Of a stretch of 38,255 nt of DNA, positions 1 through 38,255 are shown piece by piece; the stretch's first letter is position 1; each line of letters opens with the position of its first letter. The DNA is from Gammaproteobacteria bacterium. Lineage in GTDB: Bacteria; Pseudomonadota; Gammaproteobacteria; Xanthomonadales; Xanthomonadaceae. The notes beneath the pieces were generated by a model that saw nothing but the letters and a program-made list of their open reading frames with translations, was not told the DNA's origin and searched no databases. Position numbers and translations under genes: made by a program. The stretch covers positions 1 through 38,255 of the forward strand of contig JAUIJO010000001.1 in NCBI GenBank assembly GCA_030431185.1, in the 5' to 3' direction.

Positions 1-837
1 GGAGAACAGGTAGGGGCGTGAACGCTGGCGCAGCAGTTCGATCACTTCCCGCCGTGCGGTCGTGAAGCCACCGAGCGCACCGCCCATCGCCTTGCCGAGG
101 GTGCCGGTGATGATGTCGATGCGATCCAGCACGCCCTTCACTTCCGCCGAGCCCTTGCCGTTCGCCCCCAGGAAGCCGGTCGCGTGGCACTCGTCGATGT
201 GCACCAGCGCACCGTACTTGCGGGCCAGGTCGGTGATCCGGTCGAGCGGGGCGATGAAGCCGTCCATCGAGAACACGCCGTCGGTGGTGATCAGCTTGGT
301 CTTGCAACCGGCGGCGTCGGCGGCCTGCAACTGGGCCTCCAGGTCGGCCATGTCGCAGTTCGCGTAACGGAAGCGTTGCGCCTTGCACAGGCGCACGCCA
401 TCGATGATCGAGGCGTGGTTGAGCGCATCGGAGATGATCGCGTCGTCGGGGCCCAGCAAAGGCTCGAACAGGCCACCGTTGGCATCGAAGCAGGCGGCGT
501 AGAGGATGGTGTCCTCGGTGCCGAAGAAGTCGGCGATGGTCTGCTCGAGCTGTTTGTGGAGGTCCTGGGTGCCGCAGATGAAACGCACCGAGGCCATGCC
601 GAAGCCATGGCTGTCGAGCGCGTCCTTGGCCGCGGCGATCACGTCGGGATGGTCGGCGAGGCCCAGGTAGTTGTTGGCGCAGAAGTTCAGCACCGTCCGG
701 CCATCGGCGAGGGTGATCTCGGCGGACTGCGGGCTGGTGATGACGCGTTCGGCCTTGAACAGGCCCTGCTCGCGGATCGAGTCGAGCTCGGCGGCATAGT
801 GGGCGGTCAGCGAGGCGGGGGCGGTGTCGTTGGGCAT
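1..837 (-). CDS. kbl: 2-amino-3-ketobutyrate CoA ligase (glycine C-acetyltransferase), 3' end runs off the window
   Basis: Manual translation from ATG at 837 gives [39 protein letters not shown]...[16 protein letters not shown]...[21 protein letters not shown]...NHASIIDG...VDECHATG...[10 protein letters not shown]. These are class II PLP aminotransferase/Kbl motifs, and tdh lies nearby. Confidence 0.96.
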
Positions 838-891
838 GGCGGTCTCCGGCGCGCACGGCGTGCCGCGCGTGGGTGTTCACTGGGAACGCCC

Positions 892-897
892 ATTCTA
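892..897 (-). promoter_or_regulatory. putative sigma70 -10 element (TAGAAT) for kbl
   Basis: TAGAAT on the minus strand about 55 nt upstream of the kbl ATG, in otherwise GC-rich DNA. Confidence 0.5.
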
Positions 898-954
898 TCG
901 GCTGGCGGCGCATGGCGCGGCCTTCGCGTCCCGCGCTTGGGCTAGCATCGACGG

Positions 955-1641
955 ATGCACCGCGCTGCCGACCCGCGTCGTACGGTGGCGCCACCGCCCT
1001 GGTGGCTGCCCTTGCTGTGTGCGTTGCTGCCCGTCCTGGCCGGCCACCTCGCCCTGTACCTGTCGGTGCGCGATGGGTGGATCCCCGGCTGCTCGCCGTA
1101 TGTCGAAGGATGCGTGTCGATCAGTCGTGCGGCGCGGCACGGTTGGGGCAACGCGGTGTTCAAGGCGCTGATGTGGCCCGCTGTGGTCCTGCAGGCGGCG
1201 TTCTGGTGGCGCACGCGCGGCTGGCTGCGCGACCGCACCGGCGACGACGCGCGGTTCGTGGGCGGCTGCGGCCTGGTCGCCGGCGTGTTCCTGGCGCTCT
1301 ACGTCGCCTTCCTGGGCAGCGAAGGCGAGGCGTACCAGTGGCTGCGCCGCTACGGCATCACCGTGTACTTCGGCGGGACCTTCCTGGCGCTCATGGCCGT
1401 ATTGCGGCGGATGGCGCGCGCCTGGCGCGACGCGGCGGCGTTCCCGGCGTTGCGCCTGGTCGCGGCGGGCATGCTGGCACTGGGTGTCGCAAGCGTGGTG
1501 GTCTCGGCGACGGTGGCCGAGCCCCTCGCACGCGACCATTGGGAGAACCGGCTGGAGTGGCAGCTCGGCCTGTGGCTCACCGCGATGTTCCTGGTGTTCG
1601 CGGTGGCCTGGTGGCGCGAGCGCGAGGCCCGCCCCGAGTAA
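955..1641 (+). CDS. integral membrane protein (about 6 TM), function unknown
   Basis: 228-aa ORF with several hydrophobic helices and a CSPYVEGCVSISRAAR Cys-pair loop. It fills the gap between kbl and tdh, and TAGCAT sits 6 nt before the ATG. Confidence 0.8.
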   Translation: MHRAADPRRTVAPPPWWLPLLCALLPVLAGHLALYLSVRDGWIPGCSPYVEGCVSISRAARHGWGNAVFKALMWPAVVLQAAFWWRTRGWLRDRTGDDARFVGGCGLVAGVFLALYVAFLGSEGEAYQWLRRYGITVYFGGTFLALMAVLRRMARAWRDAAAFPALRLVAAGMLALGVASVVVSATVAEPLARDHWENRLEWQLGLWLTAMFLVFAVAWWREREARPE

Positions 1642-1717
1642 AGGAACCGAGCGTCCCCCGACCCGTAACCCGGGGCCGGGGCGGCGGCGTCCGCGGAGGA
1701 CCGCGATCAGGCCGAGA

Positions 1718-2752
1718 TCAGTTCCAGCTCAGCACGACCTTGCCGGACTTGCCCGATTCCATCAGGTCGAAGCCCTCCTGGAAATCGTCGATGGGCAACT
1801 GGTGCGTGAGCACCTTGCCGAGCGGGAAGCCCCCCAGCACCAGCTGGGTCATCTTGTACCAGGTCTCGTACATCTTCCGGCCGTAGATGCCGTGCAGGGT
1901 GAGCCCCTTGAAGATGATCTTGTCCCAGTCGACACCGGCGCCCTTGGGCATGATGCCCAGCATCGCGATCCTGCCGCCGTGGTACATGCAGTCGAGCATG
2001 TCGCCGAAGGCGCGCGGGTTCCCGCTCATCTCCAGGCCGACGTCGAAGCCTTCCATGTGCAGGTCGGCCATCACGTCCTTGAGTGACGTGTTGGCGACGT
2101 TGACCACCCGGGTCGCGCCCATGTCGGCGGCGAGCTTGAGGCGGTAGTCGTTGATGTCGGTCACGACCACGTTGCGGGCGCCGATGTGCTTGCAGATGCC
2201 CGCGGCGATCACGCCGATGGGGCCGGCGCCGGTGATCAGGACGTCCTCGCCGACGACGTCGAACTCCAGCGCGCAGTGCGCGGCGTTGCCATAGGGGTCG
2301 AAGAAGGCCGCCAGTTCGCTCGGGATCTGGTCGGGGATCGGCCACAGGTTGCTGGCGGGCATCACCATGTACTCGGCGAACGCGCCGTCGCGGTTGACGC
2401 CGATACCCACGGTGTTGGGGCACAGGTGCTGGCGGCCGGCGCGGCAGTTGCGGCAGTGGCCGCATACGATGTGGCCTTCGGCCGACACGCGCTGGCCGAC
2501 CCGGTAGCCGGTGACGGCGGCGCCGATTTCCACGATGCGCCCGACGAATTCATGGCCGATCACCAGGCCCGGCTCGATCGTGCGCTGGCTCCACTCGTCC
2601 CACAGGTAGATATGCAGGTCGGTGCCGCAGATCGCGGTCTTCTCGAGCTTGATCAGCACGTCGTTGGGGCCTGGCACCGGCACCGGGACGTCTTCCATCC
2701 AGATGCCCTTGCCGGCTTCGCGCTTGACCAGGGCTTTCATCATCTGACTCAT
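1718..2752 (-). CDS. tdh: L-threonine 3-dehydrogenase
   Basis: MKALVK start region, [15 protein letters not shown], structural Zn cysteines [21 protein letters not shown] Rossmann motif and C-terminal SGKVVLSW. Start trimmed to MSQMMK (2752) because TATAAT lies at 2796-2801. Confidence 0.97.
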
Positions 2753-2795
2753 CGACACCAGCCGCTCGCGGCGGCCCTTTGAAGGACGGTCTCCC

Positions 2796-2801
2796 ATTAT
2801 A
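2796..2801 (-). promoter_or_regulatory. putative sigma70 -10 element (TATAAT) for tdh
   Basis: Perfect TATAAT on the minus strand 44 nt upstream of the tdh start. Confidence 0.55.
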
Positions 2802-2834
2802 TCGGTTGGGATGCAGCGGGGCCCCGGGGCGGGA

Positions 2835-5690
2835 TCAGGGCATATCGGTGCCCTTCAGGCTGTGGGCGGCGGGCGGCATCATCCAGTCGGCGGACACGCC
2901 ACGCAGGCCGGTACGGGCGACCAGCGACATGCGCGCAGTCCGCGCGGACGTGGCGTCGCCTTCGTCCGGGAGCGCACCCAGCGCGCGCAACTGGACCAGT
3001 ACGTCCTGGCGCGTCTCGGCCTGGCTCGCCAGCGTGCGCAGCAGCGTGTTCGCGCCCTGGCCGTCGCCGGCCAGGCGGGCCAGCCCGGCTTCCACCAGGT
3101 CGATCCTCTGGTCGACCAGCCAGACGGGTTCGGGCAGGCTGGCGCGCGCGGCGCGGGCGAGGCGGCGCGCATCGTCGGCGTCGCCACGCGCCAGGGCCAG
3201 CTCGGCCAGCCCGGCCTGCGCCATCGCCGCCAACATGCCGTAGCCGGCCCGCTGCACCTCCGGCAGTACCTCCCGGTTGAGGCGCTCGGCCAGGTCGCGC
3301 TCGCCGGCGGCGGCCAGGAGGGGCGCGATCTCCAGCTTGAGGATCCAGCGGCCGGGCGCGGTGTCCAGCTCCGGGAGCTTGTCCAGGGCGCGATGCAGGC
3401 CGGCCAGCGCCGCCTGCGGATCACCGGTGTCCAGGTCGATCTCGGCAAGGCCGATGATGGCCACCAGCGCCAGGGCGGGGTCGGTGTCGGGGCAGCGGGC
3501 ATAGCTCGCCCGCGCCGCGGTCGGGTCGCCCATCGTGGTCTGGATCTGCCCGCTGGCGCAGGCGTAGCGATCCTTGACCGACTGCGACGGAGCGGGGAGG
3601 CCGGGATCGTCGAGCCGGGTACGACCGCGCTCGGCGGCCGCCAGCGCACGGGCATTGTGCCCCCGCATCTGGTCGATGAAGACTTCGAACAGGCGCGCCC
3701 AGGTGACCAGCTCGCCCTGCTGGTCTTCGTCGACCATGCGGGCGATCCGCTCGCCCGCCGGGGTGAAGCGCCCCTGCAGGTATTCCTCGTTGAGCAGGTC
3801 GCGTTCGATCGCCGCGGTGCTCCACGGGTCGTCCATCGATTCGGCCACGGCCATGGCCTGCATCAGCCGCTTTCGATAGCGCTCGATGTCGCCGGCGCGA
3901 TACTGCTGGAAGGCCGCGGCGCGCAACGCGCTCAACTCGAGTTGCAACTGGCCGGCGGCGCGCGCCTGCGCCAGCCATTCGTCCAGGTAGCGGTACTGCG
4001 CCTTCGGCGGCCCGAGCACCTCGCCCAGGAAGCGTGCCCGCAACGCGGAGAACGCGTCGCCGGCCTGTTCGAACTGGCGCGCGGCCGCCTCGAACGCGGC
4101 GCGGGTGTCGCGGTCGGGTTCGGTGTCGACCTGGAGTTGCGCGAGAAGCATCAGCGTGTGCCCGCGGTCGTAGGCCCATTCCTCCCCCGCGGCGGCGGCC
4201 AGCGCGTCCGCCTTGCGTGCGCTCTCCAGCGCGGCCTCGAAGTCGCCCAGCGGGGCCTGGAAGATCGCCCGGTTGAACCACTTCTGCACCTCCATCGACG
4301 CCGGCAGCGGCCGGTCCCAGATCGGCCGTTCCATGATCGCCAGCGCATCGGCGAAGCGTCCGGCGCGGCCCAGCGCGCGGGCCTGCTGCTGCGCGAACCC
4401 GGTCTGGTCGGGATAGCGTTCCGCAAGCCGGCCGTACGCGTCCGCGGCGGCGACATGATCGCTCGAGAGCGCCAGCCGTTGGGCCTGCAGCAGCGAGTCG
4501 GCCTCGCTGGACATGGGTTGCAGCAGGCGGCGTGCGGTCTCCAGGTGCTCGCGGGCTTCCGGCAAGCGGCCCAGGGTGGCCTGGGCGCGCGCGAGGTGCA
4601 GGTGGCCCAGGGCGAAACCGGGTGCCTCGCGGACCAGCGCCGCGCCGGCCTCCACGGCGTCGTTCCAGTGGTGGGCACGTCGCGCGCGCTCCAGGGCGAG
4701 GAAGCCCATCGCGGCCTCGGGCGTCGCCTGGAGCGTGGGCCAGGGCTGTGCGGGACGGGACGGATACAGGACCTCGAGGACGTTGTCCGACAGCCGGTCC
4801 ACCAGCGCCGCCATGTCCCGGGCATCGCCTTCCTGCTGCAGCCTCTGGACCTTGCCGTCCTTTTCGAACCGGGCGCGCACGAGGCGTCGCGCCGGGTCCC
4901 GCGGGGCCGGGCCCGAAAACAACAGCACAACGGTGTTGTGGGCTTGCGCGGTGGGGTCGGCGGCCAGGTGGGCCGGGCTCAGTACCGTGACGTCGGGCAG
5001 GGAGGAGAGCTTCCAGCCCAGCCACGCGTCGAGAAGCTCGAGCGTGGCGGCGTCGGCGGCGTCCCGCCCCGGGTCTTCGACCCGGATCAGCGTGACCGAC
5101 GCGGGCACGCCGGCCGTGGCGCCACCCGGACCCGGGCGCGTGGAGATCCACCACGCCAGGCCGGCGAGGAGGAGCAGGGCGGTGGCCACCAGTGCCAGGC
5201 GCACGGCGACGCGCTTCCGGGCCGGCGCGATGGGCCTGGCCTCGATGGAGGGGGCCGCGTCCGCGGCAGGCTCGCGGGCGCCTGCCCCCGCCCCGGCCGG
5301 GCGGTCCGCCGCGTCGGGGACCGCAAGGGTCTGGACGGCCTCGATGGGATGGGGCGGTTCGAACACGTAGCCCTGCTTTGAGCGCGTCCGGATCCACGCC
5401 TTGTGCTCTTCACCCAGCGCCTTGCGCAGCACGCTGATGCTCTGCGACAGGTTGGCGTCCTCGACGATGACCCCCGCCCAGACGCGGCGGAGCAGGGCTT
5501 CGCGCGTGTGGAGCTGGTGCGGCTCGGCCGCGAGCAGCATCAATACGTCGAACACGCGCTGCGGCAATTCGGTCTCGCCCCGCGCATGCGCGACGCGACG
5601 CAATGCCAGGTCCACCACGACGTCGCCGATGCGCAGGAAACGGATGCGCGGTGGCCACGACGGCAGGCTGGTCTCAGGAACTTCCGGCAT
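2835..5690 (-). CDS. ToxR/CadC-like transmembrane transcriptional regulator: N-terminal OmpR/PhoB-type winged helix, one TM, large periplasmic TPR-like domain
   Basis: N-terminus [65 protein letters not shown] is typical Trans_reg_C. A TM helix ([18 protein letters not shown]) is followed by ~750 aa of Ala/Leu-rich helical repeats. Start at M33 of the listed ORF, preceded by GGGGG. Confidence 0.85.
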
Positions 5691-5927
5691 CGAACCCCCA
5701 CTGCGTGTCAGGACAGCTGTCTCCGGCGACCGTTCCAGGCGAACCGGACCGGTGCGCATGGCGGCGCAGGCGCGGGAGCCCGGCACCGACGCGTTCCCTG
5801 ACAGTCATGGGCCCCCTTGCCCGAGCCATGACTGTGCCACCCCCCGGCGGCCCCGGCCAGTGGTGGACGCGGGCGTGGAGGTCCCGGAAGGGGGGCGATC
5901 GGCGTTCATCGCCGTGGTGGGCTTGGA

Positions 5928-5940
5928 TATCAATGCCTTG
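5928..5940 (+). promoter_or_regulatory. putative IHF binding site
   Basis: TATCAATGCCTTG matches the IHF consensus WATCAANNNNTTR exactly. Confidence 0.5.
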
Positions 5941-5952
5941 CGGTGGGGGCGC

Positions 5953-5977
5953 TTTAGAAAAATTGAGTTCTTTTTAG
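5953..5977. promoter_or_regulatory. three direct repeats phased at 10 bp (TTTAG/TTGAG/TTTAG), putative winged-helix operator
   Basis: TTTAG at 5953, TTGAG at 5963 and TTTAG at 5973, in an AT-rich patch upstream of the wHTH regulator. Confidence 0.5.
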
Positions 5978-6192
5978 CGCCGGAACGAGGCTTTGTCGTC
6001 GTCGATCGGCCCTTAATCGGCCCGGGCCTGGAGCAGGCGACCGCCGGAAGCGCGGGGCGCGTGACCGCCCGCGACGCCGGCCGGGTCGACGTCCCGCGAC
6101 GGGCCCGCCGGCGCTCCCATGGATGTTGCCGGCGTCGCTCCGGCCGCCGGATGCGGAGGGGCGACGCCTTCAATGCGTGTCTGCGGCATTGT

Positions 6193-6221
6193 TCCCCGGC
6201 CCTGGCGGCCGGGGATTTTTT
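6193..6221 (+). terminator. intrinsic terminator
   Basis: TCCCCGGCC-CTGGC-GGCCGGGGA 9-bp stem followed by TTTTTT. Confidence 0.75.
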
Positions 6222-6318
6222 CGCGGGCCCCACCCGGCACCGGGCCTGACTTTCGTCATGGCCGGCGTTCGGGCCCAGCCGGTACACTCCCGGGTCGAAC
6301 AGCAGAAGGAGTGTGGGC

Positions 6319-8481
6319 ATGCGTTATGGGGTATTGGCCGCGGCCATTGCATTGACTGGCCTGGCCGGAACCGCGATCGCGGGCGAGGGCATGTGGGTAC
6401 CGCAGCAACTGCCGGAGATCGCGAAGCCCCTTCGCAAGGCGGGCCTGAAGCTCAAGCCCGAGCAATTGGCCAACCTGACGGGCGACCCGATGGGGGCGGT
6501 GGTCTCGCTGGGGGGCTGCACGGCCAGTTTCGTGTCCCCGCAAGGGCTCGTCGTCACCAACCACCACTGTGCCTACGGGGCGATCCAGCTCAACTCCACC
6601 CCCGAGAAGAACCTGATGGACGAGGGCTTCAATGCCGCGTCCCCGGCCGCGGAAGTGTCCGCGGGACCCAACGCCCGCATCTATGCGCTGGATGGCATCG
6701 AAGACGTCACCGGACGCGTCAAGGCCGTCATCGACGCCGCGCCGGACGCACTCGGCCGCACCGAGGCCCTGGAGCGGATCGAGAAGCAGCTGGTCGCGCA
6801 GTGCGAGGCCGGCGACGGCTACCGCTGCCGCCTCTACAGCTTCTCGGGCGGCAACACGTACCGCCTGTTCCGGAACCTCGAGATCAAGGACGTGCGCCTG
6901 GTCTACGCGCCGCCCAGCAGCATCGGCAACTACGGCGGCGAGGTCGACAACTGGATGTGGCCGCGCCACACCGGCGACTTCTCCTTCTACCGCGCCTATG
7001 TCGGCAGGGACGGCAAGCCGGCCGCGTACGCCGAGGACAACGTGCCGTACCAGCCCAGGCACTGGCTGAAGATCGCCAGCCGCCCGCTGGAAGCGGACGA
7101 TTTCGTGATGGTCGCCGGCTACCCCGGGCGCACCGCGCGATATGCGCTGGCCGAGGAGTTCGACGAGACCGCCAACTGGGCGTACCCGACCGTCGGCGCG
7201 CACTACAAGCGCCTCGTCGCGATGGTCGAGGCGGCGGGCAGGCAGGATCCGGCGATCGCCGTGAAGTACGCGAGCACCATCCGCGGCTGGCAGAACGCGA
7301 TGAAGAACTACGACGGCCAGCTGGAAGGGTTCCGCCGCATCGACGCCGCCGCGACCAAGCACGCCGACGAGGCCGCGGTGCTGGCGTGGCTCCGCAAGCA
7401 GGGCGAGGCGGGCAAGGCGGCCCTGGACGCCCACGCGACGCTGGTGGCGCTGGACGAGCAGGCGCGCGCCCATCGCGACCGCGACCTCGTGCTGGGGCAA
7501 CTGCGTCGTACCGGGGTGATCGGGGCGGCCGTGCAGTTGTATCGCCTGTCGATCGAGGGCGCCAAGCCCGACGCCGAGCGCGAGCAGGGCTACCAGGAGC
7601 GCGACCTGCCGGGCTTCGAGGGCGGGATGCGGCAGATGGAACGCCGCTACGACCCGAAGATGGACCGCCAGCTGCAGGAGTACTGGTTGCGCGAGTACGT
7701 GAAGCTGCCCGCCGACCAGCACGTGGAGGCGCTCGACGCCTGGCTCGGAGGCAATGACTACGAGGCGATCGACAAGGCCCTGGACCGCCTGGCGAAGACC
7801 AACCTGGGCATCACCGAATACCGCCTGGGCCTGATGACGACGGATCGCGCGGACTTCGAGGCGAGCAAGGATCCGGCGATCAAGCTCGCGGTCGCGATCA
7901 TGCCGACCCTGCTGGCCCTGGAGAAGGAAGGCAAGGTGCGTGCCGGCGACGCCGTGCTGGCCCGCCCCGTCTACCTGCAGGCGGTCGCGGACTACAAGGA
8001 GAGCCAGGGCGAGTTCGTCTATCCGGATGCCAACTCCTCGCTGCGCATCACCTTCGGCCATGTCATGGGCTACACCAAGGTGGACGGCAGCAAGCAGGCG
8101 CCGTTCACCCGCCTGGAGGAAGTCGCCGCCAAGGCCACCGGCGAGGCGCCCTTCGACGCGCCCCGGGCCCTGCTCGACGCCATTGCGGCGAAGAACTACG
8201 GCGGACTGCAGGACAAGGAGCTGGGCACCGTGCCGGTCAACTTCCTGTCCGACCTGGACATCACCGGTGGCAATTCGGGTTCGCCGGTCATGGACGCGCG
8301 TGGCGAGCTGGTCGGCCTGGCGTTCGATGGCAACTGGGAGTCGGTGAGCAGCAACTGGGTGTTCGATCCCACCATGACCCGGATGATCGCGGTCGACCAG
8401 CGCTACATGCGCTGGATCATGCAGGAAGTCTTCCCCGCACCGCAGATCCTCGCCGAGCTCGGTGTGCCCGAAAAGGACTGA
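6319..8481 (+). CDS. S46 family dipeptidyl peptidase (DPP7/DAP BII-like), exported
   Basis: Signal peptide, then EGMW.P, GGCTASFVS..GLVVTNHHCA (catalytic His), DNWMWPRHTGDF and DITGGNSGSPV (catalytic Ser). SD AAGGAG precedes ATG 6319, and -10 TACACT lies at 6283-6288. Confidence 0.95.
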   Translation: MRYGVLAAAIALTGLAGTAIAGEGMWVPQQLPEIAKPLRKAGLKLKPEQLANLTGDPMGAVVSLGGCTASFVSPQGLVVTNHHCAYGAIQLNSTPEKNLMDEGFNAASPAAEVSAGPNARIYALDGIEDVTGRVKAVIDAAPDALGRTEALERIEKQLVAQCEAGDGYRCRLYSFSGGNTYRLFRNLEIKDVRLVYAPPSSIGNYGGEVDNWMWPRHTGDFSFYRAYVGRDGKPAAYAEDNVPYQPRHWLKIASRPLEADDFVMVAGYPGRTARYALAEEFDETANWAYPTVGAHYKRLVAMVEAAGRQDPAIAVKYASTIRGWQNAMKNYDGQLEGFRRIDAAATKHADEAAVLAWLRKQGEAGKAALDAHATLVALDEQARAHRDRDLVLGQLRRTGVIGAAVQLYRLSIEGAKPDAEREQGYQERDLPGFEGGMRQMERRYDPKMDRQLQEYWLREYVKLPADQHVEALDAWLGGNDYEAIDKALDRLAKTNLGITEYRLGLMTTDRADFEASKDPAIKLAVAIMPTLLALEKEGKVRAGDAVLARPVYLQAVADYKESQGEFVYPDANSSLRITFGHVMGYTKVDGSKQAPFTRLEEVAAKATGEAPFDAPRALLDAIAAKNYGGLQDKELGTVPVNFLSDLDITGGNSGSPVMDARGELVGLAFDGNWESVSSNWVFDPTMTRMIAVDQRYMRWIMQEVFPAPQILAELGVPEKD

Positions 8482-8506
8482 GTAAGCCGGTCAGGCGAGC
8501 CACGCG

Positions 8507-8529
8507 ACGGGCCGGCATTGCCGGCCCGT
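8507..8529. terminator. hairpin, probable terminator after the S46 peptidase
   Basis: ACGGGCCGGC-ATT-GCCGGCCCGT perfect 10-bp stem 25 nt after the stop; the U-tract is weak. Confidence 0.55.
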
Positions 8530-8633
8530 TCCGGTTGCGGGCGTCGTCCAGGCGGGCATCAGGCGACGCGCGGCGGAGTGGTCGCAGCGCGCGGGGACAG
8601 CGGGCCCGGAAGGCAGGGCCGGGATGGTCGCGT

Positions 8634-8798
8634 TCAGGAAAGGCGGAGGTGGAACCGGTCGGCGGCGCCGCTCAGCGCACGCCGGCACAGGCGCAGCATG
8701 GCCCGGGCCAGGCGCGCCGCACCGTAGCCGAGCAGCAGCAGGCCCGAGGCCAGGCACAGCAACACCGGGCTGTTCGACAGCATGGAGTCCAGGATCAT
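8634..8798 (-). CDS. small single-TM membrane protein (54 aa), hypothetical
   Basis: MILDSMLSNSPVLLCLASGLLLLGYGAARLARAMLRLCRR...: a hydrophobic helix followed by a basic tail. SD-like GAAGGA upstream; it fills an otherwise empty gap. Confidence 0.5.
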   Translation of the reverse strand: MILDSMLSNSPVLLCLASGLLLLGYGAARLARAMLRLCRRALSGAADRFHLRLS

Positions 8799-8894
8799 GG
8801 CCGCACGTCCTTCATGCACCGAGCTTACGCTTCCCGGCGCTGGCGCGCATCCCGGGGCAGGGTGAACGCGTGCCGGTGGTTTCCCCGGTAACCG

Positions 8895-8922
8895 TTGCGC
8901 GCCCCGGGAACTCTGCTAGTCT
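8895..8922 (+). promoter_or_regulatory. putative sigma70 promoter of serA operon
   Basis: TTGCGC-16 nt-TAGTCT with an extended -10 TG (TGCTAGTCT), implying a TSS near 8929. Confidence 0.5.
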
Positions 8923-8928
8923 TGCCGG

Positions 8929-9092
8929 CATCGCGGATTCCCATGCCAGCCGGCCCCGTCTCCCGATCAGTGGTAGTGACATCCGACCTGCAGCGTGTCG
9001 CGGGTCCACCCGCACCGACCGGTGCGGCGTCTCCATCCGAAGTGCCGGCTGCATGCGAACTCCGCGGGATTCCCTACCCACTGGAGCATGCA
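8929..9092 (+). promoter_or_regulatory. structured 5' leader of serA, candidate cis-regulatory RNA
   Basis: 8932-8954 pairs extensively with 9044-9066, with an internal hairpin at 9010-9027. Alternatively, 9050-9063 pairs with the SD region 9083-9092. Confidence 0.5.
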
Positions 9093-10658
9093 ATGAAAGT
9101 CCTGGCCTGCGATGGCATCCATGAAGACGGCCTGATCCTGTTCCGCGACGCGGGATGGGAGGTCGAAGTCGCCCCCGAACCGATCAAGGACCCCGACGCG
9201 CTGGCCGACAAGCTCGCGGATTTCGACGCGATCCTGGTCCGCTCGTCCACCAAGGTGCCGGCCACGGCGCTTGCGCGGGCCGACAAGCTGAAGGTGATCG
9301 GTCGCGCCGGCGCCGGCGTCGACACCATCGACGTGGACGCGGCGACCGCCCGCGGCATCGCGGTGATGAACGCCCCCGACGGCAACACCCTGGCCGCGGC
9401 CGAGCACGCGATCTCCCTGTTGTTCGCGCTGGCGCGCCACATCCCGCGCGCCGACGCGGGCATGAAGGCGGGCGGCTGGCCGAAGGCCGGCCTGACCGGC
9501 TTCGAGCTCGAGGGCAAGAAGCTCGGCGTCATCGGCCTGGGGCGCATCGGCAGCACCGTGGCGCGCAAGGCCGCCGGCATCGGCATGGAAGTCGCCGCGC
9601 ACGATCCCTTCCTGCCGGCCGCCGCGGCCGCCAAGGGCAGCGTGAAGCTCAAGAGCCTGGACGAGCTGCTGGCCTGGGCCGACATCATCACCCTGCACAT
9701 CCCGCGCACCAAGGAAACCACCAACCTGCTGTCGGAAGCGCGCATGCGCTCGATGAAGAAGGGGGCCTACCTGATCAACGCCGCGCGCGGCGGCCTGGTC
9801 GACGAGTCCGCGCTGATCCAGTTGCTCGACGAAGACCACCTGGCCGGCGCCGCGCTGGACACCTTCGTCACCGAGCCGCTGCAGGCCGAGTCGCCGCTTC
9901 GCGGCCATCCGAAGCTGATCCTGACCCCGCACCTGGGCGCGTCGACCAGCGAGGCGCAGCAGGCGGTCAGCACGATCCTGGCGCGCCAGATCATCGATTT
10001 CGTCGCCACCGGCGCGGTCGCCGGTTGCGTCAACCTGCCGCCGCTCACCGCCGAGGCCGCGCGCGAAGTCGGGCCGTGGATGCCGCTGATGTCCTCGCTC
10101 GGGCGCCTGGCCTCGCGCCTGGTCCCGGCGCCGACGCGCCTGCACATCACCTATGCCGGCCGCACCGAGGCCCTCGATACCCGGCCGCTGACCCGTCTGC
10201 TGGTCGCCGCGCTGATGGGCACCGCCTCAGGCCGTGTCACCCCGGTGAACGCCCTGCACGAGGCGGCGGCGCGCGGACTGACCGTGGCCGAGACGGTCGG
10301 GGGCGACAGCGACGGCTTCGATCGCCTGCTCCGCCTGCGCATCGAGAGCGAGGAGCGGACCCGCGAGGTCGAGGCCACGCTGCATCGCGGGCCGCGCGTG
10401 GTGCGCCTGGACGGCGTCGAGATCGAGTTCGATCCCGCTGCCCCGGTGTTGCTGATGCGCAATGAGGATCGTCCCGGCATGATCGGCACCGTCGGCTCCA
10501 AGCTGGGTGCGGCGGGCGTGAACATCGTCAATTTCGCCCTGGGCGCCGCCGGCGATGGCCAGGCGCGCGCGGCGATCACCGTCGACCGGGCCGTGACCGA
10601 GGACGAACTCGCGGCGCTGGCCGCCGTCCCCGGCATCCTGTCGCTGAGGCAGGTCTGA
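9093..10658 (+). CDS. serA: D-3-phosphoglycerate dehydrogenase, long (type I, ASB+ACT) form
   Basis: MKVLACD start with SD GGAG; GRAGAGVDTID, GLGRIG, NAARGGLVDE and TPHLGAST motifs; ~200-aa C-terminal extension ending in an ACT-like NEDRPGMIGTVGSKLG..GVNI. 521 aa. Confidence 0.93.
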   Translation: MKVLACDGIHEDGLILFRDAGWEVEVAPEPIKDPDALADKLADFDAILVRSSTKVPATALARADKLKVIGRAGAGVDTIDVDAATARGIAVMNAPDGNTLAAAEHAISLLFALARHIPRADAGMKAGGWPKAGLTGFELEGKKLGVIGLGRIGSTVARKAAGIGMEVAAHDPFLPAAAAAKGSVKLKSLDELLAWADIITLHIPRTKETTNLLSEARMRSMKKGAYLINAARGGLVDESALIQLLDEDHLAGAALDTFVTEPLQAESPLRGHPKLILTPHLGASTSEAQQAVSTILARQIIDFVATGAVAGCVNLPPLTAEAAREVGPWMPLMSSLGRLASRLVPAPTRLHITYAGRTEALDTRPLTRLLVAALMGTASGRVTPVNALHEAAARGLTVAETVGGDSDGFDRLLRLRIESEERTREVEATLHRGPRVVRLDGVEIEFDPAAPVLLMRNEDRPGMIGTVGSKLGAAGVNIVNFALGAAGDGQARAAITVDRAVTEDELAALAAVPGILSLRQV

Positions 10659-11305
10659 TGCGCGTCCTGCTCGCCCGCCACGGGGAGACGCCGTGGAACG
10701 CCGAAGGCCGCTACCAGGGCCAGGAGGACATTCCCCTGTCGCCGGTCGGCGAAGCGCAGGCCCGGGCGCTGGGCCAGCGCCTGCAAGATGCCGGGATCAC
10801 CCGCGCCGTGGCCTCGCCGCTGGCGCGCGCGCGCCGTACGGCGCAACTCGCGCTCGACGCACGCGCCGACATGCTCGAGACGGACCCGGGGCTGATGGAG
10901 ATCGGCCACGGCGACTGGGAAGGCCTGCTCGCCAGCGAGATCCACGCGCGCGATCCGCAGCGCCTCAAGGCCTGGCGCGAGGCGCCCGACACCGTGCTGA
11001 TGCCGGGGCAGGGCGGCGAGTCGCTGCAACAGGTGTTCGACCGTGCATGGCCGGCGCTGCGGCGGGCCGGGGACGGACTGGGCCCCGACGACACGTTGCT
11101 GGTGGTCGCGCACGATGCCGTCAACCGGGTGATCCTGTGCCACCTGCTCGGCATCCCCTTCAATCGACTGTGGACCTTCCGCCAGGCACCGACCACGCTC
11201 AACCTGCTGGAGGGCGACAGCGTCGAGGCGCTCGATATCGTGCGCCTGAACGACTGCAGCCACCACACCGCGCTGTTCGGGGAAGCGGTGCACCGGGCGC
11301 TCTGA
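10658..11305 (+). CDS. histidine phosphatase family protein, probable metal-independent phosphoserine phosphatase
   Basis: RHGET.WN..GRYQG, SPLARA, EIGHGDWEG, VAHDAVNR and C-terminal LNDCSHH. Its start overlaps the serA stop (TGATG). Confidence 0.85.
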   Translation: MRVLLARHGETPWNAEGRYQGQEDIPLSPVGEAQARALGQRLQDAGITRAVASPLARARRTAQLALDARADMLETDPGLMEIGHGDWEGLLASEIHARDPQRLKAWREAPDTVLMPGQGGESLQQVFDRAWPALRRAGDGLGPDDTLLVVAHDAVNRVILCHLLGIPFNRLWTFRQAPTTLNLLEGDSVEALDIVRLNDCSHHTALFGEAVHRAL

Positions 11306-11320
11306 TCGCCCCGCCGGAAT

Positions 11321-11350
11321 GCGGAAGCCACGCCGGCGCGTGGCTTCCGC
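11321..11350. terminator. hairpin between convergent genes (bidirectional terminator candidate)
   Basis: GCGGAAGCCACG-CCGGCG-CGTGGCTTCCGC perfect 12-bp stem. Confidence 0.65.
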
Positions 11351-11360
11351 GGCCGCCGAC

Positions 11361-11579
11361 TTACGGCAGGTTGCAGAACAGGTGGCCGTTGGCCACCGCA
11401 TTCGGGGTCCGCGTGCCGCTGTAGCTGAAGGCGCCGTCGCAGCTCACCGAGTAGGTGCCGACCACGTTGCCGTCGGCGTCCAGGTAGACGCCGAGTTCGC
11501 CATTCCTCGGTTTCGCCATGGCCACGCCCGCCGCGATGGCGAGAACGAGTCCGAGTCCGAGCATCACTTTCATACGCAT
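11361..11579 (-). CDS. small secreted protein (72 aa), DUF6289-like
   Basis: Signal peptide MRMKVMLGLGLVLAIAAGVAMA, then mature YLDADGNVVGTYSVSCDG...SGTRT...C with two Cys. Strong SD AAGGAG. Confidence 0.75.
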   Translation of the reverse strand: MRMKVMLGLGLVLAIAAGVAMAKPRNGELGVYLDADGNVVGTYSVSCDGAFSYSGTRTPNAVANGHLFCNLP

Positions 11580-11796
11580 GGCATTCGCTCCTTGTTGGGA
11601 ATTGCGTGGATATGCGGGTGTCGGCAGGCCGACCATGGATTCTTGGCCCGGTACGCCCGCGCGTGCGTCAACACCGGGTGACGTGGGTGGGTTTTCCGCA
11701 CTGCGATTCTCGATGTGTGCGGCATCGTCCATAATTCCCGTGAACCCGGTGCGATCCGCACTGCGAACTGCACCCCTGTCATTCATGGAGTTGAAC

Positions 11797-13059
11797 GTGC
11801 CAACGCTTGCCCAGTGGCTGGAGCGCATCGAGCGCCAGCATCCGCGGGCCATCGACATGGGGCTCGAGCGCATCGCCGTGGTGGCCGGCCGCATGGGCCT
11901 GTCGCGACCCGCGCGGCACGTCGTCACCGTGGGCGGCACCAATGGCAAGGGATCGACCGTCGCGTTCATCGAGGCCATCGCCCGCGCCGCCGGCCTGTCC
12001 GTCGGTGCCTACACCTCGCCGCACCTGCGGGCCTACAACGAACGTGTCCGCATCAATGGCGTGGATGCCAGCGACGACGAGCTCGTCCAGGCCCTTGAGG
12101 CGGTGGAGGCCGCGCGGGGCGGGACGACGCTGACCTATTTCGAACATGGGACGCTGGCGGCCCTGTGGTTGTTCGAGCGCGCGGGGCTGGACCTGGCCAT
12201 CCTCGAAGTCGGCCTGGGTGGCCGCCTGGACGCGACCAACATCGTCGACCCCGACGTCGCCGTGGTCACCACCGTCGACCTCGACCACCAGGCCTGGCTG
12301 GGCGGGGACCGCGAGCGCATCGGTCGCGAGAAGGCCGGCATCGCGCGGGCCTGGACGCCGCTGGTCATCGGCGACGACGATCCGCCGTCGAGCGTCCTCC
12401 GGCATGCCTACGCCGTAGGCGCCTCGGCGATCCGCGTGGGCTGCGACTTCTTCTTCTCCCCGCCACCGGACGGGGGAACGCACTGGTCGTGGCGCGAGGT
12501 GGGCTGCGAACTCGAACTGCCGTTGCCCCCGCTGGCCGCGCCGGTGCAACTGCGCAATGCGGCCGTCGCCATCGCCGCGGTGCGCGCGCTCGACGTGCCG
12601 GTGTCGGCCCGCCACTTCGAACAGGGCGTGGCGACGGCCTCGCTGTCCGGTCGACTGCAGCGCTTCGAGCGCGACGGGATCGAAGTGATGGTCGACGTCG
12701 GGCACAACCCGCAGGCCGCCAGGGCGCTGGCGGAGTACCTCGCCGCGGGCGGCCCCGGCGGTCGCGTGCATGCGGTTTACGCGGCGCTGGATGACAAGGA
12801 TGCCCCCGGCGTCGTGGAAGCCCTGGCGGCGCAGGTCGGGCACTGGTACCTGGCCGGCTCGAGCGACGCGGGTCCGCGTGGACAGGGCGCGGACGCCCTG
12901 GCCGATCGCCTGGCCGGTACGGTGGCCGGGCGGGCGCCCCGCCATGACACCGTCGCCGATGCCCTGGACGCGGCGTTGGCGGCGGCCGTGCCCGGCGACC
13001 GGGTGCTGGTGTTCGGCTCGTTCCATGCCGCCGCCGCGGGCCTGGCGGTGCTGGCCTGA
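11797..13059 (+). CDS. folC: bifunctional folylpolyglutamate synthase/dihydrofolate synthase
   Basis: TLAQWLERIE..HP..IDMGLER, GTNGKGST P-loop, YTSPHL, EVGLGGRLDATN, DVGHNPQA and FGSF motifs. GTG start with GGAG 6 nt upstream (alternative ATG at 11785). Confidence 0.95.
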   Translation: MPTLAQWLERIERQHPRAIDMGLERIAVVAGRMGLSRPARHVVTVGGTNGKGSTVAFIEAIARAAGLSVGAYTSPHLRAYNERVRINGVDASDDELVQALEAVEAARGGTTLTYFEHGTLAALWLFERAGLDLAILEVGLGGRLDATNIVDPDVAVVTTVDLDHQAWLGGDRERIGREKAGIARAWTPLVIGDDDPPSSVLRHAYAVGASAIRVGCDFFFSPPPDGGTHWSWREVGCELELPLPPLAAPVQLRNAAVAIAAVRALDVPVSARHFEQGVATASLSGRLQRFERDGIEVMVDVGHNPQAARALAEYLAAGGPGGRVHAVYAALDDKDAPGVVEALAAQVGHWYLAGSSDAGPRGQGADALADRLAGTVAGRAPRHDTVADALDAALAAAVPGDRVLVFGSFHAAAAGLAVLA

Positions 13060-13164
13060 GCCATCCCCGTGTGCGCGGGATGAATGAAGCGCCCGCCGGG
13101 TCTCGGGTCGGGGCGCCAGCGAGGGTATAATCGCGCCGCGACACGCCTTCGGCCTGCGAGACCC

Positions 13165-14121
13165 ATGGAACCAGCCCTGAAACAGCGCTTGATCGGTGCG
13201 ATCGTCCTGGTCGCGCTCGCCGTGATCTTCCTGCCCATGCTGATCAAGGGCCCGGCGCCGGAGAGCGGCGTGGCCGACTTGCCGCTGGACATGCCGGAAG
13301 CCCCTAAGGGCGAGTTCGAGACCCGTGAACTGCCGCTCGTGACGCCCGGTGCCGCCCCCGAGGGTGGCGTGGTGGGCATGCCCTCGGGCGAGAGCCTGCC
13401 GACGGTGGATACCCGCGATGCCGCCGCTGGCGCCCCGGACCCGGGCGACCCCGCCCTGCCGGTGACGACGGCCGCCGGCGCGTATGCCCTGGGCTTTGGT
13501 ACCTACGCCAGCAGCCAGGATGCCGGGCGGGTCCTGAAGGCGCTCGCCGACAGGCGCCTGACGGGTTTCCAGGACACGGTGGAAGGCAGCGACAACCGCA
13601 CCTTGTACCGCGTGCGCATCGGCCCCTATGCCACCCGAGAGGATGCCGAGGCCGCGCGCGTCGTGGCGGCGGCGGTGAATCCACAGATCGATGTCCGCGT
13701 CATCGTGCTGGACGCCGATGCGGCCGAGCCCGCGGCACCGGTGGCCACGGCGCCCGCCCCCCGGGACGAGCCTCCTGCACCGGCCGCGCCGGCACCAGGG
13801 CCCGCGACGACCGAGCCGGTCGCGGCGACGCCGGCGCCCGCCGCACCGGCGCCCTCGCCCGCGAAGCCGGCGCCGTCGGCGGACACCGTGGGTTTCGCCG
13901 TGCAGCTGGCGGCATTCAGCCATGCCGACGAGGCCACCAAACTGCGCGATCGTGCGCGGGCGGCGGGATTCAGCGCCTTCATCGAAACGGTGGACACCGA
14001 CAAGGGCACCTTGAGCCGCGTGCGGGTGGGGCCGGTCGCCGACCGCGCCGAAGCCGAGGCGCTCAAGGCCCGGGTGGCCGCCCGCCTGGGCATCACCGGC
14101 ATCGTGCAACCGCACCCCTGA
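13165..14121 (+). CDS. dedD: DedD-like cell division protein with two SPOR domains
   Basis: LKQRLIGAIVLVALAVIFLPML N-terminal TM; two SPOR-like repeats (LYRVRIGPYATREDAE; FAVQLAAFS...SRVRVGP) joined by a Pro/Ala linker; located between folC and cvpA; TATAAT at 13126-13131. Confidence 0.88.
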   Translation: MEPALKQRLIGAIVLVALAVIFLPMLIKGPAPESGVADLPLDMPEAPKGEFETRELPLVTPGAAPEGGVVGMPSGESLPTVDTRDAAAGAPDPGDPALPVTTAAGAYALGFGTYASSQDAGRVLKALADRRLTGFQDTVEGSDNRTLYRVRIGPYATREDAEAARVVAAAVNPQIDVRVIVLDADAAEPAAPVATAPAPRDEPPAPAAPAPGPATTEPVAATPAPAAPAPSPAKPAPSADTVGFAVQLAAFSHADEATKLRDRARAAGFSAFIETVDTDKGTLSRVRVGPVADRAEAEALKARVAARLGITGIVQPHP

Positions 14122-14164
14122 TGGCAGCCGCGTCGGGGACAGCCGGATCGCGGACGGGCCTGCG

Positions 14165-14779
14165 ATGACCGCGATCGACTGGGTCCTGCTGGCCATCGTG
14201 TTGATGTCGGCGCTGTTCGGCGCGATGCGCGGGCTGGTCGGCGTCATCGCGTCGCTGGCGGCCTGGGTGCTGGGTGGCTGGGCGGCGTTCCGTTTCGGAG
14301 GCGACGCCGCGACCCTGCTCGCCGGCGGCGCCGCGCCCAGCACCGGGCAGCTGTTCGCCGGCTACGCGTTGAGTTTCATCGCCGTCATGATCGGGGTCGG
14401 CCTGGTCGGATGGCTGGTCAGGAAGCTCCTGCACTCGGTGGGGCTGTCGGGCCTGGACCGGATGCTGGGCCTGCTGTTCGGACTGGTGCGCGGCGGCTTC
14501 ATCGCCTGCGTGCTGGTGCTGCTGCTGGGCTTCACCTCGCTGCCCCGGGAGCCGGAGTGGCAAGGCTCGCGCCTGGTCCCGCTGGTGATGCCGGGTGCGC
14601 GCTGGCTGCAGGCATGGCTGCCGGACTGGGCAGCGCACGAGATCGATTTCAGCGGCGTGGTACCGGCCCTTCCCGGCTTGCAGGGACCCCCCGCTCAGGA
14701 CACCGAACCCGGTACGGAGCTCCCCGCTCCCGTACCCCAGGCGGCCCCGGCCGCAGAAGCGCAACCCCAGGACTCATAA
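14165..14779 (+). CDS. cvpA: CvpA family (colicin V production) membrane protein
   Basis: [20 protein letters not shown]...[18 protein letters not shown] motifs; canonical position upstream of purF. Confidence 0.92.
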
Positions 14780-14781
14780 CG

Positions 14782-16251
14782 ATGTGCGGCATTATCGGTA
14801 TCGTCGGCCATAACGACGTCGCAGCCCAGTTGTACGACGGCCTCACGGTGCTCCAGCACCGGGGCCAGGACGCCGCCGGCATCGCCACGGCCAAGGGCAC
14901 GCGGCTGCGCGTGCACAAGGGCAATGGCCTGGTGCGCGATGTCTTCGACCAGGCATCGATGCAGCAGTTGCAGGGCAACCTGGGCATCGGCCATTGCCGT
15001 TACCCCACCGCCGGCAGCGAGGGCCATGACGAGGCGCAGCCGTTCTACGTCAACTCGCCCTACGGCATCGTGCTGGCGCACAACGGCAATCTCATCAACA
15101 CCGAGGCCTTGCGCGACGAGGTGTTCGCCGAGGATCGCCGCAACGTCAACACCGAGTCCGACTCCGAGGTCCTGCTCAACGTGTTCGCGCACGAGCTGGA
15201 TACCCGCAAGGGCCTGAACCCGGACACCGTGTTCACCGCCATCGAGGGCGTGCACCGGCGGTGCGAGGGCGGCTACGCCGTGGTCGCCGCGGTGCTCGGG
15301 CTGGGGCTGGTCGCGTTCCGCGACCCCAACGGCATCCGTCCGCTGGTGCTCGGGAAACGCACCCGGGACGGCCGCGACGAATATGCCGTGGCCAGCGAGT
15401 CGGTCGCGCTCGACCTGACCGGCTTCCAGCGCGTGCGCGACGTGCGTCCGGGCGAGGGCATCGTCGTCACCGACGACGGCGAACTGCACGAACGCGCCTG
15501 TGCCGAGCCGCGCACGCATACGCCGTGCATCTTCGAGTACGTCTATTTCGCCCGCCCGGACTCGATGATGGACGACGTGTCGGTCCACAAGGCGCGCATG
15601 CGCATGGGCCAGAAGCTGGGCGAGAAGATCCTGCGCCTGCGTCCGGACCACGACATCGACACCGTCATCCCGATCCCGGACTCCTCGCGCGACGCCGCGC
15701 TCGAAGTCGCCCACGTGCTGGGGGTGAAGTACCGGGAGGGCTTCATCAAGAACCGCTACGTCGGCCGCACCTTCATCATGCCCGGGCAGGGCGAGCGCGC
15801 GAAGTCGGTGCGCCGCAAGCTCAACCCCATCCCGCTGGAGTTCCGCAACCGCGTGGTCCTGCTGGTGGACGACTCCATCGTCCGCGGCACCACCTCGCAA
15901 CAGATCGTGCAGATGGCGCGGGAAGCCGGCGCGCGCAAGGTCTACCTGGCCTCGGCGGCGCCGCCGGTGCGCCATCCCAACATCTACGGCATCGACATGC
16001 CGACCCGGGAGGAGCTGATCGCCTACAACCGCGACGAGAAGGACATCGAGAAGATCCTGGGCTGCGACTGGCTGATCTACCAGGACCTCGCGGACCTGGA
16101 GGAGGCGGTGTCCGGCCCCAAGCACCGGATCGCGCACTTCGATTCCTCGTGCTTCAACGGCGAGTACGTCACCGGGACCGCGGAAGACTATTTCGAGCGC
16201 ATCAAGCACCTGCGGTCGGACGAAGCCAAGAGCCAGCGCCGGGCCTCGTGA
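14782..16251 (+). CDS. purF: amidophosphoribosyltransferase
   Basis: MCGIIG Ntn start, [37 protein letters not shown] and PRPP-binding [10 protein letters not shown]. Confidence 0.98.
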
Positions 16252-16291
16252 AGCACGGGCGGCCCGGCGTGCGGGGGGCGCAGGCATCCCC

Positions 16292-17095
16292 ATGACATCC
16301 CTGTTCGACGTCGCGCGGGACTGCCTCGCGGCCGCTTCGCCGGAGGCCAAGGTGGCGGCCACGCGCTCCGCTGCCGGGGCGTTCGCGCGCGGCGAGCTGG
16401 CGATCCCCGCCGATGCGGCGCCACCCGACGCGATCCGCATGCCGGGCCGGCCGGGGCGACCGCGGCTGGTGCACCCGCGCGGCCTGCCGAGGCGCGGACT
16501 GGGCTCGGACGAAGGGCGTGCCGCCTTCATCCACGCCATCGCGCACATCGAGTTCAATGCCATCGACCTGGGCTGGGACGCGGTGTATCGCTTCCGCGGC
16601 CTGCCCGACGCGTTCTATGCCGACTGGGTGGGCGTCGCCGCCGACGAGGCGCGCCATTTCGACATGCTGCGCGGGCGCCTGCAGGCGCTGGGGTACGACT
16701 ACGGCGACTTTGACGCGCACAATGGCCTGTGGGAGATGGCCGAGAAGACGGCGCATGACGGACTGGCACGCATGGCCCTGGTGCCTCGCGTGCTGGAGGC
16801 GCGCGGCCTCGACGTCACCCCGGGCATGATCGTGAAGCTCCGCGCGCTCGGCGACGACGCCACTGCCGCCATCCTCGAGGTGATCCTGCGCGAGGAAGTG
16901 GCCCATGTCGCCGCCGGATCGCGCTGGTTCAACTGGTATTGCGAACGCGCCGGGGTCGCGCCGGCACCGCGTTTCCGCGAACTGCTCGATGAGTATGCGC
17001 GGGCGGTGTTGCACGGCCCCTTCAACCTGGAGGCCCGCAGTGCCGCCGGTTTCAGCGACGAGGAACTCGAAGCGCTCGCACGCGCGCTGGACTGA
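16292..17095 (+). CDS. ferritin-like domain protein (DUF455 family)
   Basis: [37 protein letters not shown] and [13 protein letters not shown] di-iron ExxH motifs. Confidence 0.9.
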
Positions 17096-17160
17096 GGCGC
17101 CCGTCCCTCCAGCATCCCCGTTTCACATCGCGAAATGGACGGAGGCAGGTCGCCGCGGCC

Positions 17161-17892
17161 TCAAAGGCCGGCGAGGCGCATGCCGTGCGCATCGGCGCGC
17201 AGCACCGAACCCTGTTCGTACCAGTCACCCAGGACGATGCGCTCGGCGCTGGATCCCTCGAGGTCGAGGGTGTGAACGGCGGGGCGATGGGTATGCCCGT
17301 GTATCAGCGTGGGGATACCGAAGCGGTGCAGTGTCAGGGCAACGGTCGTGGGCGCGACGTCGGTGATCGTCTCCATCGTGCCCTCGTCCTTCAGGCCCGA
17401 CTGGTGCCTGGCGCTGGCCTCGCGTGCCTGGCGCGCGAAGGCGAGGCGCGCGGGCAGCGGTTGCGACAGGAACTGCGCCTGCCAGCGCGGATCGCGCACC
17501 TGCGCGCGGAACTGCTGGTAGGCCACGTCGTCGGTGCACAGGAGGTCGCCATGCATCAGCAGCACCGGCTTGCCATGCAGCAGGATCACCGAGGGGTCGG
17601 GGAGCAGGGTCATGCCGGCGCGGCGCGCATAGTCCGCGCCCAGCAGGAAATCACGGTTCCCATGCATGAAGTACACCGGCACGCCGGCATCGACCAGGGC
17701 CCTTATTTCCTCCGCCACGGTGGCGCCGACCTCGGAGGGATCGTCGTCGCCGACCCAGGCCTCGAACAGGTCGCCGAGGATGTAGAGCGCGTCCGCCTGG
17801 CGGGCTTCGCCGCGCAGGAAATGGACGAACAGCTCGGTGATGCGGGGGCGCTCGGGGTCCAGGTGCAGGTCGGAGATGAAAAGGGTGGCCAT
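17161..17892 (-). CDS. lpxH: UDP-2,3-diacylglucosamine diphosphatase
   Basis: [46 protein letters not shown] and VLGDW motifs in the C-terminal part of the 931-aa listed ORF. Confidence 0.96.
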
Positions 17893-18051
17893 GGGGGAAT
17901 TGTAGGGGACCGCGCGGACGTCGCCAGTGGGCGCGCGTCGACGAACGCCCGAAGGCTGGCCGCGAGGGCGCCGCGCCCGGTCGCGCCCGGCGCGGGATGT
18001 GCTGGCCGGCTTCCGGTAAAATGCGCGATTCCCCGCCTTCCCGAGTCCCGC

Positions 18052-19458
18052 ATGAGCTGCCGCACCCGTTTTGCCCCCAGTCCTACCGGCTACCTGCACA
18101 TCGGCGGCGCGCGCACCGCGCTGTACTGCTGGCTGGAGGCGCGCCGGCGCGGCGGGCAGTTCATCCTGCGGGTCGAGGACACCGACCAGGAGCGCAGCAC
18201 CCAGGCGGCGATGGACGCCATTCTGGCGTCGATGGCCTGGCTGGGCCTGGATTACGACGAAGGCCCGTTCTACCAGACCCACCGCCTGGCGCGATACCGC
18301 GAGGTCGCCGAGAAGATGGTCGCCGACGGCACCGCGTACTACGCCTACGAGACCCGCGAGGAACTCGATGCCATGCGCGAGGCGGCGATGGCCGAGGGCG
18401 GCAAGCCCCGCTACAACGGTGCCTATCGCGACCGCGGCGAGCCGCTGCGCGAGGACCCGAACCGGGTGATCCGCTTCAAGAACCCGCTCGGCGGCACCGT
18501 GGCCTGGGACGACAAGGTCAAGGGGCGCATCGAGATCAGCAACGACGAACTCGACGACCTGGTGATCTTCCGCCCCGATGGTTTCCCGACCTACAACTTC
18601 GCGGTGGTGGTCGACGACCTCGACATGGGCATCACCGACGTCGTCCGCGGCGACGACCACGTCAACAACACCCCGCGCCAGATCAACATCTACCGCGCGC
18701 TGGGCGCCGAGGTGCCGCATTTCGCGCACCTGCCGATGATCCTCGACCCGGAGGGCGCCAAGCTGTCCAAGCGCACCGGCGCGGCCGACGTCATGCAGTA
18801 CCGCGACGCAGGCTACCTGCCGCACGCGCTGCTCAACTACCTCGTCCGGCTGGGCTGGTCGCACGGCGACCAGGAGATCTTCTCGATCGAGGAGATGACG
18901 CGCCTGTTCGACCTCAAGGACGTCAACGCCAAGGCCTCGCGGCTCGACCCGGCCAAGCTCGGCTGGCTCAACCAGCAGTACCTCAAGGCCGACGATCCGG
19001 TGGCGGTGGGGCGGCACCTGGAGTGGCACCTGCTCGACCAGGGCTACGACCTCGCGCGCGGCCCCGCGCCGGCCGACATCGTCGTGGCCCTGCGCGATCG
19101 CGTGCAGACCCTGAGGGAGATGGCCGAGCGTGCAGGGGTCTGGTTCACCCCGCTGGCCGAGTACGACGACGCGGCGGTCGCCAAGCACCTGACCGACAAG
19201 GCGCGTGCCCCGCTGGCCGAAGCGCGCACCCGGTTGGCCGCACTGGCGGACTGGAACGCCGAGGCCATCGGCGAAGCGCTGCAGGCGACCGCGACGGCGC
19301 TGGAGATCGGCATGGGCAAGGTCGCCCAGCCGATGCGCGTGGCGATCACCGGCACCCAGGTCAGCCCGGACATTTCGCACACGGTGTACCTGGCCGGGCG
19401 CGACGAAGCCCTCGCGCGGATCGACGCGGCGCTTGCAAAACTCCCCGCCGGGCCCTAG
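18052..19458 (+). CDS. gltX: glutamate--tRNA ligase
   Basis: [22 protein letters not shown] (HIGH), LRVEDTD, RGDDH and KLSKR (KMSKS) motifs; full anticodon domain; -10 TAAAAT at 18017-18022. Confidence 0.98.
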
Positions 19459-19467
19459 ATCAGGGAC

Positions 19468-19962
19468 ATGAGCGCGCCGCACGCCTGCACCGACCCCAAG
19501 CACCACGTCCATGACGCGGCCGGCTTCGTGCGCGAGGTGGAGCTCCAGTGCGAACGACGCGGACTGCGGCTGACGCCCATCCGCGCCCACGCGCTGCAGC
19601 TGATCGCGGATGCCGGCCGACCGATGAAGGCCTACGACCTGCTCGACCAGATGAAGGCCACGCACGACGCCGCGGCGCCGCCGACCATCTATCGCGCGCT
19701 CGACTTCCTGCTCGAGCACGGCTTCATCCACAAGCTGGCGTCGATCAACGCCTTCGTCGGCTGCCACCATCCCGGTGCCGAGGCGCACGCGGTGCCGTTC
19801 CTGATCTGCGACCAGTGCCAGTCGGCGACCGAGCTGGAGGACGAGGACATCGTCGCCTCGTTGGATCGCCGCGCGCGCGCGCTGGGCTTCGTGCCGCAGG
19901 CGCAGACGCTCGAGGTGCATGGCGTCTGCGCGGAATGCGCGGGCGGGGCGCAGCACGGCTGA
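19468..19962 (+). CDS. zur: Fur-family zinc uptake regulator
   Basis: [45 protein letters not shown] and EVHGVCAEC motifs characteristic of proteobacterial Zur; a Zur box is nearby. Confidence 0.92.
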
Positions 19963-19992
19963 CTCCGCCGGGAAGCGCGCGCAGCCTCCGCT

Positions 19993-20619
19993 TCAGTAGC
20001 CCTGCACGGCGTCCTGCATCTCCGGCTGGAAGTCCTTGCCGACGCAGTCGGCACGGCGGTTCCTGATCGCCTTTTCCGTGCAGGTGTCGCGGCCGCCGAA
20101 CAGCCCCAGGGCAATGCGCGCCACCAGGTGGTCCTCCTTCAGTTTCTCGATGGCGTCCCCGTCGGTGGCCCAGTCGTCCTCGAAGCGCGTCGTCCGCGGG
20201 TCCAGCCCGGAGGGCTGGCCGGTCACCCCGTTGGAGCGCCCGAAGTCGATGTCGACGTAGTCATCGGGGAGCTGCAGGTCCCTCGCCGCCGGGCGAGGCA
20301 ATTCAACGACCACGAGTGCGCCGGTGGACGCGTGCGCGCGAGGACGCGCGCCCGCGTCGCCGGTGTCCGTCGGCGTCGGCGTCGGCGCCGGCGCGCGGGT
20401 CCGGGTCGGGCGCGCGGGAGGCAGGGGGACCGGGCTCGCGGCGGTCGGCCGACGGATGAAATACACCAGGGTGGTGGCGTCCCCCGCTTGAGGCTGCCGG
20501 GGCAGCGTCGGACGCGTGGTCAGCAGCCATGCGAGGGCCGCGACGTGGAGCAGGACGACGCCGGTGGCGATCCAGGCGCGTTCATCGCGGGCGAGGGGGA
20601 CAGGAACGGTTCGGGGCAT
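19993..20619 (-). CDS. hypothetical membrane-anchored Pro-rich protein
   Basis: N-terminal TM with His (GVVLLHVAALAWLL), Pro/Thr-rich linker and small C-terminal domain with two Cys. The start choice is uncertain. Confidence 0.65.
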   Translation of the reverse strand: MPRTVPVPLARDERAWIATGVVLLHVAALAWLLTTRPTLPRQPQAGDATTLVYFIRRPTAASPVPLPPARPTRTRAPAPTPTPTDTGDAGARPRAHASTGALVVVELPRPAARDLQLPDDYVDIDFGRSNGVTGQPSGLDPRTTRFEDDWATDGDAIEKLKEDHLVARIALGLFGGRDTCTEKAIRNRRADCVGKDFQPEMQDAVQGY

Positions 20620-20713
20620 CCATGCACCTGGTCTGTCGAAGGCGCGGCGATTCTGGCGCGGAATGCCGATGCGTTGCGTTAGGAATCCGTTCCGGTTTCG
20701 TTGGTCGGGCTGG

Positions 20714-21190
20714 CTAGGGGAGGCTGGCGGTCCAGGTGCCCACGTACAGGCCGACGCCGAACACGGCATGCGTCGCCAGGCTGCGCAGGCGTGCCTTGCC
20801 CGGCGACGGCGCCCGCGATGCGGCGACACCTAGGCCCATGCCCGGCTGCATCAGCAGGAAGGGCATGACGACCGTGGCCAGGCCCATCGCGAGGCAGGGC
20901 AGGAACGAAGGCGCTTGCGTCCACGCCGGTCCCATGACCCGCATCAGCGTGGCGGCGAACACGATGCCGGTGGCGTAGTGCAGGCTCCACCCCAGCAGGC
21001 GCTCGCCGCGGACCGGCGCGGCGCGGGCGATGGACGCATGCACGAATCGGCCGTGCCGCATGTGCCCGATCCAGCGCCCCGCCATCGCCCAGTCGAGCGA
21101 TGGCACGCCGGACAGGCGCCGCAATGCCAGCGACCACAGGTCGAGCAGGGCCGTCGCCACTACCCCGGCGACGACCGCCTGGCCGAGCAT
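20714..21190 (-). CDS. DUF2938 family membrane protein
   Basis: GVVATALLDLW, AMAGRWIGHM..GRFVHASI...GERLLGWSLHYATGIVFA, PFLLMQPGMGLGVAAS and SLATHAVFGVGLY motifs. Confidence 0.85.
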   Translation of the reverse strand: MLGQAVVAGVVATALLDLWSLALRRLSGVPSLDWAMAGRWIGHMRHGRFVHASIARAAPVRGERLLGWSLHYATGIVFAATLMRVMGPAWTQAPSFLPCLAMGLATVVMPFLLMQPGMGLGVAASRAPSPGKARLRSLATHAVFGVGLYVGTWTASLP

Positions 21191-21219
21191 GTGTCCGTAT
21201 CCGCTGATGGCCTTCGACC

Positions 21220-23427
21220 TCAGAAGAACGCGCGCACGCCGAACGCGACGCCACGCCCGGGCAGGGGCGCCAGGTCCTTGAGGAAGGAGCTGTGCACGCG
21301 GGCTTCCTCGTCGAGGAGGTTGCTGCCGTCCAGGAACACTTCCCATGCGCCGCCGGACGCGGTATCGAGGTGCCAGGCCAGGTGCGCGTCGACCAGGGTG
21401 TAGCCGGGCGTCGGCGTCTCGCCCGCGGCGACGTCGTCCTGCTCGGCGTAGCGGATCGCGCCCAGCGACGCGCGCCAGGCATTGCGTTCCCAGCGCAGCT
21501 CGCCGCCCAGGCGGGCGGGCGAGATCCGCGGCAGGTTGCCGCCGCGGGCCAGCGTGACGGTGTAGTCGTGGTTGTGATCGCCATGCGGGACCGCGATGTC
21601 GATCTCGCGCGTGCCGCTGCCGGTGAGTTCGGCATCGACGATGTCGCCGAACAGGCGCGCGTCCCAGCGGCCGCTGTCATTCTCGGCGAAGGTCCAGTTG
21701 GCTTCCGCCTCGGCGCCGTTGAAGCGCGCGTCGTCCTGCGTCCAGGCACGCACCGGGCCGCCGTCGTCGATGCCGGTCCCGGCCAGGTAGATGAAATCGT
21801 CGTACTGCACGTGGTAGATCGACGCGCCCAGCTTGAAGGGCCCCTGGTGCCAGTGCAGGCCAAGCTCGACCCGGTTGGCGGTTTCCTTCCGCAGGTCCGG
21901 ATCGCCCAGCTCCACGCTTCCGGTGGCGACGTGCAGGCCGTTGGAGTACAGCTCCTCGGCCACGGGCGTGCGCTGCGCGTGGTCGAGGCCGAGCGACAGG
22001 TGCATGTCGGGGTTGAGGTTCCAGCGCATCGACGCCGACAGGCTGGTGGCATCGAAGGTGCGGTCCGGCCCGATGGCGCGGGCTTCGTCGACGTCGATGC
22101 GGTTGCGGTCGTGGCGCGCGCCGAGCTCGAACTTCAGCGGACCGGCCTCGCGCTGGCCGATCCAGAAGATCCCGGTGTCGCGCGTCGCCGAGGCCGGCAC
22201 GAACGCCTCGTCGCCGATGGCGCGGAAGTCGCGGTCCGCCCACTGCAGGCCGATCGCGCCGTCCCAGCCGAGCAGTGGGTGATGGGTCAGCTCGAAGCGG
22301 GCCTCGGTGCTGTCGTTGTCGAAGACCGTGCCCACTTCGTCGCCTTCGAACTCGGTGTGGGTGTATTCGGTGCGGGCGACCTTGAGCCGCATCGAGGCGA
22401 AGGGCCCGATGTCGTCGATGCCACCGCGCAGTTCGCCGCGGCGCTGGTCCATCACGATGGTGACCGGCCCTTCCTCTTCGTGCCCTTCGTCATCGTGGTC
22501 ATGGTCGTGGTCGTCGTGGTCATCGTGGTCATGGCCGTCTTCCCCGCCGTGCGAATGCCCGGGCACGCCGTAGCGGCTGTTGAACAGGCTGTAGCCAAGG
22601 CCGATGAATCCGCGATCGCCCACCCAGGACACGCCCAGCGCCGCGGCATCGGTGCGCAGGGCGCTGTTGGGCAGGGTGCCGCTGGCGCCTTCCTCGTCGT
22701 GGTCGGCGTCGGCCTCGTGCGCGTGTTCGCTTTCGGCGTGGCCGGGGATGTCGTAGTCACCGGTCTCGCGATGCAGGGCATCGACATGGAAGACCAGGTG
22801 GCCGTCCGACGACGTGCCGTCCAGGCGGGCCATGCCGGTGCGCTCGTCGTTGACGGTGCCGCCGCGCAGTTCGGCGCGGCCTTCCAGCGGCGCGTAGGTG
22901 GCTTCCTCGGGGATGCGGCCGTCGACCACGTTCACCGCGCCGCCGATCGCGCCGCTGCCGTAGAGCAGGGTGGCCGGACCCTTCAGCACTTCGACCTGGT
23001 TGGCGAGGAAGGGCTCGATGCTGACGGCGTGGTCGACGCTCACGGTGGATACGTCGCCCGCGCCGAGCCCGTCGCTGAGCACCTGCACGCGGGCGCCGTC
23101 GAAGCCGCGCACGATCGGTCGGCCGACCCCGGGACCGAAGTACGAGGACTGCACGCCGGGCAGCCTGGACACGGTCTCGCCCAGCGAGTTGGCCTTGGCC
23201 TCGTCGAGCCGTTCGCCGGCGAGCACTTTCACCGGACGGGTGAGTTCTTCGGCGGTGGAGGCCAGCGGGCTTGCCCGGACCTGGACCGAATCGAGGTCGA
23301 CCGCATCGTGCTCGTGGGTGGGCGCGGGTTCCTCGGCATGGGCGAGCGGCAGGGCCAGGGCGAGGGCCACGACGAGCGGGAGGCGGCGGTGCCGGCGGCT
23401 GAACGGAGCTGTATTGGGCATGGGCAT
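21220..23427 (-). CDS. TonB-dependent receptor, ZnuD-like zinc uptake
   Basis: Signal peptide, TonB box DSVQVRA, plug GPGVGRPIVRG...DHAVSIEP...VEVLKGPATLLYGSGAIGGAVN, His/Asp-rich loops and C-terminal Phe. Zur box upstream. Start is 23427 or 23421. Confidence 0.92.
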   Translation of the reverse strand: MPMPNTAPFSRRHRRLPLVVALALALPLAHAEEPAPTHEHDAVDLDSVQVRASPLASTAEELTRPVKVLAGERLDEAKANSLGETVSRLPGVQSSYFGPGVGRPIVRGFDGARVQVLSDGLGAGDVSTVSVDHAVSIEPFLANQVEVLKGPATLLYGSGAIGGAVNVVDGRIPEEATYAPLEGRAELRGGTVNDERTGMARLDGTSSDGHLVFHVDALHRETGDYDIPGHAESEHAHEADADHDEEGASGTLPNSALRTDAAALGVSWVGDRGFIGLGYSLFNSRYGVPGHSHGGEDGHDHDDHDDHDHDHDDEGHEEEGPVTIVMDQRRGELRGGIDDIGPFASMRLKVARTEYTHTEFEGDEVGTVFDNDSTEARFELTHHPLLGWDGAIGLQWADRDFRAIGDEAFVPASATRDTGIFWIGQREAGPLKFELGARHDRNRIDVDEARAIGPDRTFDATSLSASMRWNLNPDMHLSLGLDHAQRTPVAEELYSNGLHVATGSVELGDPDLRKETANRVELGLHWHQGPFKLGASIYHVQYDDFIYLAGTGIDDGGPVRAWTQDDARFNGAEAEANWTFAENDSGRWDARLFGDIVDAELTGSGTREIDIAVPHGDHNHDYTVTLARGGNLPRISPARLGGELRWERNAWRASLGAIRYAEQDDVAAGETPTPGYTLVDAHLAWHLDTASGGAWEVFLDGSNLLDEEARVHSSFLKDLAPLPGRGVAFGVRAFF
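22471..22560 (-). repeat. low-complexity CAC/GAC/CAT codon run encoding a His/Asp-rich loop
   Basis: Encodes GHSHGGEDGHDHDDHDDHDHDHDDEGHEEE inside the TonB-dependent receptor. Confidence 0.8.
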
Positions 23428-23465
23428 CGGGGAGGGGATCGGCTAAAGTGGCAGCAGGAAGTTAC

Positions 23466-23488
23466 GGAATGTTATATTATAACAATCC
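23466..23488. promoter_or_regulatory. Zur box
   Basis: GGAATGTTATA-T-TATAACAATCC, a near-perfect 23-bp palindrome matching the proteobacterial Zur consensus GAAATGTTATANTATAACATTTC, located between divergent genes. Confidence 0.92.
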
Positions 23489-23512
23489 GATGTCCAGCCC
23501 CTCCCATTCGTC

Positions 23513-23932
23513 ATGGTCATGTCGCCTCCCTCTCCCCGCCACCGCCTGCTGGATCGCCTCGGTGCCCTGGGCTCCCTGGCATGTGCGGTCCACTGCGCCC
23601 TGTTGCCGCTGCTGATCGCCGCATTGCCGACCCTCGGCATATCGGGCTGGTTCGACGACGGCTTCGAGCTGGCCTTCGTGGTGTTCGCGACCTGCCTGGG
23701 CCTGTTCACCCTGGTCTGGGGCTACCGCCGCCACCGCGCGGTACGGGCCCTGTCGCTGCTGGTGCCCGGCCTGCTGGTCCTGTGGATCGGCGTGCTGTAC
23801 GGCCCCCTGCACGACAGCGTGTTGCCGCATGCCGTGGCGATGACCTTCGGCGGCACCCTCGTCGGCCTGGCGCACCTGGCCAACCTGCGCCTGAACCACG
23901 GCCACGTCCACGACGCCAGCTGCTCGCATTGA
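23513..23932 (+). CDS. MerC domain-containing membrane protein
   Basis: LDRLGALGSLACAVHCALLP (MerC-like Cys pair in TM1), four TM helices, GYRRHR and His-rich C-terminus HGHVHDASCSH. Start is 23513 or 23519. Confidence 0.85.
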   Translation: MVMSPPSPRHRLLDRLGALGSLACAVHCALLPLLIAALPTLGISGWFDDGFELAFVVFATCLGLFTLVWGYRRHRAVRALSLLVPGLLVLWIGVLYGPLHDSVLPHAVAMTFGGTLVGLAHLANLRLNHGHVHDASCSH

Positions 23933-24074
23933 CCGGTCGGATGAACGGACGGCGCTGGCGCGGTCCGCGCGCATGGTAGAATTCGCGACCTCGCGACGTG
24001 ACCGAGTGTCCACCCGTCCGCCCGAGCGGCATGGGTTTCGATAGATTCTTTTCTAAAGTTCCAGGAGCAAGAAC

Positions 24075-24263
24075 ATGGGTAAGGGCGACCGCAAGACCGC
24101 CAAGGGCAAGCGCTACAACTCCAGCTACGGCAACGCCCGTTCGCATACGGCGGTGACCAAGGCGACTGGTGCGGCTTCCGCGCCCGTTGCCAAGAAGGCC
24201 ACCAAGGCGACCAAGGCGCCGGCCAAGAAGGTCGTGGCCAAGAAGGCTGCCGCCAAGGAGTGA
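24075..24263 (+). CDS. 30S ribosomal protein THX (bTHX) with Ala/Lys-rich tail
   Basis: MGKGDRKTAKGKRYNSSYGNAR matches the THX pattern. SD AGGAG, extended -10 TGGTAGAAT at 23974-23982, and its own terminator. Confidence 0.88.
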   Translation: MGKGDRKTAKGKRYNSSYGNARSHTAVTKATGAASAPVAKKATKATKAPAKKVVAKKAAAKE

Positions 24264-24288
24264 GCGCCCCGCGCCTTCCGTGGTACCG

Positions 24289-24319
24289 GAAAGCCCCGCG
24301 ATCGCGGGGCTTTTTCTTT
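24289..24319 (+). terminator. intrinsic terminator after THX gene
   Basis: GAAAGCCCCGCGATCGCGGGGCTTTT palindrome followed by TCTTT. Confidence 0.9.
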
Positions 24320-24374
24320 GTGCGCGTATGGGCGGCAGTCCCGGCTTCGGGGGGGGGCGTGGCTTCGTAGCTCC

Positions 24375-24452
24375 GTAGCCCGCGCAGGACCGAAGGCCGC
24401 GCCCGGGACGCCGTCGGCACGCCTTCCCCTTCCCCGCGTTCGCCGGGATGAC
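24375..24452. repeat. degenerate REP-like extragenic palindromes
   Basis: GTAGCCCG...CCCGGGA resembles GTAG-type REPs, and CCCCGCGTTCGCCGGGATGAC resembles (C)GTC-type GTCATCCC..GCGAACGCGGGG elements. They lie between convergent genes. Only single copies occur in the window. Confidence 0.35.
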
Positions 24453-24519
24453 CAGCGAAACAGGAACCTCCGGCTCGCGAGGGGGCCGGAACGCGACGTC
24501 GTGTCCCGCCCCGGTCCGA

Positions 24520-25764
24520 TCAGCCGACCCGGCGGCCCCCGGCATAGGTTCCCAACGCGAGCCGTCCGCCCAGCCAATAGCTCAGTTCGGCCGGGTGGCG
24601 GATGTCCCATAGCGCGAAGTCCGCGCGGGCGCCCGAGCGCAGCACGCCCCGGTCGTGGAGGCCCAGGGCATGGGCGGCGTTGACGGTGGCGCCGCGCAGG
24701 CTTTCCTCCGGGGTCAGGCGGAAGTGCGCGCTGGCCAGTTGCATCGCCTGCCGCAACGACATCAAGGGGGCCGTGCCCGGATTGCAATCGGTGGCGACGG
24801 CCATGGCGACGCCGTGCTCGCGAAACGCCGCCAGTGGTGGCAGCCGGGTCTCGCGCAGCACGTGGAAGGCGCCCGGCAGCAGTACCGCGACGACGCCCGA
24901 GGCGGCCATCGCGCGCACGCTGGCTTCGCTGCTGTACTCGACGTGGTCGGCCGACAGGCCCGCGAATTCGGCGACCAGGCCGGCGCCGCCGAGGTCGCTC
25001 AACTGGTCGGCGTGCAGCTTGACCGGCAGTCCCAGCGCACGCGCGGCCTCGAACACGCGCCGCGTCTGCGCGGGCGAAAAGCCGATCCCTTCGCAGAAGG
25101 CATCGACGGCGTCGACCAGGCCTTCGGCATGCAGGCGTGGCAGCCATTCCACGACGGCCTCGACATACGCATCCGGACGATCGGCGAACTCCGGGGGCAG
25201 CGCGTGCGCCGCCAGGTACGTCGTGCGCACTCCGATCCCCATCGCTTCGCCGATGCGACGCGCGACGCGCAGCATCTTGCGTTCGTTGTCGAAGTCCAGG
25301 CCGTAGCCCGACTTGATCTCCAGCGTGGTGGCGCCATCGGCGACCAGTGCGCGGGCGCGCGGCAACGATTCGCGCAGCAGCCCGTCTTCGTCGAGGGCGC
25401 GCACGGCGCGCACGGTGGACAGGATGCCGCCCCCGGAGCGGGCGATGTCCTCGTAGCTCGCGCCCTGCAGGCGCATCTCGAATTCGCGCGCGCGGTCGCC
25501 TGCGAACACCAGGTGGGTGTGGCAATCGACCAGGCCGGGCGTGATCCAGCCACCGGTTTCGATGACCTGGTCGGCGAGCGCGCCGGCGTCGCCGGGGAGA
25601 CCACTTCGGGGCCCCACGTAGGTGAGCAGCCCGTCCTTCCAGCCCAGCGCGCCGTCGACGACCTCGCCATAGCCGCGTTCGGTGTCCAGCGTCGCCAGCG
25701 ACGCGCCCAGCACCAGGCCGTCCCAGCGGCGTGAATCGTCGAGGGGGGTGTCGGCGTCAGTCAT
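24520..25764 (-). CDS. hutI: imidazolonepropionase
   Basis: [64 protein letters not shown] and ATDCNPG motifs. Confidence 0.97.
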
Positions 25765-27094
25765 CGCGTGGAGGAGCCTGCATGTGGGGCGCCAGCCGCT
25801 TCGCCAGGGCCTTGTATATCGGCGTGGGGCAGCAGAGGTTGGAGCACGCGCGTGCCAGCAGCACGGTCGCCAGGATGGGCAGCATCATTTCGTGGTTGTC
25901 GGTCAGCTCGATCGAGATCACCGCCGACGTCAGCGGCGCCTGGGTCACGCCGGCCAGGTAGGCACACATGCCCAGCAACACCACGGCCGAGGGATCGACG
26001 CCGGGGAACAGGTGGGACAGGTTGTCGCCCAGTCCGGCGCCCACGGCGAGCGCCGGCGAGAACAGGCCGCCGGGGATGCCGGCGATGTACGACACCAGGT
26101 TGGCGAAGAACTTGGCGATGCCGAACTCGGCGCCCGGCGACGCGCTGCGCAGCAGCAGCGCATGCGCCTGTTCGTAGCCCGTGCCGAACACCGTGCCGCC
26201 CAGGGCGATGCCGAGCAGGGCGAGGGCAAGCCCGCAGGCGGTCGAGAACAGCACCGGATGCGCGCCGCGCATGCGCCCCAGCCAACGTGGCCTGCCATCC
26301 GCGGCGGCGACGACGATGCGCGCGAACAGGCCCCCGAGCACGCCGCAGACCACGCCACAGGCGAGGATCGCCAGCCAGCCTTCGCCCAGCGGGATGCGCG
26401 CGGCGATATGGCCGAAGTAGGCGTAGTCGCCCAGCAGGCCCATCGACACCACGCCGCCGACGATGACCGCCGTCAACAACGTGCCGGAGAAGCGTTGCTC
26501 GAAGGCGCCGCTCAGTTCCTCGATCGCGAACACCACCCCGGCCAGCGGCGTGTTGAACGCGGCGGCGATGCCCGCGGCGCCGCCGGCCAGCAGGAAGCGC
26601 GACGCCTGGTAGGGGTCGCTGTAGCCCATCCGGCGACCGATGGCGTGCATGATCCCGGCGCCCACGTGCACCGTCGGCCCCTCGCGGCCCACCGAGGCCC
26701 CGCCGAACAGGGCCAGGATGGTGAATCCCATCTTGCACAGCGACACCCACAAGGACAGCTGGGCGGCGCGGAAGTCGTCGCGGGCGAGTTGCAGGGATGC
26801 GATCACCTGCGGGATGCCGCTGCCGCGGGTGGGCGCGAGCTTGCCACGCGTCGCCCAGGCGAGGATCGCGAACGACAGGGGCGTCAGCAGCAGCGCCCAC
26901 CACGGCGAGTGGGCCGTGACGGCCAGGAAGCTGCGGTACGCGGCGTCGCCCACCTTGGCGAACACGATGGCCGCCAGCGCGACCGCCACGGCGCCGCCCC
27001 ACAGCGCGATGCGCCTTTTCCAGGCTTCGCGTGACCAGAGCTGGGCCGGGCCCGTTTCGTCCGGGTCCGGCGTCGGGGGAGCACTTGGGGTCAT
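25757..27094 (-). CDS. ClC family chloride channel / H+/Cl- exchanger
   Basis: GSGIP, GREGP (gating Glu), [17 protein letters not shown] and GLFSP signatures; start MTPSAPP at 27094. Confidence 0.93.
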
Positions 27095-27199
27095 CGCCCC
27101 ATTGTAGTCCATGCGTGCCGGTCGCCAGCGTGACGCGTCCGCGCGACAATCGACCCTGCGGGCCTGGCAATGACGCGCGGCCCCTCGACGAGGAACGAC

Positions 27200-28549
27200 A
27201 TGAGCACACGCGCGATTCCCGATGGAACGCTCTGGACCCCCGATGGCTGGCAGGCGGGCCGCCGCGTGCAGGTCGACGCAAGGGGCCGGGTGGAGGCCGT
27301 GGTGGCGGGACGCGATCCGGGTCGACGCGTGGTGCCGGGCATCGCCAACCTGCATTCGCACGCATTCCAGCGCGCGATGGCGGGGATGGCCGAGCGCCAG
27401 ACCGACCCCGCCGATTCGTTCTGGACCTGGCGCGAGACCATGTACCACTTCGCGTCGAGGTTCTCGCCCGACACCTTGTACGCGGTCGCCTCCCAGTTGT
27501 ATGCCGAAATGCTGGAGAGCGGCTACACCCGCGTGTGCGAGTTCCACTACCTGCACCACACGCCCTCGGGCGGTGCCTACCGGGATCCGACCGCCATGTC
27601 GCAGGCCCTGGTGTCGGCCGCGCGCGACACCGGCATCCGGATGACCCTGTTGCCGGTGCTGTACATGCGCGGCGGTTTCGATGGCCGCGACCTGGTCGAG
27701 CGCCAGCGACGCTTCGGCCATGACGTGGACGACTACCTCGCCCTGGTCGATCGCCTGTGCGAGGACGCCAGCGACACGCTGCACGTGGGCTGCGCGCTGC
27801 ACAGCCTGCGCGCCGTTCCCCCCGACGCGATGGCGACCGTGCTCGACGCGTTGCCGCCGGCCATGCCGGTGCACGTGCACATCGCCGAACAGGTCGCCGA
27901 GGTGGAGGAATGCATCGCGGTGCGCGGTGCGCGGCCCGTGGCGTGGCTGCTCGACCACGCCGACGTGGACGCGCGCTGGACGCTCGTCCATGCCACGCAC
28001 CTGGACGATGGCGAAGTCGCGGGCATCGCCCGGAGCGGCGCCACGGTGGCCCTGTGCCCGACCACCGAGGCCAACCTCGGCGATGGCCTGTTCCCGCTGC
28101 GAGGCTATCTCGATGCCGGTGGCAGCTGGGGCATCGGCTCGGACTCGCACATCTCGGTGTCCCCGGTGGAGGAACTGCGCTGGCTGGAGTACGGCCAGCG
28201 GCTCGCCACGCGACGCCGCAACATCGCCGTCGATGGCGCGACGCCGAGCGTCGGCGAGACCCTCTTCAAGGGCGTGGCGGCCAGTGCGTCGCGTTCATCG
28301 GGACACGCGGGCGGCTGCTTGCAGGCGGGCGGATGTGCCGACGCGGTCGTGCTGGACATGCATGCGCCACAACTGATGGGCGCGACCGATGCCGACGTGC
28401 TCGATCGATGGCTGTTCAGCGGCAATCGCAACCTGGTCGACGAGGTGTACGTCGGCGGCCGTCGCGTGGTCGACGGCGGGCGCCACCACGATCGCGACGC
28501 CATCGCCGGCCGCTATCGCGACGCGCTCGCATCGCTGATGCAGGCGTGA
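27200..28549 (+). CDS. hutF: formimidoylglutamate deiminase
   Basis: PGIANLHSHAFQRAMAG, DSFWTWRE.MY, CEFHYLHH, HSLRAV, HIAEQ, CPTTEANLGDG and GSDSH motifs; SD GAGGA. Confidence 0.96.
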   Translation: MSTRAIPDGTLWTPDGWQAGRRVQVDARGRVEAVVAGRDPGRRVVPGIANLHSHAFQRAMAGMAERQTDPADSFWTWRETMYHFASRFSPDTLYAVASQLYAEMLESGYTRVCEFHYLHHTPSGGAYRDPTAMSQALVSAARDTGIRMTLLPVLYMRGGFDGRDLVERQRRFGHDVDDYLALVDRLCEDASDTLHVGCALHSLRAVPPDAMATVLDALPPAMPVHVHIAEQVAEVEECIAVRGARPVAWLLDHADVDARWTLVHATHLDDGEVAGIARSGATVALCPTTEANLGDGLFPLRGYLDAGGSWGIGSDSHISVSPVEELRWLEYGQRLATRRRNIAVDGATPSVGETLFKGVAASASRSSGHAGGCLQAGGCADAVVLDMHAPQLMGATDADVLDRWLFSGNRNLVDEVYVGGRRVVDGGRHHDRDAIAGRYRDALASLMQA

Positions 28550-28564
28550 GCGCCGGCCGCGGAC

Positions 28565-28615
28565 GGTTCGTCGCGGCAGGCCCGGCTTCATCCGGCCGGA
28601 GCGGGGGTTCGTCGC
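28565..28615 (+). promoter_or_regulatory. putative LytTR-type operator (three direct repeats)
   Basis: GGTTCGTCGC (28565), GCTTCATCCG (28585) and GGTTCGTCGC (28606) at 20-21 bp periodicity. They resemble the AlgR site CCGTTCGTC and lie upstream of an operon encoding a LytTR regulator. Confidence 0.7.
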
Positions 28616-28677
28616 AGAGCACGGAAACGGGACACGACCCCATGCAGGCTGGCGGGGTCCAGAAAGGAGACCCGACC

Positions 28678-30381
28678 ATGACCCCACGTGCCACCCGCTC
28701 GCTTTCCCTGTGCATCGCGGCCATTGCGCTGGCCGGCAGCGCCTGCGCGGCGCCGACGCCCGAAACCGACATCGATGCCGGCCTGCAGTCCACGGTCGAG
28801 AAGCGCCTGCTGGGCGACCGCAGCGGCGCGTGCCTGGCGGTCGGGGTGGTCGACGTCGGCCGTGATGGCGCCACCGCCACCGCGCCGCGGTTCCGCCGCG
28901 CCTACGCCTGCGCGGATGGCGATACGCCGCTGCGGATCGGTCGCAACAGCGCCTTCGAGATCGGTTCGGTCAGCAAGACCATGACCGCCACCCTGCTGGC
29001 CGGCCTGATCGAACAGGGCAAGGCCAGCCTCGACGATCCGCTGGCCGCCTACCTGCCCGGGGACACGGAGGTGCCGGCATTCGAGGGACAGCCGATCCTG
29101 CTCCGGCACATCGTCACCCACACCAGCGGGCTGCCCGCCTTGCCGACCGGCCTGGACGTCGCCGATCCGACCGATCCGTATGCCGCGATGCAGCCGTCGC
29201 AGCTGCTCGAAGCGCTGGGGCGCAGCCGACTGGCGCAGGCGCCGGGGACGACGTTCGCCTACTCGAACTTCGCCTCCATGTTGCTGTCCTATGCCGTCAC
29301 CCGTCGCGCGGGCGACGAGCTCGAAGCGCTGCTCGAGCGCCAGCTGTTCAAGCCGCTGGACATGGACGGCGCCTACGTGGCCACGCCGCCGGAAGGCATC
29401 GTCGAGGCCAGCGGCCACATCCCCAACGGCGATGTCGTGCCCGCCTGGCATTTCGACGACGCACTCGCCGGCGTGGGCGGCGTACGCGCCACCCTGGACG
29501 ACATGCTGCGCTACGCCGCGGCCGAGCTGGGCGTCGCACCGGCGCCCTTGTCCACCGCGATCCAGCGTACCCAGGCGCCGATCGCCACCGCCTCGGGGCA
29601 GGCAATCGCCATGAACTGGATGCTGGCACCCGTGGACGGACGCACCGTGCTGGCGCACGAGGGCGGTACCGGCGGATTCTCTTCGCTCGTCGCGGTCGAT
29701 CGCGAACGCGGTCGCGGCGTGGTGATCCTGTCCGATACCGCGCTCACGGCGCTGGGCGGACTGGGTGGGCTGGGCATGCATCTGGTCGACCCTTCGCGGC
29801 CCCTGCCTTCGCCGCGCCGGAGCGAGCCCGCCCCGGAGGCCCTGATGGATGCCCTGGTCGGCGAGTGGCAGCTCGAAGGCGGCCCGGCGATGACGGTGCG
29901 CCGGAATGGCGACGCACTGGAAATCCAGGCCGTCGGCCAGCCCGCGTTCGAGATGGGCCATGACAGCGCCGGCGACTTCCATCCGCTTGCATTCGATGCG
30001 CTGATGTCGCCCATCGAACAGGCCGACGGCACCCATGCCTTCGTCTGGCGCCAGGGCGGCGGGGTGATGCCGGCGCACCGTATCGAGGCCGGTGCCGCGG
30101 CGCCGCCGACCCTCCCGGCGGCCGCCTTGGCCGAGTACGAGGGACGTTATCCGCTCGCGCCGAGCGACATGGTGCTGGCCGTGGACGTCCGCGATGGCGT
30201 GCTCCATGCGCAGGCCACCGGGCAGGGGGCGTTCCCCCTGGTACCGGCGGGCGAGGACGTGTTCAAGGCGGCTTCGTTCGGCATCGAGATCCGTTTCCAG
30301 CGCGATGCCACCGGCGCGGTCTCGGGCCTGGCGCTGCACCAGGGCGGCAACGTGCTGGGCGGTGGACGGCTCCGTCCATGA
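28678..30381 (+). CDS. exported serine hydrolase (beta-lactamase/AmpC-like fold) with two C-terminal DUF3471-like domains
   Basis: Signal peptide, FEIGSVSK (SxxK), THTSGLP, YSN and HEGGTGGFSS motifs, with repeated C-terminal units (IQAVGQPAF / AQATGQGAF). SD AAAGGAG. Confidence 0.9.
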   Translation: MTPRATRSLSLCIAAIALAGSACAAPTPETDIDAGLQSTVEKRLLGDRSGACLAVGVVDVGRDGATATAPRFRRAYACADGDTPLRIGRNSAFEIGSVSKTMTATLLAGLIEQGKASLDDPLAAYLPGDTEVPAFEGQPILLRHIVTHTSGLPALPTGLDVADPTDPYAAMQPSQLLEALGRSRLAQAPGTTFAYSNFASMLLSYAVTRRAGDELEALLERQLFKPLDMDGAYVATPPEGIVEASGHIPNGDVVPAWHFDDALAGVGGVRATLDDMLRYAAAELGVAPAPLSTAIQRTQAPIATASGQAIAMNWMLAPVDGRTVLAHEGGTGGFSSLVAVDRERGRGVVILSDTALTALGGLGGLGMHLVDPSRPLPSPRRSEPAPEALMDALVGEWQLEGGPAMTVRRNGDALEIQAVGQPAFEMGHDSAGDFHPLAFDALMSPIEQADGTHAFVWRQGGGVMPAHRIEAGAAAPPTLPAAALAEYEGRYPLAPSDMVLAVDVRDGVLHAQATGQGAFPLVPAGEDVFKAASFGIEIRFQRDATGAVSGLALHQGGNVLGGGRLRP

Positions 30382-31616
30382 AGCGTCCGGGCGGCGGTGA
30401 CAGTCATTACGCGCTGGGCAGTGCGCTGCCCGCCGACGTGCTGGTGGGTGGGAACACCGTGTGGGGGCGCTACCGCCAGTATCCCGTCTTCAGCCTCCCC
30501 TGGTTGCGCGGCCGGAGCCTGGTGTTCGCGGTGGTGATCACCGCGTTCGCCGCCGTGGCGGCCTTCGGGTCGGGATTCGCCACGCGCGACTACGGCATGG
30601 GCCTGCTGGCGGGCGCGCACCTGTTCGCCGCGTTCCTGCTGATGGCCACCGCCGGACCCGCGCTCGCGACCTGGGTGCGCTACCGTCGCTGGCCGATGGC
30701 CCGCGAGCGCAAAGCGGTGGTCCTGGCGGTCGTGGCCGGCATCGTCGTCAGCTATTTCGTCGACCAGTGGGCCTCGGCCCATGTCAATGCATCCGTCGGC
30801 GCGGCGATGCGAGACGCCGGCACGTCGCTGCCCCGGTCGCCCGCTGCATCGGACCTGGAGCGTGGCGTCGCCCTGGCCGTCAACCTGGCGGCGCTGGGGG
30901 TCGTCTACGGCCTGTTCGGCGGCGGGCTGTCGCTGCGCGCCTACTTCAGCGAACAGCGACGCTGGCAACAGGCCCGCCAGCGCGACGAGATCACGCGCCT
31001 GCAACAGGCCCGCCACGACAGCGACCTGCGCCTCGGCGCGCTGCAGGCGCAGGTCGAGCCGCACTTCCTGTTCAACACGCTCGCGTCGGTGCGCGCGCTG
31101 GTACGGCAGGATGCCGGCAAGGCCGAACAGACCCTCGATGCCCTGGTGGACTACCTGCGCGCGACGATCCCGCGCCTGCGCGAAGGCGAGCGTGGCGCGA
31201 TGTCCACCCTCGGCCAGCAACTGGGCGTCTGCGAGCGCTACCTCGAGGTGATGCGACTGCGGATGGGCGGACGCCTGCGCTGGTCGGTGGAGGCGGACGA
31301 GGTCGCGCGCGCCAGCGCGTTCCCGCCCCTGGTGCTGATCACCCTCGTCGAGAACGCCATCAAGCATGGCGTGGAGCCCTTGCGCGGTCCGGGCGCGGTC
31401 GAGATCGTGGCCGTCATCGACGGCAACTGGCTGCAGGTGGAGGTGCGCGACACGGGCGTGGGGCTGCAGCCGGGCGTGGGCGGCGGCGTCGGCCTGGAGA
31501 ACGTGCGCGAACAACTGCGGGTCCGTTACGAAGACCGGGCGAAGATGACCCTGCGCAGCGCGCCCGGGGGCGGCACGGTCGCCGGACTTCGCCTGCCCCT
31601 CGACACCGGCGCCTGA
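30378..31616 (+). CDS. LytS/YehU-type sensor histidine kinase
   Basis: Four N-terminal TM segments; LQAQVEPHFLFNTL, YLEVMRLRMGGRL, LVENAIKHG, DTGVG and GVGLENVREQL motifs. ATGA overlap with the upstream gene. Confidence 0.95.
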   Translation: MKRPGGGDSHYALGSALPADVLVGGNTVWGRYRQYPVFSLPWLRGRSLVFAVVITAFAAVAAFGSGFATRDYGMGLLAGAHLFAAFLLMATAGPALATWVRYRRWPMARERKAVVLAVVAGIVVSYFVDQWASAHVNASVGAAMRDAGTSLPRSPAASDLERGVALAVNLAALGVVYGLFGGGLSLRAYFSEQRRWQQARQRDEITRLQQARHDSDLRLGALQAQVEPHFLFNTLASVRALVRQDAGKAEQTLDALVDYLRATIPRLREGERGAMSTLGQQLGVCERYLEVMRLRMGGRLRWSVEADEVARASAFPPLVLITLVENAIKHGVEPLRGPGAVEIVAVIDGNWLQVEVRDTGVGLQPGVGGGVGLENVREQLRVRYEDRAKMTLRSAPGGGTVAGLRLPLDTGA

Positions 31617-31635
31617 AACCGGAACCCTGCATGCC

Positions 31636-32409
31636 ATGCCGATGAGTCCACGCCCACCCGTCGTGATGATCGCCGAGGACGAAGCCCCGCAGCGGGCGGC
31701 GCTGCTGGCGATGCTCGCCGGGGCCTGGCCCGCGCTCGGCCATATCCACGCCTGCGAGGACGGCGTCGAGGCCTTGCAGGTCGTCGCGGAGATGCGGCCG
31801 GACATCGCCTTCCTGGACATCCGCATGCCCGGCGTCAGTGGACTGGACGTGGCGCGCGCGGTGGTGGCGTCGGGCGGGCGGGTGGTGTTCACCACCGCCT
31901 ACGACGAATACGCGATACGTGCGTTCGAGACCGGCGCGATCGACTACCTGCTGAAACCCGTGGCACCGGACCGGCTGGCGGGGACCGTCGAGCGTCTTCG
32001 CGAGCACTGGGCGAGCCGGACGCCAGGGGACCTGCAGGCGCGCGTCGACGAGCTCGAGGCGCGCCTGCGTCCGCGGGGTAGCCGGCGGATCCGCTGGATC
32101 AGTGCCAGCGTTGGCGACAGCGTGCGCATGATCGGCATCGACGACGTGCTGCTGTTCCAGGCCCGCGACAAGTACGTCCGCGTGGTGACCGCCGACGACG
32201 AGGCGGTGATCCGCACTCCCGTCAAGGAGTTGTTGGCCGGGCTCGACCCGGATGTGTTCTGGCAGGTGCACCGGGGCGTGGTGGTGCGGGTCGCGGCGAT
32301 CGACCGGGTGCGCAAGGACGAACTCGGCAAGTGGCGGATGTCCCTGCGCGGGCGGGACGGAACCTTGCCCGTCAGTGCGGCCTTCCTGCATCGCTTCCGG
32401 GGGATGTGA
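31636..32409 (+). CDS. LytTR family response regulator
   Basis: AEDE, FLDIRMPG.SGL, FTTAYDEYAIRAFE.GAIDYLLKP receiver motifs and LytTR domain F.ARDKY...FWQVHRGVVV. Confidence 0.95.
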   Translation: MPMSPRPPVVMIAEDEAPQRAALLAMLAGAWPALGHIHACEDGVEALQVVAEMRPDIAFLDIRMPGVSGLDVARAVVASGGRVVFTTAYDEYAIRAFETGAIDYLLKPVAPDRLAGTVERLREHWASRTPGDLQARVDELEARLRPRGSRRIRWISASVGDSVRMIGIDDVLLFQARDKYVRVVTADDEAVIRTPVKELLAGLDPDVFWQVHRGVVVRVAAIDRVRKDELGKWRMSLRGRDGTLPVSAAFLHRFRGM

Positions 32410-32430
32410 GGAGGTCCCCGGGGCACGGCC

Positions 32431-32958
32431 TCATGCCGCGAAGAGGTCGCCCGGGGTCGAGGATGCCGGCAGCGCGCCTTCGAGTTCGAGCAGGAAACGC
32501 TTGGTCGGCAGGCCGCCGCCGAAACCGGTCAGGGCGCCGTCCGCGCCGATCACGCGATGGCAGGGAAGCACGATCGGCAGCGGATTGCGGCCATTCGCCG
32601 CGCCCACCGCGCGGGTGGCCGTCGGATGGCCGATGTGCGCGGCGAGTTGGGCGTAACTGCGGGTCTGGCCATACGGGATCGACGCCAGTGCATGCCAGAC
32701 GGCCTGCTGGAACCCGGTGCCGCGGGGCGCGAGCGGCAGGTCGAAGGCCTTGCGGCGGCCATCGAAATAGCCGTCGAGCTGCGCGGCGGTGGCGTCCAGC
32801 AGGGGATGGTCGCCGTGCCGCCAATGGGGGCCGCGCGGCACCGGATGGCGCTGCGCATCGAACTCGATGGCGTGCACGCCGGCGTCCGACGCCGCGAGCA
32901 GGAGCGGACCGACCGGACTGTCGTGCAGGCGGAACAAAACGGTGGGCGAAGTGGTCAT
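32431..32958 (-). CDS. ogt: methylated-DNA--protein-cysteine methyltransferase
   Basis: SPVGPLLL, GTGFQQAVW, IPYGQTRSY, RAVGAANGRNP and active-site PCHRV; ATGA overlap with alkA. Confidence 0.95.
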   Translation of the reverse strand: MTTSPTVLFRLHDSPVGPLLLAASDAGVHAIEFDAQRHPVPRGPHWRHGDHPLLDATAAQLDGYFDGRRKAFDLPLAPRGTGFQQAVWHALASIPYGQTRSYAQLAAHIGHPTATRAVGAANGRNPLPIVLPCHRVIGADGALTGFGGGLPTKRFLLELEGALPASSTPGDLFAA

Positions 32959-34535
32959 GTGGAGGGCCTCCGTGTGCGGGCGTTGCGTGCGGCCGGGGAT
33001 GGGGGCTTGGCCGCCGGGGGTGGAGCCTCGGCGACGGCCTTGTCGCTGGCGCCGCGCCACAAGTGGATGACGGCGTAGGCGCGCCATGGCCGCCACGCCT
33101 CGGCCCGCGCGCCCAGCGCGCGTGCGCTCATGCGCGAGCCATCGCCCGGCAGCATCTTCTGCAGGACGAGGTCGTCGGCCGGGAAGGCATCGGGATGGCC
33201 GAGCGCTCGCAGCGCGACGTAGTGCGCGGTCCACGGGCCGATGCCGGGCAGGGCGGTCCAGCGTTCGACGAACTCATCCAGGGTCTGCTCTGGGCGGAAG
33301 TCGACGTCGCCATCCAGCAGCGCCCGGGCGAGCGTCTGCAGCGTCCGGGCTCGCGCGCCGGTGAGTCCGATGCCGGCCAGGTCGGCATCGGCCAGTGCGG
33401 CGGGGGTGGGGAACAGATGCTCGAGACCCTCGGCCAAGGGGATGTCCAGTGGCGTGCCGAAGCGTCGGGCGAGGCGGGCGGTGACGGTGCGCGCGGCGGC
33501 GACGCTGATCTGCTGGCCGATGATGGCCCGCACGGCGATCTCGAAGCCGTCCCATCCGCTCGGCAGGCGCAGGCCGGGGCGACGCCGCAGCAGTGGACGC
33601 AGGCGCGGGTCGGTGCCGAGGGCGTCGGTGATCACGCCGGGGTCGGCATCGAGGTCGAACATGCGGCGGATGCGGCCGACCACCGCCTGCAGTTGCAGGG
33701 GCGGAACGCCGTGCAGTTCCAGTTTCAGCGCCGGCTCCGCATCGGGCCAGGCGCTGAGCCGGAGCCACCCGGGGCGGCCATCGGGCGTAATGGGTGCGAT
33801 CACCCGCCGATAGCTGGCCGACGAGGCGACTTCGACGCCGGGCAGGGCGCGCCCGCCGAGGAAGTCCAGCATCGCCGCCAGGTCGTACGGCGGTCGATAC
33901 GCCAGTCGCAGCGTGAGCGTTTCGCCGCGCGAGGCGCCCGGGCGCTTGCGCAGCTCGCGCGGCGCCATCCGGTAGGCGTCCTTGAAGGTCGTGTTGAAGC
34001 GTCGCAGGCTGCCGAAGCCGGCGGCCATCGCGACATCGGTGACCGACAGGTCGGTCTCGGTCAGCAACTGCTTGGCGAACAGCAGGCGCCGCGTGCCGTG
34101 CACGCCTTGAGGCGAGGCGCCCAGCCGGTCGACGAACAAGCGACGAAGCTGGCGCTCGCCCAGGTTGACGCGTTCGGCCAGGGCGGCCACGGGGGCTTCG
34201 GCCAGCAGGCCCTCGTCGATCAGCTTGATCGCGCGGGCGACGGTCGCGTCGCCGCGCCGCCAGGCGCCGTCGCCGGGCGCCAGCTCGGGCCGGCAGCGCA
34301 GGCAGGGCCGGTAGCCCGCGGCTTCGGCCGCGGCGGCATTGGGGTAGTAGGTGATGTTGCGCGGCCGGGGCGGCGGCGCCGGGCAGACCGGACGGCAATA
34401 GATGCCGGTGGTGGCGACGGCGGTGAAGAACAGGCCGTCGAAGCGTGCGTCCCGACTCAGGCGGGCCTGTTCGCAGACCTGCACGTCGGGCAGGCCTTCG
34501 GTCGAGGGGCGCGCGGCTGGATGCGGAGGGGACAT
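32955..34535 (-). CDS. alkA: AdaA-AlkA fusion: Ada Zn-binding + AraC HTH + DNA-3-methyladenine glycosylase II
   Basis: SRDARFDG.FFTAV.TTGIYCRPVC...GYRPCLRCRPE (Ada Cys4), AraC HTH AGFGSLRRFN, AIIGQQIS and HhH-GPD LPGIGPWTA...PDAFPADD...WRPWRAYA. Confidence 0.93.
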   Translation of the reverse strand: MSPPHPAARPSTEGLPDVQVCEQARLSRDARFDGLFFTAVATTGIYCRPVCPAPPPRPRNITYYPNAAAAEAAGYRPCLRCRPELAPGDGAWRRGDATVARAIKLIDEGLLAEAPVAALAERVNLGERQLRRLFVDRLGASPQGVHGTRRLLFAKQLLTETDLSVTDVAMAAGFGSLRRFNTTFKDAYRMAPRELRKRPGASRGETLTLRLAYRPPYDLAAMLDFLGGRALPGVEVASSASYRRVIAPITPDGRPGWLRLSAWPDAEPALKLELHGVPPLQLQAVVGRIRRMFDLDADPGVITDALGTDPRLRPLLRRRPGLRLPSGWDGFEIAVRAIIGQQISVAAARTVTARLARRFGTPLDIPLAEGLEHLFPTPAALADADLAGIGLTGARARTLQTLARALLDGDVDFRPEQTLDEFVERWTALPGIGPWTAHYVALRALGHPDAFPADDLVLQKMLPGDGSRMSARALGARAEAWRPWRAYAVIHLWRGASDKAVAEAPPPAAKPPSPAARNARTRRPST

Positions 34536-34598
34536 GCACGCAGGCTAGCACCGGCCACCCGGCGTGACTCGCCGTTTACGGACATCAATGGCGCGGGG

Positions 34599-35897
34599 TC
34601 ATTCGCCGTTGCCGGCGTGGCCGTCGGCCGGCGCCAGCGCGGGCAGCAGGGGCGCGATGTCGCCGTCGTTGGCAGCGGGCGGGATGCCCACCAGGCGTGC
34701 CAGCAAGGGGTAGACGTCGACGTTGTCGAAGGCCGGCAGCTCGACGCCTTCCCGGAACGCCGGCCCACGGGCGATGAACATGGCCCGCATCGAAGGCAGC
34801 GCCGGGTCGTAGCCATGCGACCCCCGGGGTCCGGCTTCGAGGCGTTGCGGCAGCATGTCGGCGGGCAGCGCATCCCAGCCCTCGTCCATCTGGCAGATGA
34901 TCGGCGGCACGCGCCGGTTGCCGCCGTAGTGCCAGCGTTCGGGCAGGTTGGCCTTCAGCCAGCATTCGTAGTGGTCGTGGCGACCCAGCAGTCGGCGCTG
35001 GACGAAGGCCCCGCGGCCGCGCAGCGGCACGATGCCGACCGATTGCCCGTACGACACGACCTTGCCGTCGCGCATCGACACCATGTCCTCCACCGCGACC
35101 GCGTGGCCGGGCGCGACCGGTGCCATGCCATGGTCGGACACGACGATCAGGTTGACCCGGTCCAGCAGGTCCCGCGACGCGAGGCCGTCGAGGAGGCGCC
35201 CGAGGGTGGTGTCGGCTTCGCGAATGGCCTGGATGGCCTCGGGGGAGAAAGGCCCATGTTCGTGGCCCGCCTTGTCCACCCGTTCGAAATACAGGGTGGC
35301 GATGCGGGGACGGGTGGCGCGGGGCTCGGCCAGCCAGCCCAGCACGATGTCGACGCGCTCGTCGAAGGGCATCCCGGCATCGAAGGGCCGCCAGCGCCCC
35401 GGGCGCACGCCCTGCACCGCCGCCTCGCTGCCGGGCCAGAACAGCGTCGCGGTCGGCAGTCCCGCCTTCTGGGCGCCCACCCAGATCGGCTCGCCGGCCC
35501 ACCAGCGTCCATCGCCCACGGCGTCGCGGTTGCTGAGGCGGAAGCCGCCGAGTTCGGCGTCCTCCATGCTGTTGTGGACGATGCCGTGGTGGTCCGGCCG
35601 CAGCCCCGTCACCAGCGTGTAGTGGTTGGGGAACGTCAGGGACGGGTACGAGGGATTCATCCACGCCGCGCGCACGCCGTGGTCGACGATGCGCTGCAGG
35701 TTCGGGGTGATACCCCGGTCCAGGTAATCGGCGCGGAAGCCGTCGATCGACACCAGCAGCACGGGTGGCCTGTCGTCCGATGGATGCATCGGGGCCACGT
35801 CGGGGCTGCCGCCCCCCGTGGTGCAGGCGGCCAGGATCAGCAACAGGGAAAAGAGAACGGCGAGGCGGCGGGTCGAGGCAGGATTCGTCAATCGCAT
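34599..35897 (-). CDS. nucleotide pyrophosphatase/phosphodiesterase (NPP, alkaline phosphatase superfamily) lipoprotein
   Basis: Lipobox LAAC; SIDGFRADY, YPSLTFPNHYTLVTG (Thr nucleophile), DKAGH, SDHGM, GSHGYD and NVDVYP motifs. Confidence 0.94.
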   Translation of the reverse strand: MRLTNPASTRRLAVLFSLLLILAACTTGGGSPDVAPMHPSDDRPPVLLVSIDGFRADYLDRGITPNLQRIVDHGVRAAWMNPSYPSLTFPNHYTLVTGLRPDHHGIVHNSMEDAELGGFRLSNRDAVGDGRWWAGEPIWVGAQKAGLPTATLFWPGSEAAVQGVRPGRWRPFDAGMPFDERVDIVLGWLAEPRATRPRIATLYFERVDKAGHEHGPFSPEAIQAIREADTTLGRLLDGLASRDLLDRVNLIVVSDHGMAPVAPGHAVAVEDMVSMRDGKVVSYGQSVGIVPLRGRGAFVQRRLLGRHDHYECWLKANLPERWHYGGNRRVPPIICQMDEGWDALPADMLPQRLEAGPRGSHGYDPALPSMRAMFIARGPAFREGVELPAFDNVDVYPLLARLVGIPPAANDGDIAPLLPALAPADGHAGNGE

Positions 35898-36022
35898 GGG
35901 CCCGATGATAACGGGCGGATGTTGCGCGTCATCGCAACCGGCATGACTTTGGTCGCTGGCGAAGGGTCCCGGCCTTGCCGATAGTGGCGGCATCCACCTT
36001 CGTGCTCGAGCGGGAGCGTCCC

Positions 36023-36613
36023 ATGACATCGATCCCTGGCCCGGTTCCGGAATCCGCGCGGCATGCCGGGCGCGTCGTGGGCGTCCTGCTGCTGTCCGGG
36101 CTGGCGGCGACCGCCGCGGCAGGGGACGACGGGACCGTACCTGCTCCACCTGCTCCCGTGCACGGCGAGGCCGAATGCGAGGTCTGGGCACGCGAGCTGG
36201 GGTTCGCCGCGAGCGTGGCCCGCCATGACGCGGAGGCGTTCGCCGACCACGTCGATCCGCAAGCGGCCTTCAACACGAGCCAGGCCCGGCCCCTGCGCGG
36301 ACGCCAGGCCGTGCTGGACGCCTGGGCCGGGATCATCGCCGGGAACGGCCTGCGACTGGTCTGGTATCCGACCCGGGTGACCATCGCGGCGGTGCCGGAC
36401 ATCGCCTGGTCGAGCGGACCGGCCCTGTACGAGTCCACCGATCCCGATGCCGATCCGCGTTTCCGGCTGGGCGGGTTCCATTCGGTCTGGCATCGCGGTG
36501 CGGACGGGACGTGGCGCGTTATGTTCGACGACGGCATTCCCACCCGCCCGGCCAGCGACGCGGACGTCGCCGCGTTCCACGCGGGCCGCCGCGAGGCCTG
36601 CCCGCGGTCCTGA
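36023..36613 (+). CDS. exported NTF2-like / DUF4440 family protein
   Basis: Signal-like N-terminus; CEVWARELGFA.SV..HD..AF and C-terminal G.FHSVWHR..DG.WRV.FD.G typical of SnoaL/DUF4440 folds. Confidence 0.8.
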   Translation: MTSIPGPVPESARHAGRVVGVLLLSGLAATAAAGDDGTVPAPPAPVHGEAECEVWARELGFAASVARHDAEAFADHVDPQAAFNTSQARPLRGRQAVLDAWAGIIAGNGLRLVWYPTRVTIAAVPDIAWSSGPALYESTDPDADPRFRLGGFHSVWHRGADGTWRVMFDDGIPTRPASDADVAAFHAGRREACPRS

Positions 36614-36618
36614 TCCGC

Positions 36619-37392
36619 TCAGCAGTCGGGGTCGCGCCCGGTGGCGAAGCGCAGCCCGCGCAACAGGTGGCGACGGTAGACCGGGTCGGCGTACATGGCG
36701 CGGGTGTGCCCAAGCCCGGTATACCAGGCGCGTCCACCGCCCATGCGGTGGCACCACGCGATGGGATGGTCGCTGCCCATCGTGCCGCCCTCGTACGCGG
36801 ATTCGTCGACGGTGGCGATGACGTCGACATCGGCGCGCGGGTTGCGCCGGTAGTTGTAGAGCTCGTCGGTGACCGTCCACGTCGCGCCTTGCGCCAACAC
36901 CCCCGGCGATTCGAAGCGCACCGGACTCGTCTGCAGGCCTTCGGGATGGCTGTCGAACCAGGCACCGACGAGCTCGCCGTACCACGGCCAGTCGTATTCG
37001 GTGTCCGCCGCCGCATGGATGCCCATGTAGCCGCCGCCGTCGCGGACGTAGGACTCGAACGCGGCCTGCTGCGCATCGTCGAGCACGTCCCGCGTGGTGC
37101 TGGCGAACACGACCGCGTCGTAGGCTTGCAGGGCCGCAGGCGTGAACGCGCCGGGATCCTCGGTGGCGACGACTTCGATGCCCGCGCCGGCGCCGATCCC
37201 GCGCAGCGCGGCGATCGCCTCGGGGATCGAGTCGTGCCGCCACCCGCTCGTGCGGGTGAACACCAGCACGCGGCTGGAGGCGGGCCCGGCCTCCGGCTCC
37301 GGCGCACGCGGCGCCCGGCCCGGCGCGCCGCACGCGGCGAGCGTGGCAAGGAGGACGGGGACGAGGATTCCGGATGAACGGCGGCTGTTCAT
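36619..37392 (-). CDS. ThuA-like domain lipoprotein
   Basis: Lipobox LAAC; VLVFTRTSGWRHDSI, GGGYMGIHAAADTEYDWPWY, DELYN, DHPIAW and GRAWYTGLGH motifs. Confidence 0.9.
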   Translation of the reverse strand: MNSRRSSGILVPVLLATLAACGAPGRAPRAPEPEAGPASSRVLVFTRTSGWRHDSIPEAIAALRGIGAGAGIEVVATEDPGAFTPAALQAYDAVVFASTTRDVLDDAQQAAFESYVRDGGGYMGIHAAADTEYDWPWYGELVGAWFDSHPEGLQTSPVRFESPGVLAQGATWTVTDELYNYRRNPRADVDVIATVDESAYEGGTMGSDHPIAWCHRMGGGRAWYTGLGHTRAMYADPVYRRHLLRGLRFATGRDPDC

Positions 37393-37529
37393 GTAACCAG
37401 CCTGCCATACCTGGACTCCCACGGGGTGGGTATAGTCCCGCTGCCGCACGGGGCCGGCATTGGCCAGGCGCGCTGCGACGGTTGGGTGCATGCGAGCGTA
37501 TACAGGTTTTCGCCCCGGTTCAGGACCCC

Positions 37530-37949
37530 ATGAGGAGCATGACGGCAATGGATGGCATCGGTGACCCCCAACGTTCGCAGCGGCGCTTCGCGCGCGCACT
37601 GGCCACTGCCCTGGCAGCGACGGCCGGGGCCATGCTGATCGTAGTGCCATCCGCCCACGCGCAGGCCATCGACGAACCCGGCGTGCACCTGGTCGACCCC
37701 GACTATTCCGGCCCCGATGCAACGACCGCACGGGTATCCGCGCCCGTGGCTCCGTCCCCGGATTCGCGGGCGTGCACAAGTGGCCCGCGGCAAACCGCGG
37801 ACGCAAGCGCGGACGGTTGCGTGGCCCCCACCGGGGCCGTGGTCCGCGAGCGCAAACCCGAATCAGGCGAGCGGTCCGGCCGGGACATGGTCACACCCGT
37901 CCGCACGCCCCGCGTGCCCGCACCGGCAGCGGCCAAGCGCAGCCGCTGA
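37530..37949 (+). CDS. hypothetical exported protein
   Basis: Arg-rich n-region plus hydrophobic stretch ending SAHAQA (signal peptide), then a low-complexity mature region. Start is ambiguous (37530/37539/37548). Confidence 0.5.
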   Translation: MRSMTAMDGIGDPQRSQRRFARALATALAATAGAMLIVVPSAHAQAIDEPGVHLVDPDYSGPDATTARVSAPVAPSPDSRACTSGPRQTADASADGCVAPTGAVVRERKPESGERSGRDMVTPVRTPRVPAPAAAKRSR

Positions 37950-37972
37950 CGGCCCGGGCGTCGGGCGCGACG

Positions 37973-38255
37973 TCACGCCCCCGGCATGGCCAGGCCGGAC
38001 ACCAGGCGTTGCAGCGACTGTTCGTAGAACGCAGTGAACGCAGGGGCGTCGAAGTTGAACCGCCCGCTCCGGTAGAGCGCCACCAGGCCATGCGTGTGCG
38101 CCCACAAGGTCATGGTGACGTCCCACACGTCGTCCTCGCGCAGCACCCGCGCATCCATCGCGTCGGCCACCGCGTCGGCGACCACGGTCAGCGTCGGCGA
38201 TCGCCGGGCCTGGAAGTCCTCCGGATAGCGCCGCGCATCGCGGCGCGGCATCGAG
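37973..38255 (-). CDS. TetR/AcrR family regulator, C-terminal (WHG-type) domain; 5' end outside the window
   Basis: TLWAHTHGLVALY is the W-x3-H-G motif of TetR C-terminal WHG domains; the frame is open to the window edge. Confidence 0.75.
   Translation of the reverse strand, partial: SMPRRDARRYPEDFQARRSPTLTVVADAVADAMDARVLREDDVWDVTMTLWAHTHGLVALYRSGRFNFDAPAFTAFYEQSLQRLVSGLAMPGA

Follow-up and report, generated by a model that had tools for sequence, protein, structure and literature searches.

The serA locus and its leader

The window analysed, i.e., the whole 38,255-nt stretch of DNA, carries on its forward strand a serA gene, which is followed by a gene of the histidine-phosphatase family and preceded by a leader with the following features:

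8895..8922, +, predicted sigma70-type promoter (-35 TTGCGC, 8895-8900; -10 TAGTCT, 8917-8922)
8930..8967, +, hairpin X, 38 nt, candidate aptamer, conserved as a module in 107 of 113 orthologous leaders
8930-8937/8961-8967, +, stem P1 of X
8938-8944 and 8955-8960, +, internal loop of X, 7 by 6, C-rich
8945-8947/8952-8954, +, stem P2 of X
8932..8954, +, 5′ arm of helix A, which is also the 5′ half of X
8935..8945, +, invariant GGA-N5-AUG within X, ribosome-binding-site-like, frame not conserved
8968..9043, +, variable spacer made up of independent hairpins (distance between upstream AUG and start codon, 29-287 nt, median 146)
9044..9066, +, switch arm, predicted to pair with the 5′ arm (state A) or with the Shine-Dalgarno (SD) and its spacer (state B)
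9083..9095, +, SD GGAG (9083-9086), then spacer and serA start codon
9093-9095, +, serA start codon ATG, read from the sequence
9093..10658, +, serA, long-type D-3-phosphoglycerate dehydrogenase with ASB and ACT domains, 521 aa
10658..11305, +, histidine-phosphatase family gene that overlaps the serA stop codon (PspA-like match, E 5.6e-36, under the family cut-off)

The serA product scored 523.8 bits against TIGR01327 (cut-off, 454), and its best PDB match was 3ddn/1ygy; the ASB and ACT assignment was taken from the Pfam domains of close relatives. Between the phosphatase gene and the following, folC-like gene, the opposite strand carries a short ORF (about 11319-11700 of the window) whose start resembles a signal peptide, so that the purine and folate genes may be transcribed apart from serA. 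A 983-aa protein encoded at 2835-5786 (- strand), with an apparent winged-helix DNA-binding domain, a transmembrane segment and a repeat region, is presumably a CadC-like regulator. The phosphatase gene followed serA in 39 of the 40 loci checked, and it is likely to encode a phosphoserine phosphatase. Diverged SerB enzymes of Lysobacter and Xanthomonas are tabulated in the available part of PMC13759103; no link between them and the gene at 10658..11305 was found there, a search of the supplement included.

The initial annotation of this DNA had placed the end of a promoter at 8922. A consensus scan gave no matches and did not pick up the predicted promoter, in which 16 nt separate TTGCGC from TAGTCT, but the position of a TAnnnT element, 10-17 nt ahead of the invariant GGA of the motif, was kept in 105 of 107 relatives (a count without a shuffled control). 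Transcription probably starts near 8929-8930, and X begins just downstream of the predicted promoter. No intrinsic terminator was found in 8400-9300.

Hairpin X is conserved ahead of long-type serA

A search with the SerA protein (E up to 1e-100) matched 117 of 300 genomes of the family, three unpublished ones included. Long-type SerA was present in 28 of the 64 genera, the other genera having a short type, and 113 upstream regions were examined, leaving out the three unpublished genomes, a gene that starts right at the end of its contig and a duplicated copy. The core of X, GGAYUCCCAUGC - short hairpin - GCCCCGUYUCC, lay ahead of serA in 107 of these 113 long-type orthologues; 18 core positions were identical in all 107, and the flanks and the spacer were variable. 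Both loop strands of X contain invariant single strands, UCCC and CCC, and the 5′ strand holds an invariant UCC, a serine codon. RNAalifold returned the same fold, differing in a single P1 pair and an additional pair in the loop. Among the six leaders that did not carry the core, one had it cut by a contig end, and the other five (L228, L231, L241, L243 and L245), all from one genus, combine a long SerA with a short plain leader that has no motif; they provide a natural control, and the X model was not found elsewhere in their genomes. At the other extreme, two natural minimal leaders, L230:61-106 (-) and L238:61-106 (-), have X abutting the serA start, with no GGAG downstream. Since these two genomes have lost everything from X to the start codon, X is the conserved unit.

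All the sequence strings listed in the initial annotation were found where it had placed them, but part of what it had pointed out is private to this genome and its close kin. The two interior hairpins exist, but hairpin 1 recurred in only 3 and hairpin 2 in only 4 of the 107 leaders, all close relatives. Likewise, the duplicated motifs exist but are not conserved: CATCCGA was doubled in 1 and CGTYTCC in 19 of the 107 leaders. Being confined to close relatives, the hairpins and the duplications find no support as parts of the switch.

A covariance model of X gave one strong match in the genome of origin, and neither this model nor blast revealed further copies there. The model matched 59 of 151 family genomes (one unpublished genome is in this tally), all of which have a long SerA except one, in which the match lies at a contig end. 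No credible match was obtained in 132 genomes from other families of the order, where the weak matches lay inside coding sequence or had no 3′ half, nor at short-type serA or alphaproteobacterial serA and serC loci. In a pattern scan of GTDB (45 of 64 parts scanned), serA was downstream of 78 of 119 matches, and the other 41 were, among those listed, short-flank serA-type leaders or sequences without the upstream GGA. In the metagenomes, 61 of 92 pattern matches preceded a long-type serA. Each of the 65 matches that the model scored above 34 bits was linked to serA or cut by a contig end; six viral matches were chance-like. Both pattern scans fix part of the motif, and they were excluded from the conservation counts. 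All strong matches with sufficient flank precede serA, and X was not found ahead of any other gene in the GTDB pattern, metagenome or model scans. Among the marks of a riboswitch candidate given in the available text of PMC7266159 is that the RNA consistently precedes, on the same strand, genes with a shared metabolic theme, and X does so. In one genome with 6% contamination, two equal-scoring serA copies lie on separate contigs (G004:C14 and G004:C32), possibly an assembly duplicate.

Covariation in X

The covariation alignment comprised 51 distinct cores, unfitted, 47 of them protein-found and 4 pattern-found. With the structure of X, 92.7% of the cells were paired, versus 28-51% when the partners were slid. 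Two-sided changes were seen in 5 of the 10 pairs, a count that 55 of 500 shuffles reached, and the covariation score was reached by 0 of 500. The third pair of P2 was C-G, U-A or G-C, was paired in 51 of 51 rows and was never broken; in the 107 rows its three states were split 87/12/8 on each side. In addition, the P1 flank changed in concert from one subfamily to another. The GGA/UCC pairs showed 7 changes, each of which replaced G-C by G-U on the + strand, the kind of change that an RNA should show. When the states were placed on a quick SerA tree (85 of 121 SerA fragments), the third pair of P2 needed 4 changes, with a minimum of 2, and on the starred branches only 1 change was forced per label. 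Hence, the independent covariation events are few (2-4 for P2), and kin are not independent. Conserved loop nucleotides within a covarying structure, a further mark of a riboswitch candidate in the available text of PMC7266159, are present in X with this small number of events. The homologous leaders, which the initial annotation had named as the place to look for covariation, revealed it in both stems of X.

Predicted competition of X with helix A, and its coupling to the ribosome-binding site

Helix A (8932-8954/9044-9066) had been drawn in the initial annotation with about 21 bp; it has 21 bp, most of them at a pairing probability of 0.94-1.0. The duplex of the 5′ arm with the rest of the leader was computed at -37.2 kcal/mol, a value that only 3 of 1000 dinucleotide shuffles reached, and the folding energy of the whole leader gave no signal (z -0.43). 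State B, as drawn there, involves the pairs 9050-55/9087-92 plus 9061-63/9083-85, and it proved feasible: its energy of -69.4 is 3.1 kcal/mol higher than that of the free ensemble (-72.5). Helix A and X are predicted to be mutually exclusive, since both use bases 8932-8954. The annotation had missed X, and it is the competition of X with A that explains how the switch could be thrown; its proposal of an undescribed two-state element controlling serA translation is otherwise in line with the conservation and with the predicted folds.

The nascent 5′ prefix is predicted to fold as X, with P1 formed in 101 and P2 in 106 of the 107 leaders. In the full leaders, a long-range pairing of 10 bp or more dominated in 94 of 107, and X lay a median of 5.1 kcal/mol above the preferred fold, a gap that a ligand could bridge, although in some relatives it reaches 10-19 kcal/mol. 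In the leader of the window, the probability of P1 was 0.83 at 8968 and 0.06-0.45 from 8975 to 9043, other folds outcompeting X in the longer prefixes. The spacer at 8968..9043 likely serves as a transcription delay before the 3′ arm emerges.

When X was forced, the computed median cost of opening the ribosome-binding site rose from 6.5 to 12.5 kcal/mol; the increase was above 1 kcal/mol in 95 of the 107 leaders, and in 1 the cost fell. In a random sample of 40 real leaders with lengths of 100-215 nt, the cost rose by a median of 5.6 kcal/mol versus 0.0 in 320 shuffled-middle controls, and the rise exceeded 3 kcal/mol in 85% of the real and 5% of the shuffled cases. Furthermore, within the main subfamily (65 distinct combinations, in which kin are not independent), the pairing of the arm with its cognate SD and spacer was better, at -11.55 versus -10.52 for permuted partners, with 0 of 10000 permutations as good. 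Under a looser test, state B came out weakly: a median 0.40 of non-cognate sites did as well, and z was below -2 in 12 of 105 leaders. Helix A itself failed to reach z below -2 against shuffles in 35 of 105, most of the divergent subfamilies among them. An expression platform coupled to the conserved structure, the third mark of a riboswitch candidate in the available text of PMC7266159, is therefore found by computation, more weakly in the looser test.

The clearest case of competition between A and B is L226:59-222 (-), in which the serA ribosome-binding site is a near letter-for-letter copy of the 5′ arm of the motif, so that one arm pairs with either. The Silanimonas-type leaders (L019, L232, L233, L236, L237 and L249) have a fixed 200 nt from the upstream AUG to the start and extra hairpins in common, which suggests a more elaborate conserved platform, and another subfamily (L200, L205, L214, L220, L224 and L225) has leaders of about 280 nt.

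The AUG within X

The ATG at 8943, which the initial annotation had noted as an in-frame upstream start, is indeed in frame with serA here, 50 codons upstream, and the GGA and AUG stand at ribosome-binding-site spacing in 107 of 107 leaders, so that, as judged from the letters, the upstream start codon with a putative ribosome-binding site, as in a leader-peptide attenuator, is present throughout. Its frame relative to serA, however, is scattered 26/38/43 among the 107, and the fates of the upstream frame are diverse: 41 run out of frame into serA, 29 meet an early stop, 22 abut serA and 15 are open fusions. The peptide is altered by 1-nt insertions in the P2 loop and differs between subfamilies, and in 29 of 107 no serine occurs in the first 10 codons. 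The scatter of frames, the 15 fusions and the shifting peptide mean that this AUG is neither the start of SerA nor that of a classical leader peptide. We ruled out that 8943 is the true SerA start or encodes an N-terminal extension, which the initial annotation had allowed for, and a conserved leader peptide was ruled out in the absence of any conserved peptide, frame, length or regulatory codons. Stalling at serine codons was also rejected, for its polarity: a ribosome stalled at a serine codon would free the arm, so that serA would be off under starvation, which is the wrong way round.

A model for the switch, and what might trigger it

The leader very probably belongs to a real, apparently undescribed class of cis-regulatory RNA, which on the folding computations would work as a translational OFF switch. 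In our model, X would be the first to fold, with about 75 nt still to be transcribed until the 3′ arm appears. With no signal, the arm would invade X to form the more stable helix A, leaving the SD open (ON). A signal bound at the invariant internal loop would make X persist, and the freed arm would then pair over the SD and spacer to give state B (OFF). In vivo, this OFF polarity would fit end-product feedback.

As to the trigger, binding of a small molecule comes close to an even call in our estimate. The complete reading that we tentatively adopt, at about the same strength, is that the leader of the serA-phosphatase operon is a predicted translational OFF switch in which X is the aptamer of a riboswitch that senses serine or a metabolite derived from it. 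Which molecule this would be is a further step, and the ligand cannot be triangulated since X has one gene context only. Direct binding of L-serine, which would make X the first serine riboswitch, with a pyrimidine-rich pocket, is doubtful in our view. Pyrimidine-rich loops are unusual for aptamers, and the invariant internal loop of X is pyrimidine-rich and includes the ribosome-binding-site-like GGA-N5-AUG. According to the available text of PMC1273637, serine did not bind the analogous serC RNA.

This GGA-N5-AUG is what makes the translation machinery a rival trigger to be taken seriously, if a less probable one. A ribosome or initiation complex sitting on it would block A and let B form, so that serA would be off when initiation is efficient, e.g., with an ample supply of formyl-methionyl-tRNA, which draws on one-carbon units derived from serine. 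The invariance of both elements at the proper spacing speaks for this, as do codon 5 of the upstream frame, which is CCC in 106 of 107 leaders of both frame types, and the many chance metagenome matches to the 5′ half of the motif that, by eye, resemble ordinary gene starts. In both minimal leaders, moreover, an 8-codon upstream frame stops 2 nt ahead of the serA start; compared with three relatives that have an 8-codon frame, this stop has stayed in frame through a +1/-1 pair of indels. The scattered frames and their varied outcomes, the subfamily-dependent peptide, the many leaders with no early serine codon and the wrong polarity of stalling all weigh against this trigger, which accounts neither for the invariance of the 3′ loop strand nor for the covariation of P2.

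Somewhat less probable still, though likewise a rival to be taken seriously, is that an RNA-binding protein clamps X, either SerA through its serine-binding ACT domain or another regulator. A small hairpin with a sequence-invariant loop would suit a protein, and a protein was proposed for the analogous serC element in the available text of PMC1273637. X also co-occurs strictly with one isolated SerA clade, that of the long-type enzymes of the family, which share 74-100% identity with each other and 47% or less with full-length relatives outside; no donor lineage for this type was found. No candidate regulator was identified, however, and the SerA of the five motif-less genomes is about as close to the query as other members are (78-79%).

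We regard as improbable that the C-rich loop strands dock a trans-acting RNA (an sRNA, or a tRNA in a T-box-like manner) or that the leader is released as an sRNA: the invariant UCCC and CCC strands and the UCC would invite such pairing, but the loop is held in a compact fold by covarying stems, Rfam gave no T-box match, and no intrinsic terminator was found in the region. Very improbable, finally, is that the block is a DNA operator with incidental RNA folds, for, although it forms an imperfect dyad directly after the -10 box, the G-U type changes on the + strand, a 1-nt spacing change between the conserved halves, the single strong copy per genome and a coupling to the ribosome-binding site far above controls all argue against it.

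The motif has a clear predicted ON/OFF logic and more than 100 natural examples, along with minimal forms and losses that arose in nature, and it is available in culturable strains such as Lysobacter enzymogenes. If X binds L-serine directly, it would be one of the smallest amino-acid-sensing RNAs; if the ribosome or SerA throws the switch, this would still be an undescribed control of serine synthesis.

Comparison with known RNAs

We know of no validated serine riboswitch, and a full-text literature search for one returned none, its sole match concerning a T-box. No prior description of the Lysobacteraceae serA leader was found in the literature searched, a body outside which most subscription papers lie, and the main text of PMC11109978 has no mention of serA, serine or Lysobacter. 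Rfam 15 gave no match in the leader region (8000-10000 of the window, E up to 10) or in 10 relatives (E up to 5), and this holds for the glycine, ZTP, SAM, THF and other riboswitch models, in agreement with the initial annotation, which had recognised no glycine, SAM-I or ZTP consensus.

Leader-peptide attenuators of the trpL and speFL type likewise place an upstream AUG with an SD-like sequence inside competing helices, but the serA leader has no conserved peptide, frame, length, regulatory codons or terminator. T-boxes sense uncharged tRNA and have a long Stem I and an antiterminator bulge, neither of which is matched here; the conserved module is only 38 nt, there is no T-box match in Rfam, and the invariant loop UCC is left unexplained. 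The likeness to the T-box that controls serA in Paenibacillus polymyxa, as given in the available part of PMC8002221, is that of an RNA leader controlling serine biosynthesis.

Closer in layout are translational OFF riboswitches with small stem / internal-loop / stem aptamers, such as the xanthine-binding NMT1 type. The predicted switch shares with them the aptamer-first order, an anti-aptamer strand that doubles as anti-SD and the invariant loop nucleotides; it differs in having no sequence or model match in Rfam 15, in its pyrimidine-rich loop and in that the ligand of X is putative.

The nearest counterpart, and the sole comparable candidate, is the serC leader (RF00517), an orphan riboswitch candidate whose ligand is unknown according to the available text of PMC1273637 and PMC7266159, the latter a 2020 review in which it is still an orphan. 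Both are short RNAs right after the promoter of serine-biosynthesis genes, with predicted translational control through a hidden ribosome-binding site and an unpaired CCCA run, as far as the available text of these sources goes. We compared RF00517 and five real elements with the serA leader, the revised serC model (Greenlee et al. 2018) being separate from this comparison. RF00517 was not found in the leader (its best score in the genome of origin was 16 bits, elsewhere, against a gathering cut-off of 35 bits), nor was the serC layout of two adjacent hairpins, with the SD in the last and the start codon within 11 nt; the covariance model of X, in turn, gave no score on serC elements. In the five elements inspected, CCCAAC forms a hairpin loop and the SD lies in the adjacent hairpin, whereas in the serA leader the C-rich strands form an internal loop and the switch arm is 75 nt or more away. 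The CCCAAC hairpin of the real serC elements (L153-L157, about 1500-1553) is apparently enclosed by an additional, outer stem, and the 3′ strand of this stem adjoins the SD hairpin, which hints at a two-state layout. The serC element belongs to alphaproteobacterial serC-serA, and the new one to Lysobacteraceae serA-phosphatase. Given the same pathway and promoter-proximal position and the different fold, the serA leader would work like the serC leader without being a member of its class, so that the motif may provide a second, structurally distinct handle on the sensing of serine status by RNA.
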